A stretch of 63,999 nt of DNA, the filler included, from an uncultured Methanoregulaceae archaeon (GTDB lineage: Archaea; Halobacteriota; Methanomicrobia; Methanomicrobiales; Methanospirillaceae): the NCBI GenBank assembly GCA_964530035.1. It is 5 parts of 5 records of this genome, joined end to end, with 100 filler letters (N's around TTAATTAATTAA, not from the genome) between each part and the next. Parts side by side here need not be neighbours in the genome. Positions count along the whole stretch, not along the records: positions 14,522 to 28,745 come from CAZGXZ010000056.1; 4 more parts are not named here. One strand, 5' to 3'. The notes under the pieces were generated by a model. The model saw only the letters and a list, made by a program, of their open reading frames with translations, ran no database searches and was not told the origin of the DNA. Below are positions 1 to 63,999 of this stretch, piece by piece; within the stretch, counting starts at the first letter, position 1; each line of letters begins with the position of its first letter. The translations under genes were made by a program, and so were the position numbers.

Positions 1-825
1 CGGTGGAAGCCTGGGGTGACCATCGACCTCGAAGGGCACCAGGCAAGGCAGTTTTCCGACCCGCTCGTCGTCATCGACCCTGTCGACCCGTGCCGGAACG
101 TGGCAGCCTCGGTCTCCCTAACCCGGATGCTTGAATTTTCAGACCTTGCGGCGGGGTACCTCGAGGCACCGCACGAGGCCTTTTTCTTACCACCCCACCC
201 CCCCCCCATTTAAAAGGGTTCCCACGCGGGAACACTCGGCAGACGAGGCACCACATTATATGCGGTCACCTTCGCGACCCCGCCGTTCATCGAGGACATC
301 GTGGTCCCCCAGCTCCGCAAGAGCACGGAGGCGGTCGCCGACCTCCTTGCAAGGAACGGGTTTATCGTCAACCGCGTGTCCCATGCCATGGGCCGGGACC
401 GCTGCATCCTCCTCTTCGAGCTGCTCACTGATGTCCTGCCGCCGGTCCGCCGCCATACCGGGCCGCCTGTCCAGAACCGTGAAAACACGGCCAGGTTTAT
501 CGAAAAGTATATCGACCCGTCATCTCCGGGACTCCTTGCCGGGCCGTTCATCGAGGGCGGGGTCTATATCGTGGAACTGGCCCGCAGGCACCGCAGGGCC
601 GGTGAACTGCTCCGGTCTGACGACGTGATGAAGGTCGGCCTCGGTAAACATGTGAGGCGGGCCATGGAGGACACCTACGAGGTCCTTGAAAATGAAGACT
701 GCTGGAGTCAGGATTTCTCACTGGACATCGGGGCATTCCTCCACAAGGAATCACCCCGCGTGAAGGTGAAAAGGGTAAGGAAACCCGAGGAAGAAGGACA
801 CGGGGAAATGAACCCGGAGAGATAA
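1..825 (+). CDS. cca: Archaeal (class I) CCA-adding enzyme, 3' part; interrupted by in-frame TAA at 211-213
   Basis: PLVVIDPVDPCRNVAASVS and IVVPQLRKS...HTGPPV motifs; ORFs 16-213 and 301-825 are in one frame separated by a single TAA next to a poly-C run. Confidence 0.85.
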
Positions 826-898
826 CAACCCCACTCCGTCCAGTATTTTGGTCCCAGATGTACTCTTTTATATCATCCGGGAGAACCCTTCACCGATC

Positions 899-2122
899 AT
901 GATGCACCGGGACCATGACGATGCCCTTTCGGAACTCATCGGTTTTGTCCTCCTCCTGGGCATCCTTACGGTAGCCCTCTCGCTCTACATCACCTACGCG
1001 GTTCCTGCCCAGGGCAGGGAGAACGAGATAGCACACATGAACTACATCGGCCAGCAGATGGTGGGTGTCAAGGGTGACATCGACTCCCTCTGGGTAAACA
1101 ACCGGCAAAACGTCCCCATCTACCGTTCCATCAACCTTGGGACGCAGAGCGGGCTGACCCAGGGCGGGTTATCCGGACTCCCGCTACTGAACCCGGTTGG
1201 GTCAGGGGGGACGCTTGGGATCAATGAAAAGAAGGACAATCTAATTATCGACTTTATACGCTCTTCTTCTGCCTCGCCAATAACACAGTCTGATTATATC
1301 CTGTATCCGGGCATGCCGTGCTGGGTTACCGTGAACTACCTCCCCGGCCCCCCTATAACGATAACTGACAGTAATAATGTTCTTTCCGTGACGTTGTTCC
1401 AGAACGAGACCTTATCCATCAGCACGGTGAAAAACAACAGCTCCATCCTTTCGAATGCGACCGTCATAAACCACCCGGAATTAGGCAGTCAGTACGCCGT
1501 AAACATCCTTGACGGGGCGTATGGCCTGAACAGCGGTTTGAATTATCCGTTTTATCTTACATTGCCATCCGGGACGAACGCCGCTTTCATGATCCCTCAG
1601 AGTTATACCCTCGAGGGGCCTGAGGTTTCATTCCCTGTGAACCACCCCATGGGTTCACTGGACTATCGTTCGAAGAACAACTATTGGATCTACCAGAATT
1701 ACTTCTACCAGAACGGTGGTGTCTTTCTGAAACAGGATGATGGGATGGTCATCCAGCTGAGCCCGGAAATATCAGTCCAAAAGAAGGTTGGTTATACCTT
1801 AGTCAGCATTACTGACCTGGAAATCCTACCAAAGGGATCATCAGATACTACCCAGCTCGGCGGGACAGGATCGGTGCAGGTCAGGGAAAGCGTCGGTGCC
1901 CCTTCCCATACCCTTGTAACGAACCTCCAGAGCGTCACAATAAGCGTGTCGGGAACAGCGGACGCACAGACGGCCGATATGTGGCGGACCGTGTTCCTGG
2001 AAGCAGACCCCGAGAATTCCGCTTCATCAGGACCAGTTTTGACTGTTTCCCGTGCTCCGGTGATCCTCGATTATATCCATGTGCCGGTTGATATCGACCT
2101 GCTGATAAACAGGGCGGTATGA
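899..2122 (+). CDS. Pilin-like surface protein with archaeal class III-type N-terminus
   Basis: N-terminal DDA|LSELIGFVLLLGILTVAL; PAQGRENEIAHM; late NNYWIYQNYFYQNGGVFLKQ segment. Start placed at ATG 899. Confidence 0.7.
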   Translation: MMHRDHDDALSELIGFVLLLGILTVALSLYITYAVPAQGRENEIAHMNYIGQQMVGVKGDIDSLWVNNRQNVPIYRSINLGTQSGLTQGGLSGLPLLNPVGSGGTLGINEKKDNLIIDFIRSSSASPITQSDYILYPGMPCWVTVNYLPGPPITITDSNNVLSVTLFQNETLSISTVKNNSSILSNATVINHPELGSQYAVNILDGAYGLNSGLNYPFYLTLPSGTNAAFMIPQSYTLEGPEVSFPVNHPMGSLDYRSKNNYWIYQNYFYQNGGVFLKQDDGMVIQLSPEISVQKKVGYTLVSITDLEILPKGSSDTTQLGGTGSVQVRESVGAPSHTLVTNLQSVTISVSGTADAQTADMWRTVFLEADPENSASSGPVLTVSRAPVILDYIHVPVDIDLLINRAV

Positions 2123-2226
2123 TATCTGACGATCAGGATGAAGTACGGTGCCGGGACAGGTACATTCTTGTGCCCCTGGCGTTATACGCAGATAAACGCG
2201 ATTCCTGATAAGGAATTGGTACTCCA

Positions 2227-5043
2227 ATGACCCGTGTCCGGAGCTTGAAAACCGACCGTGCCGATTCAGAAATGATCGGGTCCCTTCTCCTCATATCCCT
2301 GATAGCGGTCGCCGTTGCTATTGTGTTCCTTGTGCTCATCTCCCAACCCATATCGGGAAAGATCCCGGAGATCACTCCGAATATCACGACGTACACCTCT
2401 ACTCCCGGACAGACCTATATCCGCATCACCCATGTCGGAGGTGACCCGCTCGGAGAGTCGTCGTCGACAGTCTGGAACAGCGACGGGACTGTGGACCCAT
2501 CCGAAATCAGGTTGATACGATCTGACGGTTCGGAGGTTCCCTGGAAAGGGGATACGTGGGCGGTCGGCACAGCCCTTCTTGTCCCGGCCGGCAGCGCCGA
2601 TCCCGGCACCGTCGGGGTCGTATACTGGGACAGTTCGGGCCAGCATCTCCTGTTCCGGCAGGGTGCAGGCATGGAGCCGGGAAATGCATTGCAGGCTTCA
2701 TTTACCTACTCACCAAAACCCGTCATAGCCGGGCAGGTAATCCAGTTCACAGATATCACAACCGGCGGCCCGACAAGCTGGTCGTGGAGTTTCGGCGATG
2801 GTGGGACATCGAATCTCAAGAACCCCACGCACACCTACCTCAGCGCCGGAACCTACACAGTTCTCCTCACCGCGAGCAATGCAGAAGGTATGGACTCAGT
2901 TTCTCAGACTATTGTTGTGTATTCCGTACCACCCCACCTCCAGGTTTCCTTTACCGGTGTCCCGGATTCTGGGATGGCACCCCTGTCCGTCCAGTTCACG
3001 GATACCTCGTCAGGCACCCCGACGAGCTGGTACTGGGACTTTGGGGACGGTTCAACATCAAGCCTTCAGAACCCGTTGCATTCATTCCAGAATTCCGGCA
3101 CCTACCAGGTGAAACTGACAGCGGCAAATGCATTCGGTTCAGGGGCGGCGACGCAGACTATCACGGTCGCAGTATGTCCCCACCCACAGGCATCGTTCCT
3201 TGCCGCACCCATGTCCGGAAACGCACCGCTCACGGTCCAATTCACCGACGCATCAACAGGATCACCCACAAGCTGGCTCTGGGACTTCGGGGACGGCGGG
3301 ACGGGGGTAACCCGGAATGCCACCCATATCTTCAGTAACCAGGGTTCGTTCGTGGTCAGCCTGACCGTATCGAACTCCTGCGGCCAGGCAACTGCCAGCC
3401 AGACGATAACCGTGACCTCATGCCCCGTCCCCTATGCAACCTTCACAGCGGATAAAAATTCGGGACCGGTCCCTCTTGCCGTGCAGTTCACGGACACCTC
3501 GACCGGTTCACCGACAGCCTGGTCATGGAACTTTGGTGACGGGGCGACGTCAACGATCCGGAACCCGTCTCATACCTACTCAGGTGCAGGGACTTATTCT
3601 GTCACTCTCACGGTATCGAGCGCATGTGGTTCGAGCACATCCGATTCTATCGTGGTTACACCTTGCCAGGCCCCGGCAGCATCCTTCGACGTAGATAAAA
3701 ATACCGGGCCCATCCCGCTGATGGTCTATTTTTCCGACACTTCCACCGGTTCACCGACGGCCTGGTCGTGGAACTTTGGGAACGGGGATACCTCGACGAC
3801 CCGGAATCCCGTATACACCTATGGAAGTCCCGGGATCTATAACGTCACTCTCACGGCGTCGAACTCATGCGGTTCAAGTGTATCCCAGGTCCAGGTAATA
3901 ACACCGTGTCAGGCCCCGGCAGCTTCCTTCACCGTGGACAGGAGTTCAGGAAACGCACCCCTCACCGTTCAGTTCACCGATACTTCGACCGGCTCTCCAA
4001 CCTCCTGGTCCTGGAACTTCGGAGACGGCGGGACGTCAACCACCCAGAACCCATCATATACTTACACTACGGCAGGGACATGGACTGCGACTCTGACTGC
4101 GTCGAACTCATGTGGCTCGTCTGTATCACAGTCCAGGACGATAACCGTGAACGCATGCCCCACCCCCGTTGCATCTTTCACTGTAGACAAGAGCTCAGGA
4201 AACGCACCCCTCACCGTTCAGTTCACAGATACTTCGACCGGCTCACCAACCGCCTGGTCCTGGACGTTCGGAGATGGAGGGTCGTCGACCGCCCAGAACC
4301 CGCTTTATACGTATAATGAGCCTGGAACATTTACGGCTAACCTGATGGCGACGAATAATTGCGGTGCCAGCTCTTCGAGCCGGGTGATCACGGTGTCACC
4401 CCAAACCGGGAGCATCAGCGGGATCAAGTATGACGATATGAATAAGAACGAGGTCAGAGATCCCGGTGAAGGGACTTTAAAAAACTGGCAGATGTCCCTC
4501 TACCTCGCATCAGGTGGATCAGCCCTCCAATCGACGATGACAGACAATAATGGTGCCTATATCTTTTCAGGCCTGACCATTCCAGGTACATACAGGGTGG
4601 TCGAAACACTGCAATCAGGATGGAGCCCCATCAATCCTTTAACTGGTGAGATATCGACCATATTTCTTACGAAGGCGTCTCCCAATGTGGCCGGGCAAAA
4701 CTTTGGTAACGCCCTCAACAAACCGAAATGTAATTTCATCAACGGGAGGGTCACCGACAGTTCCGGTAACGGAGTTGGAGGTCGGGCCGTAGTTGCAGCT
4801 GATAAACAATGCAATATCATCCTGTCAACGACGACTGATAATAACGGCTATTTCAGCATAGGTGTTGTTGGAAACGGCCACGAATATACACTCATTCTCA
4901 CGGATATTCAGGGGTGGACCACGATCTCGCCAACTCAAATATTTTCCCACTGCGGATACAAGGGAAAGGGGTATCCTGATCTCAAGTTCACCGGACCGTG
5001 CGACATGTCTTTCACAAGGTATTTCCTGGTAAAACAGGGGTAA
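2227..5043 (+). CDS. Type IV pilin N-terminal domain + 7 PKD repeats + SdrD-B-like and C-terminal beta-sandwich domains (adhesin-like)
   Basis: DRA|DSEMIGSLLLISL and ITHVGGDPL pilin motifs; seven FTD..TG.PT.W.W.FG[DN]G repeats; GSISGIKYDDMNKNEVRDPGE SdrD-B-like motif. Confidence 0.85.
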   Translation: MTRVRSLKTDRADSEMIGSLLLISLIAVAVAIVFLVLISQPISGKIPEITPNITTYTSTPGQTYIRITHVGGDPLGESSSTVWNSDGTVDPSEIRLIRSDGSEVPWKGDTWAVGTALLVPAGSADPGTVGVVYWDSSGQHLLFRQGAGMEPGNALQASFTYSPKPVIAGQVIQFTDITTGGPTSWSWSFGDGGTSNLKNPTHTYLSAGTYTVLLTASNAEGMDSVSQTIVVYSVPPHLQVSFTGVPDSGMAPLSVQFTDTSSGTPTSWYWDFGDGSTSSLQNPLHSFQNSGTYQVKLTAANAFGSGAATQTITVAVCPHPQASFLAAPMSGNAPLTVQFTDASTGSPTSWLWDFGDGGTGVTRNATHIFSNQGSFVVSLTVSNSCGQATASQTITVTSCPVPYATFTADKNSGPVPLAVQFTDTSTGSPTAWSWNFGDGATSTIRNPSHTYSGAGTYSVTLTVSSACGSSTSDSIVVTPCQAPAASFDVDKNTGPIPLMVYFSDTSTGSPTAWSWNFGNGDTSTTRNPVYTYGSPGIYNVTLTASNSCGSSVSQVQVITPCQAPAASFTVDRSSGNAPLTVQFTDTSTGSPTSWSWNFGDGGTSTTQNPSYTYTTAGTWTATLTASNSCGSSVSQSRTITVNACPTPVASFTVDKSSGNAPLTVQFTDTSTGSPTAWSWTFGDGGSSTAQNPLYTYNEPGTFTANLMATNNCGASSSSRVITVSPQTGSISGIKYDDMNKNEVRDPGEGTLKNWQMSLYLASGGSALQSTMTDNNGAYIFSGLTIPGTYRVVETLQSGWSPINPLTGEISTIFLTKASPNVAGQNFGNALNKPKCNFINGRVTDSSGNGVGGRAVVAADKQCNIILSTTTDNNGYFSIGVVGNGHEYTLILTDIQGWTTISPTQIFSHCGYKGKGYPDLKFTGPCDMSFTRYFLVKQG

Positions 5044-5387
5044 GGATCGAGTATGACCCTGTCATAATTTGACAACCGATAGCACCCCGGACACTTGCTG
5101 CTATGGTAAGTGAAGCAACTTCTACCGCAACCATCCCACATGTCCGTGTCAGAGGTAAGAAGAAGGAGATAATCCCTGCCCTCTTCAATATTCTCTTTTT
5201 CTTACTCCTTACACTGGACTCGATCACCCCAGAAGCATCACCCGGTCTCTCTACGCAATAGCGGCAGTCCTGTTCTTCGGCATTGCATTCACCCTCCTGA
5301 ACAAATACGTCAGGGAGTAAACCTCCTCCCCGCCTCTGGGCCGGATGCACTCCCTTCATCATTACCTCCATCCAACCTGAACTCTTC

Positions 5388-6776
5388 ATGGAGGAACCGG
5401 CCGTCAGGCGCAGCGTACTGGTCGCCGCCTCGCTCGCCTCATTCCTCGTCCCCTATACCACCTCCTCCATAACCGTCGCTCTTCCCGCCATCGGTGACCA
5501 GTTCAACCTCGACCCGGCCTCCCTTGGCTGGATAACCACGGCCTACATCTTCGCCTGTGCTCTCTTCATCATCCCTGTCGGCCGCCTCGCGGATATATAC
5601 GGCCGGAAACGCTATTTTATCGCGGGGACCCTGATCTTCACGATAGGTTCGGCACTGTGCGCCCTTGCCCCCTCTGCGTCCTGGCTCATTGCATTCCGGG
5701 TATTCCAGGGCATCGGGGGCGCCTGCCTCTTCGCGACTTCGGTCGCCATCATCACCGACATTTTTCCGCCGGGAGAGCGGGGCCATGCCATCGGCCTCGT
5801 GACCGCCACGATCTATGGCGGACTCTCGATCGGGCCGTTCATCGGCGGGACCCTGACCCAGTATTTCGGGTGGCGGAGCATCTTTTTAGTCATTGTCCCG
5901 CTCGGGGTGGTCGCGATTGCCCTGACCAGCCGTCGGGTGCACGGTGAATGGAGGAACGAGTCAGGGAGGTTCGACATTGCCGGCGCGGGCATATACATGG
6001 CGATGGTCTTCTGTCTCATGCACGGCCTCACCATACTCCCGTCGCCGGAGGGAATTATCTTCATCTGTGCCGGTCTCGTGCTTACCCCGGCATTTACCCT
6101 GTGGGAGCGCCGGGCACAGTCACCCCTGCTCTCCCCAGGCCTGTTCCGGGAGAACATGACCTTCACCATGTCGAACATCGCAGCGATGATCAACTATGGT
6201 GCGACATTCGCCGTCGGGTTCCTCCTCTCCCTGTACTTCCAGTACGTGCGGGCCTTCGACCCCCAGGTCACCGGGCTCATCCTCGTTTCGCAGCCCGTCG
6301 TACAGATGCTCCTGTCCCCGGCGGCCGGAAAACTGTCTGACACCGTTGAGCCCCGCATCGTTGCTTCAGCGGGTATGGCAGTCACAGCCGCCGGGCTCAT
6401 CCCTCTTGTCTTCATCTCCGCCGAAACCCCGCTCCCGGTGATCATCGCAAGTCTCCTCCTCCTCGGGTTTGGTTATGCCCTGTTCTCATCGCCCAACACG
6501 AACGCCATCATGTCCTCGGTCGACAGGAAATACCTCGGTATTGCATCAGGCATGGTCGCAACCATGCGGACCATAGGGATGGTTGCCAGCGTTGCGGTGG
6601 CCATGATATCGTTCTCGGTGTTCATCGGGACATCAGTCATGTCGCAGGCGCTGACCGTTCCATTCCTTGACAGCATCCGGGCTGCATTCCTGGTGTTCAC
6701 CCTCCTGTGCCTCGCCGGGATACTGGCAAGTTACCGCCGCGGGTCCATCCGCCGGGCCGGTCAGGAAGCCCTGTAA
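5388..6776 (+). CDS. MFS transporter, DHA2 (EmrB/QacA-like)
   Basis: GRLADIYGRKR motif A, FRVFQGIGGA, many hydrophobic segments. Confidence 0.9.
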   Translation: MEEPAVRRSVLVAASLASFLVPYTTSSITVALPAIGDQFNLDPASLGWITTAYIFACALFIIPVGRLADIYGRKRYFIAGTLIFTIGSALCALAPSASWLIAFRVFQGIGGACLFATSVAIITDIFPPGERGHAIGLVTATIYGGLSIGPFIGGTLTQYFGWRSIFLVIVPLGVVAIALTSRRVHGEWRNESGRFDIAGAGIYMAMVFCLMHGLTILPSPEGIIFICAGLVLTPAFTLWERRAQSPLLSPGLFRENMTFTMSNIAAMINYGATFAVGFLLSLYFQYVRAFDPQVTGLILVSQPVVQMLLSPAAGKLSDTVEPRIVASAGMAVTAAGLIPLVFISAETPLPVIIASLLLLGFGYALFSSPNTNAIMSSVDRKYLGIASGMVATMRTIGMVASVAVAMISFSVFIGTSVMSQALTVPFLDSIRAAFLVFTLLCLAGILASYRRGSIRRAGQEAL

Positions 6777-6921
6777 CAACGCTGGCCAGTCCCTGGCTGT
6801 CGCACCCTGGGGCGCCCATCTTCAAAAAAGGCTCTATAACCCCTTTTTTTTGGTGTTCCGACCAGAAAGTTTATCGGGCTGTCGACAAGAGCTGTGATAA
6901 CAACCACCAGGAGGAACAGAC

Positions 6922-7395
6922 ATGAAAAAGATTCATATCCTTGCAGTGGCAGTCGTCCTCGTAACTGCCCTCATCGTCATCACGCCGCTTTCAGCAGCCG
7001 TCTTTCCGAAGAGTACAACCTTCAAGTCGAACCTGTACTCGATGAACAAGACCACCTTCAAACCGATGCCCAGCGCATCGATTAAGCCGGTTACCACCAC
7101 GATACCCGTCCCAACCGCGACGTTGAGTTTCCGCGAACGGTATGGCAGTGTCCTCAAGGCTGGTGCAAACCAGAAGGCGCTCATGCCTGCCACCGGGTGG
7201 GTAAATATGACCCCCATGCCCACCATGACCCCGACGGACCTCAACAATATCTGGGGCGGAGCGGTCCCGGGTTCACAGGACTGGAATGTTAACCTCGTCG
7301 GTGGGTCACTGCCAGGGACCGTTCCCGGGGACTCGGACTGGGGTGGGTCCCTCGTGGGTGGCTCTCCATCAGGCAATGTCGGAACCATTGGGTGA
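6922..7395 (+). CDS. Secreted Thr/Pro/Gly-rich hypothetical protein with two C-terminal 19-aa repeats
   Basis: GGAGG RBS-like motif upstream; signal peptide MKKIHILAVAVVLVTALIVITPLSA; VPGxxDWxxxLVGGS twice. Confidence 0.65.
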   Translation: MKKIHILAVAVVLVTALIVITPLSAAVFPKSTTFKSNLYSMNKTTFKPMPSASIKPVTTTIPVPTATLSFRERYGSVLKAGANQKALMPATGWVNMTPMPTMTPTDLNNIWGGAVPGSQDWNVNLVGGSLPGTVPGDSDWGGSLVGGSPSGNVGTIG

Positions 7396-7668
7396 CATTG
7401 CAGTCTTCATACCATAAACCATATTTTTAAAAAAAACACGTTTTAACGGCAGGCAGTGTCCTTCTGAACTTGGATGCCGTCCATTTTTCACGGTCCACCC
7501 CGTCGTATGATGCCCCGGCCAGCACGGAACCATCACCGTTGGAAACCCGGGATCAGCCCCTGGACCGGAACCGGATCGATACGCAGAACCGTTTTTTTAA
7601 TGCACAGGGGTCCACTTTCGCCCTGCACCCGGTGATATCTTCTCCTCTCTGACAGGGAGATCACCGGG

Positions 7669-8289
7669 ATGGACCTCTCCTGGCCCCACGGCATTGAACT
7701 CCCTGACCGGTCGCTGACCGTCGTCATAGGGCCTCCAGCCGTTCCCATTGCCGGGATCAACCGCTGCCGCGACCTCTCGCGGTACCCGTTCCTGTATGTC
7801 TGCAGCAACTTCTCCCGCATCCTCACCCACATCCACCGGACGGTCAGGTACTCGGTGCGCCGCGGCTTTACGCAGGACCAGGTGATGACCATCGTTGAAG
7901 AGTCCACCGAAACGGTCGTTTTCATCGAACATGACCCGTCCCTCTACCAGGACGACCGCCGGCTCGTCCGGGACATCGCGTTGCGGCTGCGGCAGCTCGC
8001 CGGGGCCCAGGCCATAATCATCGTGTACTCGCCGGTGACCGATGTTTTCATGCGGGAAGCCGCTTCCCGTGCCAACCAGGTCTATGCATTTCTTCCGTAC
8101 GACCGGGTCGTGCCGCCACCGCGTCCGCTGGCAGCCGGGAGACCCGCACCCTGTTCCAGGCAGGCGACACTGCCTCATTTCTTACCTGGGCCTGCTCTGG
8201 ATCCCGTGGGCGGCGTCGATCTCGGCGGCAGCTTCTTCGAGGTCGTCGAAGATCCGTTCTGCGTCCTTCCTGATCTCCCTGACGAGTGA
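7669..8289 (+). CDS. Hypothetical protein, possibly inactivated RecA/RadA-fold, with PIP-box-like motif
   Basis: VRRGFT.DQVMTIVEE...VVFIEHDPSLY segment; no Walker A; QATLPHFL near the 3' end; overlaps the convergent gene by 108 nt. Confidence 0.5.
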   Translation: MDLSWPHGIELPDRSLTVVIGPPAVPIAGINRCRDLSRYPFLYVCSNFSRILTHIHRTVRYSVRRGFTQDQVMTIVEESTETVVFIEHDPSLYQDDRRLVRDIALRLRQLAGAQAIIIVYSPVTDVFMREAASRANQVYAFLPYDRVVPPPRPLAAGRPAPCSRQATLPHFLPGPALDPVGGVDLGGSFFEVVEDPFCVLPDLPDE

Positions 8290-8595
8290 GCAGAGGCTGT
8301 TTCCCCGGATGCATACAAGTTTTTTCCTGCGGAAAAGGATGCCCGACTCAAGGAAATGCCGGACATGGTGGTTTACCCGGGCCTCTGAGATCGCAAGATC
8401 GGCTGCAATCTCCTCCACGGGGACGCCGGGCTCCCGGGCATACCGGCGGAGGAGGGCTGCGATGATTGCGGTAGCCACCCTTTCGGTGTCTCTTCCGCTC
8501 CCGAACCCCATGCTGTTGCAAAACCACCGGAGGTCGTCGTCATGGTTCGCGAGGGGTGGTTTATCCAGATGCCTGAGGATGATCTGACGGGTCAT
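8182..8595 (-). CDS. Winged-helix (ArsR-like) transcriptional regulator
   Basis: VPVEEIAADLAISEARVNHHVRHFLESGIL HTH; divergent from groES. Confidence 0.75.
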   Translation of the reverse strand: MTRQIILRHLDKPPLANHDDDLRWFCNSMGFGSGRDTERVATAIIAALLRRYAREPGVPVEEIAADLAISEARVNHHVRHFLESGILFRRKKLVCIRGNSLCSLVREIRKDAERIFDDLEEAAAEIDAAHGIQSRPR

Positions 8596-8625
8596 GAACT
8601 CTGCCTAGTCCGTTTGTCTGCGGAC

Positions 8626-8646
8626 CATATCAATACTATTGATATG
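8626..8646. promoter_or_regulatory. Perfect 21-bp palindrome, candidate operator
   Basis: CATATCAATA-C-TATTGATATG between the HTH gene and groES; TATA-like TTATATA at 8668-8674. Confidence 0.55.
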
Positions 8647-8733
8647 ATATAGACATTTTACATATGATTATATAGGGACCAGACATATATGTATGGCACT
8701 GGCCTGGTACAGGAAGGCCGGTAGGAACTATCC

Positions 8734-9006
8734 ATGCAGATCACTCCTATTGGACAACGTGTGTTGATTAAGCCGGAGACCCCTGAGGAGCGGACCAAGA
8801 GCGGGATCTACATCCCCGAATCCGCACAGGAGAAGAGAAAGGAGGGCAGGGTTATCGCTGCCGGGACCTACGACGACGGTAAGCCGCTTCCCCTGAAGGC
8901 CGGGGACAAGGTCCTGTACGGCGGTTACAGCTCTGAGAAGTTTGAATTTGACGGCGAAAGCCTTGTCTTCGTGGAATTCAAGGATATCCTCGCCAAGGTC
9001 GAGTGA
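8734..9006 (+). CDS. groES: Co-chaperonin GroES
   Basis: ITPIGQRVLIKP, mobile loop TKSGIYIP, LKAGDKVLY, DILAKVE. Confidence 0.97.
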   Translation: MQITPIGQRVLIKPETPEERTKSGIYIPESAQEKRKEGRVIAAGTYDDGKPLPLKAGDKVLYGGYSSEKFEFDGESLVFVEFKDILAKVE

Positions 9007-10626
<1,620 letters not shown>

Positions 10627-10742
10627 TTCATTTTTTGCCCATGTAAAAAACCAAAAGGTAATCCGGGAACGGTGCGATTCTATTGTTATCCGTCTGCTGC
10701 ATCAGCCCTGATGTCCTGAAGACCGGTAAAATGGTCTAAACC

Positions 10743-12461
10743 ATGAAGATCCTGACTAAATCTCTGTTGATAGCAGGTATCTGCGTCGCGCTCCTGATAA
10801 GTTTTCTTGTAGTGTACACGTCATTTGTCTTTATCGGGACTTTTTCAGAGTTCGAAAAACAGGACGAACAAAAGAAAGCCGAGGTGGTTCTGACGGTTCT
10901 CGGCCACGAGGCGTTAGGACTTGAAAAAATTGCCTATGACTGGGGGCCATGGGATGATACATACCAGTTCATCCAGGATACGAATACGGAGTATACTGAA
11001 AAGAATCTCAACCAGGAAACCCTTGAAAACCTCAACATCGATTACATGCTTTTTTTTGCCCAGAACAGCTCCCTGGTATACGTCGCCGGGTACGATCGTG
11101 AATCGGGTGCTCCCGTCCCACTGAATCCTGGGGTCGAGGACGCAATCACCCGGAGCTGGGCCACCATTTCCAGGGGAAATGGCACTTCAGGGGTACTATC
11201 AACAGGACCTGAATATTATTACCTCGCAAGTTCCCTGATCGCGCCGAGTGATTTTAATGGTGAGCGAAAGGGGACGATAGTCCTCATCCGCCAGATTTCC
11301 AGTGACCAGGTCGCCCTGATAGGTGAACTGACCGGTCTTACCCTTGACCTCGTTTCCCCTAAATCAGAACTCATTCAGCCGGAAATCCGGGGTATGGAAG
11401 CGCAGTACTCCTTCGTTCCGGAGAATGACCAGGTTATCCACACCTATGTAAAAGTACCTGGGATTGATGGTAAAACCGCGTTTTATTTCATCATAACTTC
11501 GTCACGTTCAATCTATGAAAACGGCCTTTCTTCCATCTACCTGTTCATAGCAGGGCTTGTTATAATAGCGATTGTCTGCCTGGCTCTCATGATCTATCTT
11601 ATGAGGATCAAGATATTCAGGAGGCTTGAAGATCTTTCGGTAAAAATGGAGGAGATCGGGGCATCCAGGGATTTCCAGCAGAGGGTCGATGACACCGGTG
11701 ACGATGAGATCTCTCACCTGGCCGGTTCGTGCAACTTGATGATCGGAGCCCTTGATACTGCGGCATGTGACCTGAAACGTGCATATGAACGGACCCGGTT
11801 GTACCTGGACGTGTTGTTGTATGATATCAGCAACAACGCGATGGCTATCAACGGATTTACAACCCTCCTTGAAAATACCTCGAAGGAGGAGTCAAAGGAG
11901 ATCATCAGCCAGATCAAAAAAGTAATCAATGACTGTACCGGGACGATAGGGGCAGTCGAGACGTATGAAGATCTTTCCCGGAGGACCCCCATACTTGCAC
12001 CGGTGGCTGTTGACCGGGTTTTCGAGCTGGCCATGTCCGGTTATGACCGTGCCCGTGTCAAGGCGGTAATGACCGGTTTATATGTAGATGCTGATGACCT
12101 CCTCTCGGTGCTGGTCTCGCACCTGATCCGAAACAGCTTTGAGGCGGGTGGTGAGGCGATAGACGTATCCCTCTCTGCCAGGGAGACCGCAGGGGGGAAG
12201 GTTGAGATCTCAGTTGAGGACACCGGCCCCGGTATCCCTGACGCCATGAAAGAGGCTATCTTCCAGCGGTTCGCAGGTGAAGGGAGTTTCCGTGTAAGTA
12301 ACGGCCTCGGCCTGAAGATAGCCCGCATCCTCATGGAATCATATGGCGGTTCAATCCGCGCCGAAGACCGGGTCCCAGGATGTCCGGACATGGGGGCGGC
12401 GATCAGGTTCCGTCTTGTCCAGGCACACCCCGATTTCCCGGTAAAGGCTGAAAAGGATTGA
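10743..12461 (+). CDS. CHASE4-HAMP sensor histidine kinase-like protein; H-box His replaced by Tyr
   Basis: DWGPWDDTYQF CHASE4 motif, two TM helices, HAMP GDDEISHLA, VEDTGPGIP and GLGL ATPase boxes; H-box reads LLYDISNN. Confidence 0.85.
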   Translation: MKILTKSLLIAGICVALLISFLVVYTSFVFIGTFSEFEKQDEQKKAEVVLTVLGHEALGLEKIAYDWGPWDDTYQFIQDTNTEYTEKNLNQETLENLNIDYMLFFAQNSSLVYVAGYDRESGAPVPLNPGVEDAITRSWATISRGNGTSGVLSTGPEYYYLASSLIAPSDFNGERKGTIVLIRQISSDQVALIGELTGLTLDLVSPKSELIQPEIRGMEAQYSFVPENDQVIHTYVKVPGIDGKTAFYFIITSSRSIYENGLSSIYLFIAGLVIIAIVCLALMIYLMRIKIFRRLEDLSVKMEEIGASRDFQQRVDDTGDDEISHLAGSCNLMIGALDTAACDLKRAYERTRLYLDVLLYDISNNAMAINGFTTLLENTSKEESKEIISQIKKVINDCTGTIGAVETYEDLSRRTPILAPVAVDRVFELAMSGYDRARVKAVMTGLYVDADDLLSVLVSHLIRNSFEAGGEAIDVSLSARETAGGKVEISVEDTGPGIPDAMKEAIFQRFAGEGSFRVSNGLGLKIARILMESYGGSIRAEDRVPGCPDMGAAIRFRLVQAHPDFPVKAEKD

Positions 12462-12505
12462 ACTCCTGGACTATTGCGGCACAGGTGCTGCAGGAAGAAA
12501 AAAAA

Positions 12506-13264
12506 TCAGGGCTTGTTGGTTACTTTTTCTTTTTCAAGGGACATCCTGTTTTCCAGGCTTGAAATGACCTGTTCTATATAATATCGCAGCTGTGAAAGGT
12601 CCTTGGTATTGTCAGGGTCCGGGAAGGCAACAGTATTGGCCAGGACGCCATCTGCATCGCGGTAATGCCGTATTGCAGTCACATAGTCCTTTTGTATCGA
12701 GAGGTTAGCCGCCTCGACCAGAGCCTGGCCGGCCACGTTTAAGGAGGCGGTATAGTTCAGGTACTGTACCCGGAGCTTCTGGTTTTGCGGTTCCTTCAGT
12801 TCCGTCATGGGTTCAATCTCGTTGGTCGCGTTCTGAGTGACCATTACAAGCCGCCTGGACTGTGCCAGGACATCCGGGAACGCCGGCGGAATGTCCCCTA
12901 TGACACTGCTCCCGGCAAGGGCGATGGTAAGTTTTGCAATAGTGTCGGACAGAGCCCTGCTCGATGAGTCATATACAATAAGGAAATCCGTGTCGGTCGC
13001 CGTGCTGACCTTTTGAGTATGTGTGGGAGTGATTTTTGTGAGATTTCCCTGTGACTGGTTTACCTCCGGGGTGGGGGTTTCAACCGGTGGGAGGGGTGTC
13101 TCAAAGGGTAGTTCAGTCGGTTCGGGGGTAATCGGCTCAAGTGTTGGGGGTGTAGTCGGCTCCGGTGTGACGGTGGGAGGTGCCGGGGTGGTACATCCCG
13201 CTGCCAGGATCAGGAATACCAGGAACCCGGATACAAGGGCGATGCCTGCGTTTTTAGCGATCAT
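12506..13264 (-). CDS. Lipoprotein with Pro/Thr-rich linker and helical C-terminal domain
   Basis: Lipobox LAAGC followed by TPEPT-type repeats. Confidence 0.75.
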   Translation of the reverse strand: MIAKNAGIALVSGFLVFLILAAGCTTPAPPTVTPEPTTPPTLEPITPEPTELPFETPLPPVETPTPEVNQSQGNLTKITPTHTQKVSTATDTDFLIVYDSSSRALSDTIAKLTIALAGSSVIGDIPPAFPDVLAQSRRLVMVTQNATNEIEPMTELKEPQNQKLRVQYLNYTASLNVAGQALVEAANLSIQKDYVTAIRHYRDADGVLANTVAFPDPDNTKDLSQLRYYIEQVISSLENRMSLEKEKVTNKP

Positions 13265-13473
13265 AGAGAAGGGATGGTATTTAAAGAGTATTTGAAGGTT
13301 GTCCTTTCGTGCCTCGTACTCTCTCCGGGGGACCTGCGGAGGTCAGCATCCCTGTATGCTGAAAGATTCAAGTGTCTTTAGGGCTATCTTTGTATAAAAA
13401 TGGGATCTTCACGGAAACAGCCCTGATGGTGAACCGCTGTTGGAGAAGGTCCCGGGATGAAGAGAGTACTATC

Positions 13474-14421
13474 ATGAACAAGGATGATGCGATAGCCCGC
13501 AACCTTCTTATCATTCTGATAATTGCCGTTGTAGTCGTCGTTGTGGCTGTAGGTGCGGTCCTGTTCCTCACACAGCCTCAGATGCAGAAAACGCCTTCCA
13601 TGAAGGCGATGGTTGACGCTTCAGGTAACACCCTGTATGTTTATCATGACGGTGGCGACCCACTTCAGAAAGATTTTACGGTTGTGAAGGTAAACGGCGC
13701 ACCGATCGCTGCCGACAGGCTGAGCTTCCTGCATGGGCAGGACTGGCCCTGGACCCCGGGAAAAACACTGAAAATAGACTATCCGGGCCCTGAAAAACCC
13801 GGAAGCCTGGAGATCGTATGGAAGGCGGGGGGTAAGGAGACAGTGGTCTATAGCTATACCATTACACAGCCTGTCGAGACAAAAATCCCCGTTGTAACAC
13901 TTACCGTGCCTCCACAGGTCACGACACTACCGACAACGGTCCCCACGGGAGTACCTGGTACTTCCACCGGGACCGTCCCTGCTGTAACCATCGTTTCTGA
14001 CGGACGTCCCCAACCTCCTTCGGCAAACTTCATCGCTACTCCGAAAGCAGGTGACCCTCCTTTGACCGTCCAGTTCAACGATATCTCCCAGGGATCCCCG
14101 ACGACATTTCTCTGGTCCTTTGGAGATGGCGTAACGTCCACTGAACGGAACCCGGTCCACACATACTACACCCCGGGTGCATACACGGTCAGTCTGCTGG
14201 TATCCGGACCCTATGGATCGGACCGGAAAACCGTTGACCGGTTCATCACCGTGGGAACACCCCCCGTAGCAGGCTTTGTAGCAACACCGCTGACCGGGCA
14301 GGCTCCGTTGTCGGTCCAGTTCACAGACCTTTCCACGGGAGGGCCGACTTCATATGCGTGGAACTTCGGTGACGGGCTGGGATCGGTCGAACAGAACCCC
14401 GCTCACATCTATACAACCCCT
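13474..14421 (+). CDS. Pilin-like N-terminal domain + PKD repeats, truncated by contig end
   Basis: MNKDDA|IARNLLIILII, YHDGGDPL, two PKD repeats (W.FGDG); runs into the linker. Confidence 0.8.
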
Positions 14422-14521
14422 NNNNNNNNNNNNNNNNNNNNNNNNNNNNNNNNNNNNNNNNNNNNTTAATTAATTAANNNNNNNNNNNNNNNNNNNNNNN
14501 NNNNNNNNNNNNNNNNNNNNN
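14422..14521. other. Artificial contig linker
   Basis: 44 N + TTAATTAATTAA + 44 N. Confidence 0.98.
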
Positions 14522-14910
14522 TCGTGGACAAAGGAGATAAACTGGTCATTTCCGGAACTAATTCCCTGTCAAAAACAACTTTTCTCTCTATCAGGGGTCC
14601 GGTCATGAAAAATATGGAAACCTCATTGCATAATTCACGCGTGCCCATCGAGGCCGACAATGCCACAACCTTTACGACATCCCCTGTTGTTGATGGGACG
14701 TGGAAATATACCTGGAATACGGAGTCATTTGATTATTCCGGGGGGACTTACGAGATCATAGCCTCGGGGTATCCCTTCCCGTCTACGAGTCTGAACGATT
14801 CACAGTATGCAACCACAGGAATTATTATCCGTATCCCTGAAAAGAGAGTACGGCCACTTATTGATGACGGGGACTCCTCTTCCGATGGCGGGTCGGCTGA
14901 TTCCATCTGA
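14522..14910 (+). CDS. 3' fragment of an S-layer-like/surface glycoprotein domain
   Basis: GDKLVISGT...DGTWKYTWNT...GTYEIIA resembles repeat domains of Methanomicrobiales surface proteins; 5' end lost at linker. Confidence 0.5.
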
Positions 14911-15252
14911 TTCATTTTTTTAACAACGGGTGATGAGGTCATGGGTTCTGCTATTTCATTTCAATCAACGATGGTCCATTCGGAGTTTTGACTTCGGTTC
15001 AAACGGATGGTCTTTTCTGAACTTCATTCGGACCCCTGGTGCTTTCCAGGTCACGGAAAATAGTCAGGGGAGATATTCCAAAGGTTCCACCTTTCTCCCG
15101 ATTAACCCAGGATTATGAGGAAATCGCGACTTTTTCATGGCAAACGGAAAAAGATGTCATTTTGTATCACAGGGTATTCCTAAAAAAAAGCGTAAATGTT
15201 TTGGCCCTGGCATGGACATCCTTTTCTATATACCTTGTGGAGACAGGACCTG

Positions 15253-15975
15253 ATGGCGATACCAGACACGAAGATAGATCTTTCAAAATCTGATGCAGAC
15301 AAGCTTGACCAGATTTTTGGGGCTGCAGCTCTTCCTTCTGATTCTGATGAAATTCCAGCAGACAAGGATACCCCCGAAATGGTTCAGAGTATAAATACCC
15401 CAGAGCCTGCTATTGTTGAACCCCTTCCTGAAAAACCTGAAAAATCCCAGATTCGTCCCTGGGTCAGGTTTTTTGCCCGTTACATTGACCTGGGTATCTC
15501 GACGGCTATTATTTTTACGATTCTCCTGGGGTTGGCGATACTATCCGAACCACTTCAGATAGCCCTGGTCAACCTGAATCCTTTGGCGGATATCATCATT
15601 ACGACCTTTATCAGCATCACGTTCTGGATTCTCGTTTTGGAACCAGTATTCATTTCCCGTTTTGGAGCCACACCGGGAAAAATGCTGCTTAAAGTATCTG
15701 TCAGGGACGCAGGGGGAGCCCTCCTGACCTATAACCAGGCTCTTTCCAGGTCGGTTCAGGTATGGAGTCGTGGGTATGCCTGCGGGATTGTCGGATTGAA
15801 TATTATCACTCTGTTGATCGCCAGTTCGGTTCTGGAAAAGAAAGGCAGGACCTGGTGGGATGCCAAGGGAAACATTACCGTGAGGCATGAAATCATCGGG
15901 GCTGCCCGAGGGACATTGGCGGTCATCATCATTGGGGCCATCTGGATTATCCAGCGTTTTCTCATGATGATTTAG
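15253..15975 (+). CDS. RDD family membrane protein
   Basis: RPWVRFFARYID, GATPGKMLLKVSVRD, RTWWD. Confidence 0.85.
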   Translation: MAIPDTKIDLSKSDADKLDQIFGAAALPSDSDEIPADKDTPEMVQSINTPEPAIVEPLPEKPEKSQIRPWVRFFARYIDLGISTAIIFTILLGLAILSEPLQIALVNLNPLADIIITTFISITFWILVLEPVFISRFGATPGKMLLKVSVRDAGGALLTYNQALSRSVQVWSRGYACGIVGLNIITLLIASSVLEKKGRTWWDAKGNITVRHEIIGAARGTLAVIIIGAIWIIQRFLMMI

Positions 15976-16087
15976 GAGGATACCCTAGAGCGTTATTTTC
16001 AAAAAAATGTCCCGAGGGTCATGCCCGATGAACCTCTGACAGTTTTTCTTTTTTGTGAGGATCTCACGGGATCCTCATTATCGACGT

Positions 16088-17467
16088 TTAGATGAATTTG
16101 AACGTGGAAATTGCAGTCATCCCGGTAGGCAATCCATTTTCCCAGGTTTTCGTCGGAGCTACATATTGAACCATGACAATCCTGCCGTTTGACCAGGTGG
16201 CAAGGCTATAGGTCGTATAAAGGAGACCATCGTCGGTTGACTGGGTACTGATGAACGTCATCGCCTTGTTTCCGCCGAGTTTACCCTGGTTGGACTCGAT
16301 GACATAACCTCCATTCTCCTCCGCATAATCTTGAAATACTGTCTCTAAATTGTCAAGAGTAAGTCCGGATCCGGAAAAATCTGTCTTAATAACTGCAATT
16401 ATCAACAGGTAACCATTCTTGGAATCCGAAAAGGTGGTAATTGTGCTATCCTGATTGCTGCTCGTTTTTAATAATTTCAGTGTTGTAGGAATGCGGAAAT
16501 AGTATTTGGGGGTTGAAGTTGACTTTTTGTAAATCCCCCATAACTCTGTTGAAACACCGGTGACTGAAATTTTGCGTTCGAGAACGGTCGTTTTAGTCAT
16601 GCCATTCTTTTTAATCGTGAGCTTCGGGATGTAATTCCCAACCTGGTAATAGGTATGGGTTGGACTCTGTTCGGTCGATGTAGCACCATCTCCGAACTCG
16701 TAAAGATAGGAATCGGCATCACCTGATGACTTGTCCGTGAACACGACTTCTAATGGGACTTTTCCCGTTGTTTTGTCAACGGAAAACTTTGCAGACAGGG
16801 TCGGGGTAATCACGGCAGACCCGCTGCCGCCTGATCCGAGTTTGAACGTATTGATTACGGTCGTTGCCGAACCAAGGTTCGAAGAGTAATAATAGGGATC
16901 TACAATCCAGTTCACAGAATACAGGTAACCTGATGAATCCAGCTGGGTAACATGATACATCCGCATCTGATCCCCGTTGAAAGGAAAATCAGCAACGAAA
17001 TATACCGCCTGCTGACCACCAAGGGTTGTTAATCCTTCTGATACAATGCTTGCACCGAATGAACTCTGAAGGGCGGATCGCGCTGCGGCCTTGAAATCTT
17101 CAATATTGGGCTTGGACGTAAAAATCTGTTTTTTTGACCGGCTTATCATGAAAAGGCTTGTATAACTGGTGTCAGGGGTAATTGTCAAAATGTCGGTGGA
17201 TGAATGACTCGTGTCATACTTGCTCGTATACGTGGAGGGTACCTGAATGGAATAGTACGGGGTTGATACAACTTTGAATGTTTCCTCTGCGTGCTTCACT
17301 GCGACAGGCGGGAGGGGTATATCCTGTTGCAGGCACATCGAAGCCTGGTTTTCATACTGAAGTATAAGGGCTGAATTTTCATCCGAATCTGCAAGGGTAC
17401 AGGATCCAGATATCAATACAATAAAAGCTATTATACCAAGTGCGATGAAGAATGGGTGCGACCGCAT
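16088..17467 (-). CDS. Secreted protein: PsbP/DcrB-like domain - PKD - PsbP/DcrB-like domain
   Basis: Signal peptide; central PKD (PLEVVFTD...FGDGATSTEQSPTHTY); two similar flanking domains with LGG..A..F and ending in [NS]TFK. Confidence 0.6.
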   Translation of the reverse strand: MRSHPFFIALGIIAFIVLISGSCTLADSDENSALILQYENQASMCLQQDIPLPPVAVKHAEETFKVVSTPYYSIQVPSTYTSKYDTSHSSTDILTITPDTSYTSLFMISRSKKQIFTSKPNIEDFKAAARSALQSSFGASIVSEGLTTLGGQQAVYFVADFPFNGDQMRMYHVTQLDSSGYLYSVNWIVDPYYYSSNLGSATTVINTFKLGSGGSGSAVITPTLSAKFSVDKTTGKVPLEVVFTDKSSGDADSYLYEFGDGATSTEQSPTHTYYQVGNYIPKLTIKKNGMTKTTVLERKISVTGVSTELWGIYKKSTSTPKYYFRIPTTLKLLKTSSNQDSTITTFSDSKNGYLLIIAVIKTDFSGSGLTLDNLETVFQDYAEENGGYVIESNQGKLGGNKAMTFISTQSTDDGLLYTTYSLATWSNGRIVMVQYVAPTKTWENGLPTGMTAISTFKFI

Positions 17468-17608
17468 ATACTTCTCACTCTCTCTCGTGCCAATACTTAA
17501 TGTAATCGAAATTGCTCACCATGAGACCAGATGTCCGAGTCCGGCCGAATTGCAGGTCTTACACGAAAGAGGGCATTCATCGCCAGGACAGGAAAGGGTC
17601 TTTGAAAA

Positions 17609-19141
17609 TCAGGGTTTTTTGGTTGTCCTGGCAGGGGTTGGATTTTTCCTGGCGGGTGTTGAAGTGGCTGAAACCATGGGGGTCTGTTTATTTGATTTCA
17701 TCATCTTAACTGCAGCACCTGCATTCAGGCGGCCTCCGGTGACCGATAAGGTATCCTGACCCTTGATGGGGTCAACGGTTGAGAGGATACATGATTTTAT
17801 TCTGCTTACGGGGGCTTTTTTGTCCAGGGAAAGAAGGAGTCCAGAGGTCCCGGCGACAAGGGGGGTTGAATAGGAAGTACCATCGCTGTAATAATAAGAT
17901 GACCCCGATCCCTTCATCAGGACAAATCCTCCTGGAGCGGCCAGGTCTACGCTGGTTTTACCATAATTTGACCAGTCAGTGAGATATTTATCTTTCTGGT
18001 CTGTGGCGCCGACGGATATGATGTTCTCAAGTGACAGTGATGAGGGATAATGGAGATGGGTGTCGGTATCGATGCCATCATTTCCGGCAGAACATACGAA
18101 CAGGACTGAAGGGCTGGAAGCGATGACCTCTTCCTCCGCGGGATCATATATATACGTCCCGAACGAACAGGATATCACTCGTGCTCCAACCGATTTTGCA
18201 TACATTATTGCCCTCACTTCACTCCAGGTGGTCGCATCGAATTTCAGCGGGAGTATGGATGCCTGCCACATGACTCCCGTGATGTCAATGTTGTTGTTTC
18301 CAACGGATCCAATGAGCCGTGCACAGTCCGTTCCATGATAGGACAGGGCGTCGTATGGAGCTTCTGGGCTAGTATCCGGGTCCCCCTCCCCGATACTTAC
18401 AATCCCATCCCCATTTTCATCATAAAAATCCCAGCCGAACTTGTCATCGATATAGCCATTATTATCATCATCCAAGCCGTTTTTTTGCTTTTCACGGGGA
18501 TTTTTCCATATATTGGGTAAGAGATCAGGTTCGGTAATATCAACTCCGCTCGGGTCCAGGACCGCGATGATAACGTCCCGTGAGCCGGTCGTGTAGTCCC
18601 AGGCCTCAGGAGCGTGAATATCTGACCTGTAGGATCCTTTCAGGTTCTGGACCGTACCGCCCTTGTTATAGAGATACCACTGACCAAAGAATTCAGGATC
18701 GTTTGGAAACTTTCTCTCTACCTTCTTTTTAAAATTAGGCTGGGCATAAGCAATTTTCGGGTCTGTTCGTGCGGTAGAAAGAGCATCTTCAACGGACATG
18801 CCTTCAGGAAGCCGGATGAGCTGAAGGCCGGGGAGTCCGGAGGGGGCCATGTCAGCGGCTATTGTCGGGTTGTCTTTCCCTTTTTTAACTGATCGCAGTG
18901 TTGATAAAAAATGCTCCTGTGACTCAGCAAATATGGATTCATTTCTCACTATCTCTTCACGGTAGCGGACTATGATTTCCCGGGGTAAATAACCGGTATT
19001 CTTTTCGAGTAAAGAAAAAGAGGTGTCATTGTTTTGAAATTGAGATAACAAAGGGTCAGATTCCGAGGATACCTGCCCTGGGATGCAGGATGCCAGAACA
19101 CAGAGCAGTAACAACAAGCTGAGCATCGAATACCGTTTCAT
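17609..19141 (-). CDS. Secreted S8 (subtilisin-like) serine peptidase with propeptide
   Basis: Triad motifs IAVLD, HGT, GTS; oxyanion SAGND; SNYGKTSVDLAAPG; GGRLNA. Confidence 0.92.
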   Translation of the reverse strand: MKRYSMLSLLLLLCVLASCIPGQVSSESDPLLSQFQNNDTSFSLLEKNTGYLPREIIVRYREEIVRNESIFAESQEHFLSTLRSVKKGKDNPTIAADMAPSGLPGLQLIRLPEGMSVEDALSTARTDPKIAYAQPNFKKKVERKFPNDPEFFGQWYLYNKGGTVQNLKGSYRSDIHAPEAWDYTTGSRDVIIAVLDPSGVDITEPDLLPNIWKNPREKQKNGLDDDNNGYIDDKFGWDFYDENGDGIVSIGEGDPDTSPEAPYDALSYHGTDCARLIGSVGNNNIDITGVMWQASILPLKFDATTWSEVRAIMYAKSVGARVISCSFGTYIYDPAEEEVIASSPSVLFVCSAGNDGIDTDTHLHYPSSLSLENIISVGATDQKDKYLTDWSNYGKTSVDLAAPGGFVLMKGSGSSYYYSDGTSYSTPLVAGTSGLLLSLDKKAPVSRIKSCILSTVDPIKGQDTLSVTGGRLNAGAAVKMMKSNKQTPMVSATSTPARKNPTPARTTKKP

Positions 19142-19449
19142 TCACTTCCTCGAGAAGATAGTAGAACCCAGAAATGAAGAAGATTGTGTTTTCTTTTTTG
19201 GATCGCTCCTGCTAGTCAATGGAGAGAACATTTTTGGCAGTTTGATCGTTCGCCCCGACCTTAAATGAACTGGTCCGTGAACTGTGTATTTGGCATACAA
19301 TGGAAAAAAACGGCCCTGTTGAAACGCACATGAACGGGAGTCCACACCTGAACCATGAAAGTTTCCCATCTAAAATCTCTTTATTAAGAGACCATTTTTA
19401 GCATTTTCATAGGAAATGCTTAAAAGATAAAAAAAATCCTCTGATGGGT

Positions 19450-19498
19450 AATGGCGGTCAGAAATTCCTCATTTACGGCGGAATGTCAGACCGCCATT
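19450..19498. repeat. 49-bp inverted repeat
   Basis: AATGGCGGTCAGAAATTCC-N11-GGAATGTCAGACCGCCATT, 17/19 complementary. Confidence 0.7.
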
Positions 19499-19819
19499 GA
19501 CAATTGAAGGCCTATGGATTCTTATTTTAGACTCATACCAATGTATACCTGTTTTTAATCCTGCTTTTTCAAACACCAAAAAGGAATGAATTGAAAGAAG
19601 AATATGCGTACACTGATATTTTGTTTACATGGCTTGACAACGTTCAATCCCACAGAATTGTTTGACCTTTCGATGATATTCCTCGATCCCCCATGAAATT
19701 TTTTAGTTATTCATGTCGTCCCGGGTTCCCGGATATAAGGTCTGTATGCCCAACCGGGGAATTTCATTCCGCCGCAAGTGAGGAATTTCAGACCTCCATC
19801 AACACCGCTCTTTGTTTTC

Positions 19820-20011
19820 ATGCCAAAGCTGATACAGAGGGATATGAAGGCGGATACAGGTGCGTTTATCGATGCGTTCGGGAAGAACGAACAGATGAAG
19901 AAAGTGTTCTGTGCATTGTTCATAGAGATGGCCGGGCTGGTGCTGGCCTGGGTTGTTGACCCGGTCACATCTCAGCAGGTGGTGGGGAAGATTACGGGGA
20001 TGGGAGTGTGA
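19820..20011 (+). CDS. Small hypothetical membrane protein or gene remnant
   Basis: Hydrophobic C-terminus MAGLVLAWVVDPVTSQQVVGKITGMGV. Confidence 0.3.
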   Translation: MPKLIQRDMKADTGAFIDAFGKNEQMKKVFCALFIEMAGLVLAWVVDPVTSQQVVGKITGMGV

Positions 20012-20028
20012 AAAAGAAAAACGGTGTC

Positions 20029-20808
20029 TTACCTTTTTATCTTTTTCATGATATTCTCAAATCTTCCATTGCTGATTGGATGAGGACTGATGACCTCACC
20101 ATTATACATGATGCAGAACGTCCCGAATGCACACGGGGATTCCTGGGCAGCAGCTGCGTCTTCCAGATCGATAAGCCGGGGGGTCAGGCCATACTTTTTA
20201 TTGGCGGTTTCCATGATGGCAGTCACGTTCTTTTCGGAATACGGGCACTGGGCCGAGCGCAGGATGGTTAAACCGTCTGCATATTTCTCCCGGCTCTTTG
20301 CCAGAGAGGGTTTGAACTTCGGATCAGGTGCATCCTGATCGAATTTCAGGGCAAGCAGTTCAAAATCGGGAGCTGCCATATCAGTCACGGCAAACCCTTT
20401 TTTCACAAAAATATCTTTTTTTGCCATGAACGGGCCTTTCCTTGTTACAACGGCAACGCCATGCATCCGTGCACGTTTTGCTTCGGCTATGCAGATGTCG
20501 ATCAGGGACGACGCATATCCCTTTCCCTTGAACTCGTTCCTGAATCCCACAAAGATACAATGAATGAACATATAACCGGCTGCATCAACAGGGCGGTGAG
20601 CATACTCTCCCGGAATATATTCAAGCATGCCCTGGTAACCGGCGCTCTTTGAAAAAAGAACCTTTATCCTCAATCCCTTCGGATAATACCGGTTGAACCA
20701 GTTGATTTTTTTTCTAAGTTCTGCATGCTTCCTGGTATCCCTGTACCCACAGACACCATAATCGGCAATATTTTCCGGGGTGAGATCAATGATTTCAGTA
20801 TCGCTCAT
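20029..20808 (-). CDS. GNAT acetyltransferase with C-terminal YoaP-like domain
   Basis: LEYIPGEYAHRPV, FIHCIFV, FKGKGYASSLI, QCPY...AQESPCAFGTF. Confidence 0.88.
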   Translation of the reverse strand: MSDTEIIDLTPENIADYGVCGYRDTRKHAELRKKINWFNRYYPKGLRIKVLFSKSAGYQGMLEYIPGEYAHRPVDAAGYMFIHCIFVGFRNEFKGKGYASSLIDICIAEAKRARMHGVAVVTRKGPFMAKKDIFVKKGFAVTDMAAPDFELLALKFDQDAPDPKFKPSLAKSREKYADGLTILRSAQCPYSEKNVTAIMETANKKYGLTPRLIDLEDAAAAQESPCAFGTFCIMYNGEVISPHPISNGRFENIMKKIKR

Positions 20809-20869
20809 GGTATATTTTCTGGTAGGTGGATTAAATAAAAGATCAAGTCTGCCTTAGGTGCTTTTTTGG

Positions 20870-21419
20870 TTATACCTGATGTTTGCGAATGACTGCTGCC
20901 AGACGGGTGAAAAAAATCGGCCGGAGTCTTTCTATCAGCAGAGCCTCGTTCATGGAAATCATCCCGCTGTCTTCGGTTTTCATCCGACAGGGTTCGATCT
21001 GGATGCAGCAGGTATTGATCAACCGCTCCCAGAACCAGTCGGCGCTCCCAAACTGGATATAATCCGGATTCAATGACGTCAGTGCTTCCACATCGGCATA
21101 CATCTCCCTGCCACCCGGGCTGTCCTGGATGCATATGGTGAGATAGGCGAGTCGGTAATGTACATTTTCAAGGGTGGACTGGTAACAGGAGGGTAAAACC
21201 AGATTTTCGATATCCGGCTGCTGTTCATGAACGAAGTGGCCAAAGCAGCACTGGGCCGTGAAACAAGAGGGTACCCTGATGCATTCCCGTATCATCGGGA
21301 CCAGAGGTGGATCGATGGAGCCCTTGTGGATTTCTTGATGGATATCCCGAATGGTTTTTTCCCGGTCAGCAAAAAATGAGGGGGAGATGGATGGGCCTTG
21401 CGGCGGTGAATGTTTCCAT
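20870..21419 (-). pseudogene. Hypothetical protein with apparent 1-nt frameshift near the 5' end
   Basis: ATG at 21419 gives METFTAARPIHL then stops; the frame of ORF 20870-21295 is open upstream (PSFFADREKTIRDIHQEIHKGSIDPPLVP); offset is 1 nt at a G5 run (~21380-21384). Confidence 0.5.
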
Positions 21420-22310
21420 TATCAACCTGTTGGCTGAATTTTTACTATAAAGGTTTTCCACTCCACTATGAGACGAACGCGGAGAATGTGTTGAATGTGT
21501 GCAACTCCTCGGTGTAGACCAAATTATTGTCTACCCTGCTGGGGAAATCAGGAGATGGATGGGAAGTAAACCTCTATTCATCCTGTGTTGGATGGCCCTG
21601 GAATTATAAGATCCGTCCCCTGAGGTGAAATGCGCTCAAATCGGGCTTTGTTCTCTCTCCTTCAACACCACACAAATCCGGAAATCCATGAATAATGCTC
21701 TTTTCCTGTTCCGGTGGAAAATACGCTCAAATATTGCCTTTTTTAAAATACGATTGGTTTGCACCTCGCCTAACAGCAAATAAAGCCCTTTAAATTGAGG
21801 CGAATCTTTCAGTACACCCCATGAAAGACAAGAAAAAGACTAGAAAAAAATAAGTGCCAGATAACACCTTTTCATCACCCCATATTGAATAAAGGCTCAT
21901 TAATCCATTTTGATTCTCACTGTTCTCCCCATCTCCCGGCAAAAACAACCTCCTTCTCATCCTCGAAATACCACCCCTCCCTAACAGGGTGATCCCTGGT
22001 TCCTGACTATCTGCCGTATCGGAACACTTCGGGATCCTTTCCATTGCGGCAGGAATGAAGTACTTGACAGGAACCCTGCCTATTGCCGGTCAGATGATTG
22101 AATTCCTGACCGAAAAGATGAGCAATGACCGGACTGCTTTTTAATGTATGGATCCATCGGGAGGGTCCGGCAGCCCGGCATCGGGAGGATCTATCAGTTT
22201 CGGGAAGCCGGTCTGATTTCCGGAAGGGGTTTAGGTATTCTCCGTCCTGACCTTTTTTCTTGAAAGACGTTATTGCGGTGGCCTTTCAGCATTTCAGGTC
22301 TGAAAATGTA

Positions 22311-22889
22311 TTATACCGCAGCCTGGTAGGCAAACTTGTACTGGGCGGTATCATCGGCGGTGTGGGGGAGGTAGAAAATAAACCGGATAGATTTTGTGGA
22401 ATCGGTATCAGGGACCTGGAAGGTTTCGGACATGATATAGGCGAGTACCCGTGACTGGTTTGAGACGACGTTTCCCTGGGTCCGCAGGGCGAATTCTGTA
22501 GAATTACAGGCGGTTGTGGTACTCATCGGAATCCTCATGAAATACGATGTCTCCTGGAAACACCCGACGCCCTTGTAAAACGGTTTGCTTTGAATGACAT
22601 TTCCCTGACGGTCCTCCATGTGGATCTCGGGGAGTTTCGTAGTATTCCTCAGGGTCAGGGCGTAGGGGAGTTCCACGAATTTGTAGCCGGTTTCAGGAGT
22701 GATGTTCTTTTGTTGAAACTCTAAGGTTTCGACAACACTGGGCTCATATATTCGGATATCTGCAAATGAATTTCCAAAACTGCTGTTGGCCATGACGGTA
22801 GTCGGGACGGTGACAGCCGGTTTTGATACGCATCCGCAGAATGAAATCATCAGGATGATGAAAAGGCTCAACAGGACGGTCTTTTTCAT
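22311..22889 (-). CDS. Hypothetical lipoprotein
   Basis: MKKTVLLSLFIILMISFCGC lipobox; TPETGYKFVEL. Confidence 0.7.
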   Translation of the reverse strand: MKKTVLLSLFIILMISFCGCVSKPAVTVPTTVMANSSFGNSFADIRIYEPSVVETLEFQQKNITPETGYKFVELPYALTLRNTTKLPEIHMEDRQGNVIQSKPFYKGVGCFQETSYFMRIPMSTTTACNSTEFALRTQGNVVSNQSRVLAYIMSETFQVPDTDSTKSIRFIFYLPHTADDTAQYKFAYQAAV

Positions 22890-23018
22890 GACATAGAGAA
22901 ATTGCCGGGTTGGATGATAAACTATGGCAGAAGGCAGCCAGGAGGTGCTTTCATCAGGGAGTCGATCATCCCACCGTCTCCCCGGATACCTATTTCCGTT
23001 GCCTGCAGAATTCATAGT

Positions 23019-23600
23019 ATGGACCGTGTCCTCCTCGTCCTGCTTCTTGCGTGTTGTATTGTTATAACGGGCTGTATCTCCGGTTCCGGGTCGGGAGCCG
23101 GCGAGAAAACCCCGGTCACCACACCCCCGGCGACCATTGTGAAGACACCGGTCGTCATCACGGCGACTCCTGTCCCCACCACGCTGAAACCCACTCCCAC
23201 CGTCGTATGCTCCCACCCGGCGACCGGAACGATGCTCATGTCTCCGTCGGTGGCGGGGTCAAAGTCCCTGACGGTGGACAACCAGAACAAGTACGATGCG
23301 GTTATCACGCTCCGCATGTCGGCAAAACCCCCTGAAAGCGGGGGAAAAGTACTGAGTTTCTATCTCCAGGCCCATGACCAGTATACAGTTCATACCATCC
23401 CGCAGGGCAGCTATACGCTCTGGTACAAACTGGGAGAGTGCTGGGACCCGGTTGCGAAGAAATTCGCCGTGAACAGGAACGCCGAACGGTTCCAGGACAT
23501 CCTCACCTATTCGTACAATACTGCCGGATTCGAGGCAAAAATTTACGGGGTATCGGACGGAAACGCCCTGACAACGGACGTTTCACCCGACATGGTGTGA
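23019..23600 (+). CDS. Hypothetical lipoprotein with Thr/Pro linker and beta-rich C-terminal domain
   Basis: MDRVLLVLLLACCIVITGC lipobox; LTVDN...DAVITL...IPQGSYTLWYKLG. Confidence 0.75.
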   Translation: MDRVLLVLLLACCIVITGCISGSGSGAGEKTPVTTPPATIVKTPVVITATPVPTTLKPTPTVVCSHPATGTMLMSPSVAGSKSLTVDNQNKYDAVITLRMSAKPPESGGKVLSFYLQAHDQYTVHTIPQGSYTLWYKLGECWDPVAKKFAVNRNAERFQDILTYSYNTAGFEAKIYGVSDGNALTTDVSPDMV

Positions 23601-23611
23601 CGAGGGGAGAA

Positions 23612-25081
23612 ATGGGGACCACCCTTCTTGCTGCCATGATTGGGCCGGACGGCAAAGGTCTGATCATGAATGTGGGGGACTCGCGGGGCCACCTGATCGA
23701 CGGAAAGATACTCCATACACAGAACCAGAACCTGGCACGGGACATGGTCGAGTCCGGCCGTCTTACCGAAGAGGAGGCCATGAACCATCCCTCCTCGAAA
23801 ATTGTCAACCAGGCACTGGGTGAGATCGAAGCCCCGGTCCCTGATTTCTACGAGTTTGATATTCAAGGAAAATACCTTCTTCTTTCATCTGATGGCCTTC
23901 ATGACTTCGTGCATAAGGAAAGGATTCGGGAGATCGTCCTGGAACACGGAAGCAATCCTGGAGGTGCTGTCAGGTCATTGATCGATGAAGCACTCCGGTG
24001 CGGCAGTGATGATAACATCACGGTGGTCCTGGCCTGGCAGGAAACAAAGAATACGAATCAATCCAGGGTTGAGACACAGGATGAGTTCCAACACAATACA
24101 GATCCCATAACCGGTCTTTCCCAATCACCAACACGGGGTAGAATCCCAAACGAGAAAGATGAAAATTTTGTCATCATAGGGTGTGGGCGGGCCGGGATCA
24201 GGATACTAAACCAAATTGGGCATGTTCAGGAACACTCCGTTAAAACCGTTGCGATTGACACAGATCTGCGTGATCTTGAAGCATCAGGGAGTGATATGAA
24301 AGTTCACGTGGAAAACACCCATGCCAGATTTCAGGGAGAGGGAAGTCCTCAAGAGGTTGCGGCCGCGGTGCTTGATGCTGAACCTGATTTGGCATTCCTT
24401 TTCGGACCATCAAAAACGGTACTCATCGTTGCGGGTCTGGGAAGAGGTGCCGGAACAGGTTCTGCACCGCAGATTGCGAAGATTGCCCGTGACCGGGGAG
24501 CGCTTGTTATCGCAATTGTTTTCTACCCCTTTCGAATCCAGGAAAGAACAATCCGGCAGGCAGAATCCGGACTCGGGCAGCTCCTTGAATATGCCGATTC
24601 AGTTATCGTCCTTGACAATCAATGTTCCCGTAATTTTTTTCCTCATCTATCCATTGAACAGGGATTTGCGAAATATAATGAGATCATTGCCGACCTGATC
24701 CGGGCCCTCTTACGAAGCCTGACTGTTCCAATCCCATTCGGCCTTGATATGGATGATTTCAAGGCGATTTTTAAGAAGAAGGGATTTTCAACAGTCCTGA
24801 TGGGAAAGTCCCGGAAACAAGACCAGAATAAAAATGAAAGTGCCGTGAAAGGATGCATAAACAACCCCCTGTGGGATATTGATTACAGGAGTGCAAAGGG
24901 CTGTCTCGTCCTGGTTACAGGGGGAAACAACTTCGACCTGATAGATGCGGAAGAAATTACGACCTCAATCACTTCAGATATTGATCCCCACGCAGACGTA
25001 GTCTGGAGTGCTGAAATCAACCGGAACCTGGATGAGGAAACACAGGTGTATGCCATAATGACAGGGATTCGGGTGGAATGA
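23612..25081 (+). CDS. Fusion: C-terminal half of a PP2C/PPM phosphatase + diverged FtsZ GTPase domain
   Basis: MGTTL, NVGDSR, LLSSDGL, GSDDNITVV (PP2C); IIGCGRAG, AIDTD, GLGRGAGTGSAP, VLDN, LDMDD, NPLWDIDYRSAKG, AIMTGI (FtsZ); GAGGGGAG upstream of ATG 23612. Confidence 0.85.
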   Translation: MGTTLLAAMIGPDGKGLIMNVGDSRGHLIDGKILHTQNQNLARDMVESGRLTEEEAMNHPSSKIVNQALGEIEAPVPDFYEFDIQGKYLLLSSDGLHDFVHKERIREIVLEHGSNPGGAVRSLIDEALRCGSDDNITVVLAWQETKNTNQSRVETQDEFQHNTDPITGLSQSPTRGRIPNEKDENFVIIGCGRAGIRILNQIGHVQEHSVKTVAIDTDLRDLEASGSDMKVHVENTHARFQGEGSPQEVAAAVLDAEPDLAFLFGPSKTVLIVAGLGRGAGTGSAPQIAKIARDRGALVIAIVFYPFRIQERTIRQAESGLGQLLEYADSVIVLDNQCSRNFFPHLSIEQGFAKYNEIIADLIRALLRSLTVPIPFGLDMDDFKAIFKKKGFSTVLMGKSRKQDQNKNESAVKGCINNPLWDIDYRSAKGCLVLVTGGNNFDLIDAEEITTSITSDIDPHADVVWSAEINRNLDEETQVYAIMTGIRVE

Positions 25082-25241
25082 TATGATAATAAATTGGATT
25101 TGATAAAATCACGAGTATAGGATCCCAAATCCATTAACAGGAATATATAGAGACTTTTTTTGAAATTTCAGCTGTTATTGAACACATTTCCCATGCCGGG
25201 CATCTGATGAGTACCGAGGAGCATCGGACTAAAAGTCTGAA

Positions 25242-25316
<75 letters not shown>

Positions 25317-25571
25317 AATTGCCCTGCTATGTTGTCCGTGATTCCACTTAAGTCTGACTATTCCGGGCCGGACTTCGGCACGTTTCCGACCGCGAACAGG
25401 CCCGTGCACCCTCCTGATAGTCCCAGGTGCGGAAGGAGATGGCCCCGGGACTCCTGCCGGATCCCCTCCAATCCATACTTAGATCCCCTCCGATCTCCCC
25501 GGCAAAAACCCCCGGGCCACCGCCACCCAACATCACTTATATCACTGCTCCGTGCGAATGGATAGGAGAAC

Positions 25572-26684
25572 ATGGCTGGCCTTGAAGAGCAGATCCGGGA
25601 GATCGAGGACGAACTCCAGCGGACGGTCTACAATAAGGCTACGTCCAAGCATATCGGCCGGCTGAAGGCCAAGCTGGCACGGCTCCGCGACGACGCGGTC
25701 ACCCGTGCGATGAAGTCGGCCGGGGGCGGCGAAGGATACTCCGTCAAGAAATCAGGCGACGCATCCGTCGTCCTCGTCGGCTTCCCTTCGACCGGGAAGT
25801 CGACGCTCCTCAATACCCTGACCGGGACGAAGAGCGAGGTCGGTGCCTACGCCTTCACGACGCTTACCGTCGTCCCGGGGGCCCTGGAACACAAGGGGGC
25901 GAAGATCCAGCTCCTCGATATCCCGGGCCTGATCGCCGGGGCGGCCATCGGGAAGGGCAGGGGAAAGGAGGTTATCGGTGTCGTCCGCTCGGCCGACATG
26001 ATCGTCATCCTCGTCGACGTCTTCAACGAGAAACACGTCGACGTGCTTTTAAAGGAACTCTACGACGCCGGGATACGGGTCAACACCCCAAAACCCGACA
26101 TCACTATCAAGAAGTCGATGCTCGGCGGGATACGGGTCAACACGGTCGGGGCGCTCGACCTCGACCTCGACGAGATCCGGTCCATCCTCGGCGAGAACAA
26201 GATGATGAACGCCGATGTCCTCATCAGGGGCAACGCGACCCAGGACGAGCTCATCGACGCCCTGATGGGCAACAGGGTCTATGTCCCGGCCGTCATCGCC
26301 GTCAACAAGGTCGACCTCATCGAGAAGTCCACCTGCAAGGCCATCGAGGATGACCTCGTGCGAAGGTTTGGCCAGCCCCCCGAGATGATCTCGGCGGCGA
26401 CCGGTTACCACATGGAACACCTCAAGGACCGGATCTACGACGCACTCGGATTCATGAGAGTCTACTTAAAACCCCAGGCCGGCGAGGCCGACCTCGAGGA
26501 GCCACTCATCATCAGGACCGGGTCGGGTGTCGAGGACGTGTGCCGGAAGCTCCACCGCGACTTCGTCGACCGCTTCCGGTATGCCCGGATCTGGGGGAAG
26601 TCGGTCAAGCACCCGGGCCAGCGGGTCGGTCTCACCCACCGGTTGAAAGACGGCGACCTCATGACCATCATCATCGAGCATTAG
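25572..26684 (+). CDS. DRG/Rbg-family (OBG class) GTPase with TGS domain
   Basis: YNKATSKHIGRLKAKLA, GFPSTGKST, YAFTT, DIPG, NKVD, QRVGLTHRLKDGD. Confidence 0.95.
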   Translation: MAGLEEQIREIEDELQRTVYNKATSKHIGRLKAKLARLRDDAVTRAMKSAGGGEGYSVKKSGDASVVLVGFPSTGKSTLLNTLTGTKSEVGAYAFTTLTVVPGALEHKGAKIQLLDIPGLIAGAAIGKGRGKEVIGVVRSADMIVILVDVFNEKHVDVLLKELYDAGIRVNTPKPDITIKKSMLGGIRVNTVGALDLDLDEIRSILGENKMMNADVLIRGNATQDELIDALMGNRVYVPAVIAVNKVDLIEKSTCKAIEDDLVRRFGQPPEMISAATGYHMEHLKDRIYDALGFMRVYLKPQAGEADLEEPLIIRTGSGVEDVCRKLHRDFVDRFRYARIWGKSVKHPGQRVGLTHRLKDGDLMTIIIEH

Positions 26685-26847
26685 CCGACCGTTCCGTCCT
26701 TTTTTCAGGAGAGCCTTTCATATTACCGTACCCGGGAAACGTCCGGATACCTGCCATACCGTCACACACTCCCCCGAACGGGCCCGGGTGGATGATGGAG
26801 GCAACTTCCTTAAGGTTGAATCGCAGATTTCCTGAAAGGGTCATTCA

Positions 26848-28149
26848 ATGAAAAAGACATCAGTACTAACCTTGTCCATTGCACTCTGCCTCGTCCTGGT
26901 GCTCACCGCCCTGGTCCTCCCGGTCCTGGCTGACGCAGGTAAAGTCCCTGGAACAGGGAGCCTCATCAGGGTTGCCACAGGGGACCAGGTGTTATCGTCC
27001 TGTTCATTATCTGGTGACTCCATCTTTTTCGTTTCCCAACGTGACTGGTCATCACCTGCTGACCTCAGCCGCTACCGGATAGCTGACAAAAAGATAAGCA
27101 TGGTCCGCCAGGGCTGGGAAGGCCCTGACCCACCCCGGGTCTCAGGAAACCGGGTCGTCTTTACCAGGGCCCGTACTCCTGATGGCAGGAACACAACGGT
27201 ACGGTCAGATATCTATCTCCTTGACCTCGCAACCGGAAGGGCGGCCTTCCTTGGGACGAGCACAAAGGACCTGCCGGACGTGGCAATCTCCGGGGATACC
27301 GTCGTCTGGGAGACCGGGACGGACAAACCGGTCTGGCCCGGCCTCACCAACACCCGGACGTATTTCACCTCATTCAACCTCCCGGAACGGAGAAAAACCG
27401 ATATCGTTCCCAACCTCCCTGACAACCCGGAGGACCCTGTCATCGACGGGGATCTCGTCGTATACAGCGGAGTGAGCCTTGGCCCGGTGAACCAGTCCGA
27501 TCGGCATACTGCCTTCACGAGCGATATCTTCTGCTATAACCTCACTTCCAGAAAAGAACAACAGATTTCGTCTTCCGGGACGGCCTATAACCCTGCGGTA
27601 TCGGGCTCCCTGGTCACCTGGGAGGACACGAGGAACGGAAACGTGGACATTTATCTCTACAACCTTTCGAGCCGTAAGGAAACCGCCATCTGCCAGGACC
27701 CTGCCGACCAGCGGAACCCGAAGATATCCGGTGACTGGGTCGTGTGGGAAGACAAGCGGCACCAGCCTGCCCCGGCCCCGGTAACCGTCTGCCCGAAAGG
27801 AGAAAACTGCCCTGTCGAGACACCTCCACCCCCGGTTACGGACATTTATCTCTACGACCTTGCGACCAAGAAAGAGACCTGTATTTCTGTCGCTCCGGGA
27901 GCACCATACCAGTCGAACGGTGACAACCGGGAACCCGTGGTATCACAAGGCCGTGTCGCCTGGATGAGAGGCGAGGACCTGATGCTCTACTCCGTCACTG
28001 ACGTAAAAGCACCCACCATAACCACGAGTACCAGGCCAACCGGGAAAGTCCCGATGCAGCCCTCCTATCCGACACGGGCTGGTCCGCTGAAATTTTCAGT
28101 CCCGGCACTGAATTTCTCCAGGCTCCCTTTCTTTACCCTGTCCGGATAG
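26848..28149 (+). CDS. Secreted beta-propeller repeat surface protein (methanogen TolB-like type)
   Basis: Signal peptide; repeated P.ISGD.VVWED.R.G..DIYLY.L units. Confidence 0.85.
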   Translation: MKKTSVLTLSIALCLVLVLTALVLPVLADAGKVPGTGSLIRVATGDQVLSSCSLSGDSIFFVSQRDWSSPADLSRYRIADKKISMVRQGWEGPDPPRVSGNRVVFTRARTPDGRNTTVRSDIYLLDLATGRAAFLGTSTKDLPDVAISGDTVVWETGTDKPVWPGLTNTRTYFTSFNLPERRKTDIVPNLPDNPEDPVIDGDLVVYSGVSLGPVNQSDRHTAFTSDIFCYNLTSRKEQQISSSGTAYNPAVSGSLVTWEDTRNGNVDIYLYNLSSRKETAICQDPADQRNPKISGDWVVWEDKRHQPAPAPVTVCPKGENCPVETPPPPVTDIYLYDLATKKETCISVAPGAPYQSNGDNREPVVSQGRVAWMRGEDLMLYSVTDVKAPTITTSTRPTGKVPMQPSYPTRAGPLKFSVPALNFSRLPFFTLSG

Positions 28150-28430
28150 CGTGCTCCACCCAGGAGGGATTCCGGAGAGGATAACGGGAGTCCGCCCCCC
28201 CGGCCTGTAACCACCATTTTTCTTCCGGGCACTATGGTTTCTGGATGGAAACGGTCCTTTCCGGGGGGCTCTTTACAATGGTACACAATTGAACACCCGG
28301 GTCAAGGAAAAGCCGTTCGGTTTTTGATTACCCTGTTAAGAAAAATTACCTTGCCAGAATCACGTCAGGGTGGGACATGCAGTGAAACCTCATGCAGGAA
28401 TCAACACCATACTACCAGGGTATGCCCTTC

Positions 28431-28630
28431 CCGGGGGGCTGCTGCCCCCCATACCCCCTGCATACGATAGCCATGGCAAGCCGTTGGCGATTCCGTCATC
28501 AGGGTTGTTTATGGAGGGTTTTTATAGTTTTTAGTCTTTAGTGAGATTTTTTCCCGGTTCGAAATCTTCATGAAAGGCCGTGAAACCGCCGCCGGGGCGC
28601 CCTTCGGGGGCGGCGGGGTATCTTTCCGGG
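28431..28630 (+). repeat. Dispersed hairpin-rich repeat, copy A
   Basis: CCCCCTGCATACGATAGCCATGGCAAGCCGTTGGCGATTCC and CGCCGCCGGGGCGCCCTTCGGGGGCGGCG shared with copies at 43181 and 52859 (opposite strand). Confidence 0.9.
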
Positions 28631-28650
28631 ATATTCCTTTGCGCTTCAAC

Positions 28651-28745
28651 CGAGCTGTTTTTGTTTTCACCTTGAACAGTCAGAGGAATGGAGGGATGAG
28701 AACCGGGGGGCTGCCGCCCCCCAAACCCCCTGCATACGATAGCCA
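28651..28745 (+). repeat. Dispersed repeat, copy A2 (tandem, cut by contig end)
   Basis: GTTTTCACCTTGAACAG...GGGGGGCTGCCGCCCCCCAAACCCCCTGCATACGATAGCCA. Confidence 0.9.
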
Positions 28746-28845
28746 NNNNNNNNNNNNNNNNNNNNNNNNNNNNNNNNNNNNNNNNNNNNTTAATTAATTA
28801 ANNNNNNNNNNNNNNNNNNNNNNNNNNNNNNNNNNNNNNNNNNNN
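28746..28845. other. Artificial contig linker
   Basis: N-TTAATTAATTAA-N, 100 nt. Confidence 0.98.
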
Positions 28846-30148
28846 TCAGGGAGGAGCCGATGTACTGGCCGGCCGAGGTCGCGGCAAGCGACTCCGCCCG
28901 CCGCCCTGATGATGACCGCCGCTCGAGACGGTCCTTTTTCATCCGTTCCCGCATCCCTGCCGGGTCGATCGGGGACCCCACGGGGAACACCTTTTCAAGA
29001 CCGGGGCGTTCGCGGGGCTGTCCCTCCCGCGGCGGATCACCTGAGGACTGCTTCCCGGACTGCTCCTGTTGGTGCCCGTGCCGGTGTTCCTGAGGGGGCT
29101 GCTCCTCCGGCTTCGAATGTTCCATCGCTTCCTTCAGCTGGTCCTCGGACAGTTTCGGCTCTTCGAAGGGCTTTCTCCGCATCCGGTGGGGGAGGGCGAG
29201 CTCCATGGCCTCCATGACATCATCCCGTGTCACGTCGGTCCGCCCGTGGAATGCCGCAATCGTCCTTGCCGTGCGGGAAACAGTGATCTCAGCCCGGTGC
29301 GTGCGGATACCGAGGTTCGAACAGGTCTCGGCGATGAGCCGGAGCAGGTCGTCACCCAGCCGGACATCGGGGAGGACCCCGCGGGCCCGGGATATCGTTT
29401 CCTGGAGGCCGGCCTGCTGCCCGTCGAACATCCCGGCGAACACCACGGGGTTCGTGGCGAAGGACTCCGCGATGCGCACGATCTCCATCCTCTGGCCGAC
29501 GTCCCCGATGGCGTCGACCGTGACCTGCAGGCCGAACCGGTCCAGGAGCTGGGGCCGGAGTTCGCCCTCCTCGGGGTTCATCGTGCCCACGAGGATGAAC
29601 CTGGCCGGGTGGGCGACCGAGATGCCCTCCCGCTCCACGACGTTCTCCCCCATCGCCGCCGCGTCGAGGAGGACATCGGCGACATGGTCGTCGAGGAGGT
29701 TCACCTCGTCGATGTACAGGATGCCCCGGTTCACCTCGGCAAGGATCCCGGGTTCAAGCGCCCTGATGCCCTCCTTGATCGCCCGTTCGATGGCGATGGA
29801 CCCGACGACACGGTCCTCGGTCGCCCCGAGGGGGAGGGTGACAACCGAGACCTTCCGGCGCGTGCTTTCTAAATTTTCACCGTTCTCGACCCGGTCAAGG
29901 CAGATATCGCACATCCCCGAGGGGTCCTCCGGGTTGCACTGGAACGGGCAGCCGGCGACCACCTCGATCTCGGGGAGTACGTCGGCAAGCGCCCGGACGG
30001 CCGTGGACTTGGCCGTGCCCTTCTCGCCCCTGATGAGGACGCCGCCTATCCCGGGGTTGATGGCATTGAGGACCAGGGCTTTTTTCATCTGTTCCTGGCC
30101 GGTAATCGCGGTGAAGGGCAGCGTGTGGCGTCGTCTCCGGGCGTGCAT
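28846..30148 (-). CDS. ChlI/ChlD-like chelatase AAA+ ATPase (3' end lost at linker)
   Basis: [51 protein letters not shown], then charged linker typical of ChlD-type proteins. Confidence 0.92.
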
Positions 30149-30551
30149 GGTATACTCTCATGGGGAGTGCTTTCTTAAATATTTTTTATTTTGACCTATT
30201 TTGTGCATGAAGAGGGCACTTTCAAAGATAATTTGTATTACGAAGTCTATAAAAAATAGAACCGGCACTGGCGGGCCGGCCGGGTGTGGAAGAACTCCAG
30301 GGGGCCAGGGAAAGGGCGTTTGCCAGTTCCAACCCATGCAACGGGCAAATACATGACCGTTGAGCTCCGGACGATCCCCGGTATCACGGGGATAGGGGGG
30401 GCTCGTCTGAAAAGGTACCCGGTTTTTCACATTTTGTATCCGGGAAATTTCCCTGGCCCGGGGTGCGGTCTCTCCGGTGAAGACAGGACCCGGCCCGATA
30501 AATTGTAATCAATTTTTTAATTAAGACAAACCAACTTGATCATGACGTATC

Positions 30552-31274
30552 ATGCATATCATGGAAGGTTTTTTACCGGCAGGCTGGTGTCTCGTCTGGT
30601 GGGCCGTCGCCCTGCCGTTTATCATCATGGGAGTCCTGGAACTCCGGGCTTTACTCAGGAAGGATCGTGAATACCTCCCCCTCCTTGGCGTCTGCGGGGC
30701 CTTCATCTTCATCCTCTCCGCCCTGAAACTGCCTTCTGTCACGGGCAGCTGCTCGCACCCGACCGGTACCGGTCTTTCGACCATGTGTTTCGGCGTCTTC
30801 ATCACCACGCTTATCGGCGGGATCGTCCTGCTTTTCCAGTCGCTCGTCCTCGCCCACGGGGGACTGTCCGTGCTCGGGGCAAACATGGTCTCGATGGCAA
30901 TCGGCGGCCCGATAGCAGGATATGCCGTGTACCGGCTCCTGAAAAACACCCCGGTGAACATCTATATCACGGTGTTCCTCGTAACCGCGGTTGCCGACCT
31001 TGCCACGTATGTCATCACCTCCCTTGAGCTCGCGCTCGCCTACCCGGCGCAGGCCGGTGGGGTGGTAACCTCATTTACGACCTTCTTCGCAATATTCGCG
31101 GTCACCCAGGTACCCCTGGCAATCGTGGAGGGCTGTGTCCTGGCACTCGTCTTCAAGTACATCGTCCAGCTGAAACCGGAGATCCTGGAAAAACTCGGTG
31201 TCTTCTCCCGTGACCAGATCGAGAAGGCCCGTATGACCGGGGAACCCGTCGCTCCCACAGAGGTGCGGTCATGA
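30552..31274 (+). CDS. cbiM: Cobalt ECF transporter S component CbiM
   Basis: N-terminal MHIMEGFLP; GSCSHPTG; AHGG. Confidence 0.95.
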   Translation: MHIMEGFLPAGWCLVWWAVALPFIIMGVLELRALLRKDREYLPLLGVCGAFIFILSALKLPSVTGSCSHPTGTGLSTMCFGVFITTLIGGIVLLFQSLVLAHGGLSVLGANMVSMAIGGPIAGYAVYRLLKNTPVNIYITVFLVTAVADLATYVITSLELALAYPAQAGGVVTSFTTFFAIFAVTQVPLAIVEGCVLALVFKYIVQLKPEILEKLGVFSRDQIEKARMTGEPVAPTEVRS

Positions 31275-31585
31275 TACGGGTACGGGACTACCTGCTGGAG
31301 ATTATCACCGCGGTCGCCATAGTAGCGTTCATCCTCATGTTCCTCGCGGCGAGCTCCGGAGGGACCCATGAGTTCATTGGCTCCGATAATGTCGGTTCGC
31401 AGAAGATTGCGGAACTTTCAGGGAAACCAGTGGACTCCTACCTCCCCCTCATCCCCCAGTACGAACCCCCGAGCGGCGAGATTGAAAGCACCCTCTTCGC
31501 GCTCCAGGCAGCCTTCGGCGGGGTCCTCCTCGGCCTGGTGTTCGGGTACTGGCTTTGCCAGAGGAAACAGGCAAAGGTTTCCTGA
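31271..31585 (+). CDS. cbiN: Cobalt transport protein CbiN
   Basis: EPPSGEIESTLFALQAA; two TM helices. Confidence 0.93.
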   Translation: MIRVRDYLLEIITAVAIVAFILMFLAASSGGTHEFIGSDNVGSQKIAELSGKPVDSYLPLIPQYEPPSGEIESTLFALQAAFGGVLLGLVFGYWLCQRKQAKVS

Positions 31586-31590
31586 CCTCC

Positions 31591-32394
31591 ATGCTTGACC
31601 AGCTCCTCGACCGTGTCGCCCAGCAGAACGCGTTCCGGTGCGTACACCCGGGCACCAAACTTTTCCTGGGCCTTGGTTCCCTCCTCGTCTGCCTGGTCGC
31701 ACCGTCACCCCTCGTCCCCCTTGTATCAGGGGCCGTGTTAAGCCTCGTGCTCATCGGCCCGGCCCGGATCCCCCCGTTGACGTACGGGAAGGTCCTGCTG
31801 GGGCCTGCCGTCTTCACGGTCATCAGCGTGGTCATCCTCCTGTTCCTGGTCGGAGGGGGAGAGGTCGTGTGGCAGTTCAGCCCTGTCGCATGGTTCAGCC
31901 TCACGGTCACGGAGGGAGCGGTCAGGCAGGGTGTGCTGGTCCTCTGCCGGGTCTTCGGGTGTTCGGTCTCTCTCTTCTTCATCGTGCTCACGACGCCCAT
32001 GACGGACCTCTTCGACGGCATGAAACGGGTCCGGGTCCCGGCCGAGGTGATCGACCTGATGATGATCACCTACCGGTACATCTTCATCGTGTATGACCTG
32101 GCAGGCGAGATATGGCGTGCACAGGTCATGCGGCTCGGGTACCGCCGGCCGGTCGAGGCGGTCCGGTCCTTCTCCATGCTCTCCGGAATGCTCTTCATCT
32201 CCAGCTGGAACGCGGGGGAGGACCTCGTCCGTGCCATGGACAACCGCTGTTACAACGGTGTCTTCCCGGGCCTCGAACAGGCCGCACCGTTCAGCCTGCG
32301 CTCGGTCATACCTGCGGTCCTGTTTCTCGCCTTGCTCATCGGGCTGTGCGGCTTCGTCCTGGTGGCGCCGGGCTGGGAGGTGGGCGCGATATGA
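31591..32394 (+). CDS. cbiQ: ECF T component CbiQ
   Basis: LTTPMTDL, YRYIF, AQVMRLGY, AMDNRCY. Confidence 0.92.
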   Translation: MLDQLLDRVAQQNAFRCVHPGTKLFLGLGSLLVCLVAPSPLVPLVSGAVLSLVLIGPARIPPLTYGKVLLGPAVFTVISVVILLFLVGGGEVVWQFSPVAWFSLTVTEGAVRQGVLVLCRVFGCSVSLFFIVLTTPMTDLFDGMKRVRVPAEVIDLMMITYRYIFIVYDLAGEIWRAQVMRLGYRRPVEAVRSFSMLSGMLFISSWNAGEDLVRAMDNRCYNGVFPGLEQAAPFSLRSVIPAVLFLALLIGLCGFVLVAPGWEVGAI

Positions 32395-33605
32395 ACATCA
32401 TCCTGGAGGCCAGGGACGTCCGGTACCGGTACCCGGGGGGGCCCGAGGTGATCCGCGGGATCAGTTTCCATATCCGGAAAGGAGAGAAGATCGCACTTGT
32501 CGGGCCGAACGGCGCCGGCAAGTCCACGCTCCTCCAGATGTTCAACGGCATGGTCCGCCCGGATTCCGGGACGATGCTGTTCGACAACAAACCGATCCAG
32601 TACGACAGGGCGTCGCTCCGGACCGTCCGCCAGCGGGTCGGGTACGTGCTCCAGAACGCCGACCGCCAGATCATCGCCCCCACGGTGTGGCAGGACGTCG
32701 CGTTCGGCCCGGCGAACCTCGGGTACGACGGGGAGACGGTCAGGAAGAAGGTCGCGGACGCCCTCCGGCACGTGGGCCTCACCGGCTTCGACCGCCGCCC
32801 GCCGCACCAGCTCTCGGGCGGTGAGAAGAAACGCGTCGCGATAGCCGGGGTCCTTGCCATGGACCCGGACGTCCTGGTCTTCGACGAGCCCACGAGTGAC
32901 CTCGACCCGGCCGGTTCCGAGGACATCATGGAGCTCCTGGACGAGCTGAACCACGAGGGAAAAACCGTCGTGATATCCACCCACGACGTGGAACTCGCCT
33001 ATCCCTGGGCCGACCGGGCGATCCTGCTCCTCGACGGGGGCATCCTCAAGGAGGACCGGCCCGGCGTGACCTTCGGGAACCCCGGCCTCGTCCGGAAGGC
33101 GCACCTCTCAGTCCCGGCCTTCCTCGACCTGTCCCTTGAACTCAGCCGCCGGGGATACCCGCAGCCTGACCGGAAACCCCAGAGCGTCCTCGACATGGTC
33201 GAGATCATCGAGAACCTGCTCCACGGCACGGGCTGGAACCACACGCCGGGCACGATAACAGTCTGCAACGTGGACGAGGACGACCGTTCCCTCTCCACGT
33301 ACATCGCATCCCGCGGACACCCCGCCATCGGGACGATGGGCACCCGGGCAAAACAGCGGGCACAAAAGGAAGGGCTTGCCGTTGATTTTACCTACGGCGT
33401 GATAGACAAGTGCATCCTGCGGGCCCTGCGGGGGCTGGACTCCCTGGTCCTGACGACCGGGAGCATGGCGGGCCGGGTGGCGGACCGCGTGGATGCCTAC
33501 AACAAAGAGAGCGGGAACGCCATCAGGGTGACCCGGCTGGCACCTTCCGGGCATGACTCCCCGGATGAGAATGCTCAAAGGAAAGAGGGGGCGCACGACC
33601 CCTGA
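32391..33605 (+). CDS. cbiO: ECF ATPase CbiO with C-terminal extension
   Basis: GPNGAGKST, LSGGEKKRVAIAG, FDEPT; extra C-terminal domain of roughly 120 aa. Confidence 0.92.
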   Translation: MNIILEARDVRYRYPGGPEVIRGISFHIRKGEKIALVGPNGAGKSTLLQMFNGMVRPDSGTMLFDNKPIQYDRASLRTVRQRVGYVLQNADRQIIAPTVWQDVAFGPANLGYDGETVRKKVADALRHVGLTGFDRRPPHQLSGGEKKRVAIAGVLAMDPDVLVFDEPTSDLDPAGSEDIMELLDELNHEGKTVVISTHDVELAYPWADRAILLLDGGILKEDRPGVTFGNPGLVRKAHLSVPAFLDLSLELSRRGYPQPDRKPQSVLDMVEIIENLLHGTGWNHTPGTITVCNVDEDDRSLSTYIASRGHPAIGTMGTRAKQRAQKEGLAVDFTYGVIDKCILRALRGLDSLVLTTGSMAGRVADRVDAYNKESGNAIRVTRLAPSGHDSPDENAQRKEGAHDP

Positions 33606-33767
33606 AACGTAACCCGAAACCAGGGACCACACCCGGGGACATGGTTTCCACGGTCCCGTGGCCGTCCCAGGCCCGGGAATGATACCTCCAGGATTTTCAG
33701 GAGCGCCTTTTTCAGGTTATGACCAGATCGGGAAGGCGGAACGATACGCCGCGGGTATGAAAAAGAG

Positions 33768-34112
33768 TTACCCCTGCTGGTCTGACTTCCGTGCCATGAT
33801 CAGCAGCTTGACCGCCCCGATTGCCACGAGGACGGCGAGGATGGTCCCGACGATCATCGCGAGCAGGTCACCGCCTTTTCCATAGCCGGTGAGCGAGTAA
33901 TCGGGCATGGGCGCGTTGTACGACAGCGCTGCCTCGGGTTCCTGGATCTCTGCGTCCTCGGGGGTGTCCCCGGTCAGGGTCTTCTGGCCCTGGACCGTCA
34001 GGGCGGTGCTCTCCAGCCCGTCCGGGTTTGAAGAGGCGAGGAATACGGCAAGTCCGCCGACGACCAGGGCGATGATGATCCCGGAGATGATGAACGTCCT
34101 GTTGTCCATCAT
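33768..34112 (-). CDS. PDGLE-domain protein (NikN-like)
   Basis: ASSNPDGLE and APMPDY motifs; two TM helices. Confidence 0.88.
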   Translation of the reverse strand: MMDNRTFIISGIIIALVVGGLAVFLASSNPDGLESTALTVQGQKTLTGDTPEDAEIQEPEAALSYNAPMPDYSLTGYGKGGDLLAMIVGTILAVLVAIGAVKLLIMARKSDQQG

Positions 34113-34750
34113 GCAGCCACACCTCTCATCACCGTCGACTGGAGGTCAGGTTTTGCTGAAATAATAAGCTTGATCGCCACGACGGTAATCACACCCTCGA
34201 TAATCCCTATGGCCGCATGGTACAGCCCCATAGCCGCGAGGCCCGGGACGAGGGGGAAGGTCCCGGCGAGGAACATCTCCACGGCACAGGCGAGGGCGGG
34301 GATAAGACATGCCAGCCATGCCGCGATGAAGGCGGAGACCGGCATGCTTTTCGTGGCTTTCATGAGTCCCTGGAAGGAATAGAAGCCGACAAACCCGCCA
34401 ATCACACCCATGTTGAGGATGTTTGCGCCCATGGTCGTGATCCCTCCGTCACCGAAGAGGACTCCCTGGACGATGAGGACCAGGGTGAGGATGAAGACCG
34501 CCCCGAACGGGGACCCGAGGAGGATTGCGGCAAGGGCCCCCCCGACGAGGTGCCCGCTCGTCCCCATGCCCACAGGCAGGTTGAAAGCCTGTATGGCAAA
34601 TATTCCGGCTGCAAGGACCGCAATGAGGGGTATTTTTTCCTCGGTCATCTCCTTCCTCGCCCAGCGGATGGAGAGGAAAATAAAAATCAACGCTATAATC
34701 CAGTATACCGCCGCCTGGGGCAGGGGGATAAACGCATCAGGGATATGCAT
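34109..34750 (-). CDS. CbiM/NikM-family S component, MHIPD type (nickel-type)
   Basis: MHIPDAF; GTSGHLVGG; GDGGITTMGANILNM. Confidence 0.9.
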   Translation of the reverse strand: MHIPDAFIPLPQAAVYWIIALIFIFLSIRWARKEMTEEKIPLIAVLAAGIFAIQAFNLPVGMGTSGHLVGGALAAILLGSPFGAVFILTLVLIVQGVLFGDGGITTMGANILNMGVIGGFVGFYSFQGLMKATKSMPVSAFIAAWLACLIPALACAVEMFLAGTFPLVPGLAAMGLYHAAIGIIEGVITVVAIKLIISAKPDLQSTVMRGVAA

Positions 34751-35106
34751 GGTTTAACATCTCACGTGATGTACTACAATTCCTCTTTTTTGTAAGATTT
34801 ATTCACGGAAAAATATTGTTATTCTGATTTGCAGGACCCCTTTTCAGGATACCGTATGAAATTCCGACCGGGGGAGCGGTGGCCCAGGGGAGCGGTCCCC
34901 GGACGATCACGCAGGAAAAACAAAATACAGCCAGTAAAATTGTCGGCAGACAGGTCTGTCGGTTGTAGCGATATTGCCGGCCATGCGGGTGACCACGGAG
35001 CTATGACCGAAATTATCATATTTTTTTACCTTTCACCAGATATGGCACATTAAAATTTATTTAATAAAATTTAATAACACTTGATCTTAATACCCAATGG
35101 ATTCGT

Positions 35107-36286
35107 ATGAAAAAATCAATTGCAGGTATCCTGATTGCTGTAGCCCTGATCGGTGCATGTGTTGCCCTGGCCGGATGTACCGGGACGACCGCCCCCTCAG
35201 CCGGCAACAGCAAGGTGACTCCTGGGGTGAAGGAAACCACGGGCACGACGACCATTACCGACGGGTATGGAAGAACGGTCGTCATCCCGGCGAAGACAGA
35301 GACGATTGTCTGCTCGGGTTCCGGCTGCCTACGGTACGTTTCATACCTGGGAGCACAGGGAAAGGTTGTCGGCGTCGACAGCATCGAGAAGACACCACAA
35401 CCGGTCGAGGGCCGGGCATAAGCGATTGCAAACCCGCAGTTTTCAGCACTGCCACTCATCGGGGAGTACCGGGGCAAGGACGACCCCGAGAAGATCATCG
35501 GGATTAATCCGCAGGTGATCTTCAAGACCGCAACACTCTCCGAACAGGCCGCATCTGCGGTGGCCGCCGCAGACCTCCTCCAGAACAGGACCGGTATCCC
35601 GGTCGTGGAGATGCCCTACGGCGAGCTGGCGACCGAGAAAGGTACCGCAGACGCGTTCGGCACCCTGCGGCTCATGGGGAGCCTTACCGGGACCAGTGCC
35701 CGTGCGGACGAGATCATCTCGTACATCAATGCGACAAAAGCCGACCTGAAGAAGCGGACGGCGGACATCCCTGCATCCGACGTGAAGAGCGCCTACGTCG
35801 GCGGAGTCTCGTATGCAGGCCCGCACGGGATCGTGTCCACCGAACCGGCGTACCCGCCGTTTGCGCTGGTGAACGTCAAAAACATCGCCGGCAGCGCCGG
35901 CACCCAGNNNNNNNNNNGCCGATGTCTCAAAAGAACTGATCGTCGGCGCCGACCCCGAGTTCATCTTCATTGATGCCGGGACCCTGCAGCTCCCGGACGG
36001 CGGGGCCATCACCGAACTGAAGACCAACGATGCCTTTTCCGACCTCAAGGCGGTAAAGAACGGAAACGTGTACGGCGTCCTGCCCTACAACTTCTACTCG
36101 ACAAACTACGAGTCGGTCCTTGCAGACGCATACTTTATCGGCAAGACGGTGTATCCCGACCGTTTCGCGGATATCGACCCGTCGGTGAAGGCCGATGAGA
36201 TCTATGCAAAATTTGTCGGCAAGCCGGTCTTTAACGAGTTGAACAGGAATTACAACAACACCGGGTTCCGGAAGATCGAGGTCTGA
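35107..36286 (+). pseudogene. Iron/cobalamin-type ABC substrate-binding lipoprotein with in-frame TAA at 35419-35421 and a 10-N gap
   Basis: Lipobox LAGC; TITDGYGRTVVIP; frame continues past GRA*AIANP; C-terminal part AVKNGNVY...GKTVYPDRF after gap 35908-35917. Confidence 0.75.
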
Positions 36287-36300
36287 CAAGGACACATTCC

Positions 36301-37371
36301 ATGCATACCGAGTGCGGGACGGTCCCGGCCGATTACCTGGACTATACCAGGAAAAAAGTAATCTGGATAGCCGGGTCCCTCGTCCTGGTCTTTGTCCTGT
36401 TCATCCTTGCCATTTCAGTCGGTGCCATCGCCATCCCTCCCGTGGACGTCCTCCAGACGCTCTTCGGTGCAGGGACGTCCTCGAAATGGGACCGGATCAT
36501 CTGGAACATCAGGCTCCCCCAGGCCCTTGCGGCCATCGTCGCCGGCACCGGCCTTGCCATAGCCGGGGTCGCCATGCAGTCCATCCTCCGCAACCCGCTG
36601 GCATCCCCGTTCACGCTCGGGATCTCCAGTGCCGGGGCATTCGGGGCCGCGGTCTCGATCATCGTGCTGGGAGCCGGGAAAATCCAGTCATCCGTGGCAA
36701 ACCCGGTGACGATAACGAACCCGTACCTCACCACGATCGTCGCGTTTGCCTTCTGTATGCTGGCAACGGGGGTCATCCTCCTCTTTTCCCACATAAAAGG
36801 GGCGTCACCGGAAGTGATGGTGCTGACCGGTGTTGCCTTATCCTCGCTCTTCGCTGCGGGTGTCATGTTCCTCCAGTACTTCTCGAGTGACACCCAGCTG
36901 GCTGCCGTGGTCTTCTGGACCTTCGGAGACGTCGGGCGGGCGACCTGGGAGACGCTGCCGCTGATGGCGGTTGTGGTCGCAGCCGCGACGCTGTACTTCA
37001 TCTACAACCGCTGGAACTACAACGCGATCGATGCCGGCGATGAGACCGCACAGGGCCTCGGCGTGGATGTCCAGAGGACCCGCATCGTCGGGATGACCGT
37101 TGCCACGCTGGTGGCCGCGGTAATCGTTGCCCTTCTCGGGGTAATCGGGTTCGTGGGCCTGGTCTGCCCGCACATGATGCGGAGGGTTGTCGGGGATGAC
37201 CAGCGCTACCTCATCCCCGCTTCCGCCGTCGCCGGTGCTGTCCTGCTGCTGGCATCTGACACGGTCGCCCGCGTGATTGTCGCGCCCTACATCCTCCCGG
37301 TCGCCGTCCTGACGGCATTCCTGGGAGCGCCCATATTCATCTACCTCCTGTTCAGGGGGTATTCACGATGA
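36301..37371 (+). CDS. FecCD/BtuC-family ABC permease
   Basis: NIRLPQ, LRNPLASPFTLGIS, GVIGFVGLVCPH, GAPIF. Confidence 0.93.
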   Translation: MHTECGTVPADYLDYTRKKVIWIAGSLVLVFVLFILAISVGAIAIPPVDVLQTLFGAGTSSKWDRIIWNIRLPQALAAIVAGTGLAIAGVAMQSILRNPLASPFTLGISSAGAFGAAVSIIVLGAGKIQSSVANPVTITNPYLTTIVAFAFCMLATGVILLFSHIKGASPEVMVLTGVALSSLFAAGVMFLQYFSSDTQLAAVVFWTFGDVGRATWETLPLMAVVVAAATLYFIYNRWNYNAIDAGDETAQGLGVDVQRTRIVGMTVATLVAAVIVALLGVIGFVGLVCPHMMRRVVGDDQRYLIPASAVAGAVLLLASDTVARVIVAPYILPVAVLTAFLGAPIFIYLLFRGYSR

Positions 37372-38141
37372 CGAAAAAGCTAACCGTAAATGAACTGAAA
37401 TTCATGTACCGCAACAAGGACGTCCTCGACCGGATCGGGTTCTCAATCCGGCAGGGGCAGGTCGTCGCCGTTCTCGGCCCGAACGGGGTCGGGAAGACGA
37501 CGCTCCTCAAGTGCCTGAACCGTATCTTAAAACCACGGGGCGGGACGATCCTGCTTGACGAGGAAAACCTCCTCGACCTCGGGACGATGGAGATTGCCCG
37601 GAAGGTCAGCTATGTCCCGCAGCGGGTTGAAACCGGACGGCTGACCGCGTTCGACGCCGTACTGCTCGGCCGGAGGCCTCACATCGGGTGGGACGTAACG
37701 CACCGTGACCTCTCGATCGTCGACGCGATCTTCAGGAAACTGGGGATGGAGGAGTTCCGGCTCCATTACATCGACGAGATGAGCGGCGGCGAGCTCCAGA
37801 AGGTGGCCATCGCCCGGGCGCTCGTCCAGGAACCGCAGATCCTCCTCCTCGATGAACCCACCAGCAACCTCGACCTGAAGAACCAGGTCGAGATCCTCAC
37901 CATCATCCGCGAGATCGTCCGGGAACACAACATAGCGGCGATCATGACCCTCCATGACCTGAACCAGGCGCTTCGGTTCGCGGATACCTTCATCTTCATC
38001 AAGGACGGCCGGGTCCATGTCCAGGGCAGCCACGATGTTGTGACGTCCCCGGTTATCGAGGAAGTGTACGGCCTCCCGGTCATGATCGGCGAACTCTGCG
38101 GCGTCAGGTGCGTCATCCCCACCGCCTGCCGGACGAGTTAG
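37368..38141 (+). CDS. ABC ATP-binding protein (FepC/BtuD-like)
   Basis: GPNGVGKTT, MSGGELQK, LLDEPTSNLD, LHDLN. Confidence 0.93.
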   Translation: MTKKLTVNELKFMYRNKDVLDRIGFSIRQGQVVAVLGPNGVGKTTLLKCLNRILKPRGGTILLDEENLLDLGTMEIARKVSYVPQRVETGRLTAFDAVLLGRRPHIGWDVTHRDLSIVDAIFRKLGMEEFRLHYIDEMSGGELQKVAIARALVQEPQILLLDEPTSNLDLKNQVEILTIIREIVREHNIAAIMTLHDLNQALRFADTFIFIKDGRVHVQGSHDVVTSPVIEEVYGLPVMIGELCGVRCVIPTACRTS

Positions 38142-38151
38142 GAGCATTCCC

Positions 38152-38814
38152 ATGAAAGACCATAACCACGAACATTCCCACGAACACGGGCACCACCATG
38201 GTGCCACCCATGCGATGACCTTTGAAGACTGCGTCCGTTTTCACGGGCACTCCTGCCCGGGCCTTGTCATGGGCTTCCATGCGGCAAACGCTGCCATGAA
38301 GGCCCTTGGCGTTACACGTCCTGAGGACGAGGACCTCGTGGCCATCTGCGAGACCGATGCCTGCGGCATTGACGCCATCCAGGTGATCGCCGGGACAACA
38401 GCCGGCAAGGGCAACCTCATCATCCACGATTATGGCAAGCACGCATTCACGTTTTTCAACCGGAAGAACGGGAAGGCGGTCAGGATCACCATGAGGCGTG
38501 AGGAGTCGGCAGAGTCCCGGGACATGGCAGACCTGAGAAAGAAGGTCTTCGGGGGGACTGCAACCGGACAGGAGACGGAACAGTTCCATACCCTGATGCA
38601 GAAGGCCACGGCGGACCTCCTTAGCACTCCTCCCGAAAAGGTGCTGACGGTCAATGAGATCAGTATGGAAGCCCCGAAAAAGGCACGGATCTTTACTACG
38701 GTCACCTGTGAATGCTGTGGGGAACCGGTCGCCGATGCAAAGACGAGGGGCCTCAACGGGAAGTGTGTCTGCATACCGTGTGCCGAGGGGACGCACCCGG
38801 CAAAAAAGGGATGA
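38152..38814 (+). CDS. FmdE-family protein with His-rich N-terminus and C-terminal Zn finger
   Basis: FHGHSCPG, ETDACGIDAIQ, CECCGE...CIPC; MKDHNHEHSHEHGHHHG. Confidence 0.9.
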   Translation: MKDHNHEHSHEHGHHHGATHAMTFEDCVRFHGHSCPGLVMGFHAANAAMKALGVTRPEDEDLVAICETDACGIDAIQVIAGTTAGKGNLIIHDYGKHAFTFFNRKNGKAVRITMRREESAESRDMADLRKKVFGGTATGQETEQFHTLMQKATADLLSTPPEKVLTVNEISMEAPKKARIFTTVTCECCGEPVADAKTRGLNGKCVCIPCAEGTHPAKKG

Positions 38815-38826
38815 AAGGCAGGTTCA

Positions 38827-39234
38827 ATGGACCTGACAATCAAACCAATCGGCTATGTCCGTTCACCGTACAGGGCGAGGGGCGATGCACCACGCCAGGG
38901 CAGGTTGTCGGACACGGTCTCGGAGATCGTCATCCATGAAGAGTTCCGCGAAGGACTCATGGATGTCGGGAAAAAGACCCACCTCTTCGTCCTTTCATGG
39001 TTTGACCGGGCTGACCGGACCGTGCTGCGGGCGACTCCTCCCCACGAAGGAGTTGAACACGGCGTGTTTGCAACACGGTCCCCTGACCGCCCGAACCCCA
39101 TAGCCCTCTCGCTGGTCGACCTTATCAGCTGCGACGGACAGGTCCTGACGGTACGGGGGCTGGATGCCCTGGACGGGACGCCGGTGCTGGACATCAAGCC
39201 CTATGCTCCTGACATCGACTGTGTAAGCAGGTGA
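38827..39234 (+). CDS. tsaA: TsaA/TrmO (YaeB/AF0241-like) SAM-binding methyltransferase family
   Basis: PIGYVRSPY, GVFATRSPDRPNPIALS, GLDALDGTPVLDIKPY. Confidence 0.88.
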   Translation: MDLTIKPIGYVRSPYRARGDAPRQGRLSDTVSEIVIHEEFREGLMDVGKKTHLFVLSWFDRADRTVLRATPPHEGVEHGVFATRSPDRPNPIALSLVDLISCDGQVLTVRGLDALDGTPVLDIKPYAPDIDCVSR

Positions 39235-39461
39235 TGGAAGAACGTGCGTTCTATCATCCTGCTCCGTTCCTTTCCTCCTTTTATAAACATGTGAAAACCT
39301 GCATCGAGTAACGAACAGCTGTAAAAAGGCCATTATGATTCTCCAGAGCATATTTACCTAGTTACAACGGATCAAGAAAATATGCACCCTATTCATCGGA
39401 CCGATATATATCATGTAAAGTTGACAAAAATTGTCATGGAATTATCTTGAGATGATCAAAC

Positions 39462-41432
39462 ATGCCCCTTTTTGGCCCTCCAAATTTCGATAAATTGAAA
39501 AAAAAGGGTAAGACGAAAGAATTGATCTATTACCTCGGGAGCTATCATAATCCCGAAATCCAGAGATCTGCAACTCTCGCATTGGGTCAAATGGGACCCA
39601 TTGCTATTGAGCCACTCATGGTTGCGCTTGAAGGCAATGACATGGATACTCGTTCTAATGCTGCGGATGCGCTTGGCATGATCGGCGACACACGGATCAT
39701 TGCTCCCCTGCTTGCATCATTTGATGACGGTAAAGGTGCCTCATCAAAGTATCCCTCATCCCAATGGGATTACCAGCGAAATGACAGCCCAAAAAAGAGA
39801 GCCATAGTCAATCTTGGCCCTGCAGCAATAGAACCCCTTGTCACTGCTTTAAAGGAAGGAAATAACAGCATCCGTTTCCATGCTGCCGAAATATTGGGCC
39901 GGATAGGTAATCCCCGTGCCATCCCTGCACTTGCCGCCATATTAAACGACCAGGATTGTGAGATACGGGAGATGGCCACGATTGCCCTCGGACAGATTGG
40001 GGGATCTGATGTAGTTGAACCTCTCATCACGGCTCTTCAGGATCCGGGAGATCCCGTTAAGATTACTGCTGCAAAGAAACAGGGATATCGAGGAAAACGT
40101 ATAATTTATGGCTTTCATGTCCGAAAAGCAGCCGCGGAAGCACTTGGCCGGATTGGGGACAGACGGGCAATTGAGCCACTTTCACATGCTTTGGCAGTCG
40201 ACGACGGCGAAGTTCTCAGAACCGTTGCATCATCCCTTGATTCATTTGGCTGGAATCCTGAAGGGCATACAAACGCTGCCTGGTACTGGGTTGCGAAGAA
40301 TAATTGGGAAAAGTGTCTTGAAATAGGCAATCCCGCCAAGGAAGCATTGATCCTCGTACTCAGAGAGGATGGATGGAAAGGTGTGGCACCATACAAGGGT
40401 AAAAATCATTCGCATTTATTTGCCGCAATTGATATGATCGGGAAAATCGGTGATGAAGCAGCGGTGGAACTGCTTATTTTTCGTTTGAATAATGAAGGTC
40501 AAGAAAAGAGTATCCGATGTGCTGCTGCAGAGGCCCTGGGCCATATCGGAGGGTCCCGTGCAATTGAAGCCCTTTATAACACATTAGGTGTTTATGGCAT
40601 GCACGACGCGGCAAAGAGCGCCCTTGACAGTTTAGAAAGGATACCTCTTGATGATGCATTAGGAAACCTGCAAAGTAAAAATCCTGATCTTCAGCTACAA
40701 GCAATCGCAGTGATTGCCGTAAGCCGGGATCCTCGGGGAGTGGAGCCGGTGATTGCCCTGATTGACGAAAAGCCATCAGTTGAAATCCTGAGGGCCGCGA
40801 TCAAAGCGTTAGGGAGAATCGGGGATTCAAGAGCTGTTGAACCCTGTATTTCCTTACTCCAGGATAGTGAACACGATATCTGCCGAATAGACGCAATTGA
40901 GGTGCTGCAAACCATAAAGGATGACAGGTGTATTTTACCACTCATTGATGTGATCTTAAAGGATAAGGATGCTTATATCAGAAAGCGTGCAGTCATAGCT
41001 CTTGGAATAATCGGAAATGATATTGCACTCGGGCCTGTTGCTCATATTTTACTAACTGACCCGGATTATTCTGTTCGACAGGAAGCTGCGAAAACCCTTG
41101 GTCAATTCGGGAACACTTCTGCAATTACACCTTTGTCCCATGCCTTGAATGATAAAGATTATCATGTAAAAAACGCTGCCGTTGAGGCATTAGGGAAAAT
41201 AGGAGATATTCAGGCGTTAGAACTCCTTATCAAAGCCTTAAAAGATCCATATCCTGATACTCGTAAAGCGGCGGCTCAAACGCTTGTAAAAATCAACGAT
41301 CTGCGTACAAAAGATTTACTCGTAAAAGAATTTAATGAGGAAAATTCCTATATGCGCCAACAGGCTCTCGAAGCCTTTAAAGATATCAATAACAAAAATG
41401 CTTCAGAGCCCTTAATGCAGATTTTACGATAG
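39462..41432 (+). CDS. HEAT/PBS-lyase repeat protein
   Basis: MPLFGPPN start; many R..AA.ALG.IGD.RA.EPL repeats; visibly AT-richer than flanks. Confidence 0.9.
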   Translation: MPLFGPPNFDKLKKKGKTKELIYYLGSYHNPEIQRSATLALGQMGPIAIEPLMVALEGNDMDTRSNAADALGMIGDTRIIAPLLASFDDGKGASSKYPSSQWDYQRNDSPKKRAIVNLGPAAIEPLVTALKEGNNSIRFHAAEILGRIGNPRAIPALAAILNDQDCEIREMATIALGQIGGSDVVEPLITALQDPGDPVKITAAKKQGYRGKRIIYGFHVRKAAAEALGRIGDRRAIEPLSHALAVDDGEVLRTVASSLDSFGWNPEGHTNAAWYWVAKNNWEKCLEIGNPAKEALILVLREDGWKGVAPYKGKNHSHLFAAIDMIGKIGDEAAVELLIFRLNNEGQEKSIRCAAAEALGHIGGSRAIEALYNTLGVYGMHDAAKSALDSLERIPLDDALGNLQSKNPDLQLQAIAVIAVSRDPRGVEPVIALIDEKPSVEILRAAIKALGRIGDSRAVEPCISLLQDSEHDICRIDAIEVLQTIKDDRCILPLIDVILKDKDAYIRKRAVIALGIIGNDIALGPVAHILLTDPDYSVRQEAAKTLGQFGNTSAITPLSHALNDKDYHVKNAAVEALGKIGDIQALELLIKALKDPYPDTRKAAAQTLVKINDLRTKDLLVKEFNEENSYMRQQALEAFKDINNKNASEPLMQILR

Positions 41433-41831
41433 AACAGGAAGGAAATATGGGATACCTCCCTTATAAGCCTTTTTTGGTTTCAACAAACCATGAGATAATT
41501 AACAAACCTGGCATTTCCGGTTATTAACATGATTCGGCCCCTTTTAAAGGTTACAAGCAGAATCAAGGTAAGAGAATCAGTACCTCAGATCGTGCAATAC
41601 ATCAGATGAGACGCTTCTTCGGAAAAATTATTTTCTCAAGGAACTGTTATCGGTTTTTGAAAAATTAATAGTTTCAAAGACTCCTTGGGAAAAAATGGTT
41701 GACACCTCCGGATCCGGTTAAGTGGGCTTCCGGACCCGTTGGTGAAAGTCCCCCGGTCTGACCGGCCCTGGAAGTGGCATCAGGCGTATAGGCCGGAAGG
41801 TGGCGGTCACCTCTCAATATGCGTCATCATT

Positions 41832-42719
41832 TCAGGTATCCGTGGCTCGAACGTCCGTCCCGGATTTCGGTGCACTGCGCCTGCCGATTTCTCCGGAAAT
41901 GAGCAGCAGGAGAATGAACCCGATCACTGCCACGTCCATGACCTCCAGCAGGACCTCGGGACTGGCTGTAAAATTGCTGCTGGCAACGGCGAACGCCGCG
42001 GCTAAATTCCGCTGCCCTGTCCCGAGAGCGAGGACCGATTTGATCTTCGGGTCTGTCCCGCCCAGCAGGTAACCGATGACAACGGCTCCGGTAATCAGGA
42101 CGACGGCCGCCAGGACTCCGCCTGTCCCAATAATTCCAAAGGAAACATCGAAATATCCGATAAAATACCCGATGAACATTGCCGCCAGGGAAAGGTTGGC
42201 TGCCATGGTCATGGTAGGGATGAGGCCTTTTGCAGCCTCCTCATACCTGGCCCGGATGAACAGGGCGATACCGAGCGGGATTAACATCAGGAAGACCAGG
42301 CTCCTGGCGATCTCCCAGGGATTGACCTGCACTCCGGTCAGTACAAGCGGGAGGACGAAGGGCAGATAGACGATGGTAACCACCATCAGGAGCACCATCA
42401 GGCCGGCGGTGAACGCCATGTCACCCCTGGCCAGCTGGACCAACTTGGGCAGGAACGGTGCCCCGGCAGCAAAACCCACGAGGACCAGGCCGATCTTCAG
42501 TCCCTCTGATAACGGGACGGCCCACACGACCAGCAATGCCAGGACCGGCACGAGGATGAAGTTGGCCACGAGCGACATGATGACCAGCCGCCTGTCCCTG
42601 AGCGGGGTCATAATCTGGGGGATCGTCAGGCTGAAACCCATGCCGAGCATGCTGGTGATGATAAATATCAGCACGCCCAGGGAGCCAATGGCAATAAAGA
42701 ACGGGTCGAACTGGGTCAT
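41832..42719 (-). CDS. Bile acid:sodium symporter family transporter
   Basis: SMLGMG, ANFILVP, AGAPFLPKL, LGTGQRN. Confidence 0.85.
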   Translation of the reverse strand: MTQFDPFFIAIGSLGVLIFIITSMLGMGFSLTIPQIMTPLRDRRLVIMSLVANFILVPVLALLVVWAVPLSEGLKIGLVLVGFAAGAPFLPKLVQLARGDMAFTAGLMVLLMVVTIVYLPFVLPLVLTGVQVNPWEIARSLVFLMLIPLGIALFIRARYEEAAKGLIPTMTMAANLSLAAMFIGYFIGYFDVSFGIIGTGGVLAAVVLITGAVVIGYLLGGTDPKIKSVLALGTGQRNLAAAFAVASSNFTASPEVLLEVMDVAVIGFILLLLISGEIGRRSAPKSGTDVRATDT

Positions 42720-42900
42720 TTCTTCTCAGCACCTGCCCCGGACCATGTCCATTGAGCCGGCTTTCTTAGTTATGGTCAACAGGCCCTCCGGGAAGTGCAG
42801 TACTCCTTTCCTCATGGTTTTCCTCCTCATCTCCACGAAGGCTATGTTCTGACTGATATAATTAGAAAGTTCCTGTCAGCCCTTCATGAAAGACCACTAT

Positions 42901-43040
42901 CAGTTGCAATTCGGATCAGAGGATTTGAACAGTGCCGGTAGTTCTGGTTTTCACCTGGAACAGGCAGAGGATTGGAGGGATGAGAACCGGGTGGTTGCCG
43001 CCCCCCAAACCCCCTGCTTACGATAGCCAGGGCAAGCCGT
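42901..43040 (+). repeat. Dispersed repeat, copy E (cut by contig end)
   Basis: GATCAGAGGATT...GTTTTCACCTGGAACAGGCAGAGG...CCCCCTGCTTACGATAGCCAGGGCAAGCCGT. Confidence 0.9.
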
Positions 43041-43140
43041 NNNNNNNNNNNNNNNNNNNNNNNNNNNNNNNNNNNNNNNNNNNNTTAATTAATTAANNNN
43101 NNNNNNNNNNNNNNNNNNNNNNNNNNNNNNNNNNNNNNNN
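43041..43140. other. Artificial contig linker
   Basis: N-TTAATTAATTAA-N, 100 nt. Confidence 0.98.
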
Positions 43141-43180
43141 GAGTCACCTCTCCCGTTATCCGATGAACCTCAACCCTTCA

Positions 43181-43404
43181 GTGGGGGCTTCGCCCCCACG
43201 CCCCCGAAAAGATACCCCGCCGCCCCCGAAGGGCGCCCCGGCGGCGATCCTACGGCCCTTCATGGAGATTTCGGACAGAGAAAAATCCAGATGAAGACGA
43301 AAAAAATACAAAAGCCATAACATAAACAACCCTGATAACGGAATCGCCAACGGCTTGCCATGGCTATCATATGCAGGGGGTTTGGGGGGCGGCAGCCCTC
43401 CCGG
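43181..43404 (-). repeat. Dispersed repeat, copy B
   Basis: GTGGGGGCTTCGCCCCCAC hairpin; GGCTTGCCATGGCTATCATATGCAGGGGGTTTGGGGGGCGGCAGCCC. Confidence 0.9.
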
Positions 43405-43466
43405 GGCGGATCCAGCTCACCGTACTCACATTCACTCCAGTTTCACCTCAAACAATCCACCCTTTC

Positions 43467-43739
43467 GTGGGGACTTAACCCCAACACCCCTGACAAGACA
43501 CTCCACAATCCAGAAGGGCGCTTCGGCGATGGTTCCACGACCCTTCATGAAGAGTTCGAACCAAATGAATCTCGTTGAAGACTAAAACCAATAAAATCGA
43601 TTCCACAAACAACCTCCATAAAGCAATCGCCAACGGCTTGTCATGGCTATCATATGCAGGGGGTTTGGGGGGCGGCAGTCCCCCGGTTCAATTCCCTCTC
43701 ATCCTCTGCCTGTTCAAGGTGAAAACCAAAAAACAGCTC
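43467..43739 (-). repeat. Dispersed repeat, copy C (tandem to B, degenerate left half)
   Basis: GTGGGGACTTAACCCCAAC; GGCTTGTCATGGCTATCATATGCAGGGGGTTTGGGGGGCGGCAG; TGTTCAAGGTGAAAAC. Confidence 0.85.
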
Positions 43740-43924
43740 TGATGAAACCCACATGGACGTGAATTTATACACGGACCATGGGAATCTTCGCCCAAAATTT
43801 CCTTACAATGAGGCCATTATTAGCATTTTCATACCAAATACCGGAGAAGGCGAACGGGCCGGTGAATCATACGTACCCGGTTATCGTCGCTCCGGGACCC
43901 CCGCTGAATCCCAGGTGATCGCCA

Positions 43925-45334
43925 TCACCGGTCCCATACCGTGTCCTTGAGTGTGCTCCAGCCCTGGTCCTTTTGGGCACAGGTTTCAGCCTGGATATCA
44001 CGTATCCTGGTGAGGACACGCCATGTGCTTTCTTCGCCTGCGAGACGCTGCCCTTCCCCGTCACCCTTCATAAGAATGATAAATGGAACGACCGTTGTTT
44101 GGTCCGCAAAAACCGTGACCTCCGTTGAATATGGCTCATAACCGGGCCGGGTAAATGTCAGGTTCTGTGTCCCTGCAGAAATATTCCTGATTACCTGGTT
44201 TGCAACCCCGCGTTCAGCCCCGTTCACAAGGATAGCCGTGTCCGAGGGATACGAAGAGACATACACGGAGCCTTCACCGGGCGAGACATCCTGGCCATCC
44301 CCGGGATCCTGGATGGAAACACCTGTGGTGACCGGGACAACCGGTTCAAGCGTGACGGAAACCACATACTGCTGGTCCTGCTGTACCGTGTAGTCCGTGG
44401 TATAGGTCTTATATCCGGGCCTGTTGAGGAGCAGGGTGTGATTCCCGGGCAGGATGTCCGTGAGGACGAGCGTGCTTTTATCTGGAGTCCGTCCGACCAT
44501 GACACCGTCTGAATAGACCATTGCTCCTGATGGCGTGGAGGAGACAATTATCGTTGCCGGGGGTAAAGGAGTGAGGGTTTCAGTGAGGTATTTGTCCGTT
44601 TCCAGTGCCGGGTCGAAATCAAGGTCCAGCCAGACAAAATCACGGTATCCTTCCCTGGATAGCACCACCGAGTGCTTCCCCTCATCGACGTCTATCGTGG
44701 TCGGAGTGGTACCCCGGAAAAGGTCATCGAGGTATACTGCCGCACCTGACGGGCTCGTGCTGACGTGGAATGCCACGGTTGTAGGCCAGGGTTCAAGGTG
44801 TGCATCAACGGAAATTGTACTGTTCGAAGAAACCTCTACGTTCGTGAACCATTCCTCATAAAAATCACAATATACATACACCACGTGCGGTCCCGGCGTG
44901 ACGTTCGTAAAGGTGCACGGAGTGGTCCCTTTCTGATAGTTTTCCAGGAAGGCTGTCACTCCGGAAGGGACAGAAGTAACCTGGATGCTTCCGGGCGGAT
45001 CACCCGGTGTGAGGACCGCTGTGGGAAGAGTGATGGTATCCCAGAAGGAATGTGAACCGTTTGCAGTCCCTACAAACTCATCGTACCAGGGGGCACGGAT
45101 CGAGTATGTGTGGGTCAGATCCGGCAACCCGGTTACTGCAACGGAAATCGGAGTCGTGCCCTGGAATTCACCGTCAAAGTAGCAATCGGCCCCGGACGGG
45201 ACTGACTGGACGTAATAATAGCCCCACCATGAGTCAACCGAGGCGGATACCGGGAGGACAAGAAGTCCTGCTGTGAATAGTGCAAGGAGAAAAAATTTGT
45301 ACACTGCCGCCATGACAACCGTGAAAGTATACAT
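43925..45334 (-). CDS. Multi-PEGA-domain surface protein
   Basis: Signal peptide; about five S.PSGA.VY.DG...G.TP units. Confidence 0.88.
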   Translation of the reverse strand: MYTFTVVMAAVYKFFLLALFTAGLLVLPVSASVDSWWGYYYVQSVPSGADCYFDGEFQGTTPISVAVTGLPDLTHTYSIRAPWYDEFVGTANGSHSFWDTITLPTAVLTPGDPPGSIQVTSVPSGVTAFLENYQKGTTPCTFTNVTPGPHVVYVYCDFYEEWFTNVEVSSNSTISVDAHLEPWPTTVAFHVSTSPSGAAVYLDDLFRGTTPTTIDVDEGKHSVVLSREGYRDFVWLDLDFDPALETDKYLTETLTPLPPATIIVSSTPSGAMVYSDGVMVGRTPDKSTLVLTDILPGNHTLLLNRPGYKTYTTDYTVQQDQQYVVSVTLEPVVPVTTGVSIQDPGDGQDVSPGEGSVYVSSYPSDTAILVNGAERGVANQVIRNISAGTQNLTFTRPGYEPYSTEVTVFADQTTVVPFIILMKGDGEGQRLAGEESTWRVLTRIRDIQAETCAQKDQGWSTLKDTVWDR

Positions 45335-45509
45335 GACCAAGGGAACGAAATACCTTTTCCAGGAAGTGAAAATAACCGGGGGACCTCAACCCCCCGGAGT
45401 GACCCGGTTGATGAACATGGCATAAAGCTCGGTCTAAAGAGCCTATTTAGCAAAAAACCACGTTTAAAACAGGAAACGTTCCCGGAAATGATGAAACAGA
45501 TGACCTGTT

Positions 45510-46154
45510 TCAGGGAGAGGCTTCCGGTGGTTTCATCCTCGCATGGGTTATCGTCAGTAAGATGCCCATGATGACCGCAAAAAGAATGAAACTGAGCACC
45601 CAGTCCGAGGGTGTCATCACGTCATACACGATCACATACCACGTCACCAGGACACAGTAGGGTATGAGCAGAACCATGGTGGTGAACAGGCCCGGGTTGT
45701 ATCCCTTGTTTTTTACCTGGAAGGTAATGGCATGCTGCAGGTTGTTAATAGCAAACTGGAAGATGACTGCAGCAAACCCGATCCAGGGTATCGTATAGAA
45801 CACCGCCCCGATGATCACCCACGGCCAGATAAGGACCGGGTTGACCAGGAAAATATAGGGTTCATTCAGGGGGACGTCCTTCCTGGTATCACCGGTGGCG
45901 AGAATGGTCCTGGTGTTGATGAAATCCTTGAACCCTCCCGGGGCAACGTATTCCTCGAATTCATGGATCATGATCACAGGCAAATGCAACCAGAGGAGCC
46001 ACTGGTAGATGTTCAGCGCAGGGGTGGTGAAGAACAGGATGGCCAGGACTGAAAATAAGACCGGGGCGGTGAACGTGCCGATCAATTGCCACGCGGTATT
46101 GAGTTTTTGAAAAAGAAGGCCTGTCCTGTCAGAATCACAGTCCAGGGGTATCAT
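45510..46154 (-). CDS. HXXEE-domain membrane protein
   Basis: MIHEFEEY, YNPGLFT, multiple TM helices. Confidence 0.85.
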   Translation of the reverse strand: MIPLDCDSDRTGLLFQKLNTAWQLIGTFTAPVLFSVLAILFFTTPALNIYQWLLWLHLPVIMIHEFEEYVAPGGFKDFINTRTILATGDTRKDVPLNEPYIFLVNPVLIWPWVIIGAVFYTIPWIGFAAVIFQFAINNLQHAITFQVKNKGYNPGLFTTMVLLIPYCVLVTWYVIVYDVMTPSDWVLSFILFAVIMGILLTITHARMKPPEASP

Positions 46155-46315
46155 GGTACCGGTCCTCCCGGGACCTGTTTTTTCTGTTTCATCCCACTCC
46201 ACTTTTTTTAATTTTCATTATCCCGTTATCATGTAAAATTAAGGAAACGGTTTGCGTTTCCACCACCAGGAACGAGGATACTTTCCTGAAGAGGGAAAAG
46301 GGACCCGGACTTGTA

Positions 46316-47149
46316 TCACCGGGCATCCTTTGCCAGGGCTTCGTCAGAGCCTCCGCCCCGTTTCCAGACCTCTCCGCCGTCGATGACAAAGTCCGAGCCG
46401 GTCACGAAGCCGGACTCATCCGAGGCAAGGAAGACGACCGGGTAGGCAAGGTCGACCGGGTCACCCACCCGGCCGACCAGGTTTGACTCCGCGAACATGG
46501 CCAGGAGCTCCTCCCGGGTCCTGCCGGCCCCGGCAGCCTTCTCGAAGGCCACGTCCAGGATTGCCGTCCTGACAAAACCGGGGAAGACCGTGTTGACCCG
46601 GATGCTGTCCTTTGCCAGTTCAACGGCAGCTACTCTCGAGAACGCTGCAACGGCACCCTTGCTCGTACAGTAGGCCGCATTCATGGCGCTTGGGACGAAC
46701 ACGATGTTCGAGGAGATGTTGATGATGGAACCGCCCTTCGTACCGTTCCGCTTCATTGCCGGGACAGCGGCCCTGGTACCCAGGAACACGCTCTCCACGT
46801 TGGTTGCCATGACATTTCGCCACTCGGGGATCGTGGTCTCGACGATTGGCTTGAGAAAACCGATCCCGGCATTATTTACGAGCACGTCGAGCTTCTGGTA
46901 GGTCTGTACGGTATACCCGATGATGGTGTCCCATGAGGATTCATCCGTCACATCGAGCCTGAAAAAGGACGCGACGCCGCCTTTTTCCTGTATCTCCTTC
47001 ACGACTTCTTCCCCGGCATCAGCCCGCCTGGCCGCGATGACCACGCTCGCCCCTTCCCTGGCGAAGAGTTCCGCGATACCTCTCCCGATGCCCGATGTCG
47101 AGCCGGTCACGATGCAGACTTTACCGGAAAGACGTCCTTTGTCAGCCAT
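46316..47149 (-). CDS. Short-chain dehydrogenase/reductase
   Basis: TGSTSGIG, NNAG, YCTSK, IRVNTVFPG. Confidence 0.95.
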   Translation of the reverse strand: MADKGRLSGKVCIVTGSTSGIGRGIAELFAREGASVVIAARRADAGEEVVKEIQEKGGVASFFRLDVTDESSWDTIIGYTVQTYQKLDVLVNNAGIGFLKPIVETTIPEWRNVMATNVESVFLGTRAAVPAMKRNGTKGGSIINISSNIVFVPSAMNAAYCTSKGAVAAFSRVAAVELAKDSIRVNTVFPGFVRTAILDVAFEKAAGAGRTREELLAMFAESNLVGRVGDPVDLAYPVVFLASDESGFVTGSDFVIDGGEVWKRGGGSDEALAKDAR

Positions 47150-47417
47150 GTCTTCCACTGTACCGTGTCCTGATTTATTCCTGGTGATTTTAACGCCGGG
47201 ATGTACGTGCTGGACCACGAACACCGGTCAGGGCCCTCGTTCAGAGACCGGTTTGTTTCAGCGGCCCGCAGGTCCTGGGATCATCCTTCAAAGGCATCGG
47301 CAGTGGCAACATTCCGGTCAGGGGACAGGGCAGCCTCCTCCGATGACACCCGGGGAGAAGGATAATGTCGAAAAGAAGGGCCGACAGGGTTGATTATCTT
47401 CAACCCGCCGTTTCCTG

Positions 47418-48803
47418 TTATAATGGGTCGAGTTTTATCGTCCGGAAGGAAATCCTGTTCCAAATCGCATCAAGTGTCCCTGTCCACTCCTGGTATCCCT
47501 GCCGCGTGACCCTGAGCGAATGTTCCCCCTCCGTGGCCTTGAAGAGGTTGGCCGCCGCCTTCCTGGTCATGCCGACGGCAACCCCGTCAACGTAGACGGT
47601 CGCACCATAGGGGATTGTGTTCAGGTAGAAGAGGGTGGTTTTCGCATCCGGCTGCGGCTGGGTGGTGGCGGTGATGTAGTTCGCCCTGGTCAGGGTGCTG
47701 GTGCTGTTATCCCCGGTCACCGTGAGGCTGACCGTGTAGATACCGGCCTTCCTGTAGGTATGGACGGGGTCCGGGTCGCTCGAGGTGGTGCCGTCGCCGA
47801 AGGAATAGAGGAAGGTATCCGGGCTCCCGGTGGATGACGAGGTGAAGGTGACATTGAGGGGGGTGAATCCCGAGACAGGGCTCCCGGTGAAGTTCGCCTT
47901 GATATCAGTTGTCTCCGTCCTCTTGATCGCTACGCTGTGATGGTATCCCCCGGCGACCGCAAAGTAGCCTTTGCCGGCCGGGACGTTGCACTGGCCGTAG
48001 CTGTTGTCCCCCCATGCAGCAAGCGTCCCGTCAGAACGCACCGCGACCATGTGGGTATCCCCGGCATCGAAGGCTGAAAAGGTGTTTGCCCCAGGAATAG
48101 TGCACTGGCCATAGGTATTCGATCCCCAGCAGACGAGTGACCTGTTCAGGTGCTGGGCGACGGAGTACCCGTCCCCTGCGCTGATGGCGATGTAATCGTC
48201 CCCGGCCGGGACAGTGCACCCCCCATAGGAGTTATCCCCCCATGCGGCCAGCTGCCCGTACGTCGTCGCCAGGGTATGGCGTAACCCGCCGGTGATAAGG
48301 TCATAGTTGTTCGGCGAAGGGACGCCGCACTGGCCGCTGGTATTGTCTCCCCAGCCGGTTACTTTTCCGTTCACGGTAGCGGCGAGGCTGAACCTTCCGC
48401 CTGCACCGAGGTTCGTGTATTCGTCTGCTGCCGGGGTGTCGCACTGGCCGTAGCTGTTATCCCCCCAGCAGGTGACGGGGTTGGTCTGCTGCCCGAGCTC
48501 CAGCGCGATATTATGGTTGCCCCCCGCTGCCATGGCGACGTAGCCGGTCTGGTAGGGGACTTCGCACTGGCCGTACGTGTTGTCCCCCCACGCCACGATG
48601 GTCCCGTCGGCACGGAGGGCGATGTTGTGGTTGAAGCCGGAATCGATGGCGATAAAGTCATTTCCTGCCGGGACGTTGCACTGGCCATAGGTGTTGTCGC
48701 CCCACGCCACGATCGAGCCCGTGGTGACTGCGCCTGCCGTACCAGCCAGAATGCTCAACAGGACCACCATAAGAAGACAGCTTCCATACCCACTTTCAAC
48801 CAT
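47418..48803 (-). CDS. Secreted RCC1-repeat beta-propeller + PKD + PEGA protein
   Basis: Seven WG[DS]N..G.C repeats; PKD FGDGTTSSDPDPVHTY; PYGATVYVDG. Confidence 0.9.
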   Translation of the reverse strand: MVESGYGSCLLMVVLLSILAGTAGAVTTGSIVAWGDNTYGQCNVPAGNDFIAIDSGFNHNIALRADGTIVAWGDNTYGQCEVPYQTGYVAMAAGGNHNIALELGQQTNPVTCWGDNSYGQCDTPAADEYTNLGAGGRFSLAATVNGKVTGWGDNTSGQCGVPSPNNYDLITGGLRHTLATTYGQLAAWGDNSYGGCTVPAGDDYIAISAGDGYSVAQHLNRSLVCWGSNTYGQCTIPGANTFSAFDAGDTHMVAVRSDGTLAAWGDNSYGQCNVPAGKGYFAVAGGYHHSVAIKRTETTDIKANFTGSPVSGFTPLNVTFTSSSTGSPDTFLYSFGDGTTSSDPDPVHTYRKAGIYTVSLTVTGDNSTSTLTRANYITATTQPQPDAKTTLFYLNTIPYGATVYVDGVAVGMTRKAAANLFKATEGEHSLRVTRQGYQEWTGTLDAIWNRISFRTIKLDPL

Positions 48804-49002
48804 AAGGATTCCCCTCGGTACGTGGCATTACACAATACACCTTATTATGGGTATCTCAAGAAGGAAGGCATCTTTTTCCGCAGATTCCGGATGACTCCCT
48901 GCAAGGTTGTCCAGGTATACGCACATGAAACCGGCGAACGGCCATACCATCACCCTGGCAGAATACCAAAGAGAAAAATGGGTGGAACACCATCGAAGAT
49001 AT

Positions 49003-49842
49003 ATGAGCGTGAAGCCATCACCCCGGGTTACTCCCTGCCTTGCCCTGGTCCCGGTCGTCCTGTTCGCCATGGTCCTTTTATCCGGCTGCATGTCGGGACA
49101 ACCGCCTGTACCGGCCCCGGAGACCGCACCGGCACCGGGCCTGACCTTCTATACGGAACAGAACCCACCCTATAATTACGAGGAGAACGGGACCCTGAAG
49201 GGCATTGCCGTCGATCTCCTTGAAGAGATGACCGCCCGTGCGGGGTCCCGGGTAGACCGGAGCCAGGTCCGTCTCGTGCCCTGGACCGAGGGGTACCAGG
49301 CCGTCCTCCACCAGAACCGGACGGTCCTGTTCACCACGGTACGCCTGCCGGAACGGGAATCGTCCTTCAAATGGGTGGGTCCGGTGTATCCCTACACGAA
49401 CGTCCTCTTCAGCCGGCAGGACAACAACTTCACGCTCAGGGGCGTGGAAGACCCGGGACCCCTGAAGATCGGGGTCATCAGGGACGATATCGCCGGTATC
49501 CAGCTGATGGCCATGGGAATGAACGAGAGCCAGCTCGTGAAGGAAACCAGTGTCAGGGAGATCATCAGGAAACTGGAGAGCGGTGAGATCGACCTGTGGG
49601 GATATCCGGAGCCTTCCGGACGGTATTTTGCCCAGCAGGTAACCGGGAATGCCTCCACATTCCGGGTGGTATATACCCTGCCGGGCCTGGACGGGTACTA
49701 TGCCTTCAGCCGGGACACCCCTGACTCCACGGTGGAGGCCTTCCAGAAGGCCCTGGACTCCCTGAAACAGGAAAAGGATGCTTCAGGAAGAAGCCGATAC
49801 GAGGAGATCGTCTGGAGATACATCCCCTCTTCAGGCGTTTAG
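49003..49842 (+). CDS. Family 3 (polar amino acid type) extracellular solute-binding lipoprotein
   Basis: LSGC lipobox; TEQNPPYNY, GIAVDLL, RESSFKWVGP. Confidence 0.85.
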   Translation: MSVKPSPRVTPCLALVPVVLFAMVLLSGCMSGQPPVPAPETAPAPGLTFYTEQNPPYNYEENGTLKGIAVDLLEEMTARAGSRVDRSQVRLVPWTEGYQAVLHQNRTVLFTTVRLPERESSFKWVGPVYPYTNVLFSRQDNNFTLRGVEDPGPLKIGVIRDDIAGIQLMAMGMNESQLVKETSVREIIRKLESGEIDLWGYPEPSGRYFAQQVTGNASTFRVVYTLPGLDGYYAFSRDTPDSTVEAFQKALDSLKQEKDASGRSRYEEIVWRYIPSSGV

Positions 49843-50157
49843 TATCCTCTTTTTCATCCACCCCGTCCTGTCCGTGCTGGCGAACCCTGCAGGACGGAAA
49901 GAGCTGTCGAAAACGCCTCACCCGGTCGATCTCACCTGATAGGAAATGGGCCGATGAGGTTTCCGCGAGGCCCGGACCCCTGGCGATATACAAAACCCCG
50001 CCCCTGTGACACCCATGTAGCGGGAGAGGGGTCNNNNNNNNNNAGGATATCCAGGTAATTTTCTGCCGACCGGGCGGTCACAAAGTATATCGTGCCGCTC
50101 GCTCCTCATTAGAACTATCCGCGCATAATTAATGCACAGGAACAGGGAGAAGACACC

Positions 50158-50856
50158 ATGGGTCTCTTGAACCGGATGGGGACTGTAATCAAGGCGAAAA
50201 TGAACCAGTTGATCGGGAAAATGGAGGATCCCAGGGAGACGCTTGATTACTCCTATGAAAAGCAGCTTGACCTCCTGCAGAACGTCAGGCGGGGAGTGGC
50301 GGAGGTCGCGACCTCGAAAAAGCGTCTGCAGCTGCAAAAGGCAACACTGGTCCAGAACAGCGACAAACTTGAAGAACAGGCACGGGAGGCACTGAAGGCA
50401 AACCGCGAGGACCTCGCACGCCTCGCCCTGGAACGGAAACACGCCCTGACCTCCCAGATCTCCGGTCTTGACAAGGAGATCGCGGCCCTCGAAGCCGAGC
50501 AGGAGAAGCTGGTCGCGGCTGAAAAACGGCTTGCCACCAAGATCGAGATATTCAGGTCGAAAAAAGAGACGATCAAGGCACAATATTCCGCTGCCGAGGC
50601 GCAGGTCAGGATCAGTGAGTCGGTATCAGGCATCAGCGAGGAAATGGCTGACGTGGGGATGTCGATCGAACGGGCCGAAAACAAGACCCAGGAGATGAAG
50701 GCACGCTCTGCCGCCCTTGACGAACTGATCGAACAGGGGACCCTCGTGGACTTCACCGCCCGGGAGGACGACATCGAGCGGGAGCTTGCAAAGATCAGCG
50801 AGAAGGGAGGCGTCGACGCAGACCTGGCCAGGCTCAAATCGGAGATGAGCCGATGA
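50158..50856 (+). CDS. pspA: PspA/IM30 (ESCRT-III superfamily) protein
   Basis: MGLLNRM...MEDPRETLD, REDLARLALERK, KARSAALDEL; long coiled coil. Confidence 0.92.
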   Translation: MGLLNRMGTVIKAKMNQLIGKMEDPRETLDYSYEKQLDLLQNVRRGVAEVATSKKRLQLQKATLVQNSDKLEEQAREALKANREDLARLALERKHALTSQISGLDKEIAALEAEQEKLVAAEKRLATKIEIFRSKKETIKAQYSAAEAQVRISESVSGISEEMADVGMSIERAENKTQEMKARSAALDELIEQGTLVDFTAREDDIERELAKISEKGGVDADLARLKSEMSR

Positions 50857-51131
50857 TCATCCGGATCATCGGCCAGGGGCAGTTCAACGTGCCGGGCCGT
50901 CTTTTCGATGACCTCAACCGTATCGACAATAAAATCGTCGGGTTTGTCCAGGACGGGAACGAGAAGGACTATAAATCGGGTCTTGCGGAGCTGGTCGGAC
51001 TGGTCATCCGTGAAGGAAAAAAGCTTTCCGAGGGGGAACTCGTCGAGTCCGATGTCATCGTACCTCCGGCGGATATGACCCTCGATGAAGCAAGACAGGT
51101 CTTTACCGGTACCGGTATTTTCAAAGGATAA
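50853..51131 (+). CDS. pspAA: PspA-associated protein PspAA
   Basis: MIIRIIGQGQF...SDVIVPPADMTLDEA; ATGA overlap with pspA. Confidence 0.8.
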   Translation: MIIRIIGQGQFNVPGRLFDDLNRIDNKIVGFVQDGNEKDYKSGLAELVGLVIREGKKLSEGELVESDVIVPPADMTLDEARQVFTGTGIFKG

Positions 51132-51188
51132 CCCCCGGGACATTTGTGGGCTTATTTCTTCCAGGGAAGGAGGAACGGCAAAAGGTTC

Positions 51189-51761
51189 CTAGAGGGGAAT
51201 ACCCCAGAGGGGATACCATTTCCCGACATCCTTCTCCAGGGGAAGCTCCCGTTCCAGCAGGGACCGTATCCTGAATTCCCTTGCATTGTCACGTGTTTTT
51301 TCACCGGCGGGAATGAAGGGGTAATACCGCCCCTGTTTGAAGTTGTACACCCAGTAGACCGGTTTTTCGTTTCCAAACCTGAATATTGCACAGAGAAGGT
51401 AGGTGCCCAACCCCTTCCCGATGAAGGTCTGGCTGACGAGGTGGATGCTCGTTACGAGGTCTTCGAAATCCGCGTCTTCGAGGATGACCCAGGTGAACCG
51501 GTACGCATCGGACACGACCCTGAAGGTGGTCCCGGTTTCCCTCGCGCTGAAGGAGAGGAGTGCTTCGATCTCACTCCTGGCAGCATCATATTCTAAGGAC
51601 TCGACGGGCTTGAAGCAGATCCCGGCAACCTGGGAGGGTTTCAGGTCGAATTCACTCTGCATCGTGATGCTGGCGGCAGTGATGGCAAACATCTTTTCGA
51701 GAGAGGCTTCTGGCAGGTCGGTATCGCCCAGGAGTGATTTCAGTGCGTCCTTAAACCCCAT
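51189..51761 (-). CDS. pspAB: PspA-associated protein PspAB
   Basis: FEDLVTSIHLVS, YWVYNFKQGRYYPF, RDNAREF, WYPLWGIP; overlaps htpX end. Confidence 0.8.
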   Translation of the reverse strand: MGFKDALKSLLGDTDLPEASLEKMFAITAASITMQSEFDLKPSQVAGICFKPVESLEYDAARSEIEALLSFSARETGTTFRVVSDAYRFTWVILEDADFEDLVTSIHLVSQTFIGKGLGTYLLCAIFRFGNEKPVYWVYNFKQGRYYPFIPAGEKTRDNAREFRIRSLLERELPLEKDVGKWYPLWGIPL

Positions 51762-52641
51762 GCCCTGCCATCTCCTGTTCGATCCGCTCAAGGGCAGCTA
51801 TTCTCTGTTCTATCGTCGGGTGCGAGGCGAAAAGGTCCATCACCTGGGACCCCGAAACCGCCGGGATGATGAAAAAGGCATTCATGCCTTCGACCTCACG
51901 CAAGTCCCGGGTCGGCACCCGCTCCATAAGGCCGCTGATCTTCATCAGGGCCGAGACCAGCTGGGAGGGCCGGCCGGTCAGGACCGCCGACCCCCGGTCC
52001 GCGGAAAACTCGCGGTAGCGTGAAAGAGCCTTGATCAGGAGGAAACTGATGACCCAGACCACTGATGCGACTATCGGGATGATCAACCAGTATTCCGGTT
52101 TTCCGTTCCTTCCCCCGGCTCCGCGGGTCATCAGGGAACTCCTGACGACAAAGAACGCTGCGGTCGAGATAAGGCTCGCCAGGGTGAGGACCACGACGTC
52201 GCGGTTCCTGACGTGGCTCAGCTCATGGGCAAGGACCGCCTCGAGTTCGTCCTGGTTGAGGGTCGAGAGGAGCCCTCGTGTCACGGCGATAATCGAGTTC
52301 CTGGCATTCCTTCCCGTTGCGAACGCATTCGGCATGGTCTTCTCCACGATGGCAATTCTCGGCCGGGTCATCCCCGCGATGGCACACAGCCGCGTCAGGA
52401 TCTCATAGAGGTGCGGTTCTTCCTGTTCCGAGACCACCCGGGCCCCCATGGACAGGAGGACCAGCCGGTCTGAGAAAAAAAACTGGAGCAGGAGGAACCC
52501 CGTGACAATCACCACGAGGAGCAGGGTGTCGACTCCGATGTACGCCAATACTGCGATGAAGATGAAATATACCAGGGCGAGGAGGAACATCGTACCGACC
52601 ATTCTCGCCTGCAACCCCCGGTCCCTGGGCCATAAAAGCAT
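51751..52641 (-). CDS. htpX: M48 zinc metalloprotease HtpX
   Basis: PNAFATGR, AHELSHVRNRD, LSRYREFSADRG, FASHP. Confidence 0.95.
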   Translation of the reverse strand: MLLWPRDRGLQARMVGTMFLLALVYFIFIAVLAYIGVDTLLLVVIVTGFLLLQFFFSDRLVLLSMGARVVSEQEEPHLYEILTRLCAIAGMTRPRIAIVEKTMPNAFATGRNARNSIIAVTRGLLSTLNQDELEAVLAHELSHVRNRDVVVLTLASLISTAAFFVVRSSLMTRGAGGRNGKPEYWLIIPIVASVVWVISFLLIKALSRYREFSADRGSAVLTGRPSQLVSALMKISGLMERVPTRDLREVEGMNAFFIIPAVSGSQVMDLFASHPTIEQRIAALERIEQEMAGHGV

Positions 52642-52858
52642 GGATGCCTGAGTCTCCCGAATCACCATACGCCTGGAAAATCACCGGTATTTTCCAGATA
52701 ACGCCGTTTCAGCGGGGATTGTATCCGTATCCCGGCATGTATCACATGGACCATGCAACCCCAAAAAGATTCTCACCCCCCCTGATTCCGGGCGCTGTCC
52801 CCGGTCCTGTCGGATCGGTGTCGCATCCCCTTATCCGATATCCCATGACCATCCTTCT

Positions 52859-53157
52859 GTGGGGGCAAGCCCCCACACCCCCCGAAAAGATACCCCGCCG
52901 CGCCCGAAGACCGCCCCGGCGGCGGAATCACGGCCCTTCATGAGGATTTCGAACAAAAAAAACTCGCTGAAGGCTAATAATTACAGGAAAGCTACCACAA
53001 ACGACTCTCCCATAAATGAATCGCTTACGGCTTGCCATGGCTATCGTATGCAGAGGGTTTGGGGGGCGGCAGCCCCCCGGTTCAAATCCCTCTCATCCGC
53101 TGCCAGTTCAAGATGAAAACAAAAACCGGGCTCTGTTGAATCCTCTGATCGAAACTG
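52859..53157 (-). repeat. Dispersed repeat, copy D (most complete, ~300 bp)
   Basis: GTGGGGGCAAGCCCCCAC ... GGCTTGCCATGGCTATCGTATGCAGAGGGTTTGGGGGGCGGCAGCCCCCC ... AATCCTCTGATC. Confidence 0.9.
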
Positions 53158-53286
53158 TAGATGATGAGGATTTCTCATAATAGGGTGTAGAGAATTGAAG
53201 ATAGGGAGAATCTGACAAACCCAAAACTGATCACATTCACCTCGCCTGCAGATCCTTCATAAACGATAAAACGAAAAGTCCCTTCC

Positions 53287-53727
53287 ATGGAAGAACAGGA
53301 CTCGGTCACCTGTTGCGGGTTGTGCTGCCTTGACTGCCACGGGTACAAGGGGAGGATTGCCGACCTCGCACGGGACCTCCGCAAGGAACTCCGTGCCGCC
53401 CGCTATGACATATTCGCGTCCTCACTTGCGAAATATCCGTTTGCTGCTGCATTCGGGCAGTACCCGGAGTGCTACGAGGTCCTGGGCCTGATGATGAAGT
53501 TCCGGTGCAAAAAAGGCTGCCGGGACGGGGGAGGCCCGCCAAATTGCGCCATCCGGACCTGTTGTTCTGACAAGGGAATCGAGGGCTGCTGGGAATGTCC
53601 AGATGCAGATACCTGTACCAAACTGGACTTCCTCAATGAAGTACATGGTGATGCCCACCGGAAGAACCTCCGTATTCTCGCACAAAAAGGCGTTTCAGGA
53701 TTCCTCAAGGGCAAACGGTATTATTAG
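53287..53727 (+). CDS. Cys-rich DUF3795-like protein
   Basis: CCGLCCLDC, C.KGCR, CAIRTCC..K.IEGCWEC..ADTC.KL. Confidence 0.8.
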   Translation: MEEQDSVTCCGLCCLDCHGYKGRIADLARDLRKELRAARYDIFASSLAKYPFAAAFGQYPECYEVLGLMMKFRCKKGCRDGGGPPNCAIRTCCSDKGIEGCWECPDADTCTKLDFLNEVHGDAHRKNLRILAQKGVSGFLKGKRYY

Positions 53728-54031
53728 GGAAAATTGCCCTCAAAGCCTGGCCGGCACCCCCCGGGACCGGTCGCAGAAAAAAGAAATGTCCCTGGAAACC
53801 GCGTCATTTATAGTATGGGGGGCCACGGGGCCGGGATTATGATGGCCATGTACCTCTACCTGCCGGCAATGACCCCTTCCGACCTCCGCCGGTACCAGGA
53901 ACGTCCTTTTACCACCTTACCGGCCCGTCTTGTCTATAGAGAGTCCATCGCTGCAGGCTGCCGCTGGGCTCAGACACTATTTTATAGACCCTGCCCCATT
54001 CCTTCCTCACTGAGCGTGTGATGAGGCCGGG

Positions 54032-56599
54032 ATGTACTGTATCCTCTTCGTCGACGATGAACCAAGCCTGCTCCACCTGAGCAAACTGTTCCTGGAACGA
54101 TCGGGCGATTTGTCGGTTGATACTTCCGAGACCGCAGCCGAAGCCTTGCAGTACCTGAATGCCCATATCCCCGACGCCGTGGTTTCAGATTACCAGATGC
54201 CCGGGATGGATGGCATCGCATTTTTGAAACGGGTCCGTTCACAATTCGGCGACGTCCCCTTCATCCTCTTCACCGGCCGTGGAAGGGAGGAGGTTGCTAT
54301 CGAGGCGCTCAACAGTGGTGCCGATTTTTACCTCCAGAAAGGAGGGGACCCGACCTCGCAGTTCGTTGAACTCAAACACAAGATCAGGATGGCGGTCGAA
54401 CGACGGAAGGCTGAGGAGGCGTTACGGCAGGAGACCGACTTCAACCATGCCATCTTCGACAGCGTGCCCGGGATCCTCTACCTCTATGACAGCAGCGGCC
54501 GGCTGGTCAGGTGGAATAAAAACCACGAGACGATCACCGGGTATTCAGGAGAAGAACTTGCCGGCCGCCACGTCTGCGACTGGTTTCCCGACCCGGCCGA
54601 CAGGGAGGCAGTCAGCGCCGGGATACGGCGTGCGATGGAGGAAGGCCAGGGGTCGGCCGAGGCAACCCTCGTCACCCGTTCCGGGGCAGAAATCCCCTTT
54701 TTCTTCACGGCCCGGCGGCTGCTCATCGATAACCAGGGATATTTCACCGGGATAGGCATCGACATCACCGAGAAACGGAAGACCGAGGAAGCACTCCACG
54801 TTAGCGAAGAGATGTTCCGGGGGATATCCGAACGGAGTTCCGACCTGATTTACATGGAGGACCGGAACAGGGTTATCACGTATGTCTCACCGTCGGTGGA
54901 ACGAATCCTCGGGTACATGCCTGATGAAATAACCGGAAAAAAAGGAGAATCATTCGTCCTGCCGGAAGACATGCAGAAGATCCAGGAAAGAAGGGATATC
55001 CGGCGAAAAGGAGGAAAACCCGAAATCCTTGAGGTCCGGGCAAAAAGGAAGGACGGTTCGGTTGCCGTGCTGGACCTCCAGGCCATCCCTGTTGTCAGGA
55101 ACGGTGAGTTCCAGGGATTCCAGGTGATCGGCAGGGATGTTACCGAGCGGCGCAGGACCGAACAGCTGCAAAAGGAAAGCGAGGAGATATACCGCACCCT
55201 CGCGGAAAACCTGCCGGAGTTCGTGATTGTGCACCGCGGGGGGACCATCCTTTATGCCAACCGGATCTCAGCCCAGGTTACCGGCATCAGGCAGGAAGAC
55301 CTGGTCGGGCGGTCGATCTTCGAGTTCGTCGCACCGGAGAGCCGGGACCTCGTGGTCGACCGGATGAATCTGCGGGGAAAAGGCAAGCCGACCGGGTGGA
55401 ACGAAATAGGTATCATTCCCCGGGCAGGAGAGCACCGGGTCGCGCTCGTGAACTCGATTGAAATCCCCTACCTGGGGTCGCCGGCCGTCCTCGTCGTCAT
55501 GAGCGATATTACGGCTCACAAGGACCTCGAAGCCTCCCTGCGGGAGAGCGAGGAACGCTTCCGGGTACTCAGCGAACAGTCCCTGGACACGATCATGCTT
55601 TTCGACCCGGAGCTGCGGCACCTGTATGTCAACCCGGCGGTGGAGAAGGGACTTGGGATCCCGCCCGCGGACTTTATCGGAAAGACCCACGCGGAGATGG
55701 GATTTCCTGAGCACCTGGTCCGGCTGTGGGAAGAATCCCTCGAACAGGTCTTCATAACCAACACGCCTCTCGAGGTGGAGTTCCAGGTCCCAAACGGAGC
55801 CTGGGTCCACTGGCTCCTGTCTCCGGTCAACGGTCCTGACGGCGGGGTGGCCCAGGTCCTTGGATCAGCGCGAGACATCACGAAACTCAAGATGACCGAA
55901 GAAACGCTCAGGAGGGCCAACCGCCAGATCAACATCCTCAATGCGATAACCCGGCATGATATCCTCAACCAGATCACCCTGATGCAGGGCTGCATCGCTT
56001 TGATGAAGGAAAATGCCCGGGGGACGACCTGGGAGGAGGAGGAATTATCCCAGCTGGAGTCGGCGACCGAGAGGATCCGCGACCAGATCGGGTTCACCAG
56101 TATCTATGAGGACATCGGATCCAGCGAACCCCGGTGGCAGGACGTGGCAGCCGTGGTTGGCCGTAAACCGGCCCGGCAGGGGATTTCCGTCATAACGGAC
56201 CTGGGCCGCCTCGAGGTCTTCGCCGATCCCATGCTTGAAAAGGTCTTTTACAACCTCATGGACAACTCGGCACGACACGGGGGGCCCGTTGACACCATCA
56301 GGGTTAGTGCTGAAGAAACACCTGATGGGTGCATCATCCGGTTCGAGGACAATGGAAACGGTATCCCCGATGACCAGAAGGAAAAAATATTCGAATGGGG
56401 CTTTGGGAAGAACACCGGTCTCGGGCTCTTTCTTGTCCGGGAGATCCTTGCGATAACGGGTATCACCATCCATGAAACCGGAAAAGCAGGTCTGGGTGCC
56501 CGTTTTGAAATGCTCGTGCCCCCCGGGTCATACCGTTTTGAAGACGGGTCGGACGAAGAAAGCCCCTTGCCACTTTTTTCAGATAAACCCGGTGGATAG
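54032..56599 (+). CDS. Hybrid REC - 4xPAS - histidine kinase
   Basis: ILFVDDE, SDYQMPGMDG, GADFYLQKGG; four PAS/PAC units; H-box TRHDILNQ; EDNGNGIP; GLGLFL. Confidence 0.93.
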   Translation: MYCILFVDDEPSLLHLSKLFLERSGDLSVDTSETAAEALQYLNAHIPDAVVSDYQMPGMDGIAFLKRVRSQFGDVPFILFTGRGREEVAIEALNSGADFYLQKGGDPTSQFVELKHKIRMAVERRKAEEALRQETDFNHAIFDSVPGILYLYDSSGRLVRWNKNHETITGYSGEELAGRHVCDWFPDPADREAVSAGIRRAMEEGQGSAEATLVTRSGAEIPFFFTARRLLIDNQGYFTGIGIDITEKRKTEEALHVSEEMFRGISERSSDLIYMEDRNRVITYVSPSVERILGYMPDEITGKKGESFVLPEDMQKIQERRDIRRKGGKPEILEVRAKRKDGSVAVLDLQAIPVVRNGEFQGFQVIGRDVTERRRTEQLQKESEEIYRTLAENLPEFVIVHRGGTILYANRISAQVTGIRQEDLVGRSIFEFVAPESRDLVVDRMNLRGKGKPTGWNEIGIIPRAGEHRVALVNSIEIPYLGSPAVLVVMSDITAHKDLEASLRESEERFRVLSEQSLDTIMLFDPELRHLYVNPAVEKGLGIPPADFIGKTHAEMGFPEHLVRLWEESLEQVFITNTPLEVEFQVPNGAWVHWLLSPVNGPDGGVAQVLGSARDITKLKMTEETLRRANRQINILNAITRHDILNQITLMQGCIALMKENARGTTWEEEELSQLESATERIRDQIGFTSIYEDIGSSEPRWQDVAAVVGRKPARQGISVITDLGRLEVFADPMLEKVFYNLMDNSARHGGPVDTIRVSAEETPDGCIIRFEDNGNGIPDDQKEKIFEWGFGKNTGLGLFLVREILAITGITIHETGKAGLGARFEMLVPPGSYRFEDGSDEESPLPLFSDKPGG

Positions 56600-57006
56600 T
56601 GGCTTAAGGAATTCACGGCCCTTTCCGGGTGAACCGGTTGGCGGACGGGTCCCGGGTCCATCGACCAGTGCGTCTTCCGCTTTGCTCTCTCTGCCTGGTG
56701 GTCCGGGAACCTGTTGGACGGGGGAAAAATCATTCATGTTCTTTTCGACGTTGGAAGGCCGTTTCAGGCATGCGGAGATGAAAGGATGATAAAAGGAATA
56801 ACCAGGTGGTCGAAATGAGCCAGGTATTCAGGATGCTCTCCTGGGAGGATGGACACCCCGGATGGATACATCCGGGTCGAAACAAGGGAACCCGGTTTCA
56901 TGTCCACACGTTCTGTTCTCTCATGGCTTTCATTTTTTCACGGGTTGTATGAACGATCGTATCTCCCGGTCGTTGCATACCGGAACACCAGGGAAAAAAA
57001 CCCGGT

Positions 57007-57219
57007 TCACGCGGCTTTCCTCATGAACCTGTCCCGGTAAAAAGGGTTCTGGCTGAGGTACAGGGCTGCGACAGGGTTGTGGCCAAGTGCCCGGTCCTTC
57101 ACGATAAGGGGGGTTGTCTCTCCCTTGCAGGAACGGAGGAACAGGATGTCATGTCCGACACACAGTCCGACCATGAGGTTCAGGTCGGTTTTTTCGCGGT
57201 TGAGCACTTCGGCCTGCAT
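57007..57219 (-). CDS. DUF1847-like metal-binding protein, 3' fragment
   Basis: QAEVLN...[17 protein letters not shown]...[13 protein letters not shown]. Confidence 0.8.
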
Positions 57220-57319
57220 NNNNNNNNNNNNNNNNNNNNNNNNNNNNNNNNNNNNNNNNNNNNTTAATTAATTAANNNNNNNNNNNNNNNNNNNNNNNNN
57301 NNNNNNNNNNNNNNNNNNN
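57220..57319. other. Artificial contig linker
   Basis: N-TTAATTAATTAA-N, 100 nt. Confidence 0.98.
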
Positions 57320-58028
57320 CGTTGACGACCCATCCCGGGCATTTCGGATCGGTCCCGGGATCGCAGGTCTCCAGGAACCGCAGGTATTCCCCGGGATCCA
57401 TCGAGAGATCCGTCTTGTTGATAACGAGTGGGTCCAGCCCGGAAGGAGAGTAAAGGGGGGCCCTGCCCGGTAGGAGCAGCAGTGTCCCTCCGCTGGTTGC
57501 GGTATCTGAAAAGGTCCTCCGGTCGATCCAGACCTTTCCTGAATGCAAATCCCTGGACTGGCGGCATGCACGGTATTCCGGAGAGATGTAATAATAGTCT
57601 TCCCAGGTACCCGCCGGGACTGCCGTCCTGTCCGGTACCGTGTAGCAGCGGGAATACGGGCGCGTTGAAAAATTTTGGACCCAGAATGCCTGGTTATCAG
57701 CCTCTCCTTCGAGATCGCACCAGTCAATATGGGTGTACTGCATGTAATACGGCTCGTAAACGGGGCAGCCGTACCTGGTGCACTGTGCGGAATAATGGAA
57801 GACCAGGTCCGGTTCATACGAATCCGGGGACCGGGTGACCGGGGGATATGATGGGGTATACCCGTAGCAGTTGACCGAGTAATGCACGGTCCCGTTGTAC
57901 GGTGCCCCGTCCTTCTCGAAAAAGACGTGGGTTGTTGCAGGTATGATAAGGTCGGATATGACAGGAAACGCCAGCAGGCAGACAGTACAGAGGCACCCGC
58001 ATATCCTCATCCAGAGACGCTGCACCAT
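57320..58028 (-). CDS. Secreted Cys/Tyr-rich hypothetical protein, truncated by contig end
   Basis: Hydrophobic signal-like N-terminus; PATTHVFFEKDGAPYNGTVHYSVNCYG. Confidence 0.55.
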
Positions 58029-58549
58029 AGTATTCCCGGGATAATGCATACCATGTCCATGCTGAATACCAGGGGGATTTCCTTTCATCCGCAATGTCAG
58101 GGTCCATTACGGTCAGACCGGCAAGGAAATACCTTTTTAATTTTTCGTATGAATAATTACTATTATACTATACAATAATCAGGATGCCGGTAGACACGAG
58201 AGTAAGCAGACAGGGAGTGGTTGCTGTAATACCGGGGCCTCCACCCCGCCATGGTTAAAGTGGGTACATAGGAGATAGGTCATAATATCATACAAAATGG
58301 TAACAATGAGTAAAACAAAATAGTAATTTTTATACACTCATCCAGTACAGTACACCTGGGTACCCTTCCGGAACCACCAGTCAGGGATGCGGGCAACAAG
58401 CAGTACCATGCCGCCGCCGGGAAGGGTCCCGACCATTCACGCGACAGTACCATCGTTCTCTTTGCCGACCGTTGCACGTCCTCAAGGTAAACCCGGGGCC
58501 CGGGTGATGGGCCCGTCTCCTCACTTTATTCTTACGCTAAAAAAAATTA

Positions 58550-58569
58550 TTAGCACGAAATCATGCTAA
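58550..58569. promoter_or_regulatory. Candidate operator upstream of the ABC-cobN operon
   Basis: TTAGCACG-AAAT-CATGCTAA (7/8 inverted repeat) in an AT-rich promoter region. Confidence 0.4.
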
Positions 58570-58636
58570 ACAAAATCTTTTATCTCATTCGTGGACGATA
58601 CTGTACAACTTGTAGTATCATTTCAGGAGACCCCGC

Positions 58637-59176
58637 ATGCCTTTCACACCACCCTCCCTGCCGGCATCCCCCCGGCGGGCATTCCTGCCAGCCATGCTCC
58701 TGGCATCCGTCCTCATCGCCGCAGTCCTCCTCGGGTCACCGGCAACCGCCGCGGAAGTGACCCGCAGTGTCGTGGTCGACCCGTCAACCGGCGATGCAAC
58801 CATCACCCTCACGGTGCAGGGCCTCGTGGACGGAGGCGTCGCAGAGGTCCTGCCCGACGGGTGGCAGTTCAAACGGTCAGGCGAGATGGGACGGGTCAAA
58901 AATGATGGGAAAACGGTCGCGGTCAGGGTCAGGGACTCCGCACCCATAACGTACGTGGTAACAACCGGCGGCCACCCTGAAGGGACGGTATCGGGGTTCT
59001 GGGAGGACTATGCAACGATGACGAACGGGACGGTCCTGGGCGGGGCCCCGGGACAGGGACCGGCACCGGTACAGACGAAAACGTCCCCAGGCTTTTCCGT
59101 GACGGTCATGCTGGCATCCCTCGGTCTCGCCCTGTGCGTCCTCTGCCTGGGACGAAAGGAGGTGGTCCGGCCATGA
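58637..59176 (+). CDS. Small secreted beta-sandwich protein with PGF-CTERM sorting signal
   Basis: Signal peptide ending ATA|AEV; C-terminal TSPGF + TM helix + RK. Confidence 0.8.
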   Translation: MPFTPPSLPASPRRAFLPAMLLASVLIAAVLLGSPATAAEVTRSVVVDPSTGDATITLTVQGLVDGGVAEVLPDGWQFKRSGEMGRVKNDGKTVAVRVRDSAPITYVVTTGGHPEGTVSGFWEDYATMTNGTVLGGAPGQGPAPVQTKTSPGFSVTVMLASLGLALCVLCLGRKEVVRP

Positions 59177-60423
59177 ACAGCCGGCATGTCCTCGCCCTTG
59201 CAGGCATCCTGGCCCTCGTCCTGCTCATACCCCAGGTCAGCGTGGCGGAGCAGGCCGCCGTCCCCCATTCCGGCCCCATGCTGGTCGATACCAGCGGTGA
59301 CGGCCGCATCACGGCAGCGGAACTCGATTCCGCAGTCCTCGACCACCTGGTCCGCCTCGGAAACAACCGGGCGTCCCCCTATGCAACCGTGGACCTCGCG
59401 GATGCCTCCTACGTCGTCTCGTACCGGAACGGCACCCCGGCGAGGGTCGTCGACTCGGCCGGGAACGTCCATGTCGTCTACCGCCCGCCGGGACGGGTCA
59501 TCGTCTTTGACGGCTCGACCTACGAGACCCTCCGGTCCCTGAATGTCAGCCATGACCGGGTCATCGGGGTCTCGAAGTACTTCCTCGAGGACCCGGTCTT
59601 CTACCCCGAGCTGAAGGGTACGGCAACGGTCGGTTCGGTCTGGGCCCCGGAGATGGAGGCCGTGGTCTCCCTCAGGCCCGACGCGGTCTTCCTCTACGCG
59701 AACACGAGCAAGAAGGACTGTGACGCCATAGAAGCGCAGGTCCACCAGTACCTGCCCGGGACGGAGGTGTACCGGTTCGAATGCTTCAAGCCGGACACCT
59801 ACATGGAGGAAGTCGGTAAAATCGCCGAAATCTTCAACCACCAGGCAGACGGCGAACGGTTCACCCGGTTCTACCTCTCGGTGATGGGCCCCATAGCCGA
59901 CGCCGTTTCGAAGATGCCCGAAGAGAAGAAGGTGCCTGTCTACTTCGAGTCCTGGAACGAGTACAAGAGCGCCGCGAACGGGTCGGGGTACCACGAGAAG
60001 ATCGTCCTTGCCGGGGGGCACAACCTGTTCGGGACCCTCCCCAACCCCTACCCGGTGATCGACCCTGAGGCCGTCCTCAAGGCCCGCCCGGAGGTCATCA
60101 TCAAGCAGATAGGGGCGGGCGAGACGAAGGTCGGGGGGTATACAACGAATGACGTTGCGCCATTTGCGGAGGTGAAGCAGAAACTCCTCGCGAGGACCGG
60201 CTGGGACCAGCTCCCGGCGGTGAAAGAAGACCGTGTCTATGTTGTCCACAGCGACATCCTCGGCTCCTCGTCCCATTTCATCGGCGTCGCCTACCTGGCG
60301 AAATGGTTCTACCCTGACCTCTTCCCCGGCCTCGACCCCCAGGCCGTGCACCAGCAGTACCTCACCGGGTTCCAGAGGGTCCCGGTCACCATCTCCCGGC
60401 AGGGGGCGTTCACATATCATTGA
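59173..60423 (+). CDS. Iron/cobalamin-type ABC substrate-binding protein with N-terminal EF-hand/dockerin-like module
   Basis: Signal peptide without lipobox Cys; DTSGDGRITAAE loop; VVDSAG...RVIV, LPAVKEDRVY, AKWFYPDLF. Confidence 0.88.
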   Translation: MNSRHVLALAGILALVLLIPQVSVAEQAAVPHSGPMLVDTSGDGRITAAELDSAVLDHLVRLGNNRASPYATVDLADASYVVSYRNGTPARVVDSAGNVHVVYRPPGRVIVFDGSTYETLRSLNVSHDRVIGVSKYFLEDPVFYPELKGTATVGSVWAPEMEAVVSLRPDAVFLYANTSKKDCDAIEAQVHQYLPGTEVYRFECFKPDTYMEEVGKIAEIFNHQADGERFTRFYLSVMGPIADAVSKMPEEKKVPVYFESWNEYKSAANGSGYHEKIVLAGGHNLFGTLPNPYPVIDPEAVLKARPEVIIKQIGAGETKVGGYTTNDVAPFAEVKQKLLARTGWDQLPAVKEDRVYVVHSDILGSSSHFIGVAYLAKWFYPDLFPGLDPQAVHQQYLTGFQRVPVTISRQGAFTYH

Positions 60424-61514
60424 AGGGAAAGGAGCCTGACAACGGCACGACGGCTGCCGGGCTGCACGGGGAGATGGCCCGCCAGTACGGGAAGGCCAGG
60501 TACCGGAAGGTCCTCATCATCGCGGGACTCCTCGTCATGCTCGTGGCACTGGTCGGGACCGGGGTCACGATCGGCTCGGCCGGCCTCCCGGTCACCGAGG
60601 TCTACACGGTTATCGCCGGCCACCTCTTCCCCGGCCTCTTCCCGGTCGACCCGTTCAGCGACACCATCGTCTTCGGCCTCCGCCTGCACCGGGTCCTCTT
60701 CGGGGTGGCAGCCGGGTTCGCGCTTGCCGTCTGCGGCGCAGTGATGCAGGGGACCCTGCGGAACCCGCTTGCAAGCCCGTTCACGCTCGGGATCGCCTCG
60801 GCGGCATCGTTCGGGGCGTCGCTTGCCATCATCCTTGGCATCGGCTTCGCGAACAGCCGCGACCTCGTCGTCATCAACGCCTTTATATTCACCCTGCTTG
60901 CGTCCTTCGGGATCTACGCCCTCGCAAAGGCACGCGGCATGACCGCGGAGACGATGGTCCTTGCGGGGATCATGCTCATGTACCTCTTCTCGGCGATGAC
61001 CTCGTTCCTTCAGTTCTTCGGGACGGCGGAGCAGAACCAGGAGATCGTGTTCTGGGCGTTCGGGAGCCTGAACAGGACGACGTGGGAGAGCCTCGCGATC
61101 CTCCTCGTCATCCTCGCGGTCACCCTCCCGTACATCCTCTTAAAGTCCTGGGACATCAATGCGATCACCGAGGGCGACGAGGTCGCGACGAGCCTCGGGG
61201 TCCGGGTGGACCGGGTACGGACGGTCCTGATGCTCGCCGTCTCGCTCATCACGGCCGCGGTCATCAGCTTCACCGGGACCATCGGGTTCATCGGGCTGGT
61301 CGCCCCCCACATCACCCGCATGGCCATCGGCGGGGACTACCGGTTTCTCATCCCGGCCGCCGGCCTGACCGGAGCCGTCCTCCTCTCGGGCTCTGACGCC
61401 ATCTCCCGGGTCATCATCCCGGGCGAGGTCGTCCCGGTCGGCATCATCACGGCGTTCATCGGCATCCCGTTTTTCACCTATCTGTTCATGAAAAGGAGGC
61501 AGGAATTTTGGTAA
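60420..61514 (+). CDS. FecCD/BtuC-family ABC permease
   Basis: LRNPLASPFTLGIAS, GTIGFIGLVAPH, GIPFF. Confidence 0.93.
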   Translation: MKGKEPDNGTTAAGLHGEMARQYGKARYRKVLIIAGLLVMLVALVGTGVTIGSAGLPVTEVYTVIAGHLFPGLFPVDPFSDTIVFGLRLHRVLFGVAAGFALAVCGAVMQGTLRNPLASPFTLGIASAASFGASLAIILGIGFANSRDLVVINAFIFTLLASFGIYALAKARGMTAETMVLAGIMLMYLFSAMTSFLQFFGTAEQNQEIVFWAFGSLNRTTWESLAILLVILAVTLPYILLKSWDINAITEGDEVATSLGVRVDRVRTVLMLAVSLITAAVISFTGTIGFIGLVAPHITRMAIGGDYRFLIPAAGLTGAVLLSGSDAISRVIIPGEVVPVGIITAFIGIPFFTYLFMKRRQEFW

Positions 61515-62293
61515 CTTTGACCGTGCGGGGGGTCAGCTTCACCTACCCGTCGAGGAAGGTTTTACAGGACATCACCCTTGCAGGAAACGGTGGTGAGATC
61601 ATCGGTCTGGTCGGTCCGAACGGGTCGGGAAAGACCACGCTCATCAAGTGCATCGACCGGATCATCCCGTCCACGGGCACGGTCCTTATCGACGGAAAGG
61701 ACACCGCCGCGATGGACCGGCGCGAACTCGCCAGGCAGATGGGCTACGTCCCGCAGGGGGTCGCCGGCAGGCCGGCAGCGACCATCTTTGACGTCGTCCT
61801 CATGGGCCGGAGCCCGCACATCAGGTTCGGGGTCCAGGACCCGGACATCCGCAAGGTCCACGAGGTCCTCGGCCTCCTCGGCCTGGAACCCTTCGCCTTC
61901 CGGGACTTTTTCGAGACGAGCGGGGGTGAGCGCCAGAAGGTCCTGATCGCCCGGGCGCTCTGCCAGGAGCCGTCGGTCCTCCTCCTCGACGAACCGACGA
62001 GCGCCCTTGACCTGCGGCACCAGATCGGGGTCATGGAGGTGATCCGCTCCCTGGCGAGCGACCACGGGATCGCGGTGATCATCGCCATCCACGACCTCAA
62101 CCTCGCGTCCCGGTACTGTGACCGCCTGGTGCTCTTAAAGGACGGGAAGATCCATATCGAGGGGCCGCCCCCGGAGGTCCTGAACGAGGAGATCATCAGG
62201 GAGGTGTACGGGGTCGAGTCGGTGGTGCGGAGGGACGCGGAGTTCCTGTACGTGATCGCCCTGCGTGAGACGGGCGGGAGGGCCCGGGCATGA
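61508..62293 (+). CDS. ABC ATP-binding protein
   Basis: GPNGSGKTT, SGGERQK, LLDEPTSALD, IHDLNLA. Confidence 0.93.
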   Translation: MVTLTVRGVSFTYPSRKVLQDITLAGNGGEIIGLVGPNGSGKTTLIKCIDRIIPSTGTVLIDGKDTAAMDRRELARQMGYVPQGVAGRPAATIFDVVLMGRSPHIRFGVQDPDIRKVHEVLGLLGLEPFAFRDFFETSGGERQKVLIARALCQEPSVLLLDEPTSALDLRHQIGVMEVIRSLASDHGIAVIIAIHDLNLASRYCDRLVLLKDGKIHIEGPPPEVLNEEIIREVYGVESVVRRDAEFLYVIALRETGGRARA

Positions 62294-63999
62294 AGATCGC
62301 CGCCACGGTCTGGGGGAGCGAGTCACCGCTCCTCCAGGAGGCCGCCCGGTCCCTTGGCATCGACCTCTACTGCCGGACGACCTACGACCTCGTGGAACCC
62401 GCCGAGCTGCGCCGCTTCGTCGACGAGGCGGCCACGGCCGACCTTGTCCTGTTCCACCCGTCCCAGGACCCGTACTGGGACGAGCTCGTCCCGCTCCTTA
62501 GAAAGGGCGTCCCCGTCGTCTCGTTCGGGTACGACCAGGCCCACTGGGCACTGTCCACCGTGCCGCTCGAGGTCACTGCCACGATCAACGCCTACTTCGT
62601 CTACGGGGGACAGGAAAACATCAGCAGGATGGTCGGGTACCTCCTGGCGACCGTCCTTCACCAGCCGGTCGTGACCTCACCGCCGCTCGAGACCCGGTGG
62701 GACGGCATCTACCACCCGCGGGCTGACACCGTCTTCGGCTCGACGGAGGAGTATTTCGCCTGGTACCAGCCGAAGGACCGGCCGACCATCGGGCTCTTCT
62801 TCTACCGCCTGTACTGGGTCAGCGGTGACCTGAAAGTGGTGGACGCATTCGTCCGGGAGACCGAGCAGTATGCCAACGTGATCCCCGTGTTCTGCATCGG
62901 GACCGGGGACCGGGAGGCCGGTGCGCTGCCCGGCAACGAGGTCATTGAAAAATACTTCAGGGGCCGGGTCGACGCCCTGGTCAACCTCCAGTCCATCACC
63001 CTCGCGGCAACACCGGAAGGGGCGGTGCAGAGCTTAAAGGACCTGGACGTCCCGGTCTTCCACCCGCTCATGCTGTACCACCGTGACCAGGCCGCGTGGG
63101 AGGAGTCCCATGACGGCATGAAGAGCAGTGAGATCGGGTGGTCGGTGGTCGTCCCCGAGTTCCAGGGCATGATCGAGATGCTCCCGGCCGGTGCAGCCGC
63201 ACCCGGGGGGCCAGGGGCCGGGGACACCGAGTGGCACGTCCCCATCGACGACCGGGTCAGGCGGATCGTCGCCCGCGCCCTCAACTGGGTTTCGCTGCGC
63301 TCGAAGCCGAACGCCACGAAAAAGGTCGCCATCATCCTGAACAACTCGCCCTGTGCGGCCCTCGAGGCGACCGTCGGGTCGGCGGCACACCTGGACGCCC
63401 CGGAGAGCGTCGCGAGGATATTACAGGCCCTCGCCGGTCAGGGCTACTCCGTCACCCCGCCGGCCGATGGCAAAGAGCTCATCAGCACCATCATGGACCG
63501 GAAGGCCGTGTCAGAGTTCCGGTGGACCTCGGTCGGCGAGATCGTCGCACAGGGAGGAGCGCTCGGGAAGGTGCCGGTCGGGCAGTACCGTGCCTGGTTC
63601 TCCGACCTGCACCCTGCCCTCAGGGAGAAGATCGTGTCGGTATGGGGTGAGCCGCCGGGACATGCCCGGGACGGCGTCCCGGCCGCCATGGTCCACGACG
63701 GGGAGCTGGTCATCACCGGCGTGTCGTTCGGGAACGCCGTCGTCTGCACCCAGCCCAAGAGGGGGTGCGCCGGCTCCCGCTGCGACGGGGAGGTCTGCAG
63801 GATCCTGCATGACCCTGAGACCCCGCCCCCCCACCACTACCTCGCAACGTACCGGTACCTGACCGAAGTGTTCGGGGCCGACGTGATTGTCCATGTCGGC
63901 ACCCACGGCACCCTCGAGTTCCTCCCCGGGAAGTCGGTCGCCCTGTCGGAGCAGTGCCTCCCGGACGCGATAATCGGGAAGGTCCCGTTCCTGTACGTC
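62290..63999 (+). CDS. cobN: Cobaltochelatase CobN / Mg-chelatase H family, 5' part (runs off window; absent from ORF track)
   Basis: Frame from ATG 62290: MKIAATVWGS...YGGQENI...WDGIYHP...PEFQGMIE...KKVAIILNNSPC...QPKRGC...PPHHYLATY...HVGTHGTLEFLPGK. Confidence 0.93.
   Translation, partial: MKIAATVWGSESPLLQEAARSLGIDLYCRTTYDLVEPAELRRFVDEAATADLVLFHPSQDPYWDELVPLLRKGVPVVSFGYDQAHWALSTVPLEVTATINAYFVYGGQENISRMVGYLLATVLHQPVVTSPPLETRWDGIYHPRADTVFGSTEEYFAWYQPKDRPTIGLFFYRLYWVSGDLKVVDAFVRETEQYANVIPVFCIGTGDREAGALPGNEVIEKYFRGRVDALVNLQSITLAATPEGAVQSLKDLDVPVFHPLMLYHRDQAAWEESHDGMKSSEIGWSVVVPEFQGMIEMLPAGAAAPGGPGAGDTEWHVPIDDRVRRIVARALNWVSLRSKPNATKKVAIILNNSPCAALEATVGSAAHLDAPESVARILQALAGQGYSVTPPADGKELISTIMDRKAVSEFRWTSVGEIVAQGGALGKVPVGQYRAWFSDLHPALREKIVSVWGEPPGHARDGVPAAMVHDGELVITGVSFGNAVVCTQPKRGCAGSRCDGEVCRILHDPETPPPHHYLATYRYLTEVFGADVIVHVGTHGTLEFLPGKSVALSEQCLPDAIIGKVPFLYV

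Follow-up and report, generated by a model that had tools for sequence, protein, structure and literature searches.

The locus analysed here raises two questions: how a single reading frame came to carry the C-terminal half of a PP2C enzyme in front of an FtsZ domain, and what the FtsZ part (hereafter FtsZ') would do in the cell. The frame lies on contig C56 of an uncultured Methanoregulaceae archaeon (GenBank assembly GCA_964530035.1), within a window, i.e. the whole stretch of DNA analysed, of 63,999 nucleotides including filler.

The open frame and its surroundings

A sequence-only reading had proposed one 489-codon frame made of PP2C motifs, a linker and an FtsZ core, beginning 11 nt behind a lipoprotein gene. 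The frame was found uninterrupted at 23612-25081 (+) with all of the listed C-terminal PP2C motifs, and the lipoprotein gene stops at 23600, before the ATG at 23612. The features of the locus are:

14522..25240, no strand: low-GC accessory stretch of contig C56, with RDD, a PKD surface protein, a subtilase, a YoaP-like gene, two lipoprotein-like genes and the fusion
23019..23600, + strand: lipoprotein-like gene, 193 aa, with ITGC (presumably a lipobox-like motif), a Thr/Pro-rich stalk and a C-terminal domain of ~130 aa outside any Pfam family
23601..23611, + strand: spacer CGAGGGGAGAA, 11 nt, purine-rich and Shine-Dalgarno-like, between the lipoprotein stop and the fusion ATG
23612..24040, + strand: PP2C C-terminal half, 143 residues, Stp1/PrpC-type, motifs 1 and 2 missing
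24041..24145, + strand: linker, ~35 codons, polar and A-rich, in which neither a homolog nor an in-frame start codon was found
24146..25081, + strand: FtsZ', by its sequence an FtsZ2-derived paralog, with a full FtsZ fold and without N-terminal helix, C-terminal tail or own start codon
25241..25317, - strand: tRNA-Glu(TTC), found by ARAGORN, 3' end towards the fusion gene, at the edge of the low-GC accessory stretch

The assembly is fragmented (229 contigs), which would favour an assembly chimera or a sequencing error with a lost stop. Both joins were nevertheless identical in 4/4 runs compared, from four studies: a single contig of run X1 covers 22000-25252, contigs of runs X5 and X14 (the latter not flagged as a possible source) cover 22000-24454 and 22000-24197, and two contigs of run X9 take in both joins, each with 0 differences to the window. 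At least 0.94 of the words were present in 14 of the 24 runs listed (6 studies), and the fusion protein was found on 6 contigs from three sources. The frame is real and its joins are not chimeric; the probability left to an artifact is negligible. An ~88%-identical PP2C relative in run X5 adds a depth of 3-5 at 23612-24022 and, among the matches listed, none at the linker or where FtsZ' begins, and was given no weight as evidence. A longer start at GTG 23438 (547 aa) was rejected; it overlaps the lipoprotein gene, adds no PP2C motif and is absent from the protein collection.

Pfam and NCBIfam searches with the lipoprotein-like protein gave no match. Its gene is complete to the last residue, relatives from 6 genomes (49-60% identity) aligning through residue 193/193, and no PP2C or FtsZ match was present at any of the 6 loci. 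The breakpoint between this gene and the PP2C half is placed within 23601..23611 or a few bases away. A relative's contig in run X5 (record 17), which differs at 11 of 99 nt, begins to match exactly at 23612, its 104 upstream letters departing from the window, and the match of a lipoprotein-gene relative in run X1 (record 2) ends at 23594.

GC content is 0.39-0.57 to the left of tRNA-Glu vs 0.55-0.63 to its right, up to 28399. From its composition and position, 14522..25240 is probably an island; its left edge lies beyond the contig end. Neither an integrase nor a duplicated tRNA end was seen on contig C56, and attachment-site repeats were looked for and not seen. No drg match was found in the congener G001 (77% complete), so an empty-site comparison could not be made. 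In genome G003, too, a tRNA-Glu adjoins the drg gene. A viral or plasmid origin was rejected, no relative being present in viral contigs and no plasmid record reaching 80% cover.

The half phosphatase, the linker and FtsZ'

The PP2C motifs MGTT, GDSR, SDGL and DDNIT lie at residues 1-4, 22-25, 93-96 and 133-137. Alignment with 14 whole PP2C proteins confirmed GDSR, SDG and DNIT, which, with the flap region, are common to Staphylococcus aureus Stp1 (5F1M) and other PrpC-type enzymes. The window's half differs from these in lacking the first ~95 residues, including RxxNED (motif 1) and DGxGG (motif 2), and in carrying Asn for the TKDH-motif Asp, which is invariant elsewhere. The Stp1 model NF033484 was matched only at positions 90-231 of 232 (106.6 bits vs a cut-off of 230), and neither missing motif occurs in the fusion or in any of the three frames upstream. 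Motifs 1 and 2 are metal-binding motifs, and a cut at MGTT removes part of the core sheets. With two metal-binding motifs and ~95 residues of the fold missing, the half is likely without activity, as the sequence-only reading had supposed; model cover and alignment both point this way.

Three aspartates (D23, D94, D133/134) and 39/44 conserved columns are retained. Among proteins of 241-2000 aa the nearest relative was a whole methanogen phosphatase (P0123, 243 aa, 68% identity), which terminates 8 residues past DDNIT; its end branch is 0.37, vs 0.25 for the half. By these alignments the half derives from ordinary phosphatases of 240-250 aa. A tubulin domain was present in 0/119 other proteins among the best 120 matches of this size range. 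The front half of this PP2C subtype was not found in the genome (86% complete), five N-halves used as queries giving no match below E 0.24, and a split phosphatase with its front half elsewhere was therefore rejected. So were the PP2C_2 pieces on contigs C15 and C161, which are one whole TerY-P-type gene cut by a contig break.

The linker is open in the fusion frame only, on the + strand, and has no homolog among the proteins and loci compared. The last in-frame ATG, GTG or TTG before FtsZ' is at 24023, and no TATA-like box was found in the linker. For bounds picked after the sequence was seen, linker polarity was equalled in 15/2079 of the genome's open intergenic windows and in 1/198 from the relatives' clusters, and AT skew was reached by 0.8% and 0.4% of windows, respectively. 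Base shuffles of the linker were equally hydrophilic in 9% of open cases, so that much of the polarity signal is A-richness.

The Tubulin (187-337) and FtsZ_C (396-486, 1.5e-22) domains are both complete and the protein ends after the core, 36-59 residues short of Methanomicrobiales FtsZ2; a full core without a tail was thus correctly described. A model of the FtsZ' part (pLDDT 82.3, pTM 0.85) superposed on Methanocaldococcus jannaschii FtsZ (2VAP) with TM 0.89 and an rmsd of 2.4. The motifs GRAG (R193), GRGAGTG (R278, A280; in place of the T4 signature GGGTG[ST]G) and GLDMDD (G377, D379, D382) are as reported from the sequence. Relative to M. jannaschii FtsZ the changes are G47R, N51R, N70D, A97E, G133R, T135A, E165Q, R169T and D212N, at positions of T1-T5 that we take to contact the nucleotide. 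The T7 loop (NxDxxD) retains both aspartates. FtsZ' scored 214.3 bits vs a cut-off of 295.2 for TIGR00065, the model of canonical division FtsZ; two family members (P0002 and P0251) likewise fell below that cut-off.

A resemblance to archaeal FtsZ2 had also been proposed, and the phylogeny bears it out. The FtsZ' family forms a clade of 24 rows (SH-aLRT 100) nested in Methanomicrobiales FtsZ2, and a position outside FtsZ2 was rejected by the AU test (p=0.009), the long family stem (1.2) leaving the exact sister within FtsZ2 unsure. A tree with putative CetZ rows suffered from long-branch attraction and was rebuilt without them. By sequence, FtsZ' is a descendant of Methanomicrobiales FtsZ2, among which it branches. 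It has fold, FtsZ_C and T7 aspartates in common with archaeal FtsZ2, such as that of this order and of Haloferax volcanii, and differs in lacking the N-terminal helix and C-terminal tail. CetZ identity was rejected: CetZ proteins are without the Pfam C-domain (PMC9871819), and putative CetZ genes of relatives matched FtsZ' at E 1e-7 to 3e-4, vs 1e-74 for FtsZ2. Tubulin_2 gave no match in the window's protein and a sub-threshold match in one family member. The host genome retains canonical FtsZ1 and FtsZ2, the latter 39% identical to FtsZ'.

Neutral decay of FtsZ' was ruled out by dN/dS values of 0.12-0.19 against relatives (6/7 pairs with estimable dS) and by retention of 49/55 conserved columns vs 31% of variable ones. 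This agrees with a repurposed tubulin-family domain; the sequence-only reading had named neutral evolution, together with the lack of any other fusion, as evidence against itself, and only the latter was found.

The FtsZ' family and its clusters

Among the best 120 of 3418 matches to the fusion protein, 16 at 42-57% identity are proteins of 311-352 aa, and only the fusion protein itself exceeded 65% query cover. The family members are stand-alone, tail-less proteins of this length under purifying selection, and were found in 6/400 other Methanomicrobiales genomes (GTDB). Each of eight family genes whose 5' ends were inspected (L021, L022, L023, L024, L026, L101 and L102 twice, with L023 and L101 naming a single gene) has its own ATG.

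In a tally of 35 members against 20 canonical FtsZ (M. jannaschii numbering), N51, the ribose Glu E165 and R169 were lost in all 35 and the T4 Thr T135 in 34; N70 was changed to Asp in 33, A97 to Glu/Asp in 32 and G99 to Asp/Asn in 32. Conversely, N192 was retained in 35, the catalytic T7 aspartate D238 in 34 and the first T7 aspartate in 25. The altered motifs are thus mostly family-wide and not peculiar to the window's gene, which could not be seen from the window alone; an exception is the T7 Asn, replaced by Gly in the window's copy only (1/35). The replaced GTP-contacting residues and the accessory distribution set the family apart from archaeal FtsZ2. Identity within it is 35-91%, vs 63-93% for FtsZ2.

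In 6/6 carrier genomes a family gene lies in a MoxR-type AAA / VIT-vWA / ParA / TIR cluster, MoxR being our label for AAA_5/AAA_3 matches. MoxR-type AAA and vWA occur together at L102, L244, L245 and L246, vWA alone on the short contig L243 and AAA alone at L101; a ParA-like and TrmB-like wHTH gene pair is present at L101, L102, L244 and L245. Two FtsZ' paralogs share a cluster in 4/6 genomes. A whole PP2C gene stands directly behind ftsZ' in 3/6 and 5.5 kb off in a fourth; a tie between this FtsZ type and PP2C thus holds for neighbouring genes in relatives, and the half-PP2C-FtsZ as a conserved protein finds no support. TIR-NTPase-TPR/WD40, archaemetzincin-like and SIS genes, two unnamed families and, after the AAA gene, a ~600-aa protein without Pfam or NCBIfam match (its Atlas look-alikes are partly DUF5682, 18% of one cluster) complete the inventory. 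PADLOC fitted no system to the cluster core genes beyond weak domain matches, and the relatives' clusters showed no recognisable GAP1 or GTPase gene.

None of the MoxR-AAA, vWA, ParA or TIR genes lies near the fusion. In the window's genome 16/20 cluster proteins had no match at 1e-5, and the matches of the other 4 resemble housekeeping homologs; the genome being 86% complete, partner genes may be unassembled. GC3 is 0.62 in the PP2C half and 0.47 in FtsZ'. This difference was rejected as proof of two donors, since intact clusters show the same contrast (0.52-0.72 vs 0.40-0.52).

Several described systems resemble parts of this picture. In the available part of PMC13732431, Agrobacterium tumefaciens FtsZ1 and other Hyphomicrobiales paralogs are likewise duplicates of the host division FtsZ without linker and tail; they strictly conserve the GTP pocket, whereas the archaeal family has rebuilt it and sits in conflict-like clusters. 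FtsZ-like 1/Tubulin_2 and GAP1-N2 tubulins, as far as covered by the portions of PMC2875224 and PMC7159879 at hand, also place a tubulin-superfamily gene amid vWA, Ser/Thr signalling and conflict genes; these branch off deeply and separately and carry coiled-coil or helical extensions, and FtsZ' is a recent FtsZ2 offshoot made of Tubulin and FtsZ_C. The MoxR-vWA ternary conflict systems in that same portion of PMC7159879, where rare FtsZ/tubulin and inactive MinD/ParA effectors are mentioned, share MoxR-type AAA and vWA with the relatives' clusters, which differ in having VIT-vWA and the extra archaemetzincin-like, SIS, PP2C and unnamed genes. Ternary systems also have a third core component (VMAP, iSTAND, FtsH or beta-propeller), for which the ~600-aa protein behind the AAA gene may be a candidate. 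The ParA-like and TrmB-like wHTH pair may correspond to the archaeal ParA-wHTH system, in which ParA is coupled to a PwHTH1-type wHTH, in the accessible text of 10.64898/2026.10.19.760177.

Origin of the fusion and action of FtsZ'

The fusion protein is a one-member cluster. Every relative seen of either part is a separate gene, and no second PP2C-FtsZ fusion was found in protein searches (268-856, 241-2000 and 190-606 aa) or genome searches, which distant forms may escape. A metagenome scan with the single protein gave nothing either. The fusion cannot be dated, because the closest unfused relative of FtsZ' in protein searches is at 57-59%; the lineage of the window's FtsZ' is long and has gone unsampled.

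Our preferred reading is a lineage-specific fusion made by rearrangement beside the tRNA gene, in which an inactive half-PP2C gives only a start codon to an orphan FtsZ2 paralog that caps host FtsZ2 filaments; taken whole, it has about an even chance of being right. That the half-PP2C is a remnant, which the sequence-only reading had offered as its alternative and which fits this half best, is a good deal more secure and quite probable. The route, a rearrangement joining the PP2C back half to an FtsZ' without its own start, could go either way. The half would then be a dead passenger and the sole supplier of a start codon, and the loss of cluster partners from the genome would leave FtsZ' orphaned, its activity at best residual.

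Several observations sit poorly with this reading. The linker exceeds nearly every control window in polarity and A-richness, which plain spacer read-through would not give; the PP2C half evolves no faster than P0123 and keeps 39/44 conserved columns, so either its truncation happened recently or the half remains under constraint; a whole lipoprotein gene followed by a Shine-Dalgarno-like spacer and an in-frame ATG is neat for chance; a close unfused FtsZ' parent is missing; and the order PP2C then FtsZ' is opposite to that in the three direct-neighbour clusters. An older, complete PP2C-linker-FtsZ' fusion of genes from one cluster, tethering the phosphatase to the paralog and only recently losing its front half to the lipoprotein gene, would account for the rare linker, the lost FtsZ' start, the uneroded PP2C half, the PP2C neighbours in four genomes and the long FtsZ' lineage. 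Yet no two-domain protein turned up in any of the three size ranges, P0123 finishes just past DDNIT, and the linker statistics carry the post hoc bounds and the shuffle result given above, and we consider such an ancestor unlikely. It is less likely still that the protein is selected as it stands, the view favoured by the sequence-only reading, with the fragment serving as a phospho-protein- or partner-binding module that couples the paralog to Ser/Thr signalling. The clean start, the open frame, the three retained PP2C aspartates, the presence of Ser/Thr kinase genes in the host (2 of which exceed the Pfam cut-off) and a unique T7 loop that could be an adaptation agree with it; the protein is, however, a singleton that has lost the invariant TKDH aspartate and part of the PP2C core sheets, and with 0 differences over ~3.2 kb in four studies there is no variation by which selection on the fusion could be shown.

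The preferred reading of FtsZ' itself is that it caps or shortens host FtsZ2 filaments, a tentative proposal from sequence that falls somewhat short of an even chance. The sequence-only suggestion of a poison of division FtsZ is, for the family, a plausible one. With T1 Asn51, T2 Asn70, T3 Ala97/Gly99, T4 Thr135 and T5 Glu165/Arg169 replaced, several by acids, FtsZ' would bind GTP weakly or not at all. Its T7 face would still let it dock at the filament end where FtsZ2 exposes GTP, and set off hydrolysis there; once docked it would present no GTP to the next subunit and no tail for anchoring, and so would terminate the chain and put a brake on division. In intact clusters a defence or stress response would probably be what releases it. 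[quoted passage not shown] Against capping stand the Gly and altered T7 loop unique to the window's copy, the retention of the first T7 aspartate in just 25/35 members, and the 39% identity to host FtsZ2, at which co-assembly may be lost. On the question of mechanism alone, FtsZ' might instead be a nucleotide-poor scaffold or polymer of a MoxR/vWA conflict complex, in the manner of GAP1-N2 tubulin homologs, its tandem paralogs forming a heterodimer, with no role in division. The paralog pairs in 4/6 genomes, the wide divergence of the family compared with FtsZ2 and the tubulin homologs proposed as assembly modules of other conflict systems (in the part of PMC7159879 at hand) are in its favour. 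Recent descent from FtsZ2, with FtsZ_C and the catalytic T7 aspartate kept while the pocket decays, is easier to square with FtsZ' acting in trans on a partner loaded with GTP, and the scaffold is possible but doubtful.

The main interest is the FtsZ' family and its cluster, the fusion mainly illustrating how such genes travel and decay. With its rebuilt GTP pocket and defence-like clusters, the family would likely act as a cell-division brake, and the TIR-NTPase and MoxR-vWA neighbours suggest that archaea may arrest division as a means of defence. A fuller version, in which a Methanoregulaceae defence-type cluster holds an FtsZ2 copy as a GTP-blind terminator gated by a MoxR/VIT-vWA pair, TIR-NTPase sensors and PP2C, and the window gene is the relic of a one-protein version, is improbable as it stands; if true, the relatives' MoxR/VIT-vWA/FtsZ' cluster would be an undescribed defence-type cluster. 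To our knowledge almost nothing is known of inhibitors of archaeal FtsZ. An FtsZ2 paralog without a GTP pocket and with its catalytic aspartate kept would be a probe for filament polarity and for the roles of FtsZ1 and FtsZ2. The database label of the family proteins is 'cell division protein FtsZ', under which the family has been hidden.

The fusion frame and its PP2C half

The features of the region are as follows.
23019-23600 (+), lipoprotein-like gene
23601-23611, spacer of 11 nt
23612-25081 (+), fusion gene of 489 codons
23612-24040, PP2C half
24041-24145, linker
24146-25081, FtsZ part (FtsZ', one of a tail-less FtsZ2-derived paralog family with a remodelled nucleotide pocket)
25241-25317 (-), tRNA-Glu

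The frame was as claimed in the sequence-only reading, starting 11 nt past the stop of the 193-aa lipoprotein-like gene and carrying the PP2C motifs MGTT, GDSR, SDGL and DDNIT, followed by a polar linker and by Tubulin and FtsZ_C domains, both complete. The gene is not a chimera, as both joins were crossed without difference by contigs of all four sequencing runs examined (four studies). Run X14, not flagged as a possible source, was among those crossing both with 0 differences, and the lineage carrying the gene looks clonal.

The 90% cluster of the fusion protein has one member. In a protein search limited to 268-856 aa it was the only protein with >65% query cover among the best 120 of 3418 matches, and in a search with the PP2C half (241-2000 aa) a tubulin domain was found in 0 of 119 others among the best 120 of 5124 matches. 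The linker plus FtsZ part matched 35 proteins at E<1e-40 among 7721 candidates (best 57%; a fragment, 59%), none covering >92% of the query. No joined PP2C and FtsZ frame was present in 40 related genomes, where matches were always separate frames, and no paper on a PP2C-FtsZ fusion, the FtsZ' methanogen family or its gene cluster was found among top-ranked open-access literature. The earlier observation stands in full and its interpretation in part only; a remnant is the most probable reading of the fusion.

The profile match of the PP2C half covers the 232-position model only from position 90 on, and the alignment puts its first residue at the MGTT Met; the missing N-terminal motifs (RxxNED, DGxGG) carry metal ligands. 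Its nearest relative among the best 120 of 5124 matches was a whole 243-aa phosphatase, P0123 (68%). The front half of this subtype was not found in the organism's own assembly (86% complete), where the sole further PP2C, of TerY-P type, is divided between two contigs. There, vWA (TerY-like), PP2C and kinase-like genes stand in a row from the end of contig C15 to the start of C161, which we take to be a TerY-P-type triad. None of the six closest relatives of the lipoprotein gene was followed by a PP2C or FtsZ gene, and the match of one relative's contig to the window began precisely at 23612, the 104 letters ahead of it being unmatched; together these place the break in or beside the 11-nt spacer. 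Since 39 of 44 conserved columns are kept and the end branch (0.25) is shorter than that of P0123 (0.37), long decay is disfavoured. The otherwise invariant Asp of the TKDH motif is Asn. The half-phosphatase is probably a passenger in the window protein.

The linker is the least settled part of the fusion. No homolog of it was found among the proteins and loci compared or in the search with linker plus FtsZ part. The linker lacks an in-frame start codon, so FtsZ' can be produced only from the PP2C ATGs. An open stretch of 36 codons arose by chance in 15-18% of control windows. Polarity equal to the linker's was seldom met: among open intergenic windows it was reached by 15 of 2079 in the own genome and by 1 of 198 in relatives' clusters, and among coding windows by 2 of 3485 read in frame and 23 of 434 in the +2 frame. 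The linker bounds were picked by eye, and 9% of linker shuffles matched its hydrophilicity. The linker's polarity lends some weight to an older, complete PP2C-linker-FtsZ' fusion that recently lost its front end, a reading judged rather unlikely.

The FtsZ' family

Sixteen stand-alone relatives of the FtsZ part (311-352 aa, 42-57%) were found among the best 120 of 3418 matches, and more in further searches. FtsZ' proteins formed one clade (24 rows, SH-aLRT 100) inside Methanomicrobiales FtsZ2, and the AU test rejected placing them outside FtsZ2 (p=0.009), on quick trees in which the stem is long and the sister uncertain. The 401 genomes scored in the order yielded 8 matches of at least 372 bits, spread over 7 genomes, a cut that leaves more diverged paralogs uncounted; canonical FtsZ2 topped out at 343. 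The carriers were the own genome, G246, G387 (twice), G343, G093, G224 and G304, the other six all belonging to the organism's taxonomic family (220 genomes scored). The predicted FtsZ' structure has an intact FtsZ fold (pLDDT 82, TM 0.89 to 2VAP) with a disordered T3 loop. Canonical ftsZ2 (contig C70) and ftsZ1 (C53) of the own genome encode proteins with 39% and 34% identity to the window's FtsZ part.

Motifs were tallied, in M. jannaschii numbering, for 35 FtsZ' members (mutually related, some near-copies) and 20 canonical FtsZ1/2; P0249, P0251 and P0254 (judged near-copies), P0255 (fragment), P0244 and four matches of 377-382 aa were left out.

Table. Motif positions in 35 FtsZ' members
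N51: lost, 35/35
N70: D, 33/35
A97: E or D, 32/35
G99: D or N, 32/35
G133: R, 16/35
T135: lost, 34/35
E165: lost, 35/35 (Q in 29)
R169: lost, 35/35
D212: N, 20/35
N192: kept, 35/35
D235: kept, 25/35
D238: kept, 34/35

The altered motifs reported earlier are present, and most are therefore an inherited family signature rather than a private oddity. GRAG was seen in 2 of 35 members, and the T7 Asn to Gly change in the window copy alone. Of 55 conserved columns the window copy retains 49, which ranks it sixth from the bottom among 24, vs 31% of variable ones. Its dN/dS against relatives was 0.12-0.19 in 6 of 7 pairs with dS near saturation, the seventh being saturated; between close relatives it was about 0.3. 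Purifying selection has thus acted on the window copy along the greater part of a long branch.

In another genus, genome G007 holds two short FtsZ2 duplicates outside the family (L181:3925-4902, L182:6344-7366), with GGGTGTG intact, T2 Asn changed to Asp and short tails. FtsZ2 duplication with tail loss has occurred more than once in Methanomicrobiales. In G002, the end of one contig carries two partial FtsZ C-domain frames in succession (L183:6136-7097), with ribosomal-protein genes downstream of them; they are either a tandem duplication or a misassembly.

Gene clusters and a proposed role

In 6 of 6 carrier GTDB genomes ftsZ' lies within a shared cluster, in which ParA-like and wHTH genes diverge from a MoxR-type AAA gene, accompanied by genes for a ~600-aa unknown, an archaemetzincin-like protein, VIT-vWA, a ~250-aa unknown and often SIS, one or two ftsZ' genes, and TIR-NTPase-TPR or WD40 genes. 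Genes have been lost and reordered between genomes. The Methanoregulaceae loci are:
L244:3535-18635
L245:8682-19553
L246:3764-19364
L243:826-6583
L102:1-15359
L101:1773-14452

Four metagenome loci (L021, L022, L024, L026) hold parts of the same neighbourhood. A whole PP2C gene directly follows an ftsZ' gene in G343, G093 and G224; it lies 5.5 kb upstream in G246 and about 45 kb off in G387, and none was found in G304 at E<1e-45. This PP2C subtype was present in 16 of the 227 genomes of the taxonomic family. The proposed PP2C-FtsZ link thus holds insofar as the genes are true neighbours in relatives, but they are separate and mostly in the opposite order. Because 16 of 20 cluster proteins tested had no match in the own genome, the window FtsZ' is an orphan, unless its partner genes are unassembled. 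The fusion exposes the ftsZ' family and its cluster, with a clear testable prediction.

In FtsZ filaments, one subunit binds GTP and its neighbour hydrolyses it with the T7 aspartates. FtsZ', with a pocket that is probably dead, a catalytic Asp that is retained and no tail, would join the filament at its GTP-exposed end, set off hydrolysis there and terminate the chain. Where the cluster is intact, such division arrest would be controlled by its sensor, chaperone and phosphatase genes. The unique T7 loop of the window copy may have weakened even this activity. Alternatively, FtsZ' may serve as a scaffold reserved for the complex that the cluster itself forms. The T7 role is also described in 10.1101/2020.06.04.133736. 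FtsZ' members may be named in the tables of PMC7159879, on rare FtsZ effectors, and of PMC9856176, on non-canonical tubulin-family proteins.

Second, separately derived FtsZ paralogs occur in the same clusters (L243:1566-2699, L244:7604-8749, L246:7993-8997); two, of 377-381 aa, have a T4 loop GGNMGT and keep the N-terminal extension, and the third (334 aa) has near-canonical GTP loops.

Genomic setting

The window joins contigs C55, C56, C57, C58 and C146 through artificial N spacers (14422-14521, 28746-28845, 43041-43140, 57220-57319), across which gene order carries no meaning. The fusion gene is on C56 (14,224 nt) of a 2.36-Mb genome in 229 contigs, 86% complete; its FtsZ homologs and neighbours within the family come from Methanomicrobiales, with Methanoregulaceae nearest. 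Most runs containing the stretch were from digesters and from the sludge of bioreactors. Between the end of the gene and the 3' end of tRNA-Glu lie 160 nt, and a low-GC stretch has its edge here. On the tRNA-drg side (25293-26000), X14 holds a second relative, about 90-96% identical, while on the fusion side this run matches the window exactly. A MITE-like element of ~115 nt (19304-19420) has copies 73-93% identical on 29 other contigs, many close to contig ends, and is adjoined by a hairpin (19450-19498) and a 35-nt inverted partner (19765-19799). A 43-nt direct repeat, 95% identical, lies at 28431-28473 and 28703-28745, the second copy lying at the contig end.
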